Of a stretch of DNA of 64,000 bases, positions 1-64,000 are shown piece by piece. The notes under the pieces are model-generated. The model did not search any database. It was not told the origin of the DNA and saw only the letters and a program-made list of their open reading frames with translations. Numbering within the stretch: the first letter of the stretch is position 1; every line of letters begins with the position of its first letter. Origin of the DNA: Elusimicrobiota bacterium (GTDB taxonomy: Bacteria > Elusimicrobiota > Elusimicrobia > UBA1565 > JACRDR01); NCBI GenBank assembly GCA_041694815.1, contig JBGFSC010000021.1, forward strand, positions 1 through 64,000. The letters are read 5' to 3'. The translations under genes and the position numbers were made by a program.

Positions 1-127
1 TGTCACGAATTCGCGTTCTGTCAGGGAGTGCTTGCGCCTCATTCTTTTTAATTCTTTAAACGACATCCAACAGATTTCTCGTTCTTTCGGTAGGTGGTAA
101 CGATGTGCCCGACGAGTTCTATCCAAA

Positions 128-168
128 TAGGCCCTTAGGCCCCCGGCGGCATAGGCCTTTCGCACCTG
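128..168. promoter_or_regulatory. Tandem GGNCC-N3-GGNCC-type palindromic motif (site A)
   Basis: TAGGCCCTTAGGCCC at 128 and TAGGCCTTTCGCACC at 152, 24 bp apart, upstream of CDS 202. Confidence 0.55.
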
Positions 169-201
169 TAAAAAAGCCTGACGCGGGCCCACCCTTAGGG
201 C

Positions 202-1410
202 ATGAGCGCCATCAAACGCCTGGCCGCGGTACTGACCGCGGCGGCGGTCCTACCCCCCTTCGCCCTCGGGGACGATTCATTCGACAAGCTTCACGCCAAT
301 CCGCGCGAGGCGGTGGTCAATTACGAGGGAGTCAAGGTCAGCGGCCGGGCGGCCATGTACTATAAGGAAGTCCACCGCATGGCCGACGAGCTCAAGTCCC
401 GGGGGCTCGACCTTCGGGAGAGCCTCGACGTCATGGACGACAGCTACGCCGCGGTGTGGGCCAAACTCAGCGTCATCGAAGCCGTCTCCAAGAGCCGTAA
501 CGTCGACCGGCATAACACCCATCTCGAGCAGACCCTGATGTGGGTCGACGGCGTGATGCGCGATCGCGGCAGAAACGTCGCCATCCATACCCATCAGGTC
601 TTTTTCCACCACGCCAAGAACCCCCAGTCCGAGATCAACGAGGGCATCCGCCGCATGGGCAAGACAATCGAAGAGCTCGTCGAGAACCTGGGGAGCGGCG
701 GCAAGGCGGAGGAGAAGCTCGGGAGAATCGACGAGGTGATCCTGGGATTCGACACGCGCGGGCATGAGCCGATCAAACAGTACTTGAAGGGCCAGGAGCT
801 GCAGATCGCCGCAAAGCACGGAAAGCGTTTTCGTTTCGTCTACGTCGACGAGCTCGTCCGGGTCCCTTCGGATACGCAGGCGATGCGCGCCGAGCTCAAC
901 GCCCTGACGGCGCGCTACCGGGGCCAGGGCCTGCAGAAGATCATCGAGGGAGTCATCTACAGCCGCTACGTGGGGGTTCTGCTCGAACTCAAATCCATCG
1001 AATACTTCCTCCAACGGGGCTATGCCGTGCTTCAAAGCGGGCGCGAGCTCTTCGACGCCGAGGGGATGTATATCACCGAGTTGGACGCGGTGGTGCGCGG
1101 CCCCGAGGGCCGAATCGGGATCGTCGAGGCCAAGTCGGCGCGGGTACCGATCCCCCTGGAGCAGGCGTTGGCCGACAAGGTCCTCTACAAGCTCGAGACC
1201 TACGCCAAGCACCGCGCGGCTCTGGAGTCCGCCGTCGGATCCAAGCTCGACGATGTTTTCTTCACCTTCGACGTGGGCTGCGACAACGAGGCGCTGCCGC
1301 CTTTTCTCTCCAGGCGCGAATCGGAGCTTTCGAAGCAATACGCCCTAAATGTCAAGTTCCTTTTCCTGCACAGCGATCCGCAGCCCTGCGCCGAAGCCCG
1401 CCGTCGTTGA
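202..1410 (+). CDS. Exported hypothetical protein with a C-terminal PD-(D/E)XK nuclease-like motif
   Basis: 402-aa ORF; N-terminal signal peptide (MSAIKRLAAVLTAAAVLPPFALG); motif ELDAVV...GIVEAKS. Confidence 0.65.
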   Translation: MSAIKRLAAVLTAAAVLPPFALGDDSFDKLHANPREAVVNYEGVKVSGRAAMYYKEVHRMADELKSRGLDLRESLDVMDDSYAAVWAKLSVIEAVSKSRNVDRHNTHLEQTLMWVDGVMRDRGRNVAIHTHQVFFHHAKNPQSEINEGIRRMGKTIEELVENLGSGGKAEEKLGRIDEVILGFDTRGHEPIKQYLKGQELQIAAKHGKRFRFVYVDELVRVPSDTQAMRAELNALTARYRGQGLQKIIEGVIYSRYVGVLLELKSIEYFLQRGYAVLQSGRELFDAEGMYITELDAVVRGPEGRIGIVEAKSARVPIPLEQALADKVLYKLETYAKHRAALESAVGSKLDDVFFTFDVGCDNEALPPFLSRRESELSKQYALNVKFLFLHSDPQPCAEARRR

Positions 1411-1431
1411 TTATTGTATAATCCGCTCGTT

Positions 1432-1504
1432 GAGCCCGTAGCTCAGTTGGTAGAGCACCTGACTTTTAATCAGGTTGTCGTGGGTTCGAGTCCCACCGGG
1501 CTCA
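1432..1504 (+). tRNA. tRNA-Lys(UUU)
   Basis: Canonical cloverleaf; anticodon arm CCTGA-CTTTTAA-TCAGG; GTTCGAG T-loop; TATAAT at 1417-1422 upstream. Confidence 0.97.
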
Positions 1505-1526
1505 ATGTTTCTGTATCCGGTCTTCC

Positions 1527-1598
1527 GGCCCTATCGTCTATCGGCTAGGACGCGTCCCTTTCAAGGACGAAAGAGGGGTTCGACTCCCCTTAGGGCCA
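1527..1598 (+). tRNA. tRNA-Glu(UUC)
   Basis: Acceptor GGCCCTA/TAGGGCC; anticodon arm CGTCC-CTTTCAA-GGACG. Confidence 0.95.
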
Positions 1599-1616
1599 TT
1601 CTTAACCGTCTATCAG

Positions 1617-1644
1617 GGAACTAATTCTTTGCTCGTTCGTATAT
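1617..1644 (+). promoter_or_regulatory. Putative ECF-sigma promoter of atypical tRNA 1
   Basis: GGAACT(1617-1622)-N15-CGTATAT(1638-1644); same boxes and spacing at 2952-2925 on the minus strand. Confidence 0.65.
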
Positions 1645-1654
1645 TAATTAGACC

Positions 1655-1725
1655 TGCGGGGTAGTTCAACGGTAGAACGGTCGACCGTCAATCGGACAAT
1701 GTGGGTTCGACTCCCACCCCCGCAG
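1655..1725 (+). tRNA. Atypical tRNA, anticodon GUC (Asp) on a tRNA-Asn-like body
   Basis: Acceptor TGCGGGG/CCCCGCA, G73; D arm GTTC/GAAC; T arm GTGGG-TTCGACT-CCCAC; loop CCGTCAA has C33 instead of U33; weak anticodon stem. Confidence 0.8.
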
Positions 1726-1731
1726 CGTCCA

Positions 1732-1771
1732 GAAAGCCGCAATTTCCGTAACGGTCGATATTGCGGCTTTC
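1732..1771 (+). other. Trailer hairpin of atypical tRNA 1
   Basis: GAAAGCCGCAAT/ATTGCGGCTTTC 12-bp inverted repeat with a 16-nt loop partly complementary to the anticodon arm. Confidence 0.75.
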
Positions 1772-1778
1772 GGCCTTC

Positions 1779-1807
1779 TTGACCACTATAGAAGAGTCTG
1801 CTAAGCT
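1779..1807 (+). promoter_or_regulatory. Sigma70-type promoter of small RNA 1
   Basis: TTGACC-N17-TAAGCT with TG extended -10. Confidence 0.7.
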
Positions 1808-1813
1808 ATTGCT

Positions 1814-1868
1814 GACGGTCGACTTGTTGAACTACCGGGCCCCGGGCAACCGGGGCCTTCGTTTTTCT
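1814..1868 (+). ncRNA. Small RNA antisense to atypical tRNA 1
   Basis: 1813-1823 complements tRNA 1680-1690; 1826-1836 complements tRNA 1660-1670; ends in GGCCCCGG-GCAA-CCGGGGCC plus T-tract terminator. Confidence 0.75.
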
Positions 1869-1964
1869 GTGGCGAATAGCGTGCCTTACTCCGGACGCAG
1901 CGATTTCCGGCTGCGACCCAATGCCTTCAGACAGTTGTATAATGACGGGTCGCAGCGCCCAGGC

Positions 1965-2312
1965 ATGGACATCCGACTCGTTAAAACGCCCATCCCCTTT
2001 TCGGAAGTCGCGCAATTCGCCAAAAGCCAGTTCGGCGAAATGATCAAGGCGACGGTCGACGTCCAACGGGCGGTATTGGCCCTCGGGGGAGAGCTCCATT
2101 CCGACGAGGAGGCCCTATTGATCGAGGACGGCTCCAGGCAAGAGGATCTCTGGGGAATCAACATTTACCCGGAACAGTCCGGAGAGGATCGAGTCGAATT
2201 CGACTCGATGATCAACGTCAGGCCCTCGCAAAATAACCGCTCCCGCGGCGTGGAGAACGCCGAAACGAGGGCGCGCATCCTGGAAATCGTCGGCCGACTG
2301 CTCCTCTCCTGA
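1965..2312 (+). CDS. DUF5674-like hypothetical protein
   Basis: Recognised motifs KATVDV...GGELHSD.E..L...GS.QEDLWGINIYP...FDSMINVRPSQNNRSR; ATG at 1965; TATAAT about 22 nt upstream. Confidence 0.75.
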   Translation: MDIRLVKTPIPFSEVAQFAKSQFGEMIKATVDVQRAVLALGGELHSDEEALLIEDGSRQEDLWGINIYPEQSGEDRVEFDSMINVRPSQNNRSRGVENAETRARILEIVGRLLLS

Positions 2313-2635
2313 TGGCCCAGCACGCGGACTTGGCGGCGGGCCGTTGGGCGACGCTCTCCTTACTGGAGCAGATGGGAAATATCGGAAGCGAGATTAGCCG
2401 GGCCCGGCGTTGGCAGTCGAGGGACCCGAAGCTTTTCGACGGCGCGATGATACGCGCGCTCGAATTGCTGGACCTGTCCATCGGCGACCCTCGCTGGCGG
2501 CGCCGACTCAAGGAGTTGCTGCGGGCCCGGGAGCTGCTCTGCGACGCCTGGCTCGGCGGCATGGAATATCAAACGGATCTAGAAGGGCTGGACCGCTACT
2601 TCTTCCACTTCGCCGTTGCGGCCAGGAACTCCTGA
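2312..2635 (+). CDS. Small helical hypothetical protein, partner of the DUF5674-like gene
   Basis: 107 aa, TGATG-coupled; motif RW..LSLLEQMGNIGSEISRA. Confidence 0.75.
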   Translation: MAQHADLAAGRWATLSLLEQMGNIGSEISRARRWQSRDPKLFDGAMIRALELLDLSIGDPRWRRRLKELLRARELLCDAWLGGMEYQTDLEGLDRYFFHFAVAARNS

Positions 2636-2651
2636 GCTAAGGGGCGTAATC

Positions 2652-2708
2652 AAAACTAAGAAGGGCTTCGGTTTTCCCGAAGCCCTCGGTCGTCTAAGGC
2701 TGCCTCTC
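2652..2708 (-). ncRNA. Small RNA antisense to atypical tRNA 2
   Basis: TTGAGAGGCAGC (2710-2699) and TTAGACGAC (2697-2689) complement tRNA segments 2889-2878 and 2908-2900; ends in AGGGCTTCGG-GAAAA-CCGAAGCCCT plus T-rich tail. Confidence 0.75.
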
Positions 2709-2714
2709 AATGCT

Positions 2715-2742
2715 AGTTTAGCAGATCGCCCACATAAGTCAA
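2715..2742 (-). promoter_or_regulatory. Sigma70-type promoter of small RNA 2
   Basis: TTGACT-N16-TAAACT with TG extended -10; shares TCTGCTAARCT with the promoter at 1797-1807. Confidence 0.7.
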
Positions 2743-2796
2743 TATTTTTAATAGGGCGAGTGCTCTGTGCCGTGAACAGACTCGAAGATGGCAGTC

Positions 2797-2837
2797 GGAA
2801 CCGATCAATCTGCCCCCTTACAGCCATGATCGGCTCC
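2797..2837 (-). other. Trailer hairpin of atypical tRNA 2
   Basis: GGAGCCGATCA/TGATCGGTTCC 11-bp stem (one GU) with a 19-nt loop near-complementary to the anticodon arm. Confidence 0.7.
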
Positions 2838-2843
2838 ATAAGG

Positions 2844-2913
2844 CTGGGAGGCCGGGATTCGAACCCGGATAGGCTGTTTGAGAGGCAGCTGTCTTACCGT
2901 TAGACGACTCCCA
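2844..2913 (-). tRNA. Atypical tRNA, anticodon CUC (Glu) on a tRNA-Gln-like body
   Basis: TGGGAG-TC-GTCT-AACGGTA-AGAC-A-GCTGC-CTCTCAA-ACAGC-CTAT-CCGGG-TTCGAAT-CCCGG-CCTCCCA-G; 5' acceptor strand one nt short; C:A mismatch closes the anticodon stem. Confidence 0.78.
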
Positions 2914-2924
2914 GACCCACCTCG

Positions 2925-2952
2925 ATATACGAATAACTCCGCAAAAAGTTCC
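2925..2952 (-). promoter_or_regulatory. Putative ECF-sigma promoter of atypical tRNA 2
   Basis: GGAACT-N15-CGTATAT on the minus strand. Confidence 0.65.
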
Positions 2953-2976
2953 ATCCTCTCGTTGCGTCTGAGCCAA

Positions 2977-3059
2977 TAGGTCCTTAGGCCTATCTTCTGG
3001 TAGGCCCTTTCCCTTAGCTTCTTTTCCCTAAAGGCCCCTGCCCCTGGGCCCCGCGTACC
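2977..3059. promoter_or_regulatory. Tandem GGNCC-N3-GGNCC-type motif (site B)
   Basis: TAGGTCCTTAGGCCTA at 2977, TAGGCCCTTT at 3001, two weaker units about 22 bp further on; TACTAT at 3063. Confidence 0.55.
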
Positions 3060-3072
3060 GCATACTATCGAC

Positions 3073-5367
3073 ATGAAAATAAGAATCCACTTCCTGTTTA
3101 TATTCGGCTCCCTTTTATTCGGCCTTCTGCAACGCGGCGACGCCCTAGTCCCAAAGACCTGCAACGATGAATTCGCTCGCGGCGTCCGCGCGGGCGCCAA
3201 TACGCTACTTGCATTTAATGTTTCTGGAGAGGAGATATACAACGCGTTTGCCAGCGGAACTCAAATTGAATTTGACCTAGAAAGACAGTATGGCCTTCCC
3301 GAGCATATCCGTCAAAGTCTGCCCGCCGTCTTTGTGATGGCGCTGCACGATGACGAATATTACCAAGGGGTACTACGGTGCCTCGATGCGAAGGGCTATA
3401 AGACCGATAATCTCGTCGCATGGGTTAAAAAATATCGGGATTACACCACCTCGGCGGAAATCAAACAACGCTTGGAGGAGTTGAAGCACCTTCAAGCGCC
3501 AAAAATCGCCGACGTAGCCTTTGATGGTCGCCATCTGACTGCTGAGGAGGCAGCGGCCGTGGCCGCAGGCGCCGAGGGTGGTAAAACACCGAGCCTAAAC
3601 GAATTCTCAATCGACCTGACTTCCATGGCCGCCCAGGGGAAGCTCGACCCGATCGAGGGCAGAAAGAACGAAATCAAGGCATTGGTCCAGATCCTGCTCC
3701 GCCGCAGCAAGCCCAACGCCGTGTTGATCGGCGAGCCGGGAGTCGGCAAGACCGCCATCGTCGAGGGCCTCGCCCAGAAGATCGCCGCCGGCGAGATCCC
3801 GGAACTTGCCGGAAAGCGCGTGATGCAGCTCAACATCGGAGCGCTCATCGCGGGGACGAAATACCGCGGGGAATTCGAAGAACGGGTGCAGAATATCATG
3901 AAGGAACTTAAGGCCAGCCCGGACACCATCGTGTTCATCGATGAGTTCCACACCATCATGGGCGCCGGCGCCGCGGAGGGCGCCGTCGACATCTCCAACC
4001 TGCTTAAGCCAGCGATGGCCCGCGGGGAGATCCAGATCATCGGCGCGACAACCTTGGACGAATTCCGCCGCTTCGTCGAGAAGGATGGGGCCTTGGCTCG
4101 GCGCGTGGAAGGGGTGCGGGTGGACGCCCCGACGCCCGAAGATACCCTCGCGATTCTTAAGCGCCTCAAACCGAATTACGAAAAGCACCACAAGGTGAGC
4201 TACAGCGACGCCGCGCTGGAGGCCGCCGCCCGCACGGCTCCCCGCTACCTGCCGCAGCGGCAGCTGCCCGACAGCGCCATCGACCTGATGGACAAGGCGG
4301 GAAGCCTCGCGCGCACCGCTAAAAAAACCGTAGTCGAAGAGGAGGATATACTGGCCATCCTCGCGCAGATGACCGGAATTCCGGTCGACAAGCTCAGCGT
4401 CGACGAGCAGGAACGGCTGGTCCGCATGGAGGAGCACCTGCGCAAGCGGGTCAAGGGGCAGGAACACGTGATCAAGGCGGTTTCGGAAGCGGTCCGGAGG
4501 GCTTATGCGGGGCTGCGGGTCTCGCAGGGCCCCTTGGCCAGTTTCGTCTTCTTGGGACCCACCGGCGTCGGGAAAACGGAGCTCGCGAAAGCCCTGGCCG
4601 AATTCCTTTTCGGCACGGAAAAGGCGCTTATCCGCGAGGACTTGACGAATTACATGGAGCAACATTCCGTCTCAAAGCTTATCGGCTCGCCTCCCGGCTA
4701 CGTCGGCTACGAGGACGCTCCCTTTACCGAGCGGGTGCGCCAGAAGCCGTTTTCGGTCATCCTGCTCGACGAGCTCGACAAGGCGCATCCCGCGGTGCTC
4801 AACATCCTGCTCCCGGTATTAGACGACGGACATCTGACGGACAGCCATGGCAAGACCGTCGATTTCAAGAACACGATCATCATCATGACCTCCAATCATA
4901 TGAGCCAGGCCTTTTTCGCGAAGAAGACGAAATCAGTGGGCTTCCAAAAAGCCGAGCCCCCCGCGCCGCCTAAGGCGGCAAGCAAGGAAGCGATCGTGGC
5001 CGGCTTTAAGAGTTTCCTTAAACCCGAGCAGTTTAACCGCATCGACGAGGTCGTCGTGTTCAATACCTTGACGCCGGAGATACTCGAGTCCATCCTGGAC
5101 CAAATGATCTCGTCGTTCGTCGCGGAGCTGGAGAAAACGAAGAAGGTCCGCTTAGAAGTGAGCCCGCAGGCGCGGGCATTCCTTATCCAACAGGGCTACG
5201 ACCCCGAATTGGGCGCCCGACCAATGCGCCGGGCGATCCAGACCCAGCTTCTGACGCCGCTGTCGATGGAGATCCTAAAGCCCAAGCACGGCTCGCATCT
5301 TGTCGCCAAGCTCTCGGAGGACGGCGGCAGGATCGTGGTCGTCAGCACGGATGGAGGGCGTCAATGA
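3073..5367 (+). CDS. ClpA/ClpC-type double AAA+ ATPase with a signal peptide and non-canonical N-domain
   Basis: Walker A GEPGVGKT and GPTGVGKT; Walker B FIDEFH and LLDELDK; pore loops KYRG and GYVG; SVGF loop; GARPMRR; no M-domain. Confidence 0.92.
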   Translation: MKIRIHFLFIFGSLLFGLLQRGDALVPKTCNDEFARGVRAGANTLLAFNVSGEEIYNAFASGTQIEFDLERQYGLPEHIRQSLPAVFVMALHDDEYYQGVLRCLDAKGYKTDNLVAWVKKYRDYTTSAEIKQRLEELKHLQAPKIADVAFDGRHLTAEEAAAVAAGAEGGKTPSLNEFSIDLTSMAAQGKLDPIEGRKNEIKALVQILLRRSKPNAVLIGEPGVGKTAIVEGLAQKIAAGEIPELAGKRVMQLNIGALIAGTKYRGEFEERVQNIMKELKASPDTIVFIDEFHTIMGAGAAEGAVDISNLLKPAMARGEIQIIGATTLDEFRRFVEKDGALARRVEGVRVDAPTPEDTLAILKRLKPNYEKHHKVSYSDAALEAAARTAPRYLPQRQLPDSAIDLMDKAGSLARTAKKTVVEEEDILAILAQMTGIPVDKLSVDEQERLVRMEEHLRKRVKGQEHVIKAVSEAVRRAYAGLRVSQGPLASFVFLGPTGVGKTELAKALAEFLFGTEKALIREDLTNYMEQHSVSKLIGSPPGYVGYEDAPFTERVRQKPFSVILLDELDKAHPAVLNILLPVLDDGHLTDSHGKTVDFKNTIIIMTSNHMSQAFFAKKTKSVGFQKAEPPAPPKAASKEAIVAGFKSFLKPEQFNRIDEVVVFNTLTPEILESILDQMISSFVAELEKTKKVRLEVSPQARAFLIQQGYDPELGARPMRRAIQTQLLTPLSMEILKPKHGSHLVAKLSEDGGRIVVVSTDGGRQ

Positions 5368-6095
5368 GCGCGCTAAAGGCCGTGTCGCTCGCGATATTTC
5401 TGGCGTCGAGCCTCACCATGCCGGGATTCTCCCAATTCGAAGGTGATGTGATCAATATTCCACTTATACTTACGCCGGAAGAAGAATTTACCCTAGCCAT
5501 GAAGCGCTGGTTACGGGGGCGTGATATTCCCATCGTCAATCCTCCCGAAGAATTGATCGGTGTCTGGAATCTCAGCGCCCAGATATGGAGGATCCGAAGC
5601 AAGCACGAGCGTTCAGGAGACTTTCCTACGGAACGGGAAGAAGGTTCCACTCTCATCAGCCAGCACTGGGGCTGCCTGCGCTTCGTTCCCGCTCGGCACC
5701 CGGGAAACTTGACGGATCAAAATCGGTACGTTCAAGTCGGCGTCGGTTCCAACCTGGTCCCGAATCGCGACCTCGGGCGCAACGAATTTTTCAGTAACCT
5801 GACCGGAACGCGCTACGATTGCGGCGAGCATCTTAGCTTCGCCACGAACTTTGTCCCGAACAGCATCGATGACGCCTGGAGGAACCTTTTTATTTTCTCG
5901 GTGCCCGGTGACGAGATGAGGTTCGGCTGCCGCTTCCTCTCGGAATCCCAAGAGCGCATCGGCTGCCTCGTCAATTATCGCAACGGCACGCACGGGATCG
6001 TCGAATACGTGCGCGAGCAGCCCGGCGAAAAGGCCGCGCGTCGCGGCAGAAGCAGCAACTTCCTGCGGGTCCACCCCGACTGGCAGCCCGAATAA
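5364..6095 (+). CDS. Exported hypothetical protein
   Basis: 243 aa, ATGA overlap with the clp gene, N-terminal signal peptide. Confidence 0.65.
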   Translation: MSALKAVSLAIFLASSLTMPGFSQFEGDVINIPLILTPEEEFTLAMKRWLRGRDIPIVNPPEELIGVWNLSAQIWRIRSKHERSGDFPTEREEGSTLISQHWGCLRFVPARHPGNLTDQNRYVQVGVGSNLVPNRDLGRNEFFSNLTGTRYDCGEHLSFATNFVPNSIDDAWRNLFIFSVPGDEMRFGCRFLSESQERIGCLVNYRNGTHGIVEYVREQPGEKAARRGRSSNFLRVHPDWQPE

Positions 6096-6109
6096 ACTAT
6101 AATGGCGGC

Positions 6110-6820
6110 ATGCCGCCATTGCGCGTCATCATTTGCGGGGCCCTGGGCCGCATGGGCGGCCGGGTCGCGGCCTTGGCCCAGGAAGACTCCCGTTTCGCCG
6201 TGGTCGCCGGGGTCGTCTCTTATCTTCCCGCCAACCCTCGCGCCCTTTTTCCCCTTTTGACGGAGAAAGAATTGCCCGCGCAGCTTCCCGGCGCGGATAT
6301 GCTCATCGATTTCACCTCCCCCGCGGCCAGCGCGCGCTTCGCGCGCCTGGCGGCCAAGGCGAAGACCCCCATCGTCATCGGCACGACGGGCTTAAGTTCC
6401 GCCCAGCTTTCCCTCCTTCGCCAGGCCTCCCGCAAAACCGCCGTATTCCTCTCTCCCAATTTCAGCCCCGGGATGAATGTGGTTTTCCAACTCGCGCGCA
6501 TCGCCGGAGCGGCCCTGCCGGCCTGGGACGCCTCGCTCCATGAGATCCATCACTCCGCCAAAAAGGACGCTCCCAGCGGCACCGCGCTCCGCCTGGCCGA
6601 GTCCGCGCGTCCCAAAGGGAAGGCTCCCATCGTCAGCGAGCGCGCAGGCGACATCGTGGGCGATCATACCCTGACCCTCGCCGGCCCATTCGAGCGACTC
6701 GAGCTCGTCCACCGGGCCCAGTCCCGCGACGTGTTCGCCCAGGGGGCCCTGTCGGCGGCCCTATGGCTGCGCGGGCGCCGCCCGGGCCTTTACGGCATGC
6801 AGGACATGCTCCGGTTATGA
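6110..6820 (+). CDS. dapB: 4-hydroxy-tetrahydrodipicolinate reductase
   Basis: GALGRMG, IDFT, VIGTTG, EIHHSAKKDAPSGTA motifs. Confidence 0.96.
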   Translation: MPPLRVIICGALGRMGGRVAALAQEDSRFAVVAGVVSYLPANPRALFPLLTEKELPAQLPGADMLIDFTSPAASARFARLAAKAKTPIVIGTTGLSSAQLSLLRQASRKTAVFLSPNFSPGMNVVFQLARIAGAALPAWDASLHEIHHSAKKDAPSGTALRLAESARPKGKAPIVSERAGDIVGDHTLTLAGPFERLELVHRAQSRDVFAQGALSAALWLRGRRPGLYGMQDMLRL

Positions 6821-7194
6821 GCCGCTTATCGGATTCGGCCCGTAAGACCCTGCGCCGGCTCGATGAACTGCTCCAAGAGGATCCCCGGGAACCGATCTAC
6901 GACCCCGTGCATCTGGGCGCTGCCGTCGCCATCACGATGGCCGCCCTGGGCTGCCTGTACTGGCTGCTCTGGACCCTGCTGGTCTACGAGGGCGGGATCT
7001 TCCTGAAGATCCGGGCGCTGGCCCGCCTGTTATTCACCCCGACGACCCTCAAGGATCTAGGCTACGAGGGCATGCCTTACGCGATGGGCGCATTCGAGGG
7101 TTGGGTAGGCAACGTCGGCGCGCTCGTTTTCGCTATCGCCTTCGTATGGGCCCTTCGAAACCTCTATCGCCGCGCCCAGTCGCGCGCGCGGTGA
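6817..7194 (+). CDS. Small membrane protein
   Basis: ATGA overlap with dapB; two hydrophobic segments. Confidence 0.7.
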   Translation: MSRLSDSARKTLRRLDELLQEDPREPIYDPVHLGAAVAITMAALGCLYWLLWTLLVYEGGIFLKIRALARLLFTPTTLKDLGYEGMPYAMGAFEGWVGNVGALVFAIAFVWALRNLYRRAQSRAR

Positions 7195-7640
7195 TCCGGC
7201 CAGAACAATCCTGCATCCTCGCACTCGGCTCCAATCTCGGCGACCGTGAACGCGCCCTCCGCAAGGCCCTGCGCTGGATTTCCCGCCTCCCCGGCACCCA
7301 TCTAGAACGCGTCTCCTCCATCGTCGAATCCAAGCCGCTGGGAGGAAAGCGCCAGCGGGATTATCTTAACTGCTGCGCCCTGATCAAGACCCGCCTATCT
7401 CCCATGGGCCTGCTGGTGGAACTCAAGCGCCTGGAGGCACGGGCGGGACGCAGGCCCGCGCCCCGCTGGTCTTCGCGGCCGCTCGACATCGACCTCATCG
7501 CCTACGGCCGCCGGCGCATCCGCTCCCGGTTTCTGACCATCCCCCACCCGGGCGCCATGCGCCGTGACTTCGTGCGCGGGCCTCTTTGCGAACTGGGCCG
7601 GCAAAGTGTTACAATTCTTCGTCGTGGCGCGAACCGATAA
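7191..7640 (+). CDS. folK: 2-amino-4-hydroxy-6-hydroxymethyldihydropteridine diphosphokinase
   Basis: LALGSNLGDR, RPLDIDLI, LTIPHP motifs; GTG start overlapping the previous stop. Confidence 0.93.
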   Translation: MIRPEQSCILALGSNLGDRERALRKALRWISRLPGTHLERVSSIVESKPLGGKRQRDYLNCCALIKTRLSPMGLLVELKRLEARAGRRPAPRWSSRPLDIDLIAYGRRRIRSRFLTIPHPGAMRRDFVRGPLCELGRQSVTILRRGANR

Positions 7641-8460
7641 AGTCACCACCTCCCGGCTCACCGAGATGAAGCAGAAGGGTCAGCGCATCAGCGCGCTGAC
7701 CGCCTACGACGCGCCGACAGCCGCCCTCCTGAACGAGGCCGGCGTCGACGTGATCCTCGTGGGCGACTCCGTGGGCAACGTCAAGCTGGGCTACGAAAAT
7801 ACCCTCCCCGTGACGATTGAGGAGATGCTCCACCACGTCAAGGCGGTCAAGCGGGGCAATTCCAGGGCGCTTTTGGTCGCCGACCTGCCCTACCTCTCCT
7901 ACGAGCTCGATCTGAAGGAGGCGGCGCGAAACGCCGGGCGCCTTGTCAAGGAAGGAGGCGCCGAGGCGGTCAAGCTCGAGGGGGGTCTTGAGGTGGCTCC
8001 CGTGATTAAAGAGCTGCTCCGCGTCAACATCCCCGTGATGGGACATCTCGGCCTGACCCCGCAGGCGATCCATCGCCTGGGCGGCTACAAGGTGCAGGGC
8101 CGCCGGCCGCAGGAGGCCGAGAAGATGCTCACCGACGCGCGCGTGCTCGAGGGCTCCGGCGTCTTCGCCCTCGTGCTCGAGTGCGTCCCCGAGGGGCTCG
8201 CCCGCGAGATCACGCGCAAGCTGCCGGTGCCGACCATCGGCATCGGCGCCGGCGCCGAGTGCGACGGGCAGGTGCTCGTCGTCGACGACATGCTCGGGCT
8301 CTCGCCGCAGCCGACCGCCAAGTTCGTCAAGCGCTTCGCCGAGCTCCGTCCCCTCGCGCTCAAGGCCGCGCAACAGTACGTCGCCGAGGTGCAAAACGGC
8401 GGCTTCCCCGCCCCCGAGCACAGCTACGCGAGCCCGTCGACCAAACTCAGCGAACGTTGA
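7624..8460 (+). CDS. panB: 3-methyl-2-oxobutanoate hydroxymethyltransferase
   Basis: LTAYD, ILVGDS, AVKLEGG, GHLGLTPQ, IGIGAG. Confidence 0.97.
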   Translation: MARTDKVTTSRLTEMKQKGQRISALTAYDAPTAALLNEAGVDVILVGDSVGNVKLGYENTLPVTIEEMLHHVKAVKRGNSRALLVADLPYLSYELDLKEAARNAGRLVKEGGAEAVKLEGGLEVAPVIKELLRVNIPVMGHLGLTPQAIHRLGGYKVQGRRPQEAEKMLTDARVLEGSGVFALVLECVPEGLAREITRKLPVPTIGIGAGAECDGQVLVVDDMLGLSPQPTAKFVKRFAELRPLALKAAQQYVAEVQNGGFPAPEHSYASPSTKLSER

Positions 8461-9329
8461 TCCTTCTCGCCTCGATCCTCGCCATACTGCTCGCCGCGCT
8501 TTTGGCCGTCTGCTGGTGGGGCTCCAACATCATCTTCCATTCACCGAAGATGCTCGACATGTCCGTCTGGCCGGAGCATTACGGCTTGAAAGGGGAATCG
8601 GTCGAATTCTCCACGGCGGACGGGCTGCGCCTGCGCGGCTGGCTGCTGCGCGCCGCCGAGCCCACGGAGCGCTGCGTCCTGCTGCTGCACGGCTGGGGCG
8701 ACAACAAGGGCGACCTGCTCCGACACACCCACCATTGGAACCGCAAGCTCAATCTCTTTTACATCGATTTCCGCCATCACGGCGAGAGCGAAGGCCCCCG
8801 GTCCACCATCGGCTGCGAGGAGAGTCTCGATGTTTCCGCCGCCGTCGATTTCCTGAAGAAGCATCGTCCGGCCTGGGCCGATCGCCTCGGGGTATACGGA
8901 ATCTCGATGGGGGGCGCCATGGCCCTATGGGCCGCGGCCGAGCACCCGGAGATCCGTTGCGCCGCGGTGGAGGCCCCCTTCTCCTCCTTCAATGAGGTGG
9001 TCCACCGATGGTGTCGGCTTTCGCTGGGCCTCCCCTATTTCCCCTTCGTCTGGCTCTGCCTCTGGATCATCCGCTTGCGCTTGGGGCAGAACCCGGACGC
9101 CTATAGCCCCATCCACCACGCGCATCGCGTGGCCCCACGGCCGCTGCTGTTTATCGCGGGCGCCGAGGACGCCTTGATGCCCTTGGCCGACGTCCGGCGC
9201 GTGTTCGACCGGGCCGGGGAGCCCAAGGAGCTATGGGTCGTCGATCGCGCCGCGCACGGCAAATGCGAGGAGACGGCGAAGGAGAGCTACCATCAGAAGC
9301 TCATGGAATTCTTCGAGGCGCATCTATGA
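8457..9329 (+). CDS. Membrane-anchored alpha/beta hydrolase
   Basis: N-terminal TM, LLHGWG, HGESEG, GISMGG nucleophile elbow; TTG start overlapping the panB stop. Confidence 0.88.
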   Translation: MILLASILAILLAALLAVCWWGSNIIFHSPKMLDMSVWPEHYGLKGESVEFSTADGLRLRGWLLRAAEPTERCVLLLHGWGDNKGDLLRHTHHWNRKLNLFYIDFRHHGESEGPRSTIGCEESLDVSAAVDFLKKHRPAWADRLGVYGISMGGAMALWAAAEHPEIRCAAVEAPFSSFNEVVHRWCRLSLGLPYFPFVWLCLWIIRLRLGQNPDAYSPIHHAHRVAPRPLLFIAGAEDALMPLADVRRVFDRAGEPKELWVVDRAAHGKCEETAKESYHQKLMEFFEAHL

Positions 9330-10183
9330 AGGTCTTGCGCGGCGCCGCCGCCATTGCCGCGTTGAGCGCGCGCTGGCGCGCGCGGGGGCAATCTATCGGC
9401 TTCGTCCCCACGATGGGAGCGCTGCACGCGGGCCACCGCTCCCTCATCGAGCGCGCGCGGCGGGAGAACGACCGGGTGATCGTTTCGATCTTCGTCAATC
9501 CGCTTCAATTCGGCCCCGCCGAGGATTTCGCGCGCTATCCCAGGTCCTTTTCAAAAGACCGCCGATTCTGCGCGAAGGCCGGCGTCGACGCGCTCTACCA
9601 TCCCGGCGTCGACGAGATGTATCCTCCGGGCTTCCAGACGCGGGTGGAGCTCCCGGCGCTCTCCGAAAAACTCTGCGGGAAATTCCGGCCCGGGCATTTC
9701 CAGGGCGTGGCGACCGTCGTGCTGAAGCTCTTCGAGCAGGCGCGCCCGGACCGCGCCTATTTCGGGGAGAAGGATTTCCAACAGCTCGTCGTCATCCGCC
9801 GGATGGCGAGGGACCTGGCCCTCGGAGTCCGCATCGTCGGCTGCCCTACCGTGCGCGAAAAGGACGGCTTGGCCTTGTCTAGCCGCAACGCCGGCTTGAC
9901 GCCCCGTCAGCGCTCGGAGGCTCCCGCGCTTTACCGCGCCCTACGCCTCGGGCTTACCGCTATCAAGCAGGGGGCTTCGCTTTCCCAAGCTCGAAGCATG
10001 ATGCGGAGGCGGCTCCAGGAAATCCCCGGCGCTAGGATAGACTACGCGGAGATCGTCGATCCGGATACGCTCGAGGCTCCGCGCCGAACCGATGGCCGGC
10101 TGCGCGCCCTCGCCGCGATACGCCTGGGCAAGACGAGGCTCATTGACAATATCCCGCTCTTGTGCCAGGATGGGGATCGATGA
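9326..10183 (+). CDS. panC: Pantoate--beta-alanine ligase
   Basis: FVPTMGALHAGH, SIFVNPLQF, RPGHFQGV, FGEKDFQQ, RLIDN. Confidence 0.97.
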   Translation: MKVLRGAAAIAALSARWRARGQSIGFVPTMGALHAGHRSLIERARRENDRVIVSIFVNPLQFGPAEDFARYPRSFSKDRRFCAKAGVDALYHPGVDEMYPPGFQTRVELPALSEKLCGKFRPGHFQGVATVVLKLFEQARPDRAYFGEKDFQQLVVIRRMARDLALGVRIVGCPTVREKDGLALSSRNAGLTPRQRSEAPALYRALRLGLTAIKQGASLSQARSMMRRRLQEIPGARIDYAEIVDPDTLEAPRRTDGRLRALAAIRLGKTRLIDNIPLLCQDGDR

Positions 10184-10737
10184 GCGAGCCCAAGCGCAAG
10201 CGGTTTTGGATCGACCAGCCTCTCCAATTGCGAGTCCTGCTTTTCGTCCTCTCGCTCTTGGCCGCGGCGCTCGCGCTCGCCTATCTCAGCATGGACCGCG
10301 GGCTCCTGGAGGCCTCCGAGCGCAGCCGGCGCCTGTTCTTGCCGGTCGACTGGGCGCGCGAATCCCTGCGCCAGCCCTTCCTTTTTACCGGCGCCATCGT
10401 GATGGTCGGCGGGGCCCTCTTGACCCTGCTGTGGTCGCACCGGATCATCGGCCCCCTGCTCGTCCTCATGGCCGGGCTGCGCCGCATCCGCGACGGCAAT
10501 CTCAAGGTGGACATCCGGGTGCGCGACTCCGACGCGCTGCACCGCGCCGTCGAGGATTTCTCGGCCATGCAGGCTTCCTTGCGCAAGAAGATCTCCGAGG
10601 ACCGCGAGCGGGTTGCGGCCGTTGACGAACGCCTGGCCGGGCTGGCCGAGCGGCTCAGGCATGAGCACGGCGCCCGGCGGGAGCTGGAGTCCATCCGCGA
10701 CGAGCTCCGGAAAATCACCGCCTCCTTTCATTTATAA
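10180..10737 (+). CDS. Two-TM HAMP-domain protein with a coiled-coil tail
   Basis: Two TMs, SHRIIGP...GNL..IRVRDSD HAMP pattern. Confidence 0.8.
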   Translation: MSEPKRKRFWIDQPLQLRVLLFVLSLLAAALALAYLSMDRGLLEASERSRRLFLPVDWARESLRQPFLFTGAIVMVGGALLTLLWSHRIIGPLLVLMAGLRRIRDGNLKVDIRVRDSDALHRAVEDFSAMQASLRKKISEDRERVAAVDERLAGLAERLRHEHGARRELESIRDELRKITASFHL

Positions 10738-10764
10738 TCCTAACCACGCTCGCCTAACACAAGG

Positions 10765-10825
10765 TAGGCCCTTCGCTCCATACTGCGGGGGTCCAAATGC
10801 CGGACAGGGGCTAGGCCATTGGCCT
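10765..10825. promoter_or_regulatory. Tandem GGNCC-N3-GGNCC-type motif (site C)
   Basis: Three units with centres at 10773, 10796, 10819 (23 bp period); TACAAT at 10850; GGAGG RBS. Confidence 0.55.
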
Positions 10826-10883
10826 CAGGCGTGGCTTGCTCGCCGGTGATACAATTCGATCATATTCGGATCGGAGGAATCAC

Positions 10884-11570
10884 ATGAAATCACTGCTGTC
10901 CATTATTCTTCTGCTGTGCTCGACGGCCGCGCGCGCGGCCGATCTGACGGCTCAGGTCAAGCTGACCCTTCCAGACGATCGCGTGATCGACGTCCAGGAA
11001 ACGATGCCGGAGCATTACTGGAAAAACGAGGCCCTGCGCCAGGGCGCCGATCGCGCGGCCAGCATCGCCATCAAGCAACTCTCGACGGAAAAGGGATACG
11101 GGATTCTCGCTTCGATCCAAGGCATCGATGTCATCTACGACCTCTCGCTCGAAACGATGACCGACGTATTCAAGGTCCATATCCATTTGAAGGACGGCGT
11201 GACTCGGCGCTACACGGTCGAGGTCAAGCTCATGCCGGCCTCGGCACCCGTTCCCCCCAGGGGAGCCTACGATGCCTTCTCCGGAAATCGCGCCTGCTCG
11301 CTTACCGATGCCAAGCCGATCCGCGCCTGGACCCGCGAGGAAGCGGAAGACGCCGCCCGGCGTTGCGCGGCCGAGCTCGGCCAATACTACGGCGTGAAAA
11401 TCAGCGTCAGCTTCATCAGAGATATCTATTTCTCTATCAGCGCCGGCTCGGCAAACGCCAAACAGGCACAGGCGGATATCTCGTCGGCCTTGGCCAAGCG
11501 CGGCAATCTCTTCTTCGGCTACCCCGCATGGGCCTTTATTAAACCGGATCCTGCACCTGCCCGCCCTTGA
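10884..11570 (+). CDS. Exported hypothetical protein
   Basis: GGAGG RBS; signal peptide MKSLLSIILLLCSTAARA. Confidence 0.75.
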   Translation: MKSLLSIILLLCSTAARAADLTAQVKLTLPDDRVIDVQETMPEHYWKNEALRQGADRAASIAIKQLSTEKGYGILASIQGIDVIYDLSLETMTDVFKVHIHLKDGVTRRYTVEVKLMPASAPVPPRGAYDAFSGNRACSLTDAKPIRAWTREEAEDAARRCAAELGQYYGVKISVSFIRDIYFSISAGSANAKQAQADISSALAKRGNLFFGYPAWAFIKPDPAPARP

Positions 11571-12364
11571 TGCGCTTAAGCGCCGCCATTCTGGCGGCCG
11601 CCCTCTCTTACCCCCTGCTCGCTGGCGCTGAGGAAAACGTTACGGCGGAGGAGCAGGCCACGACGGCTGGAGAGATGTTCACCGGCCCCGGGACCAAGGA
11701 CGCCGCTGCCGCGGTCCGAACATCGGCCGTGTCCGCTCCCCGCTCGGCGTCATTGGCCGACGGCGCGACGCCCGCTTCCATAAAAAAGGCTGTGCCGCCT
11801 CCGAAGCGAAGCAGCGCGCCGCAAAAAAGCGGCCCCCGAAAAATCGCGGGCGCGATGCTAGCCGCTCTTTTGGCCGTCGGCCTGCTGACCGGCTGCGGGA
11901 GCCTCGCGGCGGCGCCTCCCAAGCTCGACCCGTGCGACGTGAGCATAGCCGCGGTGCACAAGGTCGAATATTCCGTCCATAGCGCTGGCATCGCCGCGCG
12001 CTCGGCGGACACGATCGTCAAGCGCGGGGGCACGGAGGAGCCCGTGCCCGGCGTGAACGTGCTCTACGAGATCATCGGCGACGCCTACGCCAAGAACAAC
12101 GACGCCCACGTGGCCGTCGAGGAGGCCGAGTGGGCGGCGCCCGAATGCGGCCCCGAGGCCGTCTCGGCCGTCGAGAAGGCCAAGGACGCCCTGGCCAAGG
12201 CCGACGCCGCGATCGAGTCCATCGATACGGCGTTGAGTCTCAAGGACATCAATCCTCCGAAGGCGAAGGAGGAGCTCCAGATCGCGATGGAATTCTCCAA
12301 GACCAGCTCCGCCCAGGCGGACGCGCTCAAGCAAGAAGCCGGGAAGATCCCGGTCCGGGTATGA
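11570..12364 (+). CDS. Exported protein with an internal lipobox-like segment (paralog 1)
   Basis: Signal peptide, Pro/Ser/Ala linker, ALLAVGLLTGC, helical Cys-pair domain. Confidence 0.75.
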   Translation: MRLSAAILAAALSYPLLAGAEENVTAEEQATTAGEMFTGPGTKDAAAAVRTSAVSAPRSASLADGATPASIKKAVPPPKRSSAPQKSGPRKIAGAMLAALLAVGLLTGCGSLAAAPPKLDPCDVSIAAVHKVEYSVHSAGIAARSADTIVKRGGTEEPVPGVNVLYEIIGDAYAKNNDAHVAVEEAEWAAPECGPEAVSAVEKAKDALAKADAAIESIDTALSLKDINPPKAKEELQIAMEFSKTSSAQADALKQEAGKIPVRV

Positions 12365-13179
12365 TGAGAAAAGCCCCCCTCCTGCTCGCCGCCCTGCTGC
12401 TTGCGCCCACAAGCGCGTTTTCGGCCGAAAAGGATATCGAAAAAGAGCGCGTGGCCGCCGGCGCGATGTTCACCGGAGAAGCGGCGCGTCCGGACGCGCC
12501 GCAGGCGCTTCTTCCCTCGGCGGGACCGGCATCCCCGGCGGCGCTTTCCTCCGGAAGGCCGAGCGGCTCGCAGGCCGTCTCCTCCGTGCCGCCGCCGCAG
12601 GCCCCGGGCGCTCCCAGCGCCAGCAAGGGCGGGTTACGAAGGCTCTTCGGACTGGCCGCGGCGGCGCTATTGGCCGTCGGATTATTGACCGGCTGCGGAC
12701 AAGGGTTGCGCCCGCAGTTCCAGCTCAATCCCTGCCAGGTCAGCTCCGCCGCGGTCACCAAGACGATTTATGCCGTCAGCAGCGCCTCGACGGCGGCCCG
12801 CGTGACCAAAACGCTTATCAAGCATATGGCGCCGGAGTGGGACGGCATGCCCGACCAGCTCTATTACCGGATGGTTCAGGAGGCCTTCGCGAGAAACCAC
12901 GAGGCCCATCTGGCCGTCGATTACGCCTCCAAGGTGGCCGCCGATTGCGGCCCGGAGGCCGTTGAAGCGATCGAAAGCGCTAAGGAGGCGCTCGCCCAAA
13001 CCGACGCGGCCTTCAACGCCACCGCCCGCGCCTACGATATGGCCCTGACCCGCTCCTATGATCCGGCGCACCAGGAGTGGGCCTACAACGAGCTTAAGCC
13101 CGCGCTCGAGTTCGCCCAGAAAAGCCACGAGGTTTCCCAGGACCTCGAGCAGGCCGCCGCGAAGATCCCGCCGAAATAA
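12361..13179 (+). CDS. Exported protein with an internal lipobox-like segment (paralog 2)
   Basis: Shares AGxMFTG, VPPP, ALLAVGLLTGCG, PCxVS, CGPEAV, AxKIP with paralog 1. Confidence 0.75.
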   Translation: MMRKAPLLLAALLLAPTSAFSAEKDIEKERVAAGAMFTGEAARPDAPQALLPSAGPASPAALSSGRPSGSQAVSSVPPPQAPGAPSASKGGLRRLFGLAAAALLAVGLLTGCGQGLRPQFQLNPCQVSSAAVTKTIYAVSSASTAARVTKTLIKHMAPEWDGMPDQLYYRMVQEAFARNHEAHLAVDYASKVAADCGPEAVEAIESAKEALAQTDAAFNATARAYDMALTRSYDPAHQEWAYNELKPALEFAQKSHEVSQDLEQAAAKIPPK

Positions 13180-13316
13180 ACGGCAGCTTTTACGCGCTTT
13201 GGGCGCGTTGCTTGGCGCCTGCGGCGCCAAGCTTGGAATGCTCGCGAGAAACCTCGAACTTGGTCGCGCGAAGCGCGACCAAGTCACGCGCCCGAGGCGC
13301 GTAAAAGTCGCCGTTT
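13178..13316. repeat. REP-like palindromic element, inverted pair
   Basis: AAACGGCAGCTTTTACGCGC...GCGCGTAAAAGTCGCCGTTT enclosing four hairpins; related copies at 19813, 45116, 60694. Confidence 0.85.
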
Positions 13317-13377
13317 TTTCATTATTGATTTTTTAACATACGGCTGTTACACTGCATCGGGCGTTCGGAAAGACAAC

Positions 13378-14922
13378 TTGCTTACGCGTCTCTACTGCTT
13401 GCTGCTCTGCCTACCCCTGGCGGCCCAAGCCGCCACCGTCGCCTCCACCTACCGCGAGATCGAGGCCAAGGTCGCACTGGAGAATTCGCTCGAAAAGAGG
13501 CTGGAAGCCGTTCTCCAGAAGGTCCTGGATACGGAGGACTTAGTCGTCATCCTCAACGTGCAGATGCAGTCGGAGGCTGACAGCAAGGACGGCGAGATCA
13601 TGCCGGGGGTGCCTCGGCAGGACAGCTCCGCCTTCCCGGGGCTCCTGGACCCCACACGCACGGTGGTGCGCCGGGTCAGCGCGAATATCTTAATCGGCCC
13701 CTCCTCCAGCGAGGAGGACATCCAGCTGGTCAAGACCACCGCCGAGCGTCTGCTTGGGCTCATGCCCGAGCGGGGCGACAAGCTCCTAGTGGAAAGGGCG
13801 AATTTCCGCAAACAGGCCGCGGCTTCCGAACCTTTCCTTCAGAAGATGCTCCAGCCCGCCATCCTGCTGTCGGCGGGCTGGCTGATCATCGCCCTTTTCT
13901 GCTTCTTCTGGCTTTACCGTAAATTCCTGGACCCGCTGATCGCGACCATCCGGGACCTTTTTATCGCACGCCAAGGGCAGATCAACGAGCCGGCGAAACG
14001 GGAATTCGAGGAGCCAGCCGCCGACCCCGAGCCCGCTCCATCGGCCCCGGCGCCGACGGCGGGCGTTCCGGACTCCGAACCCTTGCCATTCTCCTTCATC
14101 CAAGACGGCGATCTTCCCACGCTGGCATGGATGCTAAACCTGGAATCGGCCGAGGTAGCGGCGGTCGTCATTCATTACCTCCCCCCCGCCCTGGCGGCCC
14201 GGGCCCTGGCCACCCTCGAGCCGCAGCGGCGCCAAGAGGTGAGCGCGCTACTGGGTTCGGTAACCGAACTCGATCCGGAACAGGTCCGAGCCGTCGAGCA
14301 ATCCATCAAATCACGGGTCCACTACCTGATGGGCGGGGAAGACAAGATCGTGGAGATTCTCACCAATTGCGCTCCTAGCCTCCAGCAGCAGATACTCGAA
14401 AGCCTGGCCATGCACCTGCCCGAATTGTCCGAACGCCTCAACCGGCGCCTGGTACGCTTAGAGGACCTACTCTCGCTCAGCGAAGCGGAGCTAAAGCGAC
14501 TGGCCCGGCAGGTCCCCGTCAAGAGCCTGGCGGCCGTATTCAAATCCAACCCGCAGCTGGGAGCTCAGCTCCTGCCCAAGCTGCGCAGCGGGCTCGGCGA
14601 ATGGCTCGCGCAGGAAATCGAGCTGCACGGGGAGCTTTCGCCCGCCGCGGCCGAAGAGGAGCAAAAACGCCTTCTGACGGCGTTGACCGAACTGGCACGC
14701 GCCGGGAAGGTACGCTTGCAAAAGGAGCTCGGGAGCCAAGCGCCATCCACCACGCCGCCCGCGCGGCTCAATTTATTCAAGAATGGGAAGCGGCCGCCGC
14801 TCGCCGTTCCAGCCCCGGCCCAAAAATCCGAGCTGGCCTCCGAATCGGCGGCCAAGACCTTCATCCATGAGATTTCGGTCTTGGAGCGAGAACTCCAGGG
14901 AATCGAGCTGCCGAAGGAATAG
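13378..14922 (+). CDS. Membrane-anchored FliG-domain protein with an exported N-terminal domain
   Basis: Signal peptide; TM near residues 160-180; FliG-M-like (LNLESAEVAAVVIHYLPPALAA), GG linker (MGGEDKIVEIL), FliG-C-like (RLEDLLSLSEAELKRL); promoter TTGATT-N17-TACACT upstream. Confidence 0.75.
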   Translation: MLTRLYCLLLCLPLAAQAATVASTYREIEAKVALENSLEKRLEAVLQKVLDTEDLVVILNVQMQSEADSKDGEIMPGVPRQDSSAFPGLLDPTRTVVRRVSANILIGPSSSEEDIQLVKTTAERLLGLMPERGDKLLVERANFRKQAAASEPFLQKMLQPAILLSAGWLIIALFCFFWLYRKFLDPLIATIRDLFIARQGQINEPAKREFEEPAADPEPAPSAPAPTAGVPDSEPLPFSFIQDGDLPTLAWMLNLESAEVAAVVIHYLPPALAARALATLEPQRRQEVSALLGSVTELDPEQVRAVEQSIKSRVHYLMGGEDKIVEILTNCAPSLQQQILESLAMHLPELSERLNRRLVRLEDLLSLSEAELKRLARQVPVKSLAAVFKSNPQLGAQLLPKLRSGLGEWLAQEIELHGELSPAAAEEEQKRLLTALTELARAGKVRLQKELGSQAPSTTPPARLNLFKNGKRPPLAVPAPAQKSELASESAAKTFIHEISVLERELQGIELPKE

Positions 14923-14927
14923 AACCC

Positions 14928-15713
14928 ATGGACCTGATGACGCTCATCGGCGGCGTTTCCGGCCTGGGCGTCGTCCTCTTCATACTACAGAAAGGCCAGA
15001 TGGTGCATTTCCTGCTCAATTCCGAGGCGATCGTCCTGATCTTCGGGGGCACCTTCGGTTCGGTGCTCATCAGCTACCCCTGGTCGGTGCTGCGCCAGCT
15101 CCCGACGGCGGTGAACCTGATGCTGTTCCCGCCCAAGCGCCCGGACCCCTTGCTCCTGATCGAGACCTTCTCTCGGCTCGCGGAAAAGACGCGCAAGCAG
15201 GGCGTGGAGTCCCTTGTAGTTGAAATTCCATCGGCCCCCCACCCCTTCCTGGCCGACTGCCTGCAGGCATTGGTCGACGGCCTCGACGAGCATGTTCTCT
15301 CGGACCGCTTCGCTCGGGACATCCTCGCGACCAGGCACCGCCACCAGCAGATTAGCTCCGTATTCCGATCCGCGGGCACCTTCTCTCCCATCTTCGGCCT
15401 GCTGGGCACGCTCATAGGAGTCGTGCAGGTACTGCGCAATATTACCAACCCCACGGCAATGGGCGCTTCCATGTCGGTGGCCATGACCGCCTCCTTCTAC
15501 GGCATCTTCGCCGCCAACTTCCTGTTCCTTCCGATCGCCAACAAGCTTAACTTCTACACCGAAGAAGAGATGCTTAACCGGGAACTCATTGCGAAGGGAG
15601 TGCTCGCCCTCCAACAGGGTGAGGCTCCCTGGCTGGTGTCGCGCAAGCTGGAAGCCTACCTTTCCTTTCATCTGCGGCGCGGTGGAGTCCGGCGCCAACG
15701 CGTTCCCGCGTAA
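14928..15713 (+). CDS. motA: MotA/PomA-family stator subunit
   Basis: IFGGTFG, RKQGVESL, PIFGLLGTLIG, ASFYGIFAANFLFLPIANKL. Confidence 0.92.
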   Translation: MDLMTLIGGVSGLGVVLFILQKGQMVHFLLNSEAIVLIFGGTFGSVLISYPWSVLRQLPTAVNLMLFPPKRPDPLLLIETFSRLAEKTRKQGVESLVVEIPSAPHPFLADCLQALVDGLDEHVLSDRFARDILATRHRHQQISSVFRSAGTFSPIFGLLGTLIGVVQVLRNITNPTAMGASMSVAMTASFYGIFAANFLFLPIANKLNFYTEEEMLNRELIAKGVLALQQGEAPWLVSRKLEAYLSFHLRRGGVRRQRVPA

Positions 15714-15718
15714 GCGCC

Positions 15719-16369
15719 ATGCTCCCGTTCCTCCACCGCGCCACTCCTACGACCATGGAGGAAAATCCCCTCTGGCTCGTGGTGCTGGCCGACATGATGA
15801 CCAATCTCATGCTCTTCTTCCTCGTCCTTTTCGCCCTGACGAGGCAAAACCTCGCCACGCAGAAGCTGGCGGAGCGCGTCTTCGCGGCGGAGGAACTCAT
15901 CGATACGCGCCATCCGAGCGAGGAGGCCGCGCGATTCCAGGAGGAGAAGTCCATCGCCGCCCTGCGCGAGCTTTTCGAGGACGTCAGCGAGACGGAGAGG
16001 CAGGTGCGCGTCCGCCTCAAGGACCGCATCCTATTCGCGACGGGCAAGGCCTCCCTATCGCCCGAGAGCGCGCGGACCTTGGAGGCCTTGGCACGGATCT
16101 TGAACCAAATGCCCAACGAGGTCGTCGTGGAGGGCCACACCGATGACGCGCCCATCGTCGGTGGGCCGTACCGGACCAACTGGGAGCTCTCGGTGGCACG
16201 CTCTTATTCCGTCATCGAGGGGCTTATCCGTTCGGGGGTCGACGCCAAGAGGCTGGTGACCTCCGGCTACGGCCCACACCATCCCTTGGTCCCCAACGAC
16301 GGCCCCACGGGCCGCGCCAGGAACCGGAGGGTGGAGATCGTCATTCTGCGCCCGGACGCCGATGGATGA
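15719..16369 (+). CDS. motB: MotB-family stator subunit 1
   Basis: WLVVLADMMTNL TM with conserved Asp; OmpA-like domain VEGHTD, NWELSVAR, NRRVEI. Confidence 0.92.
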   Translation: MLPFLHRATPTTMEENPLWLVVLADMMTNLMLFFLVLFALTRQNLATQKLAERVFAAEELIDTRHPSEEAARFQEEKSIAALRELFEDVSETERQVRVRLKDRILFATGKASLSPESARTLEALARILNQMPNEVVVEGHTDDAPIVGGPYRTNWELSVARSYSVIEGLIRSGVDAKRLVTSGYGPHHPLVPNDGPTGRARNRRVEIVILRPDADG

Positions 16370-17009
16370 GGATTTAAGCCAGCTGTGGATGGTTCCCTAC
16401 GCCGACCTGATGTCGACCCTGGTCATTCTTTTCATGTCCCTATTTGCCCTTTCCTACTCCGAGCGTTCGGCCGAATACCAGAGGGCCTTGGCTGACATCG
16501 AGGCGGGAATGGCCCCGAAAGAGAAATCGGCGCGAGCGCGTCAGCGCCTGGAGGAGGCCCATCTCGCCGTCCAATTGCAGGAAGATCTCCGCGGCCTGGC
16601 CCTGGCCGAGTTCGGGCTCAAGGTCACGGCGCGCCAGGTGCGGCTCAGTCTCCCATCACCCGTTTTGTTCGCCGAGGGCTCGGCCTCCCTGAGCCCCGCG
16701 GCCGCGCGACTCCTGGAACCCTTATCGAGATTGCTTTCCAAGGTGGACAATCCGATACTTGTCGAAGGGCATACGGACAACGTCCCTATCGCCTCGGGGC
16801 ATTACCGGACTAATTGGGAGTTATCGGCGGCGCGGGCCTTCTCGGTGATCGATTATTTCATCGCCCAGCGGGGGCTCAGACCCGAACGCTTCCATGCTCG
16901 TGGATTCGGCGAGCACCGTCCGGTCGCCTCCAACGACGACGCGATCGGACGGCGGCGCAACCGGCGCATCGAGATAAGCCTCATCCGGGAGCTCGAGCCG
17001 AACCCATGA
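16362..17009 (+). CDS. motB: MotB-family stator subunit 2
   Basis: WMVPYADLMSTL; VEGHTD, NWELSAAR, NRRIEI. Confidence 0.92.
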   Translation: MDEDLSQLWMVPYADLMSTLVILFMSLFALSYSERSAEYQRALADIEAGMAPKEKSARARQRLEEAHLAVQLQEDLRGLALAEFGLKVTARQVRLSLPSPVLFAEGSASLSPAAARLLEPLSRLLSKVDNPILVEGHTDNVPIASGHYRTNWELSAARAFSVIDYFIAQRGLRPERFHARGFGEHRPVASNDDAIGRRRNRRIEISLIRELEPNP

Positions 17010-17890
17010 GAGCGCCGCTTTTTCTGCTGTTGTGGCTACCCGCGCCCGCCCACGCGGTCGACGCCTCCCAGACGGCGGCCATCCAGGAATACTATAAAGA
17101 CGCCCTGAGGCTCTACAGCGAAGGCGACTATCGCCGCGCGGTGGCGAAATGGACCGAGATACTCAAGGTGGATCCCGATCAAAAGTCCGCCCAGGAGATG
17201 ATCGTCAAGGCCAGGGAGCTAATTGAGGCCGCCACCGCGGAGCGGCACAAGCGCATCCGCCAGCGCATCACCGAGGGCCGCTACAACGACGCCAGGCTCG
17301 AACTCCAGGCCTTGCTCGACCAGGACCCCAATGAACCCGTGCATCTGGAGACGCAGCGGCGTTTGGCACAGATCATTGATATCGTCGGAGAACGCGCGGG
17401 GACGGGAAAGGCCTGGCGCATGGCGGCATTGGGTCTTTCCGGCTATCTCGGGAGCCCCGAGCGGCCGCATCTTGCCTTCGACGCCCTGCGCTACGCCAAG
17501 GAGCTCGACCCCGCCGAGCCCAAGTTCTCCGCACTGCTCGATCTGCTCTTGACCGCTCATCCGGCCTTCTCCGAGGAGCGAATCACCTCTGGCATGAAAT
17601 TGCTCGAATACAAGCATTTCATGGCCCTGCACAACATCTACGGCGGCAATTATCCCGGGGCCGTCACCCTGCTCGAGGAGATACTCGCATTGGAGCCGAA
17701 CGACTTGACGGCCTTAAAGCGGCTGGGCACCGCCTTCTACTCCTTGAAGGAATGGGATAAAGCCAGGAGCGCCTGGAGGCGGGCGCAGGCCATGGCTCCC
17801 AAGGACCCGATGCTCAAAAAGTTTATTGCCCGGGCCGAGCGCCAGCTCAGAACGAATAAGAGATCCGCAATGAGACGGTCATCTCGGTGA
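17006..17890 (+). CDS. Exported tetratricopeptide-repeat protein
   Basis: Signal peptide MRAPLFLLLWLPAPAHA; several TPR-like helical pairs; overlaps the convergent gene by 44 bp. Confidence 0.82.
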   Translation: MRAPLFLLLWLPAPAHAVDASQTAAIQEYYKDALRLYSEGDYRRAVAKWTEILKVDPDQKSAQEMIVKARELIEAATAERHKRIRQRITEGRYNDARLELQALLDQDPNEPVHLETQRRLAQIIDIVGERAGTGKAWRMAALGLSGYLGSPERPHLAFDALRYAKELDPAEPKFSALLDLLLTAHPAFSEERITSGMKLLEYKHFMALHNIYGGNYPGAVTLLEEILALEPNDLTALKRLGTAFYSLKEWDKARSAWRRAQAMAPKDPMLKKFIARAERQLRTNKRSAMRRSSR

Positions 17891-19766
17891 TGTCTATAGG
17901 CGATATCCCCTTATCTTTCTGTTTATTGGCGCCCAGGCCGAAGGCGAGATTGAGCTGGCGGTCATAATTCCACGTGAACTCGGAGTTTGCCGAGGCGTTC
18001 GTACTATCGGTCGGGAACTTCGGCGATGTATTCTTCGTCGTGTTGTAACTCCCCCAAAACTGCCCGGTCCAATTCTTGGCCATCGGGGTGGTGAAGCTCG
18101 GGCCCACCGAACGACTGGTTCTCTTGGAGCCGTCGATCCTGTTCTTGGTCTCCGAGGAGGTCACTCCGAAGGAGAGGCCTCGAGACTTGGGCAGCCTCCA
18201 GCTCGAGGACAAGGTCAGGGTCAAGGTATCGAGGTCGTGCGCCAGTTTGTTCTTGTCCCTGAATTGGCTCAATTGCCCCCCGAGGGAAACCCCATGCCCC
18301 GCCTGGAAGCTCTGGCCCAGGCTCAGGCCGACGGTGGTCGTTTGATTGTTTAACGCCGTAGAAGGTTTTCCCTGGGCCGTGTTGAGATTCGCGCTGAGAT
18401 TGACGTTGGTTCTAGTCGGCAATTGCAGCCCTTGCAGCAGGGTCACGGAACGCTGCGTCGTGGTGACGAAGCGCGGGTTGTTGTCCAAGTTGTCGCGGAA
18501 CTGATTGAATGAGATGTTGGCGTTATACCAGGACACTGGAAAGACGGTCAGGTTGCCGTCATAAGTGAGACGGTTGCCGATCACTGCGGGAGCCCCAAAG
18601 GTAATGAAATTCGGTCCCGCGCGTTGGATGAAGGTCTTGATCTTAAAGAAGGAGTGCTCCCAGGAGATATCCCCCCGCCATGCCTTGTCCTGGGCTCCGG
18701 CCTTGGTGGTGTCCGCGAAGAAGCGGTCGATCTGGTAGGCTCCCGAAAAGGAAAGCTTGGGGCGAGGATTCCATGCCAGCGTCCCTCCATAGCCGCTATT
18801 TTTCTGCGCCGCCAGGGTAGGGCCTCGATAATTCGGGGATTTGGGATCGGTGCTGAGCGATCCGGTCTCATCGGCGCTTAGGAAATAATTGATCGAGGCG
18901 CGCAGGTTCCATGGCAGCTCGCGGCCGAGCTTGGCCCCGTAAAGCGAGCGGGCGTAACGGCCGTTGACCGTCAGGGTGCCCGGCTGCGAGGTGATGGTCT
19001 GCCCTCCCAGTACCGTCCACTCCCAATCGTTGCGCCGTTGCTCCAAGGCCGCGCCGCGCATACCCTGGCCGGCGACCGAAAGGGGGCCAAGCACCGGCGC
19101 GACGTCGCCGGCATAGATCGTGCCCCAGGGGGCGTAATAGGTGGCTAGGATGATGGCGGGGTCGAACACGTTGCCCGGTAGATGCCGCAGGTACGCGTTG
19201 ATGAGGTAGGAGGAGTCGCGCAGCTTACCCACCGCGTTGAGGCTGGTCGCGCCTTGATGATTGCTCCAGCCGTTCCGGCTGAAATTCTTGTAAAACGCGG
19301 TGATGTTGCCTTCCAAACGATAATTGACCACCTCGGGAGGCGGCGGGATGGGACGTTCGACGACTTGGAAAGGCTTGAAATCGGATTGGATCAACGTGCG
19401 CCCTTCCTTAATGAGAAAGACGCGGTAGAGATGCCTTCCAAACATCGTCGGAGGAACCGGGAAGGGCACCGAGATGGAGGCGACGCCGCCAGGCGCCACC
19501 GCCTCGCGCGGCGAGATCTGCTCGGTCCGAGCGACCATTTGATTCTCGAGATCATAGATCTCGGCATACCAATAATAGCTTCCGCCTTCCCAGCTCAGCG
19601 CTCCCGTGTTGACCGCCAAGGCTTGGATGGAGAGCACCTCACCCGCGGGCACCGGATCAGGAGCGGGAATCGTGAATTGAAGGCTGGCCGAATCGGTGGT
19701 TTGCGCCGCGGCGTGGCGGAGGCAGAAGGCAAGCGCGAAGACGAGGAGACTAACTCGCCGGCGCAT
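17847..19766 (-). CDS. Outer-membrane beta-barrel protein with an N-terminal Ig-like domain
   Basis: Signal peptide, alternating beta-strand pattern, C-terminal LRISYSF. Confidence 0.78.
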   Translation of the reverse strand: MRRRVSLLVFALAFCLRHAAAQTTDSASLQFTIPAPDPVPAGEVLSIQALAVNTGALSWEGGSYYWYAEIYDLENQMVARTEQISPREAVAPGGVASISVPFPVPPTMFGRHLYRVFLIKEGRTLIQSDFKPFQVVERPIPPPPEVVNYRLEGNITAFYKNFSRNGWSNHQGATSLNAVGKLRDSSYLINAYLRHLPGNVFDPAIILATYYAPWGTIYAGDVAPVLGPLSVAGQGMRGAALEQRRNDWEWTVLGGQTITSQPGTLTVNGRYARSLYGAKLGRELPWNLRASINYFLSADETGSLSTDPKSPNYRGPTLAAQKNSGYGGTLAWNPRPKLSFSGAYQIDRFFADTTKAGAQDKAWRGDISWEHSFFKIKTFIQRAGPNFITFGAPAVIGNRLTYDGNLTVFPVSWYNANISFNQFRDNLDNNPRFVTTTQRSVTLLQGLQLPTRTNVNLSANLNTAQGKPSTALNNQTTTVGLSLGQSFQAGHGVSLGGQLSQFRDKNKLAHDLDTLTLTLSSSWRLPKSRGLSFGVTSSETKNRIDGSKRTSRSVGPSFTTPMAKNWTGQFWGSYNTTKNTSPKFPTDSTNASANSEFTWNYDRQLNLAFGLGANKQKDKGISPIDITEMTVSLRISYSF

Positions 19767-19812
19767 GGTGTCGTACAAAGGAACTCATTTCAAAAACAGC
19801 CTCCGTACCGCT

Positions 19813-19892
19813 AAACGACAGCTTTTACGCGCTTTGAGCGCGTGACTCGTCGCGCTTCGCGCGACGAGTTCGAGTTTCCTCGCGAGTATTCC
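19813..19892 (+). repeat. REP-like element, single unit
   Basis: AAACGACAGCTTTTACGCGCTTTGAGCGCGT plus hairpin CTCGTCGCGC-TTC-GCGCGACGAG. Confidence 0.85.
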
Positions 19893-19893
19893 G

Positions 19894-20628
19894 CTACTGC
19901 TTCTCAAACTTCAACTTAATCGACTTCTGCTTGCCCCCCTTATCGATCATGTTGAGCTCGAGATTCCGTATCCGATCCGCTTCCTTATTGAGTCTCTCGA
20001 TATTCTGGTCCAGGTTGACCGGCAACAACTGGCTTTGCCAATTGCCGTAATCATTGGCGCCCATCGGCCGCGGCGCCTCAGGCGCCTGACCGGCCCCCCC
20101 GACCTGGGTCATCTCCCCTGCCTTGAGCGACGATCTCCCCTGGTCGTTGTAGACATCGACCAATCCCTCGTAGACCTTGACCGTCATCCGCTTGCCGATG
20201 TCGACGTCGGCCTCCGTTCCGCGCACCGAGGCCACCGCGATCGGCCCCCGCATCAATAGTCCCGCGTGTCCGTGCAAAAGGCGCGTCCACGCCTGGCCCA
20301 GCTTGGTCTTAAGGCTGGCGGGCTTCGAACCCCCGCCAGACTCGACCTCGAAGCTCGAGTTCTCGTTGATGCGGAACTCCGCTCCGCCAATGAGCGCCAA
20401 GGACACGCGCTCGCCGTTGCGAGTCTCAATGGTGTCTCCCTCGTAGACGAACTGATTAAGCTTGAGGGCCTTCATGCCTGCCTTGTCGGCTGATTGAACC
20501 CTTGGCTTGCCAACGATCGCCACGACGACCCCCGCCGCGGGGCGCTGAGCCCAGGCGGGCTGCGCCGCGGCGAGGGCCAGCGCGCAGACAGCCGCCAGCC
20601 TACCGAACGCCATCATTAAGTTTTTCAT
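19894..20628 (-). CDS. FecR-domain exported protein
   Basis: Signal peptide; GDTIET, INENS, AVASVRGT, VYEGLVDV. Confidence 0.85.
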   Translation of the reverse strand: MKNLMMAFGRLAAVCALALAAAQPAWAQRPAAGVVVAIVGKPRVQSADKAGMKALKLNQFVYEGDTIETRNGERVSLALIGGAEFRINENSSFEVESGGGSKPASLKTKLGQAWTRLLHGHAGLLMRGPIAVASVRGTEADVDIGKRMTVKVYEGLVDVYNDQGRSSLKAGEMTQVGGAGQAPEAPRPMGANDYGNWQSQLLPVNLDQNIERLNKEADRIRNLELNMIDKGGKQKSIKLKFEKQ

Positions 20629-22387
20629 TATAAGCCTCCGCTTTTTGGAATTGGACCTCGCCTTCCGGCTTGGCGATAACGCGCAAAAGATAGGGCACGC
20701 GGCTTCGGCTCGCGGCCATCCGGGGGCCCATCACCCCGAGCATGCGCTCATGCACGACCAAACGGTAGCGCACAAGCGCCTTGCCCACTAGCTCCTGCAC
20801 CGACTCGATCTCCACGCGATCGGCTCGATCCGACGGATTGGCCAGGATGCCGATGACCGCGTATCTCTCGAAATCGATCTCGGGAGGCTCATCGTCCCTT
20901 AGGCGGCTCCACAATCGCTTAAAGCTCGAGCCGTTCTTGACGGATCCAAGGAAAATCTTATTTCCCGGGCCCGGCTCGGCCATTCCGGCCCATTCCCGCC
21001 CCACCAGGTCCTTTGCCTTCTCCTCGGTCGGAGCCGGCGGCTGAGCGGCGGGAGGCCTGGCGACGACTGGAATCAGAGGCTGGGCCCGGCGCTGGGAAGG
21101 GATATGGACCACCGGCGGACCGGTGAGATTAACTAACGCCTGTCCCTGCCTTAAGGCATCGAGGAGGGCTGCGAGCTCGTCGGCGGTCAGGCTACCGTCC
21201 ATCCCGACAAGCCTGAAACCGTCCAAGGATATGCCGCGAGCCTTGAGCAACTCCTTAATTGCCTGCCAGATCTGATCGCGGGTCATCGGGGCCGAGGAGA
21301 GCCCTCCGGAGGCGGGGGCCGTCGATGAAGCGGCCTGGGTGACACTGAGCGTCTTGCAATTATTAATGACAATATCATCGAAGAGCTCCACGCAGGCAAT
21401 GGCCAGGCTCTGGCTCTGCCCGGTCGGGAAGCTGGCTGTAAAATCGTATTGACGCGTGTCGCCCGGGTTCATCGAAGCGACGGTGACGGGCGTGTTAGGG
21501 GCCGGCAACCCGCCCAGGCTAAAGCGCAGCGGGAAGTTTCCCTCGCTCGTGCTGCCCTGATCCTTGATCGTGACACGGAAGGGAATGGCCCCGCCGGGAC
21601 CCGGCGCGCCCGCCGCCTCCACCGCGGTGACGGCGATGTCCTTGGTCATGGCCACTAATTGCACCGAAAAGCTGAAGGGGATCTGGCTCACTCCGATCAG
21701 ATTGCCCACCGAGTCGAGGGCCTCGACCTGCCAATAATAGACGGTTCCCGCCGTCAGGCGCTGCAGGGCATCGGTCGGATTTTGGGGATATGTCAGGAAG
21801 CTCTCGCTAGCGGAGGTCGTCTGCACGAAACGGGCGTTGTAGAGCGAAGGATTGTCCGCCACCGTTACGCGGTAGCGCGAGGCGCCGCTGGAGATCCAAC
21901 GAAAGGTCAAGGGATTGTCGGTTAAATCGCGGGCGCCGTTGGGCGGATAGGTCAAGAGTATGTTCGGGGACGAGACGACAAAGCTCGCCGTCTGGGTCAC
22001 GGTCTGCCCGTCTAGCGTTGCGGAAGCCTGGAGATTGTAATTGCCGGGCGAGGTGTAGAACCGGGAGATGGGGATTCCCGAGACCTGGCTGGCGGCGTTG
22101 CCCACGCTTCCGGGGACGGCGTTGCCGTTATGTTCGAACACCTGGGAGCCGTTGGGACCGAAGATCTGGAAGCGAAAAACCGTGCGGCCCGAACTGGCGG
22201 CCCCGTTGAACACCCGCTGCTGTAGGGTGATGGACTCCGTATTGGTGAAGGAGGTCCGAGCCCCCCCGGTTTGGTCCAAGATCGACACCCCTTGGGCCGA
22301 GAGCAGGCCGGCCCAGGCCGTTTTCCCGACAATAGCGGTCAACGCCGCCAGCAACGCCACTGCGCTTAGAGTTTGCGGTCTCTTCAT
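20600..22387 (-). CDS. Exported multi-Ig protein (FN3/CARDB-like; PrcB-C-like tail)
   Basis: Signal peptide; FRW, LTAGTVYYWQVEA; DIAVTAV...NNC; PPEIDFERYAVIGI. Confidence 0.7.
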   Translation of the reverse strand: MKRPQTLSAVALLAALTAIVGKTAWAGLLSAQGVSILDQTGGARTSFTNTESITLQQRVFNGAASSGRTVFRFQIFGPNGSQVFEHNGNAVPGSVGNAASQVSGIPISRFYTSPGNYNLQASATLDGQTVTQTASFVVSSPNILLTYPPNGARDLTDNPLTFRWISSGASRYRVTVADNPSLYNARFVQTTSASESFLTYPQNPTDALQRLTAGTVYYWQVEALDSVGNLIGVSQIPFSFSVQLVAMTKDIAVTAVEAAGAPGPGGAIPFRVTIKDQGSTSEGNFPLRFSLGGLPAPNTPVTVASMNPGDTRQYDFTASFPTGQSQSLAIACVELFDDIVINNCKTLSVTQAASSTAPASGGLSSAPMTRDQIWQAIKELLKARGISLDGFRLVGMDGSLTADELAALLDALRQGQALVNLTGPPVVHIPSQRRAQPLIPVVARPPAAQPPAPTEEKAKDLVGREWAGMAEPGPGNKIFLGSVKNGSSFKRLWSRLRDDEPPEIDFERYAVIGILANPSDRADRVEIESVQELVGKALVRYRLVVHERMLGVMGPRMAASRSRVPYLLRVIAKPEGEVQFQKAEAYNEKLNDGVR

Positions 22388-22418
22388 GGAATTGTCAATG
22401 CTATTTTCGTCACTCTCA

Positions 22419-25400
22419 TTATTTCACCACCGCAATTTTCTTAGTCACCGAGGCCGTCTGCTGTTCGGAACCCCCTCTCACCTTCACCGTAAATAAATAT
22501 ACGCCGGAGGCCACCCCTTCTCCCCTTGAGTTATTCAAATCCCATGCCGCGTGGTAAACGCCGGGAGCACTCGATACCATCTCGGAGCCGGGGATCTCGC
22601 GCAGCAGGTTGCCGGCGATATCGAAGATCATCACCTGGGCCTCCAGGGGTGCCAAGGACGTCGCGAAACGGATCGTCGTGGATCGGCGGGCCGGGTTCGG
22701 GAAGGCGAAGACCTTATCGTTGGGTAGGGGATTGACGACGAAACCCACGTCCTTGGTCTCGCCCTCCCCGAGCTGTATGGTATTCATCTCCGTGTATTCG
22801 AGGCCGTTGTAGGCGCGCACCCCGTACTTACCGGGGAGCAAATTCGGGATCGTCCATCGCCCGTTAGGCGCGACCGCGACCTCCGCGGCCTTCCTGCCCT
22901 CGACATAGAGCTCGACGTGGCTCTTGGCGAAATCTTGGGCCGTGATGATCGAGGAGGCCGGGGCGTAGCGGGAGGGCGAAAATCCCCCGGACTTGGAGAC
23001 GGTCAAGGTATGGAGCGTCCCTGTCAAGGTCGAGAGGGTATAGTTGACGTTGAGCACGAAGTCCACGTTCACCGAACCCACGGCGATATTATCCTGCCAC
23101 ACCGAGCTCGTGATGCCGTTGGCCGTCCACGTCGCCTGCAGCTTATAGACGCCGGGGGGCACGTTGTTCAAGGTGAAGCTGCCGCTGCCGTCGGCGACGG
23201 TGAAGACGGTCTGCGAATAGCCGCTGGCCGTGCAGTCGATCTGCACCGCGGTGATGCCCTGGCTGCTCACGTTCATGACATGGCCCGTGATCTGCGTAGC
23301 GCCAAAGGCCACGGCAGCGGTCGAGTTCGAGATGCCGGACCAATTGCCGATCGTGTCCTGCACCCACATCCGGAAAAAGTACGTGGTCCCGGGCGTCAAA
23401 CCGCTGATGGTCTGACTACGTTTGGTGCCGGGAATCATGTTCGCCGTTACGGTAACGACCTGGGCGTTTTGGGTCGAATAGACCACCCCCGCGGTGAAGG
23501 TCGAATACTGGACGGCGGTCTTACCCGTCGTGATCGTCCCCACCGCCCCATCGTCACCCGGAGAGGTCCAGGTCAGAAGCACCTGCCCGGCGCTGACCGT
23601 CGTCGACGAGGCGGAGGCGCTCAAGTCCGTGACCGCCGCCGGGGGCGTGACGTCGACGGTCAATTGCGTGAGCGTGGACCCTAGCACGGCGAACGCCGTG
23701 GCCACCCCGTTGTGATTGATCGCCTGGACGTCGACGTAGTAGGTCACGTTGAGCGTCAAGCCGGAGAAGAGGGAAGAAAGGCTTAGGGTCGTGGAGCTCA
23801 AATTTCCGGCGAAGCCGTTCGTCGAGGGCGATGCGCCCGAGGAAAGCACCGCGCGGTAGCGGGTACCCGCCGGATTGCCGTTCGCCGTCCAGTTGGCCGT
23901 CAACGCGCTGCTCGAGACGTTGGTGAAGGCCGCCGCCGTCGGGACCGTGGCCAAGGTCGCCGTCGATCCAATGTTTAGGAACGCGCTTGCCGCCGCGCCG
24001 TTGGTGGCCCGCACGCGCAGGTAATGCGTCGTGTTTGGAGTAAGGGTAAAGGCGCCGCCGCCGAAGACCGCGGAGGTGCTCAACGTAGTCGAGGTCAGCA
24101 GGACTGTCGCGAAATTATCGACCGAGATCTCCGCCGCGTAGCTCGTTTGCGGACCGTTGTCTCCGGGGCTCCAACGCGCCTCCAAGGAGAATTCGGAGAC
24201 GTTCGCCAGGGCCGGGACGACCGCCCCCGGCGGCGGGATTAGGGTCCGCGTGGAACCCAGGGCGACAAAGGCCGTCGACTGCGAGTAGCCCTCCGCCCGG
24301 ACCTGGAAGGCATAGGTGGCACCCGGGGCGAGGCCGGAGAACACCGCCGAGGTATTGAGCGTACGGCTCGAATCGTTGACCGTATTGAAGCTGTCCGTCG
24401 ATATCTGCGCCAGGTAGAAGGTGTTGGTGGAATTGCCGTTGCCCAGCCAATTGGCCGTGATGGAGTACGAGCTGATGGCCGTCTGCGCGGCGGCGATAGG
24501 CGGCGCGGGCAGGGTCGCGGAAGAGGGCGCGGGAACGGCCGCGGTGGCCGCGCCGCTGAAGCTGATCGCCGACACCTGCAGGTAGTAGGTCGTATTGGAA
24601 GCGAGCCCGGAGAAGGTCGCCGTGCTGCTTAAGGTCTGGCTCGAGGCGCTGACCGTGGAGAAATTATCCGTCGAAACCTGGGCCAGGAAGGTCGTGCCCG
24701 CGGGATTGGAGTTCGTATTCCAGCTCATCGTAATGGCGGAAATCCCTGCGGCCACGGCGGCGGGGGAAGTCGGGGCGTTGGCGAGCGTCGCCGTCGAGCC
24801 CATGGAGGCGAAGGCCGTGGCCATGCCGTTGAAATTGAGCGCCTGGACCTCCACGAAATAGACCGTGTTCGGGGTCAGGCCGGAGAAAACCTTGGAGGTG
24901 GCGGTGACGCTCGAGAGCTGGTTGCCGCCGAAACCGTTGGTGCTAGGCGAGGCGCCGCTGGAAAGGACGACGGTATAGGTGGTGCGGTTCAATGGATTTC
25001 CCGCATTCGACCAATTCGCCTGTAGGGAAGCCCCGGTCACCGCGGTATAGGGAAGCGCCGTCGGCAGCGCCGCCAGCGTGGCCGTCGATCCCAAGGGGAC
25101 CACGGCCGTCGCGACATCGTTATTATTGATCGCCCGTACATCGACGAAATAGGTGGTGTTCGGTATCAGCGAGACAGGGGCAACGGCGAAGGAATTGAGC
25201 GTGCTGGAGCTCGCATTGCCTGCGAAGGCGTTCGTGCTGGGCGACGCGCCGGTGGAAAATACCGCCACGTAACGGGTTCCGAGGGGGTTGGTCGAAGTCC
25301 AGTTGGCCCGGATGGACTCGGAGCTCAAGGCGGTAAACAGCGGCGTATCCGCCACAGGGGCCGCGGCCAAGGTGGAGGTCGAGCCGAGTTGGATGAAGCC

Positions 25401-28400
25401 GCTCGAAAGAGAACCATTGGTTGCCTTGACCTGGAAGAAATAGGTGGTATTCGCGATGAGGGCTCCCCCGGCTCCGCCCGTGCCAAAATTCGCCGAGAGA
25501 TTCGCCGTCGAAGAGCTAAAAAGAACCGGCGAGAATCCGGCGTTGTCGGCGATCTCGGCGACGTAGACGGTCCCCGGACCGTTGCCGCCGTCCGACCACT
25601 GGACCACGATATTCGAGACATTCGTAGCTAGGAAACGCGGGGTCGCGACGGCAGGAGGCAGCGGGGTGGTGATCGTCGAGGGCAGGATCACGAAGGCCGT
25701 CGTCGCACTGTAGCCGCGAGCTTGCACTCGCGCATAGTAGGTGGTACTGGCTAGAAGGCCCGAAAAGGCTACGGAATTATTGAGAGTATCCGTAGTCGCG
25801 CTGATCTCGTTACTGCCGCTCGCCGGAGAAAAGCTCGCATAAGTCGATATTTGTGCGGTATAAACCGTATTCGTTGAATTGCTATTGCCTCCCCAATTGA
25901 GCGTCAGTGACGTGGCCGCCACGGCGCTGGGAGCTTGGGAAATCGGTAGGGCGACCGTCGTCGCGGTCGCGGCGGCCGTCACGAAGCCCGTGGCCAGGCC
26001 GAAGCCGTTGATCGCCTCGACGCGGAGAAAATAGCTCGTGTTGGCCAACAACCCGACGAAGACCGCCGCCGTGCTCAGGGTTTGGCTGGAGTTGTTGACG
26101 GTGGCAAAGCTGTCCGTGGAAATTTGGGCCCGGTAGAGAGTACCGACCGGATTCACGCTCGGGGACCAAACCAATACCGCCGAAGACACGCTCACACTGG
26201 TGGTCGGGCTCATAGGATATACTGCCTGCGTAAACGTAGAACCGATAACCGTAAACGTGGAACTAACGCCGTTGTAATTGACCGCCTTGGTTCTCAGATA
26301 ATAGAGCGTGTTGGCAGCGAGGGCTGGACCATAACCCCCGGCCCCAAAGCGCGCTGAATTGCTTGCGGTCGTTGAAGATAGGTTAACGGTTACAAAGTTA
26401 TCCGTGGAGATTTCCGCCACGTATAATGTGCCGGTCGGATTATTATTGGGAGTCCACACGGGTGACACCCAGCTCTCGCCGAAGACGATGTTCGAAGCGA
26501 TGGGGGCGGCCGCCCATGTGACCGTAGACCCCAATGCCGCGACGCTCGTTTCGATCCCGTTATGGTTTCTCGCCCGCACGTCGAAGTAGTACGTGGTATT
26601 GGGCGTCAAGCCGGGGCGCATCAGGCTGGTGTAGAGCGTGTTCGAGCTGAGATTGCCCGAGAATCCGTTATTGTAAGGGGATGGGCCCGTCGAGACGAGA
26701 ACGGTGAAGGTCGTCTTCATCATCGGATTCCCGTTGCCGCCCCAATTGACCTGGACGGTCGTCGTATCGATGTTGCTCACGGCTGCGGCGATGGGGGCGG
26801 CGGCCAGGGTCGCGGTCGAACCCAACGGCAGCACGCTGCTCCCCAAAGCGCCATTGTTGGCCTGGACTCGGAAATAGTAGCTCGTGTTGGCGATAAGGGC
26901 CGGCCCTTCTCCCGTGGCTCCGAAAAGCGCCGAGAGGCTCAGTGTCGAGGAGGAGGCGTTGATCGTCGCGAAATCATCGGTCGAGACCTGGGCGACATAG
27001 AGCGTCGACGGGCCGTTGCCGTTGGCGGTCCATTGCACGCTGACGCTCGATATTTCAACCTTGGTGTAGGTCGGGGAGGCAAGGCCCGGCGGCTGCGGCA
27101 GGGTGATCGTGGAAGGCAACATCACGAAGGCGGTCTCTCCCGTGAACCCCTGCGCCTTCACGCGGAAATAATAGGTATTGGCCGACAACAACCCCGCGAA
27201 GATGGCATTATTATTGAATGTCTGGCTGGATTGGCCGACTTCGGCGTTCGGGCTGCTCGGAGAGAATCCGCTATAGGTCGAAATCTGGGCGGTATAGACA
27301 GTGTGCGTCGAGTTGCCGTTGATTCCCCAATTCGCGGTGATCTGTCCCGAGCCGACTCCGCTTGGCGCCAAGGCGACGGGAGCGGCGACCAATGTCGCCG
27401 TGGTCAATGCCGAGGTGAAGGAGGTTCCCGTCCCCCCGCTGTTGAGCGCCTGCACCTTTAGGTAATAGGTCGCGTTAGACGTCAGTCCCGCGAAGGTCGC
27501 CGTGGAGCCGAAGGTGACGCTAGAGGCGTTCACGCTGCCGAAGCTATCGGTGGATATCTGCGCGTTATAGAGAGTCCACGTAGAGTTGGCATTGGTATTC
27601 CACGTCAAGGAGATCGAGGTAACGTTGGTCGCGAGGGACGCGCTCGTGGGCGGGTTGGCCAGCGTGCTCGTCGAGCCCAGGGCGGTGAAGCTGGAGCTCA
27701 CATTGTCGGCGCTGATGGCCTTGACCTTGAGGAAATAGGTCGTGTTCGCCAGAAGGGCGGGGCCGAAACCGCCCGTGCCGAATTGGGCGAATGAGTTTAC
27801 GGTGGTCGAGGCAAGATTAAGCGAGATGAAATTATCCGTTGAGATTTCGGCGACGTACTGGGTTCCGACCGGATTGCCGTTGGCGTTCCAGTTGGCGCGG
27901 AGGCCGGCCGCAGACACGTTACTGAAGGCGGCGGCACCGGGAGGAGCCGCGCGAGTCCTCGTGGAGCCGATCGAGGCGTAATCCGTCTCGGTGCCGTAGG
28001 TATTCCTGGCCTTGGCGCGGAGATAATAGAGGGTGTTCGGGATAAGGCCGAGGGCGCTGCTAGAACCCATTACCCCCCACGCGGAGATCTGATCCCCGGG
28101 GAAGTTGAAAGCCGCGCTGGAGGAGATTTGGAAGCGGTATTCGGTGCTTCCCGGATTATTATTGGCGCCCCACTGGAAGGTGACGGAATCGGCGTGGATG
28201 GACAAAAACGGGGCGGCGAGTTCCAGCGGCTGGGCGGCGAACGTATAGGTCGAGAAGGAGGGCGATTCGGGGCTTTCCGTGCCGGCGGCGTTGCGGCTCT
28301 TGGCCTTGAAGGTGTAGAGCGTGTTCGGGGTCAGGCCGTTGAACACCGCGGAAACGCCGGGGTCGTACTCCTCGTTGCGATTATGCCCCGTGCCGTCGTC

Positions 28401-31400
28401 GCCGCCGATGGCGTAAATCTTGCCTCGGGCAGCCGCGGCGGCAAGCCCCATGCGCGCGTTCGGCATCGGGGCCCGCGCGGTCCAAGTGTCGGCCGCTGGG
28501 TCGTATTCTTCGTTGATATTGAGTCGGGAACCGTTCGTGCCGCCGAGGACGTAGATCTTGCCTCCGATGACTGCCGCCGCCATACGGCTCCGGCCGGTCG
28601 GCATCGGCGCCTTCGTCACCCAGTTGTTGGCTTGGAGGTCGTATTTTTCGGTCTTGGTTAATGCGGCCGAACCGCCGATTACATAGACATTGCTCGAAAC
28701 GGAGGCGGCAATCATGTAGCTCCGGGTGATCGGCGCCTTCGAATCCCATTGATTCGTCAGGGTGTCGTAGGCGTCCGTCTCCGCGAAGTCCCCGCCAAAG
28801 GCGTAGATCGTCTTGTTGATGGCCGCCGCGGCCAATCCGGCCTTGGCGGAGGTAATATCCGGCAGGCCCGCCCAGGTTTCGCTCGCGGGATTATAAGCCT
28901 CAAACGCCTGGGTAGGTATCGGTCCGGTAGTCTTACCTGCCACTACGTAAATCTTCCCATCCAGCGCCGCGGCCGCGGCCTCGGTACGCGGTGTGGTGAT
29001 CGGCTTGGTGGAGGTCCAGGTATTGAAAGCGGGGTCATACACCTCGTTTTTATCCAGAATGCTAGCTCCATTGTAGCCGCCGACCGCGTAAATTTTGCCC
29101 AAGACTGCCGCGGCCGTAAGATCATAGCGGCCCGTGATCATGGAGCTGACGACCGTCCAAGTATTTCCCTTTCTCCAAGCGCCATAGGCTCCATCCTTGG
29201 CGATATTCGTGGCCGACAGGCCCTGGTCGAGGTTCATGAAGGCCGGAGTCGGGGCATAGGCCGAGGCGACAATGGTGTTGCTCGTCACCTCATCAATGTA
29301 GACCTGAGTCGGGGTGGCCGAGAGTGTCAAGGTCGAGCCGATGGTCAGATAGGGGCTGGCGACGGAATTATGATTGACGGCCCGGACGAAGGCCGTATAG
29401 GTAGTGTTGTCGAGCAGGCCGCTCACCGTCGCGAACGGAGTGGCGCCGGTCGGCGCAGTCGACAGCCTCACGTCACCACTGTAGTTTAAAGTGGGCAAAC
29501 TGCCCGTTGTGAACACGACCGTGTATGTGGTCACATTGATTGGATTCCCGTTGCTGTTCCACTTCACGCTGACATTGTTGGCGTTGACCTTCGCGATGGC
29601 ATTGGCCACCAAGGACGGGGTCGCCGCAAGCGACGCGGTGGAACCCAAGAAGGAGTAATTCGTCTGAACGCCGGCATGGTTAACCGCGTTGACGAATAGA
29701 GAGTAGGTGGTGTTGGGGGAGAGGCCCGCCAGCATCACGGAGGCGAAGTTAATCGTGACGGTCGACGCGTTTCCGCTGTTGGAATTTGGGTAGTCCGAAG
29801 AGGTCGTCAACACGACCGTGTAGGTCGTGACCCCGATCGGGTTCGTGCCGCCAAGCCACGTGGAGGCGATCGAGTACGAGGAGATCGAAGTAAACGTCGG
29901 GCTCGCCTGGACCGCGAGCGCGGCGAGGGTCACCGTCGACACTGAAGTCGGGTTATAGGCGATATAATCGCCCCAGACGGCCGCCACCCAGAAGTGATAG
30001 GTCGTATTTGTCAACAAGGAACCGGGTGACAGCGGGGAAGCGGCTCCGACGGCGCTATAGATGTCGCCGCTGAAATCTGATGCCGTCGTCGCATCCACCC
30101 GATAGGCGTCGGCGTTCGGGGTAGTACCGCTGAAGGCGATCGTGGCGCTCGAGACGTATGACGCGCTGACCGAAGGCGCGCCGGGCGGATCGGGCGTCTT
30201 CGAGGCCTCGGCGGTCCCTCCAGTGGAGCCTAGGTTGGCCCTAGCCCCATTGGGCGAGGGCTCGGAGGAAAACGCCTCGCTGGGCTCTGCGGCGTCTAGG
30301 GTTCCCGAGGTAGTCGTATCGCTGACAAAGCCGCCGGGAGTCCAGCGTCCTGCCTGCGAGCGAGGATGGAAATTTTCTGTTCCTACGGAGGGATCGAACC
30401 ATCGCGGATTTAGGGAGATCGAATCGCGGTCATAACCCGTCGCGTTCTGCCAGCCGCCCGAAGACAGGGAGTAGGCGTAATTTCCCCATATCGCCGTATT
30501 GACGCCGTTGGGGCTAAACCAGTCGTTATAGTCGGAATAAAACGTCGATTGGCTGTCGGTTCCGACTACGATCGAGGCCGACGAGCCGCTCACCGTCCAG
30601 GAACTTAAAAAGATGTTGCTTTTCACGGTATTGCCAGTTGAAAACGAGCTCAGGCGTATCTGGTAGGCGTCCGTCAGACTGGTACCGGTGCTGTTGAAAT
30701 CGTTGAATTTCAAGGCGCTGCCAACCGTCGCCGAGAAGAATATGGTTTCGACGCTGCCCGCGTTGATCATGCCCGGATTTGAAAAGCGGTTGTGGTCGAT
30801 CGCCAATTGCGAGGAGTTGTAGGCATATAGGCCGTAACTGCGGTTCCCCGCGCCGCCTCCCGCGTTGCGCCAATAAATCCCATTATTTCGAACGACAGCG
30901 CTGCTCACCTTGCTGAAATAGAGCCCATACGTGCTCCAGCTCGCTGGCGGAGTTACCAATACCGTATTGGAGGTAAGGAAAATAGACGCGCTGGCCACGG
31001 GCGTCGAAATCAAAATTCCGTACCGCGCCCCGGATAAGACGGTATTGGTCGCAAGAACAATACTGCCGGCCGCGCCGATATCGATCGATACTCCAGCTCC
31101 CTGGCTGCCGCCGACAATCGTGTTCAACGACGCCGTCAGGCTTACATTCCCTCCTGTAAGCCTTAGGCCGTCTCCGGTCGAGGCGCTGGCCTCGAATTGG
31201 CAGGCGTTAAGCGTTGTCCCCGTTGAGCCAAAGACGCGGATGGCGCCTGAGCCTCGAATATAGGTCCCGGTGATCGTGATGGAAGACACGGCGTCGAGGT
31301 CGGCCCCAAAGCCGCCTCCGCTGGTGATACTGCTGTTGCTTATCGTATTGTACGCGGCACCGCTGTACAATGACGCCGCCGTAGCGTTGATGCCGGAATT

Positions 31401-32987
31401 GGATATATAGCTCTGAGTAATGGTGTTTGAGGAAGCACCCCCGACCGCTAAGGTGGCCCAGCCGCCATTACTGATCATGGAGCTTTGGCCTATCGTATTG
31501 TTGTAAACACCCGAGCCGGATAGCGCGGCCGCGGCGCCGGAGGGGTTGGACATCGTGCTGCCCAAAAATTGATTCCAAGCGGAATAATAAAGATAGAGGG
31601 CGTACTGCGAGCCGTTGCTGGTGATGGTGCTTTGGCTGATCACGTTGTAGGAAGAAAATTCCAAGTAGGCGGCGATGCCTGAAGGATTCGACATATAGGA
31701 CTGGGTAACCGTATTAGAAGAGGAAGAAATGAGGCGCAACGCCCCCGCGCCAGAAACGTTGCTCGTCATGGAGCTTCGACTGATCGTGTTATAGTTCGAG
31801 GCAGACTCAATTTTAACCGCGTTGTCTGCTGGATTGGCGAAATTGCTTTCAATAATGCTGTTGGAGGAAGCGGCGATAAGCGATAGAGCGGCTGCCGATA
31901 GCACATTGGTCGTAGCCGTGCTGTTGGAGATCGTCGAATTGCTCCCGACGAGCTGAATGCCGTGGGCGCTAGTCATCGTGACGCTGGAATAAGACAGCGA
32001 TGAGAAACTGCTGATAACGATGCCCGCCGTAGTAATGGGAGTATAGACGGAGACGCTGCTGATACGCACCTGCGCCGAAGAGGCGAAAATGCCGTATTTG
32101 TGGTCCATCGCGGTCATCGGCCTGATCTCGAGGCCCTGCACCACGACGCTGGTGTTGCGGATCGTAAATACCGCGCTGCTTGTCGCCACGGTATTAGGCC
32201 CCAACACAGGCCTCGAACTCACGAAGGTCGGGTCCGACATGACCTTAAGCAGATAGCCGTTGCTGGCAAAGCCCTCCACCGTTACCCGCTCCGTGTATGT
32301 CGCCGTATCCCGGATCACCACGCAGGTATCCGTCGTCAGATTTTTGTTTAGAGCGCTGATGGCGGCCTGAATACTCGAATAGGTTCGGCTGCCGTCCTTG
32401 GCCACGTTATTGCCTGCGCCGCAGCCGGGGGGCAACTCGGGATGTGTCGTGGCGCTGCTCAAATTCAGCGGCCCCGCATCGTCGCCATCCATATAAGACG
32501 TAAAAATCCGGGCGAAATAGGTGGTATTATCGCGCAGTCCGATAACTGTGGCACTATTGCCGAAACTAAAAGCGGTAAACGTGCTGCCGCTGAAATCGGA
32601 CATGGACGACACCGTAACGATGTACTGCGCCCCGGCAGGGTTGCCGGGGTTAGACCACTGGAACGTGATGGAGGTGATGAACACGGTCGACGAGACGTTG
32701 ACGGGAGACTGCACGAGCGCCGAGAAATAGCCGGCCTCGGCCGTCGTTTTCGACACGAGCTCCTGCATCCCGAGCGTGCCAACTTGACCGAGGCTTACGT
32801 CGACCGTCACCCCACCGCCGCTCAAACCCACGCTGCCGGCCGCGCCGGTGGTCAGGTCATCGACGATGACGGTGCTCCCATTGGATTTCTGCCCAGCCGC
32901 GAACAGCGGCTGAACGGCCCATAGAGCGGCCGCGCAGAGCATCAGCGGCGCTTTTCGTGCGATCGTCTTTAGGTGACTACCGATCAC
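22419..32987 (-). CDS. Giant (3522 aa) surface protein: beta-helix, many FN3-like repeats, Kelch propeller, T9SS-type/FlgD-Ig C-terminal domain
   Basis: Repeats W..NGNP.GT.Y.A.ISTDNF...L..NTTYY..V.A; GKIYxxGG Kelch blades; C-terminus FPNP..IFDIAG..WDL.N..G..VASGVY..KIAVVK. Confidence 0.9.
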   Translation of the reverse strand: MIGSHLKTIARKAPLMLCAAALWAVQPLFAAGQKSNGSTVIVDDLTTGAAGSVGLSGGGVTVDVSLGQVGTLGMQELVSKTTAEAGYFSALVQSPVNVSSTVFITSITFQWSNPGNPAGAQYIVTVSSMSDFSGSTFTAFSFGNSATVIGLRDNTTYFARIFTSYMDGDDAGPLNLSSATTHPELPPGCGAGNNVAKDGSRTYSSIQAAISALNKNLTTDTCVVIRDTATYTERVTVEGFASNGYLLKVMSDPTFVSSRPVLGPNTVATSSAVFTIRNTSVVVQGLEIRPMTAMDHKYGIFASSAQVRISSVSVYTPITTAGIVISSFSSLSYSSVTMTSAHGIQLVGSNSTISNSTATTNVLSAAALSLIAASSNSIIESNFANPADNAVKIESASNYNTISRSSMTSNVSGAGALRLISSSSNTVTQSYMSNPSGIAAYLEFSSYNVISQSTITSNGSQYALYLYYSAWNQFLGSTMSNPSGAAAALSGSGVYNNTIGQSSMISNGGWATLAVGGASSNTITQSYISNSGINATAASLYSGAAYNTISNSSITSGGGFGADLDAVSSITITGTYIRGSGAIRVFGSTGTTLNACQFEASASTGDGLRLTGGNVSLTASLNTIVGGSQGAGVSIDIGAAGSIVLATNTVLSGARYGILISTPVASASIFLTSNTVLVTPPASWSTYGLYFSKVSSAVVRNNGIYWRNAGGGAGNRSYGLYAYNSSQLAIDHNRFSNPGMINAGSVETIFFSATVGSALKFNDFNSTGTSLTDAYQIRLSSFSTGNTVKSNIFLSSWTVSGSSASIVVGTDSQSTFYSDYNDWFSPNGVNTAIWGNYAYSLSSGGWQNATGYDRDSISLNPRWFDPSVGTENFHPRSQAGRWTPGGFVSDTTTSGTLDAAEPSEAFSSEPSPNGARANLGSTGGTAEASKTPDPPGAPSVSASYVSSATIAFSGTTPNADAYRVDATTASDFSGDIYSAVGAASPLSPGSLLTNTTYHFWVAAVWGDYIAYNPTSVSTVTLAALAVQASPTFTSISSYSIASTWLGGTNPIGVTTYTVVLTTSSDYPNSNSGNASTVTINFASVMLAGLSPNTTYSLFVNAVNHAGVQTNYSFLGSTASLAATPSLVANAIAKVNANNVSVKWNSNGNPINVTTYTVVFTTGSLPTLNYSGDVRLSTAPTGATPFATVSGLLDNTTYTAFVRAVNHNSVASPYLTIGSTLTLSATPTQVYIDEVTSNTIVASAYAPTPAFMNLDQGLSATNIAKDGAYGAWRKGNTWTVVSSMITGRYDLTAAAVLGKIYAVGGYNGASILDKNEVYDPAFNTWTSTKPITTPRTEAAAAALDGKIYVVAGKTTGPIPTQAFEAYNPASETWAGLPDITSAKAGLAAAAINKTIYAFGGDFAETDAYDTLTNQWDSKAPITRSYMIAASVSSNVYVIGGSAALTKTEKYDLQANNWVTKAPMPTGRSRMAAAVIGGKIYVLGGTNGSRLNINEEYDPAADTWTARAPMPNARMGLAAAAARGKIYAIGGDDGTGHNRNEEYDPGVSAVFNGLTPNTLYTFKAKSRNAAGTESPESPSFSTYTFAAQPLELAAPFLSIHADSVTFQWGANNNPGSTEYRFQISSSAAFNFPGDQISAWGVMGSSSALGLIPNTLYYLRAKARNTYGTETDYASIGSTRTRAAPPGAAAFSNVSAAGLRANWNANGNPVGTQYVAEISTDNFISLNLASTTVNSFAQFGTGGFGPALLANTTYFLKVKAISADNVSSSFTALGSTSTLANPPTSASLATNVTSISLTWNTNANSTWTLYNAQISTDSFGSVNASSVTFGSTATFAGLTSNATYYLKVQALNSGGTGTSFTSALTTATLVAAPVALAPSGVGSGQITANWGINGNSTHTVYTAQISTYSGFSPSSPNAEVGQSSQTFNNNAIFAGLLSANTYYFRVKAQGFTGETAFVMLPSTITLPQPPGLASPTYTKVEISSVSVQWTANGNGPSTLYVAQVSTDDFATINASSSTLSLSALFGATGEGPALIANTSYYFRVQANNGALGSSVLPLGSTATLAAAPIAAAVSNIDTTTVQVNWGGNGNPMMKTTFTVLVSTGPSPYNNGFSGNLSSNTLYTSLMRPGLTPNTTYYFDVRARNHNGIETSVAALGSTVTWAAAPIASNIVFGESWVSPVWTPNNNPTGTLYVAEISTDNFVTVNLSSTTASNSARFGAGGYGPALAANTLYYLRTKAVNYNGVSSTFTVIGSTFTQAVYPMSPTTSVSVSSAVLVWSPSVNPVGTLYRAQISTDSFATVNNSSQTLSTAAVFVGLLANTSYFLRVEAINGFGLATGFVTAAATATTVALPISQAPSAVAATSLTLNWGGNSNSTNTVYTAQISTYASFSPASGSNEISATTDTLNNSVAFSGLLASTTYYARVQARGYSATTAFVILPSTITTPLPPAVATPRFLATNVSNIVVQWSDGGNGPGTVYVAEIADNAGFSPVLFSSSTANLSANFGTGGAGGALIANTTYFFQVKATNGSLSSGFIQLGSTSTLAAAPVADTPLFTALSSESIRANWTSTNPLGTRYVAVFSTGASPSTNAFAGNASSSTLNSFAVAPVSLIPNTTYFVDVRAINNNDVATAVVPLGSTATLAALPTALPYTAVTGASLQANWSNAGNPLNRTTYTVVLSSGASPSTNGFGGNQLSSVTATSKVFSGLTPNTVYFVEVQALNFNGMATAFASMGSTATLANAPTSPAAVAAGISAITMSWNTNSNPAGTTFLAQVSTDNFSTVSASSQTLSSTATFSGLASNTTYYLQVSAISFSGAATAAVPAPSSATLPAPPIAAAQTAISSYSITANWLGNGNSTNTFYLAQISTDSFNTVNDSSRTLNTSAVFSGLAPGATYAFQVRAEGYSQSTAFVALGSTRTLIPPPGAVVPALANVSEFSLEARWSPGDNGPQTSYAAEISVDNFATVLLTSTTLSTSAVFGGGAFTLTPNTTHYLRVRATNGAAASAFLNIGSTATLATVPTAAAFTNVSSSALTANWTANGNPAGTRYRAVLSSGASPSTNGFAGNLSSTTLSLSSLFSGLTLNVTYYVDVQAINHNGVATAFAVLGSTLTQLTVDVTPPAAVTDLSASASSTTVSAGQVLLTWTSPGDDGAVGTITTGKTAVQYSTFTAGVVYSTQNAQVVTVTANMIPGTKRSQTISGLTPGTTYFFRMWVQDTIGNWSGISNSTAAVAFGATQITGHVMNVSSQGITAVQIDCTASGYSQTVFTVADGSGSFTLNNVPPGVYKLQATWTANGITSSVWQDNIAVGSVNVDFVLNVNYTLSTLTGTLHTLTVSKSGGFSPSRYAPASSIITAQDFAKSHVELYVEGRKAAEVAVAPNGRWTIPNLLPGKYGVRAYNGLEYTEMNTIQLGEGETKDVGFVVNPLPNDKVFAFPNPARRSTTIRFATSLAPLEAQVMIFDIAGNLLREIPGSEMVSSAPGVYHAAWDLNNSRGEGVASGVYLFTVKVRGGSEQQTASVTKKIAVVK

Positions 32988-33020
32988 TTTTCCTCGATCT
33001 GGAGAATCACTGAACCAGCA

Positions 33021-34664
33021 TTATTGGCACACGATCCTGACACAGGCTCCGCCCGACACCGAGCTGACGCTGCACGAATTAACCCCGACGCAGTCAAATT
33101 TGATAAAGCGAGTGGCACCGCCCATATAGAGTATCGATGGACAGGTGCTGCTGGAGTCGTCGCCGACGGCGAATGTCACCACCCTTCCGGAACTGCAGTT
33201 GGCAGTCGCCGTACACGGATGCATGCAGCCGGCTGGGACCACTTCCGGCGTGCGGCTGAGTCCGAGGTATGTTCCCCCGTTCTCGGACACCTGGAATTTG
33301 TTAGACGTTGAATCGAAGTAAATCGCCCCTTGGCCTGCCGAGGAGAGAGGGGGCGCCGAGACGCCGGCGAGTGTCATGGAACTGCGCAGGATCATGCCGC
33401 CGTCGACGTCCAGCTTTCTTGCCGGCGACGTGGTGCCGATGCCGACGCTCCCTACGCTTGTTACGGTCAATGTTGCGGTTCCCACTTGGAATAAGGTTCC
33501 TGCTGCCGGCGCTGACACTCCCAAGGTCAACGTGTCGTAAATACGGACATTCCTGCTACCGACCACGGTTCCGGCTCCTACGACGCTCATGGAGTTTGCA
33601 TCAAAGATTCGGTAATCGATTGATCCGGCGTCGGTGGCGTCTCCCGCATTCTGCTGCATCCGCCACTGCCTGCCTCCCAGGTTCGCCATCGATGTGGAAT
33701 CGCTGCCCGCCGAACCGCTGATGCTCAACGGCGCCTGCGGATTCGTCGTCCCGATCCCTACCCTTCCGGTGCTTGTAATCTGCATGACCCGATCGTTTAT
33801 ATTCGGTCCCGTGCTCACGATTAACGGGATGACGCCGGCGGACCCTTGGATCTCCATTCTCGATATGGGGCTGGTGGTCCCGACTCCGACGGTTCCATCC
33901 GCCCGCACGACGAGCCGATCCTGCCCCCCGCCCGAGGAAGCCTGAAATACGAAAACCGACGCGGAGCCCACCGATGTGGAGACATGCAAGGTCGCGGTCG
34001 GCGCTGTCGTCCCGATGCCCACGTTTCCGCCCTGGTTGATCTGGAAAACCTTCGCGTTTACGGACGAGTCGTAAAAAGCGATGTTGTCCGCAGGAGCCCC
34101 GTAATTCTCGGTCAAAAGCCATTTCTCCGAATCAGAGCGCGAGAAGGTGAGGGTAGGATTGGAGCCTCCGGACTCATTGATCCTTATGGCCGGATTGCTG
34201 CCGGTAATCTTGAAGTTCCGGCTATTGATGAACACCTCGGTAGATATCGTCACTCCGGCCCCGTAGGGATTGCCGACCAGCGTCGTCGCGCTGGAGGCGT
34301 ACATGGCAAAAGGGGTGGCGGTCAGCCGCTCGCGCGGAGATAACGTTGTCGCGGGTGGATCGATGCTGCCGACGACTACCTCGACCCACCATTGCCCGCT
34401 GGTCAGGTCCACGCTGGCGGGCACCGTGAACGTGGAGCGGAAAAGACCGTTCGTGACGCCGACGCCCTGGCTGCCCGTATCGATGCAGCCGCCGCCGCTC
34501 TCGCTGGGGCAGAGATAAATCCTCACGAATCGATTGCCCGTGACGGGTATATTCGACTCCTTCAGTCGTCCCTGATACGTCGCGATGCTGGGCGCCGCCC
34601 CCCATGTTTCGCCAGCCGAAAAGGCCGCCAGGGTGGCCGCCAGGATAATGTTTGTCCTTTTCAT
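33021..34664 (-). CDS. Exported fibre-like protein with GxVGIGTT repeats
   Basis: AAGGAG RBS, signal peptide, YQGRL N-domain, four GNVGIGTT-type repeats, Cys-rich tip. Confidence 0.8.
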   Translation of the reverse strand: MKRTNIILAATLAAFSAGETWGAAPSIATYQGRLKESNIPVTGNRFVRIYLCPSESGGGCIDTGSQGVGVTNGLFRSTFTVPASVDLTSGQWWVEVVVGSIDPPATTLSPRERLTATPFAMYASSATTLVGNPYGAGVTISTEVFINSRNFKITGSNPAIRINESGGSNPTLTFSRSDSEKWLLTENYGAPADNIAFYDSSVNAKVFQINQGGNVGIGTTAPTATLHVSTSVGSASVFVFQASSGGGQDRLVVRADGTVGVGTTSPISRMEIQGSAGVIPLIVSTGPNINDRVMQITSTGRVGIGTTNPQAPLSISGSAGSDSTSMANLGGRQWRMQQNAGDATDAGSIDYRIFDANSMSVVGAGTVVGSRNVRIYDTLTLGVSAPAAGTLFQVGTATLTVTSVGSVGIGTTSPARKLDVDGGMILRSSMTLAGVSAPPLSSAGQGAIYFDSTSNKFQVSENGGTYLGLSRTPEVVPAGCMHPCTATANCSSGRVVTFAVGDDSSSTCPSILYMGGATRFIKFDCVGVNSCSVSSVSGGACVRIVCQ

Positions 34665-34674
34665 ATTCGTCTCC

Positions 34675-35688
34675 TTACCTGCCATGGGTGCCTCCGAAGC
34701 GGAGGGATGCGGAAAAGCGATGGGCGTTGCCGAGCTCCCCGTAAGGCATGATGGCGTAGTCCAGGCTGCCCAATTTCGAATTAAAGCCCGCGCCCATGAA
34801 CATGCCGTAGAACTCCGAAAGGCCCGAGCCCGTGCTGCCTAAGGCCTTGCCCAGCACCGCCCCGCGCTGGACGCTGCTGAAGGTGCGGTACCCCGCGCGG
34901 AGGTTGAACGGCCCGAAGGCCGCGTACTCGAAGCCGAGCCGCAGCACCGGGTCGGAATCCCGCGCGAAATCCATGCCGATGCTCAAGGCGTGCGGGAAGG
35001 ATTTCGAGAGCCCGTAGGTCACGCCGGTGCGCAGGACCAGTGGCAGCGGCGAACTTTCCTCCACGAATTTAAGCCCGGTGCCGATATTGGCGAGCCCGAC
35101 GCCGATGGAGAAGGGACGGGAGAAGCGGTAGAGCGCCCCCAAATCCGCGGCGTAGGCCGTGGCCGAATAGGTTCCGATCGTTTCCCGGATGTACTTTCCC
35201 GTGACCCCCAGTCCCAAGCCGCCGAATTTGCGGCCGTAGCTGAGCCCCAAGCACATGTCGGAAGCGCCGAAGGAGCCGTCCGGAGCGGCCGTCTCGCTGG
35301 TGCGCGCCTCGATATCGCCCAGGGTAAGATAGGTCATGCTGATGCCAAAGGGCCGGCGGGCGAAGGCCATCTGCGTGAGCCGGATGTCCTGGATATGAAA
35401 CGACTGAGACATGAATACCTCGTAAGGGCGATATCCCGGCGAGGAAAATGAGGCGGGATAGGCAAGCCCGGCTGGATTGTAATGGATCCCCGACACATCG
35501 TCAGCCATGGCCACGAAGGATTCCCCCATCCCCAGGGCCCGCGCGCCGAAGCCCAGCTTGAGGAAAGCTGCCGACGAGGTTCCCGGGCCGGCGGCCTGAA
35601 CGCCGAGTGAAAAAAGCATTGGGGCTAAAGCGGAAAAGAATATCGCCAGGGCAAGGCGGCGGTGGACGGCTTGAAGCGGGTGTATTAT
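34675..35688 (-). CDS. PorV/PorQ (UPF0164)-family beta-barrel protein, probable ATA start
   Basis: AAFLKLGFGARALGMGE, YNPAGL, DYA..PYGELG.AHRFS; signal peptide complete only from ATA 35688, with AGGAG upstream. Confidence 0.85.
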   Translation of the reverse strand: MIHPLQAVHRRLALAIFFSALAPMLFSLGVQAAGPGTSSAAFLKLGFGARALGMGESFVAMADDVSGIHYNPAGLAYPASFSSPGYRPYEVFMSQSFHIQDIRLTQMAFARRPFGISMTYLTLGDIEARTSETAAPDGSFGASDMCLGLSYGRKFGGLGLGVTGKYIRETIGTYSATAYAADLGALYRFSRPFSIGVGLANIGTGLKFVEESSPLPLVLRTGVTYGLSKSFPHALSIGMDFARDSDPVLRLGFEYAAFGPFNLRAGYRTFSSVQRGAVLGKALGSTGSGLSEFYGMFMGAGFNSKLGSLDYAIMPYGELGNAHRFSASLRFGGTHGR

Positions 35689-35808
35689 CGATTTCTCCTG
35701 ATAAATACCGCACTAATATGGAAGGCTCGTTTGACGATTTTGTTACGGCGGTTATACAAAAATGAGTCGTGACAAAAGTCACAAAGAAGCCTGAAGGAGC
35801 CTCCAAAA

Positions 35809-35837
35809 TTGACAAGAATGGACGCCTCTGTTATCCT
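35809..35837 (+). promoter_or_regulatory. Sigma70-type promoter
   Basis: TTGACA-N17-TATCCT. Confidence 0.7.
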
Positions 35838-35846
35838 ACCCGCGAA

Positions 35847-36476
35847 ATGGGTCGCTTCTCGATAGGAGCGGCGACGGCCCTTGCCTTCTCGATCCATGCG
35901 ACGCCGCTGGCGGCCGTCGAACCGAGCCGCCCCGCGGCTTCCTCCTCCACCTCGCCCGCGGTCGGCATGCCTTCGACGCTCGGCGAGCTGTTGGCCGAAA
36001 TCAAGTCGGCCTACGGCCGCGGCGACTACAACCGTGGGCTGGCGCTGGTCCAGCGGGCCTTCGAGCTCGAGGGCACCGACGTCTCCTCGATGGACCGGAT
36101 CGGCTCGGTGTACTACGTCCTCGGCCGCTACGGGGAAGCCATAACGATCTGGCAGCGCTCGCTCCCTTTGGAGCACAGCCCCTTGCGTCGCCGCCAACTG
36201 GAGAATTCGATCGCGGTCGCCCGCCGCAGCCTGGGGCTGGCCCCGCCGCCGACGGCCGGCGCCCCCGCCGCCAAGCCCATCCGCCGCCGCGCGCGCAAAC
36301 GCGCCGACCCGCGCCAAGTCGCCAAGCTTTACAAGAGCGGCATACGCTACTACGCGCAGGGGGAGTACCTGCAGGCCACCACCGCGTTCCTGCGCGTGCT
36401 GGAGCTCGATCCCGAGAACGCGGACGCCAAACGAGCCCTCAAGCGGCTGCGTTTGGAGCCGGGCCCCGCCCCATGA
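35847..36476 (+). CDS. Exported TPR protein
   Basis: Signal-like N-terminus; TPR motifs (IGSVYYVLGRYGEA; VLELDPEN). Confidence 0.82.
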   Translation: MGRFSIGAATALAFSIHATPLAAVEPSRPAASSSTSPAVGMPSTLGELLAEIKSAYGRGDYNRGLALVQRAFELEGTDVSSMDRIGSVYYVLGRYGEAITIWQRSLPLEHSPLRRRQLENSIAVARRSLGLAPPPTAGAPAAKPIRRRARKRADPRQVAKLYKSGIRYYAQGEYLQATTAFLRVLELDPENADAKRALKRLRLEPGPAP

Positions 36477-37825
36477 CGATACAGGCAAAACTCGCCTCCG
36501 TCCTAAGCGTCACGGTGGCGCTCTCCGTCGCCGCATGCTGCCTCGCCTTCGTGGAAATCCAGCGCGACGCCCTCCGTCGCTCGGAGACCGAGAAGGAGAA
36601 TCTGCTGCTGGAAAGCGTGGGGAAAGTCGCCCAAGAATCCCTGGTGGCCTCTGACCCCTTGATGCTGATCTCCTATCTCACCTTCCTGCGCCGCGAGCGG
36701 CATGAGATCGTGGGCTGCCGGGTGCTCATCGATGGCGACTGGCAAGACATCCTGGCCCCGCGCCCCTCGGACCCCGTTTCGCCCTCCGACGGCAGGGGGC
36801 CGCGCCTCGTCGAAGCCGAACTCCCGGGAGCCAAACGCGCCGTGGAGCTCTCCCTCTCTTCGAGCCTGCTCGCGCGGCGGGAGCGCCTGGAGTTCGAGGC
36901 CATGCTGCGCCGGGTCGCCGCAGTCGGTGTCTCGGCCGTGCTCCTGGGGGCGTTACTGTCGGTCCCGCTAAGCCGGACCATGACCCGGCGCCTCGTCGCC
37001 GTCGAGCGCGCCTTGGGCGAGATCGGCGCCGAGAATTACGCGCAGGCCGTCGAGGTAACCGGCAACGACGAGATCGCCCGCCTCTCGCGCGGCGTCAACG
37101 AGATGGCCCGAAAGCTCGGTGAGTTGGAGGAGATGAAAAAGCTGCTTGTCGCCTCCGTCAGCCACGAGCTCCGCTCGCCCCTGGGAGCCATCGAAAGCCA
37201 GGTGCGCCAAATGCTCTCCGAGAACGGGCATCTGGGCGAGGCGGCGCGCGCCCATCTGGATTCCATCCGGAAGCACGCCTCACGCCTAGAACATTTCGTC
37301 TCCTCGATGCTCGAGGTCGCCAAGATCGAACGGGGGCGGTTGGAATACTTCCCGCGAGTCTCCCACATCGGCCCCGTCGTCGAGGACGCCGCCCTCTTTT
37401 TCTCGCAGCGCGCCCGCGATGCCTCTCTCCGCCTGGAAGCGGACGTCGAGCCGGGCTTGCCGGCCTCCAAGTTCGACCCGGACCTCATCGGCCAGGCCCT
37501 CGCCAACCTTCTCTCGAACGCGATCAAGTTCACTCCGGCGGGGGGCCTCATCCGGCTCCGCGCGGGGCGGGCGGGGGATCGGATCATCCTCTCCGTCGAG
37601 GATACCGGGGTCGGGATTCCCGCCGAGGCGATGGGCCGTATCTTCGCCCCCTTCGAACGGGTCGCCAATCCCCTGCACGCCACTGGGACCGGACTCGGCT
37701 TGGCCATCACCAAGGCGATCGTGGAACGGCATAGGGGCCGCATCCGAGTCCAGTCGACGCCCGGCAAGGGCAGCGCCTTCTCCATCGAACTGCCGATCTC
37801 GGAAACTAAGCCCGCCGCGTCTTAG
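36473..37825 (+). CDS. HAMP sensor histidine kinase
   Basis: SHELRSPL, NLLSNAIKF, DTGVGI, GTGLGL. Confidence 0.95.
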   Translation: MTIQAKLASVLSVTVALSVAACCLAFVEIQRDALRRSETEKENLLLESVGKVAQESLVASDPLMLISYLTFLRRERHEIVGCRVLIDGDWQDILAPRPSDPVSPSDGRGPRLVEAELPGAKRAVELSLSSSLLARRERLEFEAMLRRVAAVGVSAVLLGALLSVPLSRTMTRRLVAVERALGEIGAENYAQAVEVTGNDEIARLSRGVNEMARKLGELEEMKKLLVASVSHELRSPLGAIESQVRQMLSENGHLGEAARAHLDSIRKHASRLEHFVSSMLEVAKIERGRLEYFPRVSHIGPVVEDAALFFSQRARDASLRLEADVEPGLPASKFDPDLIGQALANLLSNAIKFTPAGGLIRLRAGRAGDRIILSVEDTGVGIPAEAMGRIFAPFERVANPLHATGTGLGLAITKAIVERHRGRIRVQSTPGKGSAFSIELPISETKPAAS

Positions 37826-38507
37826 CCTCCGCCTCGCGTAACCGGTAGCCGATGCCTACGAGGGTCTCAAGCAGGCCCCCATAGGCCCCCATTTTGGTCC
37901 TCAGCGAATGGATATGGCGGTCGACGGCCCGCGCCCCTCGGGAACCGTCGCCGCGCCATAGGGCATGAATCAAATACCCGCGCGTGAGCACTCGTCTGGG
38001 ATTGCGCATGAATTGAAGGAGGATGTCGAATTCCAAGCGGGTCAGCCTCCTTTCCTCGTCGTCGATGCGGCAGACACGGCTTTCCGGATAGACGGCAATC
38101 CCGGCGCATCGCAAGCTTGTCTCCGGCGCCGCGAGGGCCTCGCGCGAAAGCAGGGAATGCAACCTGGCCACCAGCAGCCTAGGATCCGGCGGCTTGAAGA
38201 AGAATTCGTCCGCCCCCGCGTCGAAGACGGCCGCCACATCCTCCTCGGCGCGCGGCTTGCCCGATAGGGCGATGATGGGAAGGCGCCGCGTCTTAGGGCT
38301 GCCACGCAGGGCCCGCAGCATCTCGCGACCTTCCATCCCCGGCATATGCAGGTCCATGAGCAGCGCATCGAAGGAGGCGCGCAGTAGAGAATCCAAGAAC
38401 CTGCCCAAGGTGGCGAACAGGAAGACTCGAAACCCCTGCTCGATCAAAAGGTGCTCGATGCCGCGCGCCGCCCGTAGGTCCGCATCCACGAGGGCCGCTC
38501 GCTTCAT
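37806..38507 (-). CDS. OmpR-family response regulator
   Basis: MDLHMPG receiver; LTRLEF...VDRHIHSLR...GIGYR winged helix. Confidence 0.92.
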   Translation of the reverse strand: MKRAALVDADLRAARGIEHLLIEQGFRVFLFATLGRFLDSLLRASFDALLMDLHMPGMEGREMLRALRGSPKTRRLPIIALSGKPRAEEDVAAVFDAGADEFFFKPPDPRLLVARLHSLLSREALAAPETSLRCAGIAVYPESRVCRIDDEERRLTRLEFDILLQFMRNPRRVLTRGYLIHALWRGDGSRGARAVDRHIHSLRTKMGAYGGLLETLVGIGYRLREAEAKTRRA

Positions 38508-38866
38508 CCCAGCGCGGCGCGCACTCGTCGCAGAAGATCGTCTGGGTCGAACGGCTTGAGCACGTAGTCGACCGCCCCCCCTTCGACGGCGCGGGCCAAG
38601 GAGGAGGCCGCGGAACGCACGGTGCAAAAGAGCACCGGCGTCGCCCGAGCGCCCTTGGAGCGAAGCTGCTTGTATAATTCGAAACCCGTCATATCGGGAA
38701 GCACGACGTCGAGAAGGATCAAGTCGGGCTTGCCGCCCTCGAAGAGCTCCAAGGCCTTACGCCCGTTGGCCGCGGCGGCGACCTCGTAGCCGGCCTCTTG
38801 CAGCACTCGGCCAAGCAGAAGCCGATATTCCGCCTCATCCTCGGCGACGAGTATCTTTTTCGGCAC
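38504..38866 (-). CDS. Single-domain response regulator
   Basis: ILVAEDE, LLDVVLPD, DYVLKPF; GTG start just after TTGACA-N17-TATCCT (38901-38873). Confidence 0.92.
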   Translation of the reverse strand: MPKKILVAEDEAEYRLLLGRVLQEAGYEVAAAANGRKALELFEGGKPDLILLDVVLPDMTGFELYKQLRSKGARATPVLFCTVRSAASSLARAVEGGAVDYVLKPFDPDDLLRRVRAALG

Positions 38867-38918
38867 GGGGCTAGGATAACCCGGCCTCCTGGCCTTGTCA
38901 AGCAACCCCGGCCGAGGC

Positions 38919-38956
38919 TTGACTTATTCATATTCATATAGCATAATATGCATATG
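38919..38956 (+). promoter_or_regulatory. TA operon promoter/operator
   Basis: TTGACT-N17-CATAAT overlapped by CATAT/ATATG repeats. Confidence 0.6.
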
Positions 38957-39190
38957 CCCAGAACCACGGTAGTCGCGGAAAATGCCCTATTGTTTCAGGC
39001 ACGCTCCTTGGCGCGTCGCCGACGGGTATCCCTGTCCGAAATCGTGCGTTGCGCGCTCGCGGAGTACGTCGCGCGCGCGGAGTCCAAGGAGGGAAAACCC
39101 TCTTTCATCGGCATAGCCGCCAGCGGGGGTAAACGCAATCTTTCGGAGCGAGCGGAGGAATTGCTTTTCGAGGAAAAAAGAAAAGGCTGA
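38954..39190 (+). CDS. Ribbon-helix-helix antitoxin (VapB-like)
   Basis: RTTV...ARRRRVSLSEIVRCAL; TGATG-coupled to the PIN gene. Confidence 0.85.
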   Translation: MPRTTVVAENALLFQARSLARRRRVSLSEIVRCALAEYVARAESKEGKPSFIGIAASGGKRNLSERAEELLFEEKRKG

Positions 39191-39600
39191 TGACGATCAC
39201 TTTGCTCGACACCGGGGTGCTGATAGCGATGCTCGACCGCGACGACCGCCACCACGCCCAGGCACGGGCGATATTTGATGCCGGCAAAGGCCCCCTGATC
39301 GTCCCCTTGGTCGTAGTTCCGGAAGTCTGCTATCTTTCCCACAAATACTTGGGACCCAACGCGGAACAGGCGTTCCTTTCAAGCCTGGCGGACGAGGAGT
39401 TGGCCATTGACTGGGGGGTACCGGCCGATCTGCGCCGCGCCGTGGAATTGCTTCGTGAGCGTCCCGAATTAGGCTTCGTGGACACGATGATCGTCTCGGT
39501 GGCTGAACGCCTCAAGGTGCGCCGGATCGCCACCTTAGACCGGCGTCACTTCGCGACTTTAAGGCCACGGCATTGCACGGCGTTCGAATTAGTGCCTTAG
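39190..39600 (+). CDS. vapC: PIN-domain toxin (VapC family)
   Basis: LLDTGVL, PEV, GFVD, IATLDRRHF. Confidence 0.92.
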   Translation: MTITLLDTGVLIAMLDRDDRHHAQARAIFDAGKGPLIVPLVVVPEVCYLSHKYLGPNAEQAFLSSLADEELAIDWGVPADLRRAVELLRERPELGFVDTMIVSVAERLKVRRIATLDRRHFATLRPRHCTAFELVP

Positions 39601-39602
39601 CG

Positions 39603-40304
39603 CTAACGACTGCTGGCGTCGAAGCGGTACCCTAGTCCGGGCACGCTGACGATCCTGCGGCCGAGTCGGGGACCGAGCTTTCGCCGGAGCGAGGAGACAT
39701 GGGTTTCGATGGTATGGGGGTCGTTGTATTCCGCCGTATCGTAGCCCCAGATGGTCTCGAGCAGGAACTCGGGATTGAGCACCCGGCCGGGCTTGCGCAG
39801 GAAGGTGCTCAAGAGATCGAACTCCTTGCGAGTCAGCGCGATGCGCTCCTTCTTGAGTGCCGCCGTCCGTGCCGCGCAGTCGAGCACTAGTCCCTGGAAT
39901 TTGAGCAGCTCCCCCGGCTCCCCGTTCGATTGCGAGCGCTTGAGCAGCGAGCGGATTTTAGCCAACAGCAGTCGGGGGGTGAACGGCTTGAGCAGATAAT
40001 CGTCGGCACCCTGCTCGATGCCCACGGCCTGCTCCTCGAGTCCTTTTTGAACCCCGGACATCAGGATAAGCGGGATGGCCGCGGTAACGCGGTCGCCCTT
40101 GACCGCCTTGCAGAGGCCGAGCCCACCCATGCCGGGCATGAAGACGTCGGAGAGAATCAAATGAGGGCGAGCGTCGCGGGCGGCGACCATGGCCTCAGCG
40201 GCGCGGTCCGCCACGGTGACGGAGAAGCCCTCTTTTTCAAGCAATCCCTTGAGGAAATTAAGATTGTCGCGATCGTCGTCGACGACAAGCAGGCGGGGCC
40301 TCAT
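39603..40304 (-). CDS. OmpR-family response regulator
   Basis: VVDDD, SDVFMPG, GADDYLLKPF, LTRKEFDLL, GLGYRF. Confidence 0.95.
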   Translation of the reverse strand: MRPRLLVVDDDRDNLNFLKGLLEKEGFSVTVADRAAEAMVAARDARPHLILSDVFMPGMGGLGLCKAVKGDRVTAAIPLILMSGVQKGLEEQAVGIEQGADDYLLKPFTPRLLLAKIRSLLKRSQSNGEPGELLKFQGLVLDCAARTAALKKERIALTRKEFDLLSTFLRKPGRVLNPEFLLETIWGYDTAEYNDPHTIETHVSSLRRKLGPRLGRRIVSVPGLGYRFDASSR

Positions 40305-40498
40305 CGCAGGGATCGGACCAGTTTCTTGCAGCGGTTGGCGGCCCGCTCGATCGCCCGTAGATACGTCGCGGCCGGATGTCCGTCTGGCAGGCTCTCCAAG
40401 GCCACGTGGCAGCAGCCGAGGATAATGGTCAGCGGATTATTGAGCTCGTGCGCCAGCGCCAGCGGCTGCGCGGCCTTCCCGTTGGAAAGCTTGGTCAA
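40301..40498 (-). CDS. Stand-alone HisKA (DHp) mini-protein
   Basis: 65 aa with H-box AHELNNPL; AGGAGG RBS before TTG; ATGA overlap with the regulator. Confidence 0.7.
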   Translation of the reverse strand: MTKLSNGKAAQPLALAHELNNPLTIILGCCHVALESLPDGHPAATYLRAIERAANRCKKLVRSLR

Positions 40499-40565
40499 CA
40501 GGGCCTCCTACCGACTAACAGTTAACTATACGGGCCTACGGGAGGCAAGCAAAGTTCTGGTAAAC

Positions 40566-42395
40566 TTATCGTAACTTTTGAAGCAGCGCCGAAGCGTCCT
40601 TTAAATGATCGCCCGCCTCGGCCGGATCGTCGGGACGGGAAACGGCGAAAAGCCTTTCGAGCAGCGCCTTGGCCTTCTCCCGCTCGCCCATAGCCATATA
40701 GAATTCCGCCAAGGGCGGATAGGCCGCCGTGTGCGTCGGCCGCAGCTCGATGCTTTTCTCCAGGTGCTTGATCGCCTCCCGCTTGGATCCTCCGGCCATG
40801 CGGGGCAATTGCCATAGCATTTCTCCCAGCACGTGGTAGGCCGGAGCGTAGGCGGGATCGAGGGCGATGGCCTGGCGCAGCTCGCGGCGGATTGGATCCA
40901 CTAGGAAAAGGGACTTGAAAAGTCCTTGAACCTCCCCGCGGCGACCGTACGCGATGGCCAGCCAGCAATGCGCCGGGGCGCTCTTAGGATCCAAAAGCAC
41001 GGACTGCTCGAGCGCGCGCTCGGCCTCGCGGATCGCACTCAACTTCATTTCCTTAGACGGCTCACCCTCCGATCGGCGCAACAGGCATCTTCCGAGCCGC
41101 CAGAGCGCCTCCGGATCCGCTTCGTCCTGCTTGAGCGACGCCCGCAACAGGACCTCAGCCTCCCGGAGCCGGCCAGGCCGGTTCCGCTCGAAGTAGAGCT
41201 TGTCAGCACGCGTGATCATCTCCGTGCTCGAGGGCTGCGCCGCGCCGGGAAAGGGGAGAAGGGCGGCCAGGAGGGCGGCTAGCGACGAGGCTGCGGTCCG
41301 AGCGGCCCTGCGCAACCGGCCCCGGGCTTGGGCCATGGCGGCCTCTGGGCGGCCGTCCGCCGACAGGTTGAAGACGGCCGCGCCGTAATCCCGCTCTAAG
41401 CGTCGCGCGGCCCTAGGCTCGGCGCTCCCGCAGATGAAGCCTACGGGAATGCACCGATTCCGCGCCCGAGCGGCCAGAGCGACCGGGGCCTTCCCGAAAA
41501 AACTCTGCCGGTCGAGCCGGCCCTCGCCCGTGAGCACCAGGTCGGAGGCCGCGATCCTACGCGCGGCGCCCAGCCGGCGCAGGACCCAGGGCGCCCCGTC
41601 TAGAAGCGGGGCGCCGCAGAACGCGGCGAGGCCGGCCCCGGCCCCCCCCGCCGCCCCCGCCCCGGGCATGCGCCTCACGTCAACGCCGAGATCGCGACGC
41701 AGCACCCTCGCATAGCGCGAAAGCGCCTTCTCGAGCACGGCCACCTCGCGGGGGCCGGCGCCCTTTTGGGGCCCGTAGACGCGGGCGGAGCCGTCGGGTC
41801 CCGTCAACGGGTTGCGCACGTCCGAGATCCCGATTACGCGCACGCCACGCAGGAAGGACCTGAGTCTCGACGCGTCGACCCGATCCAATCGGAGAAGCGC
41901 CGCGGCGCCCGCCGGCAGCCTGCGGCCGCCCTCGCCCAAAAGCTCCGCGCCGAGCGCCGCCGCCAGGCCGGCCCCGCCGTCGCTGGAGGCGGAGCCGCCC
42001 AACCCGAGCACGACGCGCCTGGCCCCGCGGCGGAGAGCGTCGGCGATCAGCTCCCCTGTCCCCCAGGAGCTCGCGCCCAAGGGATCCAGGAGATCCTTGG
42101 GCAAGCCCGCTATTCCCGAGGCCTGCGCCATTTCGACGACGGCGGTAGCACGTCCGATCATCGCGTAGCACGCCCGCCTCCGCTCACCAAGGGGGCCTTG
42201 GACCATCCTATAGATCCGCCGTCCCCCGAAACGGCGCAGCAGCACCTCCATGAGACCGTCGCCCCCATCGGAAATAGGCATAAGGTCGATGGTGGCCCGG
42301 GGCCTGGCGCGGCGAACGCCGGCCGCCATGGCGCGCGCGGCGGCGAAGGCGCTCAGGCAGCCCTTAAACGCGTTGGGCGCGATCAGTACTCTCAT
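40566..42395 (-). CDS. Glycerate kinase in frame with a C-terminal exported-type TPR domain
   Basis: APNAFKG, SDGGDG, GLGGSA, GAGAAGG, TGEGRLD; then a signal-like segment and TPR repeats with no intervening stop. Confidence 0.88.
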   Translation of the reverse strand: MRVLIAPNAFKGCLSAFAAARAMAAGVRRARPRATIDLMPISDGGDGLMEVLLRRFGGRRIYRMVQGPLGERRRACYAMIGRATAVVEMAQASGIAGLPKDLLDPLGASSWGTGELIADALRRGARRVVLGLGGSASSDGGAGLAAALGAELLGEGGRRLPAGAAALLRLDRVDASRLRSFLRGVRVIGISDVRNPLTGPDGSARVYGPQKGAGPREVAVLEKALSRYARVLRRDLGVDVRRMPGAGAAGGAGAGLAAFCGAPLLDGAPWVLRRLGAARRIAASDLVLTGEGRLDRQSFFGKAPVALAARARNRCIPVGFICGSAEPRAARRLERDYGAAVFNLSADGRPEAAMAQARGRLRRAARTAASSLAALLAALLPFPGAAQPSSTEMITRADKLYFERNRPGRLREAEVLLRASLKQDEADPEALWRLGRCLLRRSEGEPSKEMKLSAIREAERALEQSVLLDPKSAPAHCWLAIAYGRRGEVQGLFKSLFLVDPIRRELRQAIALDPAYAPAYHVLGEMLWQLPRMAGGSKREAIKHLEKSIELRPTHTAAYPPLAEFYMAMGEREKAKALLERLFAVSRPDDPAEAGDHLKDASALLQKLR

Positions 42396-43368
42396 CCCGG
42401 ACGTTGGGATTGACAGAATTGGAAGGCAGCGCGCCGCGGACCAGGAAATCCACCAAACTCGACGCGGCGAGATTGCCCATGGCGGTTCGAGTCTCCACCG
42501 TGGCGCTGGCCAGATGCGGCGCGAGCACGACATTGGGCAATTGCAATAGGCCCGGAGCGGTCTTAGGCTCGTCCTCGTAGACGTCTAAGGCGGCGCTGCG
42601 GATCCAGCCGGAGCGCAAGGCCTTCACCAGGGCCTTCTCGTCGACGATCGGGCCTCGGGCCGAGTTGACCAGGCAGGCACTCGGCTTCATCCGCCGCAAC
42701 CTCGACTCGTCGATGAGATGCCGGGTCGAGGGGTCCAAGACGGTATGGATCGAGACGAAATCGGCCTTCTCCAACAGCTCCTCCAGCCCGACCTTCGAGG
42801 CCCCGAGCTTGCCTTCAACCTCCGGGCTGGCGCGTTGAGTGTCGTGATAGAGCACGCGCATGGAAAAACCCAGGGCGCGCCGAGCCACGGCCTGCCCGAT
42901 CCTGCCGAAGCCGATTAGCCCCAAGGTCTTGCCGTGCACGTCGCCACCCAGAAGCATCAGGGGATCCCAGGCTTTATAGCGGCCGGCGCGCATCATCCTC
43001 TCCCCCTCGGGGATGCGGCGGGCCGCCGCCAAGAGCAGGGCCCAGGCGAAATCCGCGCAGGTCTCGGTCAGCACACCCGGAGTATGCGTCACCAGCACCC
43101 TGCGCCGAGTCGCCTCGGCCACGTCGATATGGTCGAGCCCTACGGAGAACGTCGCGACGATCCTAAGTTCCGGCGCGGCGTCTAAGAGCCCCGCGTCGAT
43201 CTTTTCCGTCAGAAGGCAAAGCAAGCCTTGCGCCCCACGAACGCGCCTGAGGAGTTCGCGCCGGGGGATGGGCACGGAACGACCATAATAATCGATGTCG
43301 AAATGGGGCCTGAGCATGCTCAACGACGGCTCGGGGATGTTGCGGGTGACGAGGATGCGGGGTTTTAT
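42364..43368 (-). CDS. D-glycerate/glyoxylate reductase (D-2-hydroxyacid dehydrogenase), probable ATA/ATT start
   Basis: KPRILVTR N-terminus; GFGRIG, NSARGPIVDE, ALDVYEDEP, PHLASAT. Confidence 0.93.
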   Translation of the reverse strand: MKPRILVTRNIPEPSLSMLRPHFDIDYYGRSVPIPRRELLRRVRGAQGLLCLLTEKIDAGLLDAAPELRIVATFSVGLDHIDVAEATRRRVLVTHTPGVLTETCADFAWALLLAAARRIPEGERMMRAGRYKAWDPLMLLGGDVHGKTLGLIGFGRIGQAVARRALGFSMRVLYHDTQRASPEVEGKLGASKVGLEELLEKADFVSIHTVLDPSTRHLIDESRLRRMKPSACLVNSARGPIVDEKALVKALRSGWIRSAALDVYEDEPKTAPGLLQLPNVVLAPHLASATVETRTAMGNLAASSLVDFLVRGALPSNSVNPNVRDESTDRAQRV

Positions 43369-43380
43369 AATCCCCCCGTC

Positions 43381-44685
43381 TTAAGGAAAAACGCCGCGGA
43401 TGCGCACCGCCTGTGCCAAGCGCCTGAGCCCCAGCATGAAGGCCGCCAGGCGCAGGTCCACCTTCTCCTTCTCGTGGATCTCGTAGACCTCCCGGAAGCT
43501 CTTGACGATGATGTCCTGGAGCTTCGCGTTGACGGCCTTCTCATCCCAGAAGAACGCCTGGATGTCCTGCACCCACTCGAAATAGCTGACCGTGACTCCC
43601 CCGGCGTTGGCCAGGATATCGGGCACCACGGTGATACCCCGCTGGTTGAGGATGCGGTCGGCCGCCGTCGAGGTTGGCCCGTTGGCGCCCTCGACGATGT
43701 ACTTGGCCTGGACGCGCGGGGCGTTGACGTGCGTGATCTGGTTCTCCATCGCGGCCGGGATAAGAAGCTCGCACGGCACCTCGAGGAACCGCTCGGTAGG
43801 GATTTTTTGAGCCTTGGGAAATTTCGCGATCGATTCGTGCCGCGCGCGGTATTCGATCAGGGCATCGATGTCTATGCCCTCCGGGTTGTAGAGTCCCCCC
43901 ATCACGTCGCTGACGCCCACCACCTTGCAGCCGTGCTGGGCGAAAATCTTGGCGGCATTCATGCCCACGTTGCCGAAGCCCTGGATGGCGACCGGAGCGT
44001 TGCGCAGGTCAAACTGCTTCATCGCGGCCAATTCCCGGGACACGTAGAAAACCCCGCGCCCCGTCGCCTCCCGCCGCCCCAAGGAACCGCCAACCTCCAG
44101 GGGCTTGCCCGTTACGACTCCGGGGGCGGAGTAGCCGATGGTCATGGAGTAGGTGTCCATGATCCAGCCCATGATCTGCTCGTTGGTATTAACATCGGGG
44201 GCAGGGATATCCTTGTCGGGACCGATGATGATGGAAATCTCCGCCGTATAGCGCCTCGTCAAGCGCTCGATCTCTCCCCGAGACATTTCCTTGGGGTTGC
44301 AGATCACACCGCCCTTGGCGCCCCCATAGGGAAGGTTCACCACGGCGCATTTCATGGTCATCCAGAAGGCGAGCGCCTTGACCTCGTCCATCGAAACCTG
44401 AGGGTGGAAGCGTATGCCGCCCTTCGCCGGGCCCCGGTCCAAATTGTGCTGGACGCGGTAGCCTTCGAATATCCTTACATGGCCGTCGTCCATTTTCACC
44501 GGCACCGAAACGGTCAGGATGCGCTTGGGATGGCGCAACCGCTCGGCAATGTAATCCTCGAGATTCATTTTCCGCGCGGCGCGGTCGAGCTGCTCCATCG
44601 CCTGGCTCCATGGATTGGCCTCTTGGGCGCTCAGTGCGCCATTGAGGTTCTCCTTGGCGGCCTTTCCAGAAACTTTTACGGCCAT
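43381..44685 (-). CDS. gdhA: Glu/Leu/Phe/Val (glutamate) dehydrogenase
   Basis: KGGIRFHP, GGAKGG, DIPAPD, QGFGNVG, NAGGVTVSYFEWVQ. Confidence 0.95.
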   Translation of the reverse strand: MAVKVSGKAAKENLNGALSAQEANPWSQAMEQLDRAARKMNLEDYIAERLRHPKRILTVSVPVKMDDGHVRIFEGYRVQHNLDRGPAKGGIRFHPQVSMDEVKALAFWMTMKCAVVNLPYGGAKGGVICNPKEMSRGEIERLTRRYTAEISIIIGPDKDIPAPDVNTNEQIMGWIMDTYSMTIGYSAPGVVTGKPLEVGGSLGRREATGRGVFYVSRELAAMKQFDLRNAPVAIQGFGNVGMNAAKIFAQHGCKVVGVSDVMGGLYNPEGIDIDALIEYRARHESIAKFPKAQKIPTERFLEVPCELLIPAAMENQITHVNAPRVQAKYIVEGANGPTSTAADRILNQRGITVVPDILANAGGVTVSYFEWVQDIQAFFWDEKAVNAKLQDIIVKSFREVYEIHEKEKVDLRLAAFMLGLRRLAQAVRIRGVFP

Positions 44686-44691
44686 AGTACG

Positions 44692-45102
44692 TTACCTCCC
44701 CAATCGGCTCAGATGCTGTCGCATCAGGCAATCGTCCATCACGACCCGCAGCCCCGCCTGGCGGGCCATGGCCGCCGCCTCGGGGACGCTGATGCCGTCC
44801 TGCATCCAAATGGCTTTGGCCTTGATCTCGACGGCCTCGCGAGTCAGCTCGAGCACTTCCTCCGGACGGCGGAAGATATCGACGACGTCGACGCTTTCCT
44901 GCACGTCGGAGAGCCGGCCGTAGCACTTCTCGCCCAGGATTTCTCCATGCAACGGATTGACCGGGATGACGCGGTAGCCGGCGTCCATCAAATAGGAAGC
45001 CACCTGGTAGGAGGGCCTCTCCCGTTTAGGCGAGCAGCCGACCACGGCCACGCTCTGCATTTTCAAGATGGCCTCGATATCCTCGTTGGAATTGGGCGCC
45101 AT
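44692..45102 (-). CDS. CoA-binding protein (YccU-like)
   Basis: VAVVGCSP, GYRVIPVNP, DVVDIFR, IWMQDG. Confidence 0.92.
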   Translation of the reverse strand: MAPNSNEDIEAILKMQSVAVVGCSPKRERPSYQVASYLMDAGYRVIPVNPLHGEILGEKCYGRLSDVQESVDVVDIFRRPEEVLELTREAVEIKAKAIWMQDGISVPEAAAMARQAGLRVVMDDCLMRQHLSRLGR

Positions 45103-45115
45103 CGGGGCCATGATA

Positions 45116-45187
45116 GCAGTTTTAGGCTTTTACGCGCCTTGGGCGCGTGGCTTCGTCGCGCTTTGCGCGACGAAGCTCGAAAACTGC
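45116..45187 (+). repeat. REP-like element, single unit
   Basis: GCTTTTACGCGCCTTGGGCGCGT plus GCTTCGTCGCGC-TTT-GCGCGACGAAGC, closed by GCAGTTTT/AAAACTGC. Confidence 0.8.
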
Positions 45188-45214
45188 CACTCCCAAATTT
45201 TATATTTTAGAAGC

Positions 45215-45673
45215 ATGGACCTCGCCAACCGGAAAAAGGCGATGGTTTGGATCGCAACCGCCGCCGCGCTGGCGCTGGTGACCGTTCCCTCGGCGATGCT
45301 GTTGCGTACCCTGCGGAATTATTACCGCTTCCTTTCCGGTTGGGACCCGGGGGTGCTCAAGCCCGTTGAGGTCCGTCGCGTTCCGCACCGAGGGGCTGCC
45401 GCCGGCGAGGCTCCCCGCGTCCGCTTCGTCGAATTCTCGTTGCATGCCCCGCGGGCAAAAAAGGTATTCTTGGCGGGCGATTTCAACCATTGGAAGCCCG
45501 AGACAATGCCTCTTTCCAAGGCGAGATCCGGACGATGGCAGATACTACTTCCCCTACCGCCGGGACGCTATAGCTATTTATTCCAAGTCGATGGAGACTG
45601 GGTGCTGGATCCATCGGCCCGCGACACCTCTGTTTACGGTGAAATGAAAACTTCCATGAGGCATATCCAATGA
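45215..45673 (+). CDS. Membrane-anchored glycogen-binding (CBM48/AMPK-beta-like) protein
   Basis: VFLAGDFNHW, LPPGRYSYLFQVDGDWVLDP. Confidence 0.88.
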   Translation: MDLANRKKAMVWIATAAALALVTVPSAMLLRTLRNYYRFLSGWDPGVLKPVEVRRVPHRGAAAGEAPRVRFVEFSLHAPRAKKVFLAGDFNHWKPETMPLSKARSGRWQILLPLPPGRYSYLFQVDGDWVLDPSARDTSVYGEMKTSMRHIQ

Positions 45674-47073
45674 AAAAAGTCCTATGGCTCCTGCTGATCT
45701 GCGTTTTATCCGTCCCTCGGGCCTCGGCAGCCAACCCGGCGCTCGGCGCGGCCATGCAGCTTCAGGAGGCCTTCGCCGAGGTCGCTTCCAAGGCCAAGCC
45801 GGCCGTCGTGAATATATCCACGGTCTACGAGGGTCGCGTGCAGGTCCCAGCCCCCCCGTCTTTCTTTTTCGGCGATCCCGAGGACATGTTCCAGCAGTTC
45901 TGGGGCCAGCCGCCGTATCGGACATACAAGTACAAGAGCCAGGGAACCGGCTCAGGGTTCATTATCGACGCGAGGGGGTACGTGCTCACCAATTACCACG
46001 TAGTCGAAGGCGCCAACGAGATCCAAGTAGCCCGCACTCTTGCCGACGGCAAAATCGTGACGCACCCCGGCCGCGTCATCGGGCGAGACCCGACCCTGGA
46101 CCTGGCGGTCATCAAGATAGACTCCAAGGAGACCTTCCCGCATTTGGGCTTCGCCGATTCCTCGAAGCTCCGCGTCGGCGAATGGGCGATCGCCATCGGC
46201 TCGCCCTTCTCCTTGGAGCAGACCGTCACCGCCGGGATCATCTCGGCCGTCCGTCAATCGCTGACGATCGAGGGCCGCCGCTACACCGGCATGATCCAGA
46301 CCGACGCGGCCATCAACCGCGGCAATTCCGGAGGCCCGCTCCTCAACCTGCGCGGCGAGGTGATCGGCATCAATACCGCCATCTATTCTCCCAGCGGCGC
46401 GTCGGCGGGGATCGGGTTCGCGATCGCCTCCAACGAGGCCAAAACCGTGCTGGATGTGCTGCTCGCCGGGAAATCCCGCGGCTGGATCGGCGTCGAGGCG
46501 GCGCCGGTCGATGAAGTGATCCGCCGGCGCTTCGCCCTCCCATCGGCGCAGGGCGTGCTCGTCAACGCGGTGTTCAAGGGTAGCCCCGCGGAAAAGGCCG
46601 GGATACGCCGCGGCGATGTCATCTTCAGCTTCGATGGGACCCTGATCAAGGCGCCCCAGGATTTGGTCGCTGCGGCCGCGCATAAGGCCGCCGGGCAGAA
46701 GGTGGAGCTGGAGCTCTACCGCCGGGGGGCCCCGTTGACGGTCAAGCTGACGCTGGGGCGCAGGCCTGAGGAAGGCCGCCTGGAGCCCGCCGGACCGCCG
46801 GCTGCGGAGGAGGAAGCCGCACCGCGCGCGAAATACACCTGGGAGGGGGTGGAGTTCGGCTCTACGGAGCACGGCGTACGCGTCGAAAATATCCGCAGGG
46901 ACTCTCCCCTATTCGGCTTCCTGAAAAAGGACGACATCGTTCGCGGCCTGGGAGACGTTTCGATCGAAAGCTTGGACGATCTCAAGCGGGCCGCTGCCAA
47001 GTCCAAGCCCTCCGAAGGTCTCTTCCTCGACATCGTCCGCAACGGCCAGGAGATGTATCTGAGCATCAAGTAG
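45670..47073 (+). CDS. HtrA/DegP-family serine protease with two PDZ domains
   Basis: GSGFII, TNYHVV, DLAVIK, QTDAAINRGNSGGPL. Confidence 0.95.
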   Translation: MKKVLWLLLICVLSVPRASAANPALGAAMQLQEAFAEVASKAKPAVVNISTVYEGRVQVPAPPSFFFGDPEDMFQQFWGQPPYRTYKYKSQGTGSGFIIDARGYVLTNYHVVEGANEIQVARTLADGKIVTHPGRVIGRDPTLDLAVIKIDSKETFPHLGFADSSKLRVGEWAIAIGSPFSLEQTVTAGIISAVRQSLTIEGRRYTGMIQTDAAINRGNSGGPLLNLRGEVIGINTAIYSPSGASAGIGFAIASNEAKTVLDVLLAGKSRGWIGVEAAPVDEVIRRRFALPSAQGVLVNAVFKGSPAEKAGIRRGDVIFSFDGTLIKAPQDLVAAAAHKAAGQKVELELYRRGAPLTVKLTLGRRPEEGRLEPAGPPAAEEEAAPRAKYTWEGVEFGSTEHGVRVENIRRDSPLFGFLKKDDIVRGLGDVSIESLDDLKRAAAKSKPSEGLFLDIVRNGQEMYLSIK

Positions 47074-47081
47074 TTCCTCTG

Positions 47082-48500
47082 TCATGGCTCATAGGTCACT
47101 ACCCGAACGACCTCCTTCTCTCGGCCGCGCCCGTCGCTGATGACGAATCTGTAACGGTTTTCCCCCTTTTGGAGGGACACGTCGAAGGAGAAATTGCCTT
47201 CCTCGTCCGGATTGATCGGGATATTATTCATCAGTACAGTAAATTCGCTGTGGGTCTTGCCAACGATCCGGTATTGCGGGAGATGAGCCGTTTCCCCCTC
47301 CTCGGGAGGCCGGATCACCTCGAAGCGTCCCGCAAAGGGATCCCGTTCTATCGAAGCGCCCTGTGCGCCGACTAAGTACTGCCGGGGCTCCGAGAATCCG
47401 CCTTTAGCACCCAGCAGGTCGACGATGGCCACGCGGACCCAGTAGCGTCCCGCCGGCAGCCCTAGCTCGACGCGCTCGTCCGCCTCGAAGGTCTTCTGCA
47501 CGACCAGACTGGTGAAATCGGGGGTCTTGGCCACCTGGACATGATAGGCCGCGACCGGTATACCGACCTGGAGGGCCTTGAGGTCGAAGCGGATCTGTTC
47601 GATATCCCGCGGGTCGTCGGCCGACAGAAGCGTGCTCCAGTTAGGGACCGCTCCGGCCAGCACCCTTTCCCGCTCGGCCTCGGCCAGGGTCGCCTTGACC
47701 GGCGGCAGCACCTTCGCGGCAAAGACGTCGCCGCCCGACATCCGCTCCATGAATTCGGCAGTCCGGGGCAGGGCGACGGGCTCTATCGGCGGACGATTGA
47801 GGGAAATTTCCGTTCCGTGGCCCGCGCGCACCTCCACCACCTTGCCCTGCCCCTCCACGTCCGCCGCGCCTGTGTAGACTTGAACGGAGGTGCTCAAGTC
47901 CTCGCGCACCTTGGCGCTGTAGCGGGTTCCCTTAAGCTTGGGCGTTATGCGGGCCGCAGGAGTAATCACGCGAGAGGCGCCGGCATGTATCTCGCCGCGG
48001 CGGAGCTCCAGGTCGGCGTTGCTGTTCTTGGGTTTGAGTATGGCCATGGAATTTTCGTCCAGGTTGAGCAATTCACCGTTGACGAATCGCACCCTGGCCC
48101 TGGAGGCCTTAAGGGTCCTGAGCCCATCGTCGCGAAACAGCTGCATCTTGAGCACGGCAGCCTTCCATTCGGGAGTCTGGCGTTTTCTCGCCAGCACCTC
48201 GTTAATCGTATAGACCAAGGACGCGGCCAACATGTTTTCCTTAATAAGGGAGACGGGCACTCGAAGGACGAGCCCGGGCAAAGCCACGGTCGGATCGGAG
48301 CTGGGAAGGGTATTGTGCTTTAAAATCTCATTCCAACGCGTGGGGTCCTTCAAATACCTATTGGCGATCGCCCAAAGCGTGTCTCCGGGCCGGACGGTGA
48401 CTTCCTGGAAACCCCTTTCGGCGCGCGCCTGGGCCGCGAGCTCGGCAGGGAAGACGAGCGCGATCCAGAACGCCCATAGGAAAAGCGTGGCAGCCTTCAT
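47082..48500 (-). CDS. LysM + FecR-like exported protein with Ig-like C-terminus
   Basis: VRPGDTLWAIA LysM; D.LRT...LDENS...KGT...VYTG FecR pattern. Confidence 0.85.
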   Translation of the reverse strand: MKAATLFLWAFWIALVFPAELAAQARAERGFQEVTVRPGDTLWAIANRYLKDPTRWNEILKHNTLPSSDPTVALPGLVLRVPVSLIKENMLAASLVYTINEVLARKRQTPEWKAAVLKMQLFRDDGLRTLKASRARVRFVNGELLNLDENSMAILKPKNSNADLELRRGEIHAGASRVITPAARITPKLKGTRYSAKVREDLSTSVQVYTGAADVEGQGKVVEVRAGHGTEISLNRPPIEPVALPRTAEFMERMSGGDVFAAKVLPPVKATLAEAERERVLAGAVPNWSTLLSADDPRDIEQIRFDLKALQVGIPVAAYHVQVAKTPDFTSLVVQKTFEADERVELGLPAGRYWVRVAIVDLLGAKGGFSEPRQYLVGAQGASIERDPFAGRFEVIRPPEEGETAHLPQYRIVGKTHSEFTVLMNNIPINPDEEGNFSFDVSLQKGENRYRFVISDGRGREKEVVRVVTYEP

Positions 48501-50671
48501 GCGGGGCCGACGGCCGCCGCCTTCCGGACGACTTTTCCGCCCTCCCCGGGAGCCAGGTCCTTGGGCACGGAGGCGTAAAAACGAGCCCCGTGCCCTGGCT
48601 CGGACTCCACCCAAATGCGTCCTAAATGCGCTTCCAGGATCAAGCGGCAAATCGTCAAGCCCAGGCCCGTGCCGCCGCGCCTCTGCCCCGGAACCTGCTC
48701 GAATTTCTCGAAGATCTTGCCCAAGAACTGGGGCGGGATGCCCTCGCCATCGTCGGCGACGCAGAACTCCACGGCGTCGCCCTTGTCCTGGACGCTCACC
48801 TTCACCTTTCCGTCCTCGGCGGCGAATTTGATCGCGTTGCCCACCAGGTTGATCAGCACGCGCTCCATGAGGTCCCCGTCGGCCATGATCGTAAATTCCT
48901 CGGCCGCCTCCAACTCCATCTTGAGCCCGCGCCGCTGCGCCAGCGGGGTCAGAAGGTTGAGGGCGTGCCCGGCCACGCCCGCCATGGACACCTCCTGCAG
49001 CTTAACTTCCAAATGGCCCGCCTCCATCTTGGCCAAGTCGAGTATATTGTTCACCATGCCCAATAGCCTAGTAGCGGCCTTGCGTATCGATTCCACCATC
49101 GAGGACTGCTGCGGGTTGAGCACGCCGACGACCCCCTTGAGCAGGAACTCGGAGAAGCCGACCACGGAGCCGATCGGATTGCGCAAGTCGTGCGTGATGG
49201 AATGGAGAAACTCCTCCTTCATCTTGTCTAGCTCTTTCTCGTAGGTCACGTCCCGCACCGCGGTGACGACTCCCAGCTCGATGCCTTTCTTGGGCACCAT
49301 CACCGGCTGGGCGGACACCCGGATGATCCTCCGGTACTGATCGCTCGACAGGTTCACCTCGTGGAACGCGTTGGGCTTCGGATCTTGCCGCGCCCGTTCG
49401 AGAGCCTCGCGCAACGGGCCCTCGGCCACGCATTCGACCAGGGCGCGCCCGTTAATGTTCTCCTCCATGCTCACGCCCAGGAGCTCCTTGGCTCGCCGAT
49501 TCGCGAGCTGGATACTCCCCTCCTTATCCGTCATCAAGATCCCGTCCCCGATCGAGAATAGGATGGCCTCGGTTTTGCGCTGCTCCTCCACCAGGCGGTC
49601 GACCTGCATTTCCGCGTACATCCTCAGGCGCCCGACCATGAGGTTGAACGTATCCGCGAGGTCTTGCAGCTCGTCTCCCGTCTGGATGCCGACCGGCTCG
49701 GGAAAACTCCCGTCGGCGACCTGGGTCGCGGCGCGGGTCAGCGCCAGCAGGGGGCGCGTCAGGCGGCCCGCCATCCATACCGCCAACGCGAAGGCCAAGA
49801 CGCCGAAAATGACGAACCAGATCGTGGCGGTGCGGATCATCTGGGCGGCCGCATGGTAGGCCTCGTCCTTGGGCTGCTCGATGATGACGGCTCCTTGCAT
49901 CTCCTGCAGCGGGGCGTACGCGCCGACCCGCCAGAGCCCCCGAAGGTCGCGAAATTCGCTGGAACCCACCGTGACGGCCCGAAGCGCCTGCTGCACGATC
50001 AATAGCCGGTTGAGCTGGGGGCGCAGGCCGGCCTCAAGCCTCTGCGGCGGATAAAACAGTGGCCGGCCCTCGCCGTCGATCACCATCGCGAACCCAGTCC
50101 CGCCCACGCTTTCGGCGCCGATGCTTTCCCAAAGCCTCCGGGCGGACAGGGAAACGCGCAGACTGACGACCTCGTTCAACGGGTAATATATTTCAAGCTG
50201 CGGGGCCTGGTCCTCGCGGGGCGTTATCCAAAGCGTCCGGCTCTTGGATTTATTGAAGCGCTGGAAGGCGGGCTCCGCTGCCCGCGACGACAGCTCCGGC
50301 CGACCGGGCAGAGAGGGGCTGTAGACCTTAAGGAGCTCTAAACCGCGCCGATTGAGGACCGAAATCTCCTCGATGTCGGCGTTCGCGTCGATGAGGCCCC
50401 GCAGAAGCTCCTGCTTCTCCGTCCAGCCCATATTCGACCGAGAGAGCACGCCGAGAGTGAAACGCAGCTTGTCATCGAGGGCGCGGAGATAGCCGTCGAC
50501 GCCCTCCGCCAGCTTTTCGGCGAGCTTGGTATGGAGTTCCAGCACGGAGGCCTGCAGTCCCTTACGATTGATCTGAAGCAACAGCGCCCCGATGAATACC
50601 GATGGGATCAGCGCCAGCGCGACGGTAGCGGAAATGAAACGAAAATAGAGGCCGGCTCGGATTCGGCGCAT
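48497..50671 (-). CDS. Cache-HAMP-PAS sensor histidine kinase
   Basis: Two TMs, TGDELQDL, THDLRNP, NLVGNAIKF, GTGLGL; TTGACA-N17-TATCCT at 50722-50694. Confidence 0.95.
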   Translation of the reverse strand: MRRIRAGLYFRFISATVALALIPSVFIGALLLQINRKGLQASVLELHTKLAEKLAEGVDGYLRALDDKLRFTLGVLSRSNMGWTEKQELLRGLIDANADIEEISVLNRRGLELLKVYSPSLPGRPELSSRAAEPAFQRFNKSKSRTLWITPREDQAPQLEIYYPLNEVVSLRVSLSARRLWESIGAESVGGTGFAMVIDGEGRPLFYPPQRLEAGLRPQLNRLLIVQQALRAVTVGSSEFRDLRGLWRVGAYAPLQEMQGAVIIEQPKDEAYHAAAQMIRTATIWFVIFGVLAFALAVWMAGRLTRPLLALTRAATQVADGSFPEPVGIQTGDELQDLADTFNLMVGRLRMYAEMQVDRLVEEQRKTEAILFSIGDGILMTDKEGSIQLANRRAKELLGVSMEENINGRALVECVAEGPLREALERARQDPKPNAFHEVNLSSDQYRRIIRVSAQPVMVPKKGIELGVVTAVRDVTYEKELDKMKEEFLHSITHDLRNPIGSVVGFSEFLLKGVVGVLNPQQSSMVESIRKAATRLLGMVNNILDLAKMEAGHLEVKLQEVSMAGVAGHALNLLTPLAQRRGLKMELEAAEEFTIMADGDLMERVLINLVGNAIKFAAEDGKVKVSVQDKGDAVEFCVADDGEGIPPQFLGKIFEKFEQVPGQRRGGTGLGLTICRLILEAHLGRIWVESEPGHGARFYASVPKDLAPGEGGKVVRKAAAVGPA

Positions 50672-50735
50672 GGAGGGAATTTCTCCGTCCGTTAGGATAA
50701 GGCCGGCCGAGTGCTTTGTCAAGGCGATGACATCC

Positions 50736-50811
50736 TAGGCCTGAGGGCCCAATCCCCGTGGGCCTTTTGGCCAAAATCTCCTAGGCCTAAAGACTCCTGC
50801 ACAATAGGCCG
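50736..50811. promoter_or_regulatory. Tandem GGNCC-N3-GGNCC-type motif (site D)
   Basis: GGCC units at 50738, 50761, 50784, 50807 (exact 23 bp period); CATACT at 50820. Confidence 0.6.
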
Positions 50812-50831
50812 GGTTGTGGCATACTACGCTC

Positions 50832-51824
50832 ATGTCGGGGCGAACATCCGGCGGCGCTTGGCGGGAATCGTCAGTCCACTCCGTCATTGCCGCGTATTTT
50901 TTAGTGTTATCTTTTAGCATCTGCCCCAGATCCGCCAAAGCCTCCGAAGCCGAGAAGGACAAGGCCGGCACGGACGCCAGTTGGGAGCTCATCGAACGGG
51001 AAGCGAAGGATCCCGTCCACAGCACGCTCTGGGCCAACAAGCTTTTCTTGCGGGCCCTTCCGCCGCAGTGGCTCGCGGAGATCAACCGGAAAGAAACCGA
51101 ACGCTTGAACCAGACCCCGCCGGAAGTTCCCGTTTCCACCGACGCCCTTCCCTCCGAGGGACGCATCGCCCGGGTCGTCGACGGCGATACGCTGGAAATC
51201 GAGGGACTGGGGCAGGTGCGGCTGGCGGGCGTCGACACCCCCGAAAAGAGCCACCCCACCAAGCCGGTGCAATTCCTATCCGAGGAGGCCACTCAGTTCG
51301 TCAAGGAGCTCGCGCCACAAGGCACGGCGATCAAGATCGAGGCCGCCAGTGACGAATTGCGAGACATCTTCGGCCGGCTCATCCTGGTACTTTACCTTCC
51401 GGACGGACGGATGTTGAACGCGGAAGTGGTGAAGGCCGGATATGGAATCGCCTTCACGCGCTACCCCTTCAAGTACGAGACGGAATTCGTCGGCTACATG
51501 GACGAAGCAATCGCGCAACGCAAAGGCCTATGGGCCAAATCAGGCCTCGAAGAGATTGAGTGGCTGCGCGCGAAAGGCAAGGAGGACCAGTTCGTCGTAA
51601 CGCCGCTGAGCTACGAGCGGTGGGCCGTGCGCTACGGCAAGCTGCTCTTGGCGGGGCTCACGCAGCATCAGCTGCTGGTGGAGCTCAAGTGGCTTCGCAG
51701 GGACCTGTACACGTTCGGGCCGATGGACTTGGATGCCGAACTTCGGCGCAGGGGATACCAGGACGATCCGGGCCCCGGCCCGGAATCGGGGGAAGAGGGG
51801 CAACCGCAGGCGAATCAAAGCTGA
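50832..51824 (+). CDS. Exported thermonuclease (SNase family)
   Basis: RVVDGDTL, VRLAGVDTPE, RDIFGRL, NAEVVKAGY, RKGLW. Confidence 0.9.
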   Translation: MSGRTSGGAWRESSVHSVIAAYFLVLSFSICPRSAKASEAEKDKAGTDASWELIEREAKDPVHSTLWANKLFLRALPPQWLAEINRKETERLNQTPPEVPVSTDALPSEGRIARVVDGDTLEIEGLGQVRLAGVDTPEKSHPTKPVQFLSEEATQFVKELAPQGTAIKIEAASDELRDIFGRLILVLYLPDGRMLNAEVVKAGYGIAFTRYPFKYETEFVGYMDEAIAQRKGLWAKSGLEEIEWLRAKGKEDQFVVTPLSYERWAVRYGKLLLAGLTQHQLLVELKWLRRDLYTFGPMDLDAELRRRGYQDDPGPGPESGEEGQPQANQS

Positions 51825-51840
51825 TCATCAAGGGGGATGG

Positions 51841-52662
51841 ATGAGCCGAATTCTCGCCGTAGGCTGGCTGTTGTTGTGTCCGTGGATTGCGGGAGCGAAC
51901 GAGCCGGACGCTAAGCCGCCCGCTCTAGGCCAATTATCGTCGCAGGTCCCGCAACAGCTGGGCGAAGTTCCGGAAGTGCTGGCCGTTCCCGTCGAAGGAA
52001 ACGGCTCCCCGACCCCTCCGGCCTCAATCGACTGGAAAGAAGCCTCCAAATTCGTCGGGCAGAAGGTCCAGGTGGAGGGCGAGATCGTCGCCGTCTACCA
52101 TTTTGAAAAGGTCACTTTCCTCAAATTCAGCAATACCCGAAGCCAGCTCGCGGGGGTCATCTTCAAGTCCGTCTACGGGAAATTCTCACAGGACCCGGCC
52201 GCTTTCGATCCGAAGGCCGCATTCGCGCGCAAGATCGTGCGCATCGTGGGGACCGTCAAGGAATACAAGGGCGGCCTGGAAATCGTCATCGACGATCCGG
52301 CGCAGATCACCGTCATAGGGCAGAAAGAAATCAAGGTGCTCAATTGGGAGGAAGTTACGCCAGCCCTCCTGGGCCAGCAGGTTACGATCGAAGGAACCGT
52401 AGTCTCCGGCTACTCCTCCGCCAAGGTCGTATTCCTCAACTTCCACAATAATTGGACCCGCTACGTTGCCGTCGTCATGTTCCAACGGACCTTCCCCGGA
52501 CTGATCCGCACGCCGGAGCCCGACCCCGAGGCGCAGGGCAAGAAGGTGCTTGAGCTGTTCAAAGGCAAAAAGATCCGCGCCACCGGCACCATCAAGACCT
52601 TCAACGAAAGGCTGGAACTGATCGTCAATACAGCCTCCGACATCCAAATACTGCCCGACTGA
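51841..52662 (+). CDS. Exported tandem OB-fold protein
   Basis: Signal peptide; two repeats W.E....GQ.V..EG.V....FL.F...K.VR..GT.K.Y...LEIV. Confidence 0.78.
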   Translation: MSRILAVGWLLLCPWIAGANEPDAKPPALGQLSSQVPQQLGEVPEVLAVPVEGNGSPTPPASIDWKEASKFVGQKVQVEGEIVAVYHFEKVTFLKFSNTRSQLAGVIFKSVYGKFSQDPAAFDPKAAFARKIVRIVGTVKEYKGGLEIVIDDPAQITVIGQKEIKVLNWEEVTPALLGQQVTIEGTVVSGYSSAKVVFLNFHNNWTRYVAVVMFQRTFPGLIRTPEPDPEAQGKKVLELFKGKKIRATGTIKTFNERLELIVNTASDIQILPD

Positions 52663-52669
52663 GGCCGTC

Positions 52670-53758
52670 GTGAAATTGCTCGCGCTGTTCTTGGCCGCCG
52701 CTTCGGCGGCCCAAGCTCCGGCGACTTATTCAGGGCTTAACCTCCACAACCACAGCTACTGTTCCGACGGCCAGGACACCCCGGAGACGCTCGTAGCCAA
52801 GGCCAAGGCCGCGGGGATACGCTACCTGGGCCTCACGGATCACGACAACGTGGAATGCCTATCGCGAGCCAGGGCGGCGGCCCGGCAGGCGGGCTTAAAT
52901 CTCGTCGCCGGCATCGAGGTCAGCACGGAGGACGATTCGATCCATCTACTGGGGCTCCATATCCGCCCATCCGACCCCGAGATCCTCTCCTTGATCCGCC
53001 AGACCCTCAAAGCGCGGCTCGACCGCGCCCGCGCCATCCTGGCGAAGCTGCGCAAGCAGGACATCCCTGTCTCCTTTAAGGATCTGTTGGTCTCCAAATT
53101 GCGCTTCCGGCGCGGCCTGGATCCATCCCTGCCCCCCTACCGCCCGGGCGAACTAGAAGCCAAGGGTGAAAAGGCACTGCTCGCGGAGCTGGGCGAACTG
53201 CCCCTCACTCGTCCGGATATCGCGCGGTTGCTCATCGAGAAGGGCGTGGCCTCCGATCACAAGCTTCTCTACGACAAGTACCTGGGCGAGAACGGCTGCT
53301 GCGGCGTGCCCCTGGCCGGGCCCTCGTACCGCCGCGTCATCGACGCCGTCCACCGGGCCGGAGGGATCGTGGTCCTGGCCCACCCGTACACGCTGCACCA
53401 ATTCACCGCGTTTCCCCGCAAATACTCCGGGCTGGAGTTCCAGGATTTCGAGTCCCTGGCCGGGGCCTTGCTGGACGCCGGCCTGGATGGCTTCGAGCAG
53501 TACAAGCAGCGCTCGGGGCCAGAGGAGCAGGTTCTCAAGGTCATCGCCGATTTCAGCCGGCGCTCGAAACGGACGGTATACCTGACGCCCGGCTCCGATT
53601 ATCACGGCGATTCGACCGGCAAGATCGGTCCCGCGGAGCTTAAGGCCATCTCCATCCCCCAGCCGGAAGCCGACAAGCTGCTGCGGGTCGTCGATCCACT
53701 CGCCGCCTGCCGCGACCTAAAAAACTCCCGGACATTCCAGAACCCGCCGAATTTTTAG
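52670..53758 (+). CDS. PHP-family phosphoesterase with a signal peptide
   Basis: LHNHSYCSDG, LTDHD, GIEVS, IHLLG, VLAHP, GSDYHG. Confidence 0.9.
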   Translation: MKLLALFLAAASAAQAPATYSGLNLHNHSYCSDGQDTPETLVAKAKAAGIRYLGLTDHDNVECLSRARAAARQAGLNLVAGIEVSTEDDSIHLLGLHIRPSDPEILSLIRQTLKARLDRARAILAKLRKQDIPVSFKDLLVSKLRFRRGLDPSLPPYRPGELEAKGEKALLAELGELPLTRPDIARLLIEKGVASDHKLLYDKYLGENGCCGVPLAGPSYRRVIDAVHRAGGIVVLAHPYTLHQFTAFPRKYSGLEFQDFESLAGALLDAGLDGFEQYKQRSGPEEQVLKVIADFSRRSKRTVYLTPGSDYHGDSTGKIGPAELKAISIPQPEADKLLRVVDPLAACRDLKNSRTFQNPPNF

Positions 53759-53759
53759 T

Positions 53760-54771
53760 TGGTGCCAGGCATCCACTTTCTACACTTTCTCAACTTTTGG
53801 AACTTTTAGGCCTCCTCATTCGTACTTGAGGTATGGGCCGCCAACCGAGACTGCATTTCCCCGGAGCTATCTTCCATGTGAGCGCCCGCGGCAATGGACG
53901 ACAGACTATCTTTTTTGATTCTCAAGACTGGAACAAGTTTCTTGATATTCTAGGCGAATTAAAACGAATCCGTCCCTTCAAGCTTTACGCTTACTGCCTT
54001 ATGGGCAATCATATCCATTTGCTGATCGAACCTTCTGGTCCCAAATTGTCCCTAATTATGGGCTTATTACTTGCGCGTTATGCCAAGTACCTTAACGCCA
54101 GATTTAAGCGCAACGGGCATGTTTTTCAGAATCGATTTCATGCGCGTCTTTGTGGAAAAGACTCTTATTTCCAACAAGTCATCCGATATATTCATTTAAA
54201 TCCCGTAGAGGCGGGACTTGCCGATGAACCGTCACGGTGGCCGTACTCGGGACACCTGGAATATCTCGGAAAATCTACCCGCCATCTTATCGATCAGGAA
54301 CAGCTTTTATCAATGTTGGGCTCTGATATTAGAACGGCACGGGCCGCCTATAGCCAATTTGTCTTGGGTGCGTTAAAAGACGATTATCTTTCTGTGGGCG
54401 AGACCGAGGACTTATCCAACGCTCGCGAATCTGACATTCACTTTAAAGCCGTCCAAGTCCATGTTAACGAGAAAAGTCTAGATGAAATTTGCGCGGAATT
54501 TAAGCCGATCTCATTGGAAATACTGCGAAGCTCGAGCAAGGTACGGACGGTTTGTCGCGCTCGACATCGTTTTATCGCCTGTGCTTTTGCGGCAGGCTAT
54601 TCGCTCACTGAAGTCGCGGCCTATCTTGGATTATCTTTGTCTGCGGTTTCAAAAGCACTAAACACCAAAGAACCTAAGGCTTGCCTGAGATCAGCTAATC
54701 GAATTTATGTGGACGACGGCAGGCAGCTATTAGAAAGTCAATAAAGTGTAGAAAGTGGATGCCTGGCACCA
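53760..54771. mobile_element. Y1-transposase element bounded by perfect 29-bp inverted repeats
   Basis: TGGTGCCAGGCATCCACTTTCTACACTTT at 53760-53788, reverse complement at 54743-54771; visibly AT-richer than the flanks. Confidence 0.85.
53833..54744 (+). CDS. RAYT-like HUH (Y1) transposase with a C-terminal HTH
   Basis: FHVSARGN, AYCLMGNHIHLL, GHVFQNRF, YIHLNPVEAGL, WPYS. Confidence 0.92.
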   Translation: MGRQPRLHFPGAIFHVSARGNGRQTIFFDSQDWNKFLDILGELKRIRPFKLYAYCLMGNHIHLLIEPSGPKLSLIMGLLLARYAKYLNARFKRNGHVFQNRFHARLCGKDSYFQQVIRYIHLNPVEAGLADEPSRWPYSGHLEYLGKSTRHLIDQEQLLSMLGSDIRTARAAYSQFVLGALKDDYLSVGETEDLSNARESDIHFKAVQVHVNEKSLDEICAEFKPISLEILRSSSKVRTVCRARHRFIACAFAAGYSLTEVAAYLGLSLSAVSKALNTKEPKACLRSANRIYVDDGRQLLESQ

Positions 54772-54774
54772 CAA

Positions 54775-55791
54775 TCAGTCCTTCTTATCGTCAGGTACGA
54801 AGGACAGGAGAAGCTTCTTAATATCACTGTCGAATTGCTCGACGACGGGCTTATCCATTCCCCAGCCGCCCCGTTTGCGCGCGGCCTCGAGCTGCATAAC
54901 GGCCTGGCGGATGGGGACCGCCATGGTGATGCCGCCGAACTGGGTCGACGGCAAGCGGGTGACGATGATCTCTACGATCCCGACGACCTCGCCGCGGCTG
55001 TTGAGCAGCGGGCCGCCGGAATTGCCCGGGTTGGCGACCGCGTCGGTCTGGATCACCCGGCGCATGACGCGCCGCCCCATGGGGTCGGTCAACGGCTCCC
55101 CGTTCTCCGTCTCGACCGGCCATAACCTCTCCGGACCGCTGATGGAGCCGCAATTGAAGCTCCAGTCATAGCCCATGCCGTGGCCGATGGAGCAGACGAT
55201 TTCGCCGATCTTGGGCGTCTCCTGGGCCAAGGGGAGGGTGGGCAGGTTTTCCCCCTCGATCTTGATGAGCGCCACGTCGAGGTACTTGTCGGCCGCGACC
55301 ACCCGCGCGTCCACACGCTTCTTCTCATCGCCAAAGAGCTCCACCGAGATATCGGCGCCGGTTTCAACCGCTTCGATCACGTGGTGATTGGTAAGTATGT
55401 AGCCGGAGGGATGGATTAAAAATCCCGTTCCCCCTCCCACCGGCTCGCGGTCGGCACCGCGCTGTTCCTCGGCCAATGGGGAGACGGGATTCACCTTCCT
55501 ACTGCTGTTGACCTTGACCACCGCCGGAGCCGCCTGTTCGAATAGCGCGTTCATCTCCATGCCCAGCTCGCGGAGCAGGCGCCCTCCACCGTTGGGGTTG
55601 GGGTTGAGCCGCCGGACGCCTTTAAGGTCCGGTATCTCGGGGGAATTAAACGGCGTGAAAGACCTTATCTGATCGAGGAAATCCGGAGCGCCGTCCGGCT
55701 CCTGGGAATGAGCCCGAAGGGCGCCCGCATGGACGAGGATAGAGACGGAAAGGAAAAACACGCCCGCCGCCCGGAACGCACGACACATCAT
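54775..55791 (-). CDS. Exported trypsin-like serine protease (HtrA-like, no PDZ)
   Basis: AGGAGG RBS; GTGFLI, TNHHVI, DVALIK, NPGNSGGPL. Confidence 0.9.
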   Translation of the reverse strand: MMCRAFRAAGVFFLSVSILVHAGALRAHSQEPDGAPDFLDQIRSFTPFNSPEIPDLKGVRRLNPNPNGGGRLLRELGMEMNALFEQAAPAVVKVNSSRKVNPVSPLAEEQRGADREPVGGGTGFLIHPSGYILTNHHVIEAVETGADISVELFGDEKKRVDARVVAADKYLDVALIKIEGENLPTLPLAQETPKIGEIVCSIGHGMGYDWSFNCGSISGPERLWPVETENGEPLTDPMGRRVMRRVIQTDAVANPGNSGGPLLNSRGEVVGIVEIIVTRLPSTQFGGITMAVPIRQAVMQLEAARKRGGWGMDKPVVEQFDSDIKKLLLSFVPDDKKD

Positions 55792-55834
55792 GAACCGCCT
55801 CCTGTCCTCTATTAGTACGCGCCGTCGCGGTATT

Positions 55835-57103
55835 TTAACGTTCGCCGTCGGCCCGGGCAAGGCACGAAGGGCCTACGCTGTCTTGGGTCCTAGGGCCTGG
55901 GAACTTCAAGCGAAGCAGGCGCGGCAGGGACTCGACGTATTGGAGCGCGACGAGGACGCATACGCACGCGCCGATGCTGACCGTCCATGGCGCGCCAACC
56001 TTGGTGGCGAGCCAGCCGGCCCCGAAGTTCCCGATCGGCGTGGCCCCCATGAACATCATGGTGTAAAAGGCCATGACCCTGCCCCGGAAACGATCCGAGG
56101 AAAGGTCCTGGAGCAAGGTATTGACCCCCGCCATCTGCAGCATCACCCCGAGCCCCACGACGGCCATGAGCAACGCCGACAGCCATAAGGCGCGCGAGAG
56201 CGAGAAGCCGATCAAGGCCGCCCCGAAGAGAAGGGTGGTGCGCAGGACCAGGCGGTCGAGCCCATCGGGACCGGGGCGCCGAGCCAAGAACAATGATCCC
56301 AAGGTCGCCCCGACTCCGGAAGCCCCCATCAGCAAGCCCAAACCCGCCGAGCCGGCATGCAGCACCTCCTCGGCGAATACCGGCATGAGAACGACGAAGG
56401 GCATGCCCGCCAGGCTGACGACTCCCAGGAGGATCAAAATGATCCGGATGGGCTCCTCGCGGAGCACGTAATCGACGCCGCTGCGGATCTCCTTGAGCGC
56501 GGAGGCACCCGCCTCCGGCGCGGCCGGCCCAGGGAGGCCGCGCATCATCCGCAGCCCGACGAGCACGGCCAGGAAGCTGGCGGCGTTGATCGCAAAGCAC
56601 ACGCCCTCGCCCCAGAGACCGACAATCAGGCCCGCCGCGGAGGGGCCCAAGATCCGCGAGCCGTTGACGATCGTCGAATTCAAGGCGATGGCGTTGTGCC
56701 GGTCGGAGGCCGGCACCAGCTCGCCAATGAGCACTTGGCGCGCCGGTATGTCGAAGGCGTTCACGATCCCCAGCAGTGCGGCCAGCGAGTAGATATGCCA
56801 GACCTCGATGCGCCCCGACAGCGTTAAGAAGGCGAGCAGCAGCGCCTGCGCCAGGGCCAGGGCTTGGGTCCACAATACCAGCCGCCTCCTGTCGGTGCAG
56901 TCTACGACCACACCGGCATAAAGGCCGGCCAAAAAGCCCGGAAACTGCCCGGCGAAACCCACCAGTCCCAACTGGAACGGGTCTCGGGTGAGGCGATAGA
57001 CGAGCCATGACAATGCTACCTGCTGCATCCAAGAGCCGGTAAGCGATACGAATTGCCCGATAAAAAACAGTCGATAATTCCTATATTTTAGGGACTTAAA
57101 CAC
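55835..57103 (-). CDS. MFS transporter
   Basis: About 12 TMs; RNYRLFFIGQFVSLTGSWMQ, GVVVD..DRRR, PARQ. Confidence 0.93.
   Translation of the reverse strand: MFKSLKYRNYRLFFIGQFVSLTGSWMQQVALSWLVYRLTRDPFQLGLVGFAGQFPGFLAGLYAGVVVDCTDRRRLVLWTQALALAQALLLAFLTLSGRIEVWHIYSLAALLGIVNAFDIPARQVLIGELVPASDRHNAIALNSTIVNGSRILGPSAAGLIVGLWGEGVCFAINAASFLAVLVGLRMMRGLPGPAAPEAGASALKEIRSGVDYVLREEPIRIILILLGVVSLAGMPFVVLMPVFAEEVLHAGSAGLGLLMGASGVGATLGSLFLARRPGPDGLDRLVLRTTLLFGAALIGFSLSRALWLSALLMAVVGLGVMLQMAGVNTLLQDLSSDRFRGRVMAFYTMMFMGATPIGNFGAGWLATKVGAPWTVSIGACVCVLVALQYVESLPRLLRLKFPGPRTQDSVGPSCLARADGER
55861..55898. promoter_or_regulatory. Tandem GGNCC-N3-GGNCC-type motif (site E)
   Basis: GGCACGAAGGGCCTA and GGTCCTAGGGCCT, centres 24 bp apart, upstream of the minus-strand protease. 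Confidence 0.5.
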
Positions 57104-57152
57104 TTGATTAGTATAACAAATCGACTTCGGCGGGCTTTTGGTATAATAAACT

Positions 57153-59207
57153 GTGAGTTCTTTTCGACTTATTTCCGATTTCAAACCCGCCGGAGACCAG
57201 CCCAAGGCGATCGAGGAGTTGAGCGCGGGCCTGAGGGGCGGCGCTCAACCGCAGGTCCTGCTCGGAGTCACCGGCTCGGGGAAGACGTTCACCATGGCCG
57301 CCGTCATCGAGCGGCTCGACCGACCCACCTTGGTCATATCTCCCAATAAGGTCCTCGCCGCGCAATTGTACGCGGAATTCAAGGCCTTTTTCCCCCAAAA
57401 CGCCGTGGAGTACTTCATATCGTACTACGACTATTACCAGCCGGAAGCCTACGTACCATCGACCGACACCTACATCGAGAAGGATTCGGCGGTCAACGAG
57501 CATATCGACATGCTGCGGCTGAAGGCTACCAGTTCCCTCTTGTCCCGGCGCGACGTCATCGTGGTGGCCTCGGTGTCTTGCATCTACAACATCGGCTCCC
57601 CCGAAAACTACAAGGAGCTTTGCCTCGGGCTGCGCGTCGGACAGGCGATCTCGCGAGAGGAGATACTGGGCGGCCTAGTCGCCACCCATTACGAACGCAA
57701 CGAGACGGAGTTCGCCCGTGGCAAATTCCGGGTCAAGGGCGGCGTCATCGACGTATTCCCCGCCTACGGCGACAGCGCCGTGCGCGTCTGCCTCGAGGAC
57801 GGGCGTATCGCCTCCTTGAGCGGCCTGCATCCCTTGACGGGATCGAAGACCGCCGAGTTCGAGCAATGCTTCATCTACCCCGCCAAGCACTATCTCACGA
57901 CCCGGCCAGAGCTAGACCGGGCCCTCGGCACCATCGAGGCCGAGCTCCAGGAGCGCCTCGCCTACTTCAAGGACCGGGGCAAGCTGCTGGAGGCGCAGCG
58001 GCTCGAGCAGAGGACCCGCTACGACATGGAGATGCTCCGCGAGCTGGGTTTCTGCCATGGCGTCGAGAATTACTCGAGGCACCTTTCGGGGCGGCCTCCC
58101 GGCGCCCGTCCCTTCTGCCTGCTCGACTATTTCCCCCGGGATTACCTCCTCTTCATCGACGAGTCTCACGTGACGGTGCCGCAGATACGCGGCATGTACG
58201 AGGGCGACCGCGCGAGGAAGGCGACCTTGGTCGACTTCGGCTTCAGGCTGCCGTCGGCGATGGACAATCGGCCCCTCAAGTTCGACGAGTTCGAGTCCCT
58301 GGTGGGGCACAGCGTCTTCGTCTCGGCCACTCCCGGCCCTTACGAGCTGCGCAAGTCCGGCGGCGCGGTCGTCGAGCAGGTGATACGGCCCACCGGCTTA
58401 GTCGACCCCGAGGTACTGCTACACCCGACGGAAGGACAGATCCCGCACCTCATCGGACTCATCGCGGAGCGCGCGGCGAAAAAAGAGCGCACGCTCGTGA
58501 CCACCCTGACCAAGAGGACCGCCGAGGATCTGACCACCTATCTCGCGGGCAAGGGGCTCAAGGTCCGCTACCTCCACTCCGATATCGACTCGCTCACCCG
58601 GGTGGAGATACTCAAGGAGCTGCGCCTCGGACGATTCGACGTGCTCGTCGGCATCAACCTGCTCCGCGAGGGGCTTGACCTTCCCGAGGTTTCCCTGGTC
58701 GCCGTGCTCGACGCCGCCAACGAGGGCTTCCTGCGCAGCGAGACGACCCTGATCCAGATCGCGGGGCGCGCCGCCAGGCACCTGGGCGGCCAGGTGGTCT
58801 TTTACGCCGACGCCGTCACGGGCTCGATGCGCCGCGCCTTGGATGAGATGCAGCGGCGGCGGGCCCTCCAACTGGAATACAATCGGACGCATCATATCAC
58901 GCCGAGGGGCATACAAAAGGCCGTGCAGGACTTAGAGGAATTCCAGACCCATGCCAAGACCGAAGCGCTCTCCATGGTGCGCAGCGCCCAAGCCAAGCCC
59001 CTCAACAGAAAAAATTTGCCCCATCTGGTGGCGGACTTGGAGCGCCAGATGAAGGAGGCCGCCGACAATCTCGACTTCGAGCTGGCGGCGGCCCTGCGCG
59101 ACAGCATCATCGAGCTCCGGGAGATGAGCGGACTCAAAGCCCCTCTTTCGCGCGAACGCCGGGACGGCTCGACCCGGCGCGGCGCCAAGCGCGCCGTCCG
59201 CAGGTAA
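57153..59207 (+). CDS. uvrB: Excinuclease ABC subunit B
   Basis: GVTGSGKT, YYDYYQPEAY, IDESH, GINLLREGLD, C-terminal UVR domain. Confidence 0.98.
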   Translation: MSSFRLISDFKPAGDQPKAIEELSAGLRGGAQPQVLLGVTGSGKTFTMAAVIERLDRPTLVISPNKVLAAQLYAEFKAFFPQNAVEYFISYYDYYQPEAYVPSTDTYIEKDSAVNEHIDMLRLKATSSLLSRRDVIVVASVSCIYNIGSPENYKELCLGLRVGQAISREEILGGLVATHYERNETEFARGKFRVKGGVIDVFPAYGDSAVRVCLEDGRIASLSGLHPLTGSKTAEFEQCFIYPAKHYLTTRPELDRALGTIEAELQERLAYFKDRGKLLEAQRLEQRTRYDMEMLRELGFCHGVENYSRHLSGRPPGARPFCLLDYFPRDYLLFIDESHVTVPQIRGMYEGDRARKATLVDFGFRLPSAMDNRPLKFDEFESLVGHSVFVSATPGPYELRKSGGAVVEQVIRPTGLVDPEVLLHPTEGQIPHLIGLIAERAAKKERTLVTTLTKRTAEDLTTYLAGKGLKVRYLHSDIDSLTRVEILKELRLGRFDVLVGINLLREGLDLPEVSLVAVLDAANEGFLRSETTLIQIAGRAARHLGGQVVFYADAVTGSMRRALDEMQRRRALQLEYNRTHHITPRGIQKAVQDLEEFQTHAKTEALSMVRSAQAKPLNRKNLPHLVADLERQMKEAADNLDFELAAALRDSIIELREMSGLKAPLSRERRDGSTRRGAKRAVRR

Positions 59208-60067
59208 TGAAAACCCCGGAGGTATCCGCACTGATCCGCGCGGCGTTGCGGGAGGACTTAGGAAACGGCGGAGACCTCAGCACGCGTTTCTTCGTGCCCG
59301 TCGGCGTCCGGCTCCGCGGCAGGATCGTGGCCAGGCAGTCCGGCGTCATTTGCGGGATGGGGGTCGCCAGGGAGGTGTTCAAGGCCGTTTCGCCGGCTAT
59401 CCGATTCAAAGCCTTGGCGCGAGACGGCGACCGGGTCGGGCCGCACGCCGTCGTGGCGCGACTGGAGGGGCCGCGGCAGATCCTGACGGCGGAACGCACC
59501 GCGCTTAATTTCCTCCAACGCCTCTCGGGCGTCGCGACCCGGGCCCGCGCGTTCGCCGAGCGCGTCCGGGGGACGCGCGCCCGCGTCTACGATACCCGCA
59601 AGACCTTGCCGGGATGGAGGGCTCTCGATAAATACGCGGTCCGCTGCGGCGGGGCCAGCAACCACCGCATGGGCCTCTATGACATGGCCATGCTCAAGGA
59701 CAATCATCTGCGATTCGGTGGCGCGCGCCTCAAGAAGGCCGTGGCGGCTTTCCGTAGGCGCCACCCCAGGACGCCGCTGTTGATGGAGGCCAAAACCCGC
59801 GCGCAGGTCAAAGCGGCCCTCTCCTGCGGCGCCGACATCATCTTGCTAGACAACATGCCGCTGCGGCGCCTGCGCCGCGAGATCGCGCATATCCGCCGCG
59901 CCGCGCCCTCCAAGCACATCGAAGTCTCGGGAGGCGTCTGCTTGTCGAACGTGCGCCGCATCGCGCGCCTGGGCCCGGACCGCATCTCGGTGGGCGCGCT
60001 CACCCATTCCGCTCCCGCCCTAGACCTCAGCCTGGAGATCGACCATGGAATTGCCCGGAATACGTAA
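59207..60067 (+). CDS. nadC: Nicotinate-nucleotide diphosphorylase (carboxylating)
   Basis: ERTALNFLQ, DTRKTLPG, HRMGLYD, KDNH, LLDNM, GALTHS. Confidence 0.96.
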   Translation: MKTPEVSALIRAALREDLGNGGDLSTRFFVPVGVRLRGRIVARQSGVICGMGVAREVFKAVSPAIRFKALARDGDRVGPHAVVARLEGPRQILTAERTALNFLQRLSGVATRARAFAERVRGTRARVYDTRKTLPGWRALDKYAVRCGGASNHRMGLYDMAMLKDNHLRFGGARLKKAVAAFRRRHPRTPLLMEAKTRAQVKAALSCGADIILLDNMPLRRLRREIAHIRRAAPSKHIEVSGGVCLSNVRRIARLGPDRISVGALTHSAPALDLSLEIDHGIARNT

Positions 60068-60695
60068 GCTCGTCCATCGCCCACTCGTGGACTCGACGCA
60101 GACCGTCGCCCGTGAATTGGCGGAGCACGGCGCCGAGGAGGGAACCCTCGTCTGGGCGGACGAGCAAAGCCGCGGCCGAGGCCGCATGGAGCGCAGCTGG
60201 CAGTCGCCCCCCGGGGGGCTTTACCTCTCGCTCATCCTGCGCCCCAAGATGGCACCGCAGCGCCTAGCGGAGCTTAGCCTCGCCGCGGCCGAAGCCGTCG
60301 CCAAGGCCCTCAGCCATGCCACCGGGCTCGAGACGGCGGTCAAACCCCCCAACGACGTTTTCGCCAAGGCGCCCGGCCCCTCCCCTGAAGCCGAGGCCTC
60401 GCCTAATCCCGGGCGCCTCAGCGCCCAAGACGTTCCCGCTGGATATAAGAAGGTGTCGGGAATACTCGTCGAAGCGTCCGGAGGGCCTTCCCACATCGAT
60501 TGGATCCTCATCGGCATCGGCGTGAACGTCAACAACGAGGCCCCTAAATCCATCCCCTTGGCCGGGTCCCTCAAGGATTTGGCTGGCAGGCAGTTCGAGA
60601 TCGAGGCTCTGCTGCGCCTCATCTTGGAGGAATTTCAGTCTAAATACCGCGGTATCCTGAGCGCCTCCAATGGGCACATGGAAAAGCCGCATTAA
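60045..60695 (+). CDS. birA: Biotin--protein ligase (catalytic domain only)
   Basis: VDSTQ, QSRGRGR, KPPND, KVSGILVE, GIGVNV. Confidence 0.9.
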   Translation: MELPGIRKLVHRPLVDSTQTVARELAEHGAEEGTLVWADEQSRGRGRMERSWQSPPGGLYLSLILRPKMAPQRLAELSLAAAEAVAKALSHATGLETAVKPPNDVFAKAPGPSPEAEASPNPGRLSAQDVPAGYKKVSGILVEASGGPSHIDWILIGIGVNVNNEAPKSIPLAGSLKDLAGRQFEIEALLRLILEEFQSKYRGILSASNGHMEKPH

Positions 60696-60721
60696 CGGCA
60701 ATTTTTACGCGCTTTGAGCGC
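60694..60721 (+). repeat. REP-like element, partial
   Basis: AACGGCAATTTTTACGCGCTTTGAGCGC. Confidence 0.65.
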
Positions 60722-60782
60722 TTTTAGAAAGGCCGCCGTTGAAAATGCGGCGGCCTCGAAGAAAAAATGGTATAAAATGCCG

Positions 60783-61256
60783 ATGGCAGAGACCTATTTG
60801 ACACGCGCCGGCTACGAGAAGCTCGTAAGCGACCTACAGGCCCTCAAGCGGCGCAAGACCCAGCTCTCCAAAGAAATCGGGGAAGCCGCCGAGAAAGGAG
60901 ACCTCCGCGAGAACGCCGACTACACCTCCGCCAAGGAAAAGCAGGCCGAGGTGCTGCGCCGCATCCACGAGCTCGAGGACAAGCTCAAGGGCGTACGTCT
61001 CATCGATGATCTCAAGATCAAGGACGGCGAGGTGCAGATCGGCGTGCGGGTGACGCTCCGCGAAAAGGATTCGGGCGAGGAATACGTATGGACCTTGGTC
61101 GGCGCCGACGAGGCCGATCCGGCCGCCGGGAAGATATCCGTATACGCCCCGCTTTCCCAAGGGATCCTCGGCAAGAAGGTGGGCGAAGAGGTCAAGGTCC
61201 AGCTTCCCGCCGGCCCCAAATCCTTCAAGATCCTGAAAACGGAACCGGCGCTTTAA
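60783..61256 (+). CDS. greA: Transcription elongation factor GreA
   Basis: GDLRENADY, ISVYAPL, GKKVGE. Confidence 0.95.
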   Translation: MAETYLTRAGYEKLVSDLQALKRRKTQLSKEIGEAAEKGDLRENADYTSAKEKQAEVLRRIHELEDKLKGVRLIDDLKIKDGEVQIGVRVTLREKDSGEEYVWTLVGADEADPAAGKISVYAPLSQGILGKKVGEEVKVQLPAGPKSFKILKTEPAL

Positions 61257-61269
61257 GCGCCGCCAGGCG

Positions 61270-62313
61270 ATGGACGCCAAGACGCTCTCGGATTCCATCC
61301 GCGCCAAGGCGCGCTCCCTCGGCGCCGATCTGGTCGGCATTGCCCCGGCTCTCCTTCCAGAGGCTTCCGGCGGCCCTCAAGCCTACCGCGAGTGGATCGA
61401 GAACGGCATGCACGCGACGATGGCCTATATGGCCCGCGATCCCCAGGGCCGGGACTCCATCACCCGTTGGTTTCCTGCCGCCAAGTCCGTCGTCCTGCTG
61501 GGATTTAGCTACGCCGGACAGCCGCCTCTTTCCGGCCCCGACGAGCCCTCGGGCACCGGCCGCGTCGCCCGTTACGCCGTTTCCAAGGACTACCACGACA
61601 CGCTCAAGCACAAGCTCAAGGAGCTCCTGGCTTGGATCCGTGAGCAGTCCGCGCCCATCTCGGGGAAGTTCTTCGTGGACAGCAGCCCCGTACTCGAGCG
61701 GCTCTATGCACGATACGCGGGGCTCGGCTGGGTCGGAAAGAACACCCTCCTGATCCACCCGAAACTAGGCTCCTTTTTCTTCCTGACCGGCCTGGCATTG
61801 GACCGCGAGCTCGAGGCCGACGAGCCGCTGCCCGACCATTGTGGAAAATGCAACCGCTGCGTCGAATCCTGCCCGACGGACGCCTTCCCCCAAGCCCGGG
61901 TATTGGACGCCTCGCGCTGCATCGCGTACCTGACCATCGAGCATCGAGGCCCCATCCCTGAGGGACTTCGGGAGGGGACCGGCGACTGGATTTTCGGCTG
62001 CGACATTTGCCAGGATGTCTGTCCCTGGAACCGGTTTTCGAGGCCGAATCCCCTGTTTTCCCCACAGATCCCCCAACGCCTTGAGCTCGAGTCCGTCGCG
62101 GCGCTTTCCGACACCCAATTCGACGAGCGCTTCGCCCAGACGCCGGTAGAGCGCGCCGGCCGGCGGGGCCTAGTCCGCAACGCCCTCCTGGCCATGGGGA
62201 ACTCCGGCGACCCGGCGCACCGCCCGCAGCTGGAGAAATTCGCCGAAGACCACGATCCGATGCTCGCCGAACAGGCCCGCTGGAGCCTGGCCCGCTTGGG
62301 GAGGATCGCATGA
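61270..62313 (+). CDS. queG: tRNA epoxyqueuosine reductase
   Basis: DYH, VDSSPVLER, GKNTLL, CGKCNRCVESCPT, GCDICQDVCPWN. Confidence 0.96.
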   Translation: MDAKTLSDSIRAKARSLGADLVGIAPALLPEASGGPQAYREWIENGMHATMAYMARDPQGRDSITRWFPAAKSVVLLGFSYAGQPPLSGPDEPSGTGRVARYAVSKDYHDTLKHKLKELLAWIREQSAPISGKFFVDSSPVLERLYARYAGLGWVGKNTLLIHPKLGSFFFLTGLALDRELEADEPLPDHCGKCNRCVESCPTDAFPQARVLDASRCIAYLTIEHRGPIPEGLREGTGDWIFGCDICQDVCPWNRFSRPNPLFSPQIPQRLELESVAALSDTQFDERFAQTPVERAGRRGLVRNALLAMGNSGDPAHRPQLEKFAEDHDPMLAEQARWSLARLGRIA

Positions 62314-63611
62314 TCCGCGCGGGCCTTTTGCTGATGGCGTTAAACGCCGGCGCCTGGGCCTCCCCCATCCCGCATGACCGCCATGACCCGCATGAGGTGG
62401 TCCCTCCCAAGAAAATTCCCGAAGGGATGGGGGAAGACGAAGGGGAGCCCTGGCCGGTGCGCCTAATCGTATGGCCCATCCGACGCGGCATGTTCCTGCC
62501 CTTGCCCGTCGTCGACACGGACCCCAATCGAGGCGTGACCATGGGCATGATGCCGATCTGGGTGATCCAGCACCGCAGCGAGGAGCGCATCGAGCATATC
62601 TTCGCGCCTTCGCTGACGTACAACCATATTTTCCAAGGTAACCCGACCCTGCGCTACTATTATTACCGGACCCCGCAATCCCAAATAGTCCTGCGGGGCT
62701 CGATGGCCTTCCTCAACGACCGGGAACTCTTCGGGGAATACGTCGACAGCGATTTCCTGGGCAGGGGCATGGTGGCCGAGCTGCAGGGGCAATACAACGT
62801 CGATGGCTCGATGCGTTTTTTCGGCATCGGTCCGGCGACGCCAAGATCCAACGAGACCAATTACAGCCTGGACGTCATCTCCTACCGCGCCGCCCTGGGC
62901 CTCCCGATGTTCTCTAAGGGAAGCCCCTGGATGTTCAAGTTCTCGCACGAAATGGCCGGCACCAAGATTTCCAACGGGCCCATCAACTCCGTGCCCGATC
63001 TCCGAGCGCGTTTCCCGCAGCTCGAGCCCGCCCACCGCCACCAGATTTCGCGCTTTAGGTGGATGCTGGAGTACGATACCCGCGACAACGAGATCACCAC
63101 GTCCCGCGGCAGCTACGCGCATATCTTCATCGATGGCTCGCGCCGTGGCTTCGGCAGCGAATACCTCTACCATTTCTACGGCGCCGACCTGCGACAATTC
63201 TACCGGCCTTCCCCCGAATCCCCATTCGTGACAGCGGGCAACGTCAAATTCCAGCAGATCGTCGGGGACGCCCCTTTTTGGTTGATGCCCCAATTGGGAG
63301 GCAAATACATCCACCGCGCCTACGGCGACGGCCGCTATATCGACAACGGCCTCCTGGTCGCCAACATCGAGGAGCGCTACACTTTTTATCAAGTGAGGAT
63401 GTCGGGGGTCACCACCGAATTCGAGCTCGCCCCCTTCGTCGGCGTGGGCACGGTCTTCGACACGCCGGGGCGTATGCGTTCCAATTACGCCCGGCCGGTT
63501 TACGGCGCCGCGATCCGGGCCGTCGCGCGGCCCCAGGTGGTCGGCTCCGTCGATTTCGGCGTGGGCCAGGAAGGCCTGGCGGCCTTCATGGACATCAACT
63601 ACTCGTTCTAG
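62310..63611 (+). CDS. Omp85/BamA-TamA-like barrel protein without POTRA domains
   Basis: YDTRD, LGG...RAY...RY.D motif; C-terminal INYSF. Confidence 0.75.
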   Translation: MIRAGLLLMALNAGAWASPIPHDRHDPHEVVPPKKIPEGMGEDEGEPWPVRLIVWPIRRGMFLPLPVVDTDPNRGVTMGMMPIWVIQHRSEERIEHIFAPSLTYNHIFQGNPTLRYYYYRTPQSQIVLRGSMAFLNDRELFGEYVDSDFLGRGMVAELQGQYNVDGSMRFFGIGPATPRSNETNYSLDVISYRAALGLPMFSKGSPWMFKFSHEMAGTKISNGPINSVPDLRARFPQLEPAHRHQISRFRWMLEYDTRDNEITTSRGSYAHIFIDGSRRGFGSEYLYHFYGADLRQFYRPSPESPFVTAGNVKFQQIVGDAPFWLMPQLGGKYIHRAYGDGRYIDNGLLVANIEERYTFYQVRMSGVTTEFELAPFVGVGTVFDTPGRMRSNYARPVYGAAIRAVARPQVVGSVDFGVGQEGLAAFMDINYSF

Positions 63612-63631
63612 ACAATTTCTCACGCCGGGGC

Positions 63632-63668
63632 GGACCTAAAGGCCTATCGCCCCCAGGACCATTGGCCC
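63632..63668. promoter_or_regulatory. Tandem GGNCC-N3-GGNCC-type motif (site F)
   Basis: GGACCTAAAGGCCTA and GGACCATTGGCCC, centres 23 bp apart. Confidence 0.55.
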
Positions 63669-63706
63669 ATGCGACTACGCTATTTTAATGGCATACCTAT
63701 TAGGTC

Positions 63707-64000
63707 ATGCCTTCGTTTACCCGTAAGGCACTCTATTTCACGATAGTTCCATATTACCTGGCGCTCCCCGCGCGCCTGGCCGCAGAATTCGACAATGCGG
63801 ACCTCGTTGAGTGGGCCAGGAAAGAGATCCATCAGGAAAATGGACCTAATCTTAAAGTACATGAGAATCCGAATCCGGTGCAGTTGCCTCTGCGCAACTC
63901 GGAAGGCACCTTATTCTTGCCCGAAGAGTGCTTTCCCGACTCGAAATTAAGCGCCGCCGTCATGAACGAGGTAGATGCCTATCTGGCTGTTGCCCCGAAC
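63707..64000 (+). CDS. Hypothetical protein with a possible signal peptide (runs off the window)
   Basis: 98 open codons from ATG: MPSFTRKALYFTIVPYYLALPARLAAEFDN... Confidence 0.55.
   Translation, partial: MPSFTRKALYFTIVPYYLALPARLAAEFDNADLVEWARKEIHQENGPNLKVHENPNPVQLPLRNSEGTLFLPEECFPDSKLSAAVMNEVDAYLAVAPN

What the first reader, a model, noticed from the sequence alone, without database searches (positions are those of the whole stretch)
2844..2913. tRNA with Glu anticodon on a Gln-like scaffold and an irregular acceptor stem
Seen: TGGGAG...CCTCCCAG ends typical of tRNA-Gln, but loop CTCTCAA (CUC). The 5' acceptor strand is 6 nt if U2913 is position 1. Alternatively C2914 starts a 7-bp stem, leaving an extra C at the T-arm junction. 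It parallels tRNA 1: amide-type body, acid anticodon. A normal tRNA-Glu(UUC) is already present at 1527.
Basis: partly seen in the sequence, partly recalled or inferred. Interest (0 to 1): 0.8.

Follow-up and report, generated by a model that had tools for sequence, protein, structure and literature searches.

The report
Guarded dual-identity tRNA with its own antisense RNA
This odd glutamate-reading tRNA gene belongs to an apparently undescribed family of extra tRNA genes, each switched on by a stress-type promoter and each followed by a small RNA gene complementary to that tRNA, which looks like a locked-down device for deliberately misreading the genetic code.

Summary
A tRNA gene at 2844-2913 (-) has anticodon CUC, U1-A72, G73 and a 5' acceptor strand one base short.

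It is not the genome's normal tRNA-Glu(CUC), which lies on another contig. It is one of two extra tRNAs in the window (the other is "Asp" GUC, 1655-1725). Both belong to a family of about 50 modules seen in the same bacterial order.

Each module has:
- an ECF-sigma-type promoter (GGAAC-N16/17-CGTA);
- a class-I tRNA;
- a trailer hairpin, often carrying an anti-anticodon;
- a sigma-70 promoter driving a roughly 55-nt RNA whose first 22 or so bases pair with the tRNA's anticodon arm and D arm, followed by a terminator.

Guides co-vary with their own tRNAs. The genome lacks GlnRS and AsnRS and has GatB. Both window tRNAs carry the GatCAB identity marks (U1-A72, short D loop).

My best reading, at about 40%, is stress-induced, antisense-gated Glu-to-Gln and Asp-to-Asn mistranslation. 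No expression or charging data were obtainable. The missing G7 is peculiar to this copy, which may be crippled.

Two earlier notes of this scan describe cis antisense elements at tRNA genes in other lineages. They do not describe this architecture.

The parts
2927..2952 (-). ECF-sigma-type promoter of the CUC tRNA. The -35 element GGAAC is at 2952-2948, the spacer is 16 nt, and the -10 element CGTAT is at 2931-2927, ending 13 nt before tRNA position 1.
   Evidence: Motif present in 31 of 35 odd tRNAs and 0 of 10 canonical ones. A PWM built only from other genomes ranks this site 3rd of 39 in the own genome, at 36.3 bits. The same motif precedes an ECF sigma gene.
2844..2913 (-). The tRNA of the finding: anticodon CUC, U1-A72, G73, 7-nt D loop, 4-nt variable loop, C31.A39, and a 5' acceptor strand lacking G7.
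   Evidence: ARAGORN; Rfam tRNA 45.0 bits with a deletion at model position 6; family alignment and RNAalifold.
2797..2837 (-). 3' trailer hairpin. Its loop holds GGGGGCAG (2817-2810), which can pair with tRNA positions 28-35 (8 pairs, two of them G.U). No T run follows the hairpin.
   Evidence: Sequence read. Seventeen of 35 modules have an exact antisense block of 7 nt or more at the same place. The scan did not call it a terminator.
2715..2742 (-). Sigma-70-type promoter of the partner small RNA (TTGACT, 16-nt spacer, TAAACT, with an upstream TG).
   Evidence: Called independently by the promoter scan. An equivalent promoter ends 2-11 nt before the antisense block in 25 of 35 modules.
2689..2710 (-). 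Guide of the partner small RNA. TTGAGAGGCAGC is the reverse complement of tRNA positions 26-37 (the anticodon included). CTTAGACGAC is the reverse complement of positions 6-14 plus one more base.
   Evidence: Blocks of 12 nt and 9 nt exact. Cofolding gains -14.6 kcal/mol with its own tRNA against 0.0 for this small RNA with the window's other odd tRNA, and -1.1 for the converse pair (this tRNA with the other small RNA). No other two-block target exists in the genome.
2652..2687 (-). Intrinsic terminator of the small RNA: an 11-bp GC-rich hairpin with a GAAAA loop, followed by a T-rich tail.
   Evidence: Terminator scan. A hairpin plus T run is present in 32 of 35 modules.
1616..1642 (+). Sister module: ECF-type promoter (GGGAAC 1616-1621, 16-nt spacer, CGTAT 1638-1642).
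   Evidence: PWM rank 7 of 39, 32.8 bits.
1655..1725 (+). Sister tRNA: anticodon GUC, U1-A72, G73, 7-nt D loop, anticodon loop CCGUCAA (C33).
   Evidence: ARAGORN; Rfam 58.7 bits. The guide has a G opposite C33, so C33 is not a sequencing slip.
1733..1770 (+). Sister module: trailer hairpin whose loop carries ACGGTCGA (1751-1758), the reverse complement of tRNA positions 28-35.
   Evidence: 8-nt exact block 25 nt after the tRNA.
1779..1866 (+). Sister module: the small-RNA gene. It comprises TTGACC (1779-1784), TAAGCT (1802-1807), guide 1813-1836 (11 + 11 nt antisense to tRNA positions 27-37 and 6-16) and terminator 1837-1866.
   Evidence: cofold gain -19.2 kcal/mol with its own tRNA; terminator called.

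Best explanation
The gene is the tRNA half of a self-contained two-RNA module. An ECF-type alternative-sigma promoter drives an extra class-I tRNA whose anticodon reads the Glu codon GAG. Its acceptor end and D loop carry the marks (U1-A72, no base 20A/20B) by which bacterial GatCAB picks tRNA-Gln.

This genome has no GlnRS or AsnRS and relies on GatCAB. The tRNA would therefore be charged with Glu by the non-discriminating GluRS and amidated to Gln-tRNA. It would then put Gln at GAG codons. The sister tRNA at 1655 would put Asn at GAC/GAU.

Two antisense elements keep this activity locked:
- a short anti-anticodon in the loop of the tRNA's own 3' trailer hairpin;
- a constitutively (sigma-70) transcribed RNA of about 55-60 nt, encoded 100-130 nt downstream, whose 5' 22 nt pair with tRNA positions ~26-37 and ~6-16. 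This pairing unfolds the anticodon and D arms and hides the anticodon.

When the ECF sigma is activated, tRNA output would exceed the guard RNA and give a burst of Glu-to-Gln / Asp-to-Asn mistranslation.

What is shown: the anatomy, its conservation in about 50 copies, tRNA-guide covariation, the shared promoter motif including the sigma's own gene, and the synthetase and GatB inventory.

What is inferred: transcription, pairing in vivo, charging, amidation, decoding and the biological purpose.

This particular copy lacks G7 and may work poorly or not at all.
For: 1. It is not the normal isoacceptor. The genome has 48 tRNA genes, including canonical Glu(CUC), Glu(UUC), Asp(GUC), Gln x2 and Asn.
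2. In the own genome, 2 of 2 odd tRNAs have both the GGAAC-N16-CGTA motif and an exact downstream antisense block of 10 nt or more covering the anticodon. None of the 46 others has either.
3. In kin genomes, 31 of 35 odd tRNAs carry the promoter motif against 0 of 10 canonical tRNAs in the same loci. Of 31 motif-bearing tRNAs, 28 have an antisense block of 10 nt or more over the anticodon, against 0 of 10 canonical.
4. Sixteen more family tRNAs were fetched later, all with the motif. Fifteen have an antisense block of 9 nt or more. The sixteenth is cut by a contig end.
5. Guides track their own tRNA. The cognate is best or co-best in 28 of 35, with a median block of 12 nt against 6 nt for non-cognate pairs.
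6. Cofold gains are -19.2 and -14.6 kcal/mol for cognate pairs, against 0.0 and -1.1 for swapped pairs.
7. The tRNAs are under tRNA-type selection: 18 of 20 consensus pairs show compensatory changes.
8. The promoter scan, built without the own sites, gave 39 own-genome hits. One lies directly upstream of an ECF sigma gene (Sigma70_r2 + r4_2), which is the expected autoregulation. Fourteen have ATG exactly 8 nt after CGTA, meaning leaderless mRNAs.
9. GlnRS scores 63.5 bits against a cut-off of 425.8. AsnRS scores 83.1 against 342.6. GatB scores 573 against 314.8.
10. Published enzymology (passages read in PMC1635274): a tRNA-Asn carrying the Asp anticodon (C36) is aspartylated and amidated as well as wild type. 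U1-A72 plus absence of U20A suffices to make tRNA-Asp a GatCAB substrate. PMC2811023 gives the structural basis.
11. A covariance model of promoter plus tRNA finds its best non-family matches in tRNA-Asn, tRNA-Gln and tRNA-Arg(UCU).
Against:
- This copy lacks G7, which leaves a 6-bp stem with a bulged C.
- Several family members have C33 instead of the near-universal U33, including the window's GUC tRNA. Some have U37. Both are poor for ribosomal decoding.
- The amide reading covers only 24 of 35 members with U1-A72. Five have C1-G72 and six have G1-C72 with an extra D-loop base.
- The family also carries anticodons GAC, GCU, ACC, GCC, GGC and GUA.
- By overall identity the bodies are not specifically Gln/Asn-derived.
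- The trailer hairpin is not a terminator, so the ECF transcript probably carries its own guide in cis. The predicted fold of that precursor is not a cloverleaf. This complicates a simple titration model.
- GluRS acceptance of this body is assumed, not tested.
Confidence: 0.4

Rival explanations
1. RNA-only toxin-antitoxin or abortive-infection module. The dual-identity tRNA is the toxin, poisoning the proteome with charge-neutralising and often catalytically dead D-to-N / E-to-Q substitutions. The antisense RNA is its antitoxin. The module persists as a selfish or defence element rather than as an adaptive stress response.
For: - Modules are self-contained, with no conserved protein neighbour: 44 of 147 listed ORFs from 11 loci were scanned and gave no shared family.
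- They are multi-copy, up to 6 per genome.
- They are patchy: 35 of 101 genomes of the order match the class-I pattern, and only 3 of 38 in one genus.
- They are sometimes arrayed.
- Each guide is specific for its own tRNA.
- The same sigma regulon holds HNH nucleases, an MT-A70 methylase, XRE-type regulators and an IS200-like gene.
Against: - A dedicated regulated (ECF) promoter is unusual for a toxin gene.
- There is no evidence of mobility: 0 matches in viral contigs and no flanking repeats were looked for.
- Toxicity is untested.
- The molecular mechanism is the same as in the best explanation, so only the purpose differs.
Confidence: 0.2
2. Non-translational tRNA. The extra tRNAs deliver amino acids to, or regulate, some process outside the ribosome during the ECF response, such as cell-envelope or peptide aminoacylation. 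Alternatively they act as decoys for anticodon nucleases. In this reading the antisense RNA merely sets their level.
For: - C33 and U37 in several members, and the odd acceptor stems, fit tRNAs that avoid the ribosome.
- ECF sigmas commonly answer envelope stress (general knowledge, not tested here).
- The mix of anticodons on class-I bodies (Ser GCU, Tyr GUA) cannot be cognate.
Against: - No aminoacyl-tRNA-using enzyme gene (Fem/MprF/LanB/CDPS type) was seen next to any module.
- The anticodon GUC with A37 A38 is kept in 20 of 35 members, which points to codon or synthetase reading.
Confidence: 0.15
3. Dead or dying gene. This copy, and possibly the whole repeat family, is a tRNA-derived relic without function. 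The complementarity would be left over from an inverted partial duplication.
For: - One-base loss in the acceptor stem, and a C31.A39 mismatch.
- One relative (L033) has lost its guide complementarity.
- Four of 20 pattern-selected loci gave no ARAGORN tRNA.
Against: - Compensatory changes keep the cloverleaf in 18 of 20 pairs.
- Guide and tRNA co-vary across diverged copies.
- The promoter, guide promoter and terminator of this copy are intact and score high.
- The C31.A39 mismatch recurs in 6 members, so it is a shared trait and not decay.
Confidence: 0.2
4. It is the lineage's ordinary tRNA-Glu(CUC), and the missing base is an assembly error.
For: The anticodon is CUC. The highest overall identity among own-genome tRNAs is to the canonical Glu(CUC), at 72.7%.
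Against: - A canonical Glu(CUC) with G1-C72, a longer D loop and encoded CCA exists on contig C54.
- The window gene has a different promoter class and a dedicated antisense partner, unlike all 46 ordinary tRNAs.
- Its relatives carry varied anticodons on the same body. One example is GUA on TGGGAGG/CCTCCCA.
Confidence: 0.03

Closest known systems
Natural mistranslating tRNAs of Streptomyces/Kitasatospora (tRNA-ProX: a proline tRNA body with Ala, Asn or Thr anticodons; PMC10404621, abstract and outline read)
   Same: An extra, chromosomally encoded tRNA whose anticodon and identity elements disagree. It is predicted (there, shown) to substitute one amino acid for another proteome-wide, and is proposed as a stress device.
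   Different: - There the tRNA sits beside a dedicated ProRS isoform. Here no synthetase gene is nearby, and mis-identity would arise through the shared GatCAB pathway.
- Here each tRNA has an ECF-type promoter and a dedicated antisense RNA plus an anti-anticodon trailer. The abstract I read mentions none of these.
- Mistranslation is shown there and only inferred here.
GatCAB substrate identity of bacterial tRNA-Gln/tRNA-Asn, and the laboratory variant tRNA-Asn(C36) (PMC1635274 and PMC2811023, passages read)
   Same: U1-A72 and a D loop lacking base 20A/20B. The anticodon plays no part in amidation, so an Asn or Gln body with an acid anticodon is amidated.
   Different: Those are engineered transcripts tested in vitro. 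Here the combination occurs naturally, in many copies, with its own regulation. The overall bodies are not close copies of the genome's tRNA-Gln or tRNA-Asn.
Antisense-RNA control modules (type I toxin-antitoxin pairs, and type VIII pairs in which both partners are RNAs; recalled, with reviews seen only as listings)
   Same: A constitutively made small RNA, encoded next to its target, neutralises by base-pairing a product that is presumably harmful.
   Different: The target here is a tRNA, not an mRNA or a toxin small RNA. Pairing is in two blocks that skip the D loop. The target has a separate stress promoter. Toxicity is untested.
T-box leader RNAs (PMC7583486, search listing only; mechanism recalled)
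   Same: An RNA presents a codon that pairs with the anticodon of a specific tRNA.
   Different: - No T-box match in Rfam at E up to 1.
- Pairing here runs 11-17 nt into the anticodon stem, plus a second block on the D arm, which would unfold the tRNA rather than dock it.
- There is no acceptor-end sensing element.
- The RNA is a stand-alone transcript.

Membership tests
tRNA (Rfam RF00005) | Cloverleaf scoring above the curated gathering score | tested here: met
   45.0 bits against 29. ARAGORN also calls it.
tRNA (Rfam RF00005) | Seven-base-pair acceptor stem | tested here: not met
   One-base deletion in the 5' strand. It is the only one of 35 family members with this gap.
Canonical bacterial tRNA-Glu | Anticodon YUC | tested here: met
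   CUC in a 7-nt loop CUCUCAA.
Canonical bacterial tRNA-Glu | G1-C72, and a D loop with an extra base (20A/20B), as in this genome's own tRNA-Glu genes | tested here: not met
   U1-A72 and a 7-nt D loop. The own tRNA-Glu(CUC) and (UUC) have G1-C72 and 9- and 8-nt D loops.
GatCAB substrates (tRNA-Gln/Asn identity; PMC1635274, PMC2811023) | U1-A72 first pair | tested here: met
   Twenty-four of 35 family members share it.
GatCAB substrates (tRNA-Gln/Asn identity; PMC1635274, PMC2811023) | D loop without the supernumerary base after G18G19 | tested here: met
   AACGGUA, the same length as the own tRNA-Gln(CUG), tRNA-Gln(UUG) and tRNA-Asn.
GatCAB substrates (tRNA-Gln/Asn identity; PMC1635274, PMC2811023) | Actually charged with Glu and amidated | not testable with these tools
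   Needs enzymology. The pathway is present: GatB 573 bits, and no GlnRS or AsnRS above cut-off.
tRNA-Gln proper | Anticodon YUG | tested here: not met
   The anticodon is CUC. The own genome has Gln(UUG) and Gln(CUG) elsewhere.
Dedicated mistranslating tRNAs (tRNA-ProX type) | Anticodon and identity elements belong to different amino acids | tested here: met
   By sequence features only.
Dedicated mistranslating tRNAs (tRNA-ProX type) | Adjacent dedicated synthetase isoform | tested here: not met
   The neighbours are DUF5674, a Clp-type ATPase, dapB, folK and panBC. No shared neighbour was found in other loci.
ECF-sigma-dependent promoters | -35 GGAAC and -10 CGT(A) separated by 16-17 nt, with the same motif in front of the sigma gene itself | tested here: met
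   (own-genome hit upstream of a 180-aa Sigma70_r2/r4_2 protein). Actual sigma dependence is not testable here.
Antisense RNA antitoxin systems (type I / VIII) | Neighbouring small RNA complementary to the harmful partner | tested here: met
Antisense RNA antitoxin systems (type I / VIII) | The partner is toxic when unguarded | not testable with these tools
   Needs expression experiments.
T-box riboswitch | Conserved T-box fold and antiterminator | tested here: not met
   No T-box family match in 1-6000 at E up to 1.

The most novel reading that the evidence does not exclude
A previously unknown class of RNA-only genetic switch: dual-identity 'pro-tRNAs' kept inert by a cognate anti-tRNA small RNA and by a cis anti-anticodon. 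A competence- or stress-type ECF sigma releases them to recode acidic codons as amides proteome-wide (Asp to Asn, Glu to Gln). Sister classes (Arg-like bodies with Ser, Gly, Ala or Val anticodons) would recode other codons. In effect this would be programmable, orthogonal, regulated mistranslation, or a tRNA toxin with an RNA antitoxin.
Probability: 0.3. Interest if true: 0.95.

Novelty: categorically new. Interest (0 to 1): 0.86.

Why it matters
If the reading holds, bacteria possess a compact, protein-free module that switches the meaning of chosen codons on demand and keeps that switch safely off with a matching anti-tRNA RNA. That would matter in four ways:
- It would be the first natural example of a small RNA whose dedicated target is a tRNA.
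- It would be a second, mechanistically different case of encoded mistranslation, after tRNA-ProX.
- It would link the GatCAB pathway to deliberate Asp-to-Asn / Glu-to-Gln recoding.
- It would offer a ready-made set of orthogonal tRNA/anti-tRNA pairs for synthetic biology.

Even if the purpose is different, the conserved tRNA-plus-antisense architecture under an alternative sigma factor is a new kind of locus. It makes the question of whether cells regulate mistranslation directly testable.

Tried and rejected
- **DUF5674 gene (1965-2312) as a partner.** It lies between the two window modules, but tblastn found it in none of the 17 other loci then held.
- **Any conserved protein neighbour.** I chose 44 of 147 listed ORFs (about 140 aa or more, picked by eye) from 11 loci. 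They gave unrelated housekeeping or mobile genes.
- **Terminator hairpin as a family marker.**
  - In the order it matched 70 of 101 genomes, but the reversed-pattern control also matched often.
  - In all genomes it hit mostly generic terminators of unrelated taxa. Of the 80 loci scanned, 7 held a tRNA, and only 3 of those were lineage modules.
- **Gapped local-alignment score for complementarity.** The background was too high, so I replaced it with exact-block lengths.
- **Typing the bodies by overall identity.** There was no clear Gln or Asn descent. Five of the 6 G1-C72 members are closest to tRNA-Arg.
- **Independent copies in metagenome contigs.** Two patterns gave 0 matches.
- **Viral contigs.** 0 matches.
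- **Other targets of the two window guides.** Only single blocks of 12-14 nt at chance-level E-values were found.
- **Literature.** Five full-text searches returned no paper describing a bacterial small RNA dedicated to a tRNA, or ECF-driven tRNA genes. That covers the held library only.
- **Rfam.** Nothing but tRNAs in 1-6000, plus one sub-threshold plastid match antisense to tRNA-Lys.
Full report
**1. Observation**

The minus strand of 2844-2913 encodes a tRNA. ARAGORN calls tRNA-Glu(ctc) at 2842-2913. The Rfam tRNA model scores 45.0 bits (gathering 29) and aligns it with one deleted position in the 5' acceptor strand and a C31.A39 mismatch.

Read directly, the 3' acceptor strand is CCUCCCA (7 nt) and the 5' strand is UGGGAG (6 nt). 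The first pair is U1-A72 and the discriminator is G. The D loop is AACGGUA (7 nt), the variable loop has 4 nt, and the anticodon loop is CUCUCAA.

The window also holds tRNA-Lys(UUU), tRNA-Glu(UUC) and a second odd tRNA at 1655-1725. That one has anticodon GUC, U1-A72, G73, a 7-nt D loop and loop CCGUCAA with C33.

**2. It is an extra tRNA, not the normal one**

The whole assembly has 2.77 Mb, 63% G+C and 54 contigs, and holds 48 tRNA genes. They include:
- canonical tRNA-Glu(CUC) on C54 and tRNA-Asp(GUC) on C6, both with G1-C72, long D loops and encoded CCA;
- tRNA-Gln(UUG), tRNA-Gln(CUG) and tRNA-Asn(GUU), all with U1-A72 and 7-nt D loops.

So in this genome the amide tRNAs have U1-A72 plus a short D loop. 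The acid tRNAs have G1-C72 plus a long D loop. The two window oddities combine amide marks with acid anticodons.

By overall identity, however, the CUC tRNA is closest to the canonical Glu(CUC) (72.7%; Gln(CUG) 67.1%). The GUC tRNA is closest to tRNA-Gly(UCC) (79.7%; Asn 69.9%). The likeness to Gln/Asn is therefore one of identity elements, not of descent.

**3. A family in related genomes**

A DNA search of 41 related genomes found matches in 14. ARAGORN on the loci showed look-alike tRNAs with anticodons CUC, GUC, GCC, ACC and GGC.

The best match (G033, 92% identity) is cut by a contig end, but its 5' acceptor strand has 7 nt. A later-fetched relative with the same stem (G097, L239, anticodon CUC) reads TGGGAGG ... 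CCTCCCA G. In the 35-member alignment only the window copy has the gap.

The short strand is therefore a private one-base loss, or an assembly error, and not a family trait. The base after the guide's D-arm block (a C) would pair with the lost G7. This is a weak hint that the loss is recent (read).

**4. The module**

I printed each odd tRNA with its flanks. They share a fixed architecture.

(a) *Upstream promoter.* The motif is (G)GGAAC, then 16-17 nt, then CGTA(T), ending 8-16 nt before tRNA position 1. It is present in 31 of 35 odd tRNAs and in 0 of 10 canonical tRNAs lying in the same loci.

(b) *The tRNA.*

(c) *A trailer hairpin.* In 17 of 35 modules, an exact block of 7-10 nt about 22-31 nt after the tRNA is antisense to positions ~27-36. 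In the window these are ACGGTCGA at 1751-1758 and, with two G.U pairs, GGGGGCAG at 2817-2810.

(d) *A sigma-70-type promoter.* TTGAC(A)-N16-19-TAnnnT ends 2-11 nt before the next block, in 25 of 35 modules by a strict regular expression. The window's 2742-2715 promoter was also called independently by the scan tool.

(e) *A guide.* It is the reverse complement of tRNA positions ~24-41 (10-17 nt exact), followed by the reverse complement of positions ~5-17. It skips the D loop and the 3' D-stem strand.

(f) *A GC-rich hairpin with a GNRA-type loop and a T run.* This is present in 32 of 35 modules. Both window terminators were called.

*Statistics on the antisense block.*
- Of 31 motif-bearing tRNAs, 28 have an exact antisense block of 10 nt or more over the anticodon. 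For 26 of those 28 blocks, at most 2 of 200 shuffles matched the length. L023 and L003 were matched by 5 and 2 shuffles.
- Of the 14 tRNAs without the regex motif, four reach 10 nt. All four are odd family tRNAs whose promoter differs (L002, L004, L050c, L054).
- The 10 canonical tRNAs reach at most 9 nt. One tRNA cut by a contig end was left out.
- In the own genome, 2 of 2 odd tRNAs and 0 of 46 others have the promoter motif and an anticodon-covering block of 10 nt or more. Two others have blocks of 10-11 nt elsewhere in the tRNA.

**5. Specificity and covariation**

- *Guide matching.* Each guide fits its own tRNA best or co-best in 28 of 35 cases. The median exact block is 12 nt for cognate pairs and 6 nt for the 1190 non-cognate pairs.
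- *C33.* The guide has a G opposite C33 in the C33-bearing tRNAs and an A opposite U33 in the others. C33 is therefore genuine.
- *Cofolding.* The window pairs gain -19.2 (GUC module) and -14.6 kcal/mol (CUC module) over the separate folds. Swapped pairs gain 0.0 and -1.1.
- *Other targets.* No other place in the genome offers both blocks.
- *Cloverleaf.* The tRNAs themselves keep the cloverleaf through compensatory changes in 18 of 20 consensus pairs.
- *Rfam.* No family matches the guide RNA.

**6. The promoter is an ECF-sigma promoter with a regulon**

I built a weight matrix from 29 sites of other genomes, leaving the own sites out. It found 39 sites of 16 bits or more in the own genome. 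The CUC module ranks 3rd (36.3 bits) and the GUC module 7th (32.8 bits).

Fourteen of the 39 have ATG exactly 8 nt after CGTA, which means leaderless mRNAs.

I scanned 21 of the downstream ORFs, choosing those with a start within about 17 nt. They include:
- a 180-aa protein with Sigma70_r2 and r4_2, that is an ECF-type sigma preceded by its own motif;
- ComEC, a ComM-like ChlI ATPase, RadC and a ComF-like phosphoribosyltransferase;
- three HNH endonucleases and an MT-A70 methyltransferase;
- four retropepsin-like proteins;
- two XRE-type regulators and an ORF6N protein;
- an IS200-like gene in this window (53833-54744).

The odd tRNAs thus appear to belong to a regulon with a DNA-uptake and nuclease flavour. 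Ordinary tRNA genes in these loci have TTGnnn/TATAAT promoters.

**7. Distribution**

A covariance model of promoter plus tRNA (31 of the 35 sequences; the four without the motif were left out) was run over 151 genomes of the class.
- Matches of 80 bits or more occur in 12 of 43 genomes of the order (own genome included) and in 0 of 108 genomes of other orders.
- Ordinary tRNAs score 75 bits or less. The best of these are tRNA-Asn, tRNA-Gln and tRNA-Arg(UCU).
- One genome of another family (G171, L220) has a Glu(UUC) tRNA with a matching downstream guide but a different upstream sequence.

A strict pattern for promoter plus U1-type acceptor matched 64 places in 35 of 101 genomes of the order, up to 6 per genome. 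The reversed control gave 7 matches. A minority of the 64 are leaderless genes rather than tRNAs.

Of 20 such places fetched, 16 gave a tRNA with the motif, and 15 of these have an antisense block of 9 nt or more. Four gave no ARAGORN call.

No conserved protein gene accompanies the modules. No copy was found in viral contigs.

**8. What the tRNAs might carry**

First pairs among the 35 members are U1-A72 in 24, C1-G72 in 5 and G1-C72 in 6. The discriminator is G in 26 and A in 9. Anticodons are GUC 20, CUC 6, GAC 2, GCU 2, and one each of UUC, GCC, ACC, GGC and GUA.

- *U1-A72 class.* This class includes both window genes and has no extra base after G18G19. Passages read in PMC1635274 show that these two features are what bacterial GatCAB requires. 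A tRNA-Asn given the Asp anticodon (C36) is aspartylated and amidated at least as well as wild type (kcat/KM 1.35 against 0.53). tRNA-Asp given U1-A72 and lacking U20A becomes a good substrate. PMC2811023 gives the structural basis: a GatB 3-10 turn reads the first pair, and the tail domain reads the D loop.
- *Pathway in the own genome.* The assembly is 97.8% complete. It has GatB (573 bits) but nothing above cut-off for GlnRS (63.5 against 425.8) or AsnRS (83.1 against 342.6). Its AspRS and GluRS must therefore be non-discriminating. An acid anticodon on an amide-marked body should end up carrying the amide.
- *G1-C72 class.* These members have an extra D-loop base, and 5 of 6 are closest to tRNA-Arg. 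Their anticodons are for Ser, Gly, Ala or Val, which hints that mismatched identity is general. I did not test that further.
- *Features against ribosomal use.* These are C33 or U37 in several members, the C1-G72 class (whose GatCAB status is unknown), and this copy's damaged stem.

**9. How it most likely works**

The constitutively made guide RNA, and the anti-anticodon of the trailer, pair with the 5' side of the anticodon arm and with the D arm. This hides the anticodon from GluRS/AspRS and from the ribosome and unfolds the tRNA core.

The trailer hairpin lacks a T run, so the ECF-driven transcript probably runs through to the guide's terminator. The predicted fold of that precursor pairs the guide with the tRNA's 5' half instead of forming a cloverleaf. 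The energies are -105.1 and -108.5 kcal/mol, with z-scores of -7.05 and -4.77. The primary product would thus be a self-locked pro-tRNA that needs processing, and removal or out-titration of the guide, to become active.

My confidence:
- about 0.9 that the module is a real, selected tRNA-plus-antisense unit;
- about 0.4 that its output is gated Asp-to-Asn / Glu-to-Gln mistranslation, whether adaptive or toxin-like;
- about 0.3-0.4 that this particular copy is impaired by the lost G7.

None of transcription, pairing, charging or decoding is shown.

**10. Comparison and novelty**

The nearest known system is the tRNA-ProX family of Streptomyces (PMC10404621, abstract read). These are also extra tRNAs with clashing anticodon and identity. 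They are coupled to a dedicated ProRS, and the abstract mentions no antisense partner.

Antisense toxin-antitoxin pairs and T-box leaders share single features only. The first share a neighbouring neutralising RNA, and the second share codon-anticodon pairing (see the membership table).

Five full-text searches found no description of a bacterial small RNA dedicated to a tRNA or of ECF-driven tRNA genes.

Two earlier notes of this scan describe cis elements complementary to tRNA-Gly and tRNA-Pro in gene leaders of other phyla. The theme is related, the architecture is different, and I did not check them.

I therefore rate the locus as a new kind of module.

Noticed in passing
window 1655-1866 (+): A second complete module. 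The tRNA has anticodon GUC, U1-A72, G73 and C33. It has its own ECF-type promoter (1616-1642), an anti-anticodon trailer hairpin (1733-1770) and a guide RNA gene (1779-1866).
   Followed up: yes
own genome: 39 sites, e.g. C36:17539 (sigma gene 17575-18117), C14:12207 (ComEC), C38:47732 (ComM-like), C35:7978 (RadC); window 53799-54744: A GGAAC-N16/17-CGTAT promoter regulon. Fourteen of the 39 sites have ATG exactly 8 nt after the -10 element, meaning leaderless mRNAs. Members include an autoregulated ECF-type sigma, DNA-uptake genes, three HNH nucleases, an MT-A70 methylase, four retropepsin-like proteins, XRE regulators and an IS200-like gene in this window.
   Followed up: partly
window 1965-2312 (+): A DUF5674 gene (PF18924, E 1.8e-32) starts about 100 nt after the guide-RNA terminator of the GUC module, on the same strand. 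It could be reached by read-through. It is not found next to modules in other genomes.
   Followed up: partly
kin loci L002 (159-232), L013, L049 (1549-1621), L050 (1213-1286, 2977-3051), L057 (1556-1628): A sub-class of guarded tRNAs with G1-C72, A73 and an extra D-loop base. Five of the 6 bodies are closest to tRNA-Arg, but the anticodons are ACC, GGC, GAC and GCU. If ArgRS charges them, they are possible Arg-misinserting tRNAs.
   Followed up: partly
kin loci L052 (6868-6940), L238, L240: A Tyr anticodon (GUA) sits on a short-variable-arm body almost identical to the window's CUC tRNA (TGGGAGG/CCTCCCA). Bacterial TyrRS normally needs a long variable arm, so this cannot be a cognate tRNA-Tyr.
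   Followed up: no
locus L220 (G171, another family of the class), 227-298 (-): A Glu(UUC) tRNA with C1-G72 and a matching downstream guide RNA, but without the GGAAC/CGTA promoter. The module idea therefore reaches beyond the order, under different control.
   Followed up: no
own genome C54:94489-94564 (-): ARAGORN calls a 'tRNA-Met' here. Its 3' 48 nt are identical to the initiator-type tRNA on C25, while the 5' part is unrelated. It looks like the duplicated 3' half left by an element integrated into a tRNA gene.
   Followed up: no
loci L099-L101 (one contig of an unrelated MAG): Three copies of the same 24-nt GC hairpin about 700-870 nt apart on one contig, with no tRNA called by ARAGORN within 450 nt of any copy. 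Not examined further.
   Followed up: no
window 1432-1505 (-): A sub-threshold Rfam match (Plastid-ycf2 5'UTR, 36.6 bits against a gathering score of 65.7) antisense to tRNA-Lys. It is almost certainly a by-product of tRNA-like sequence.
   Followed up: no
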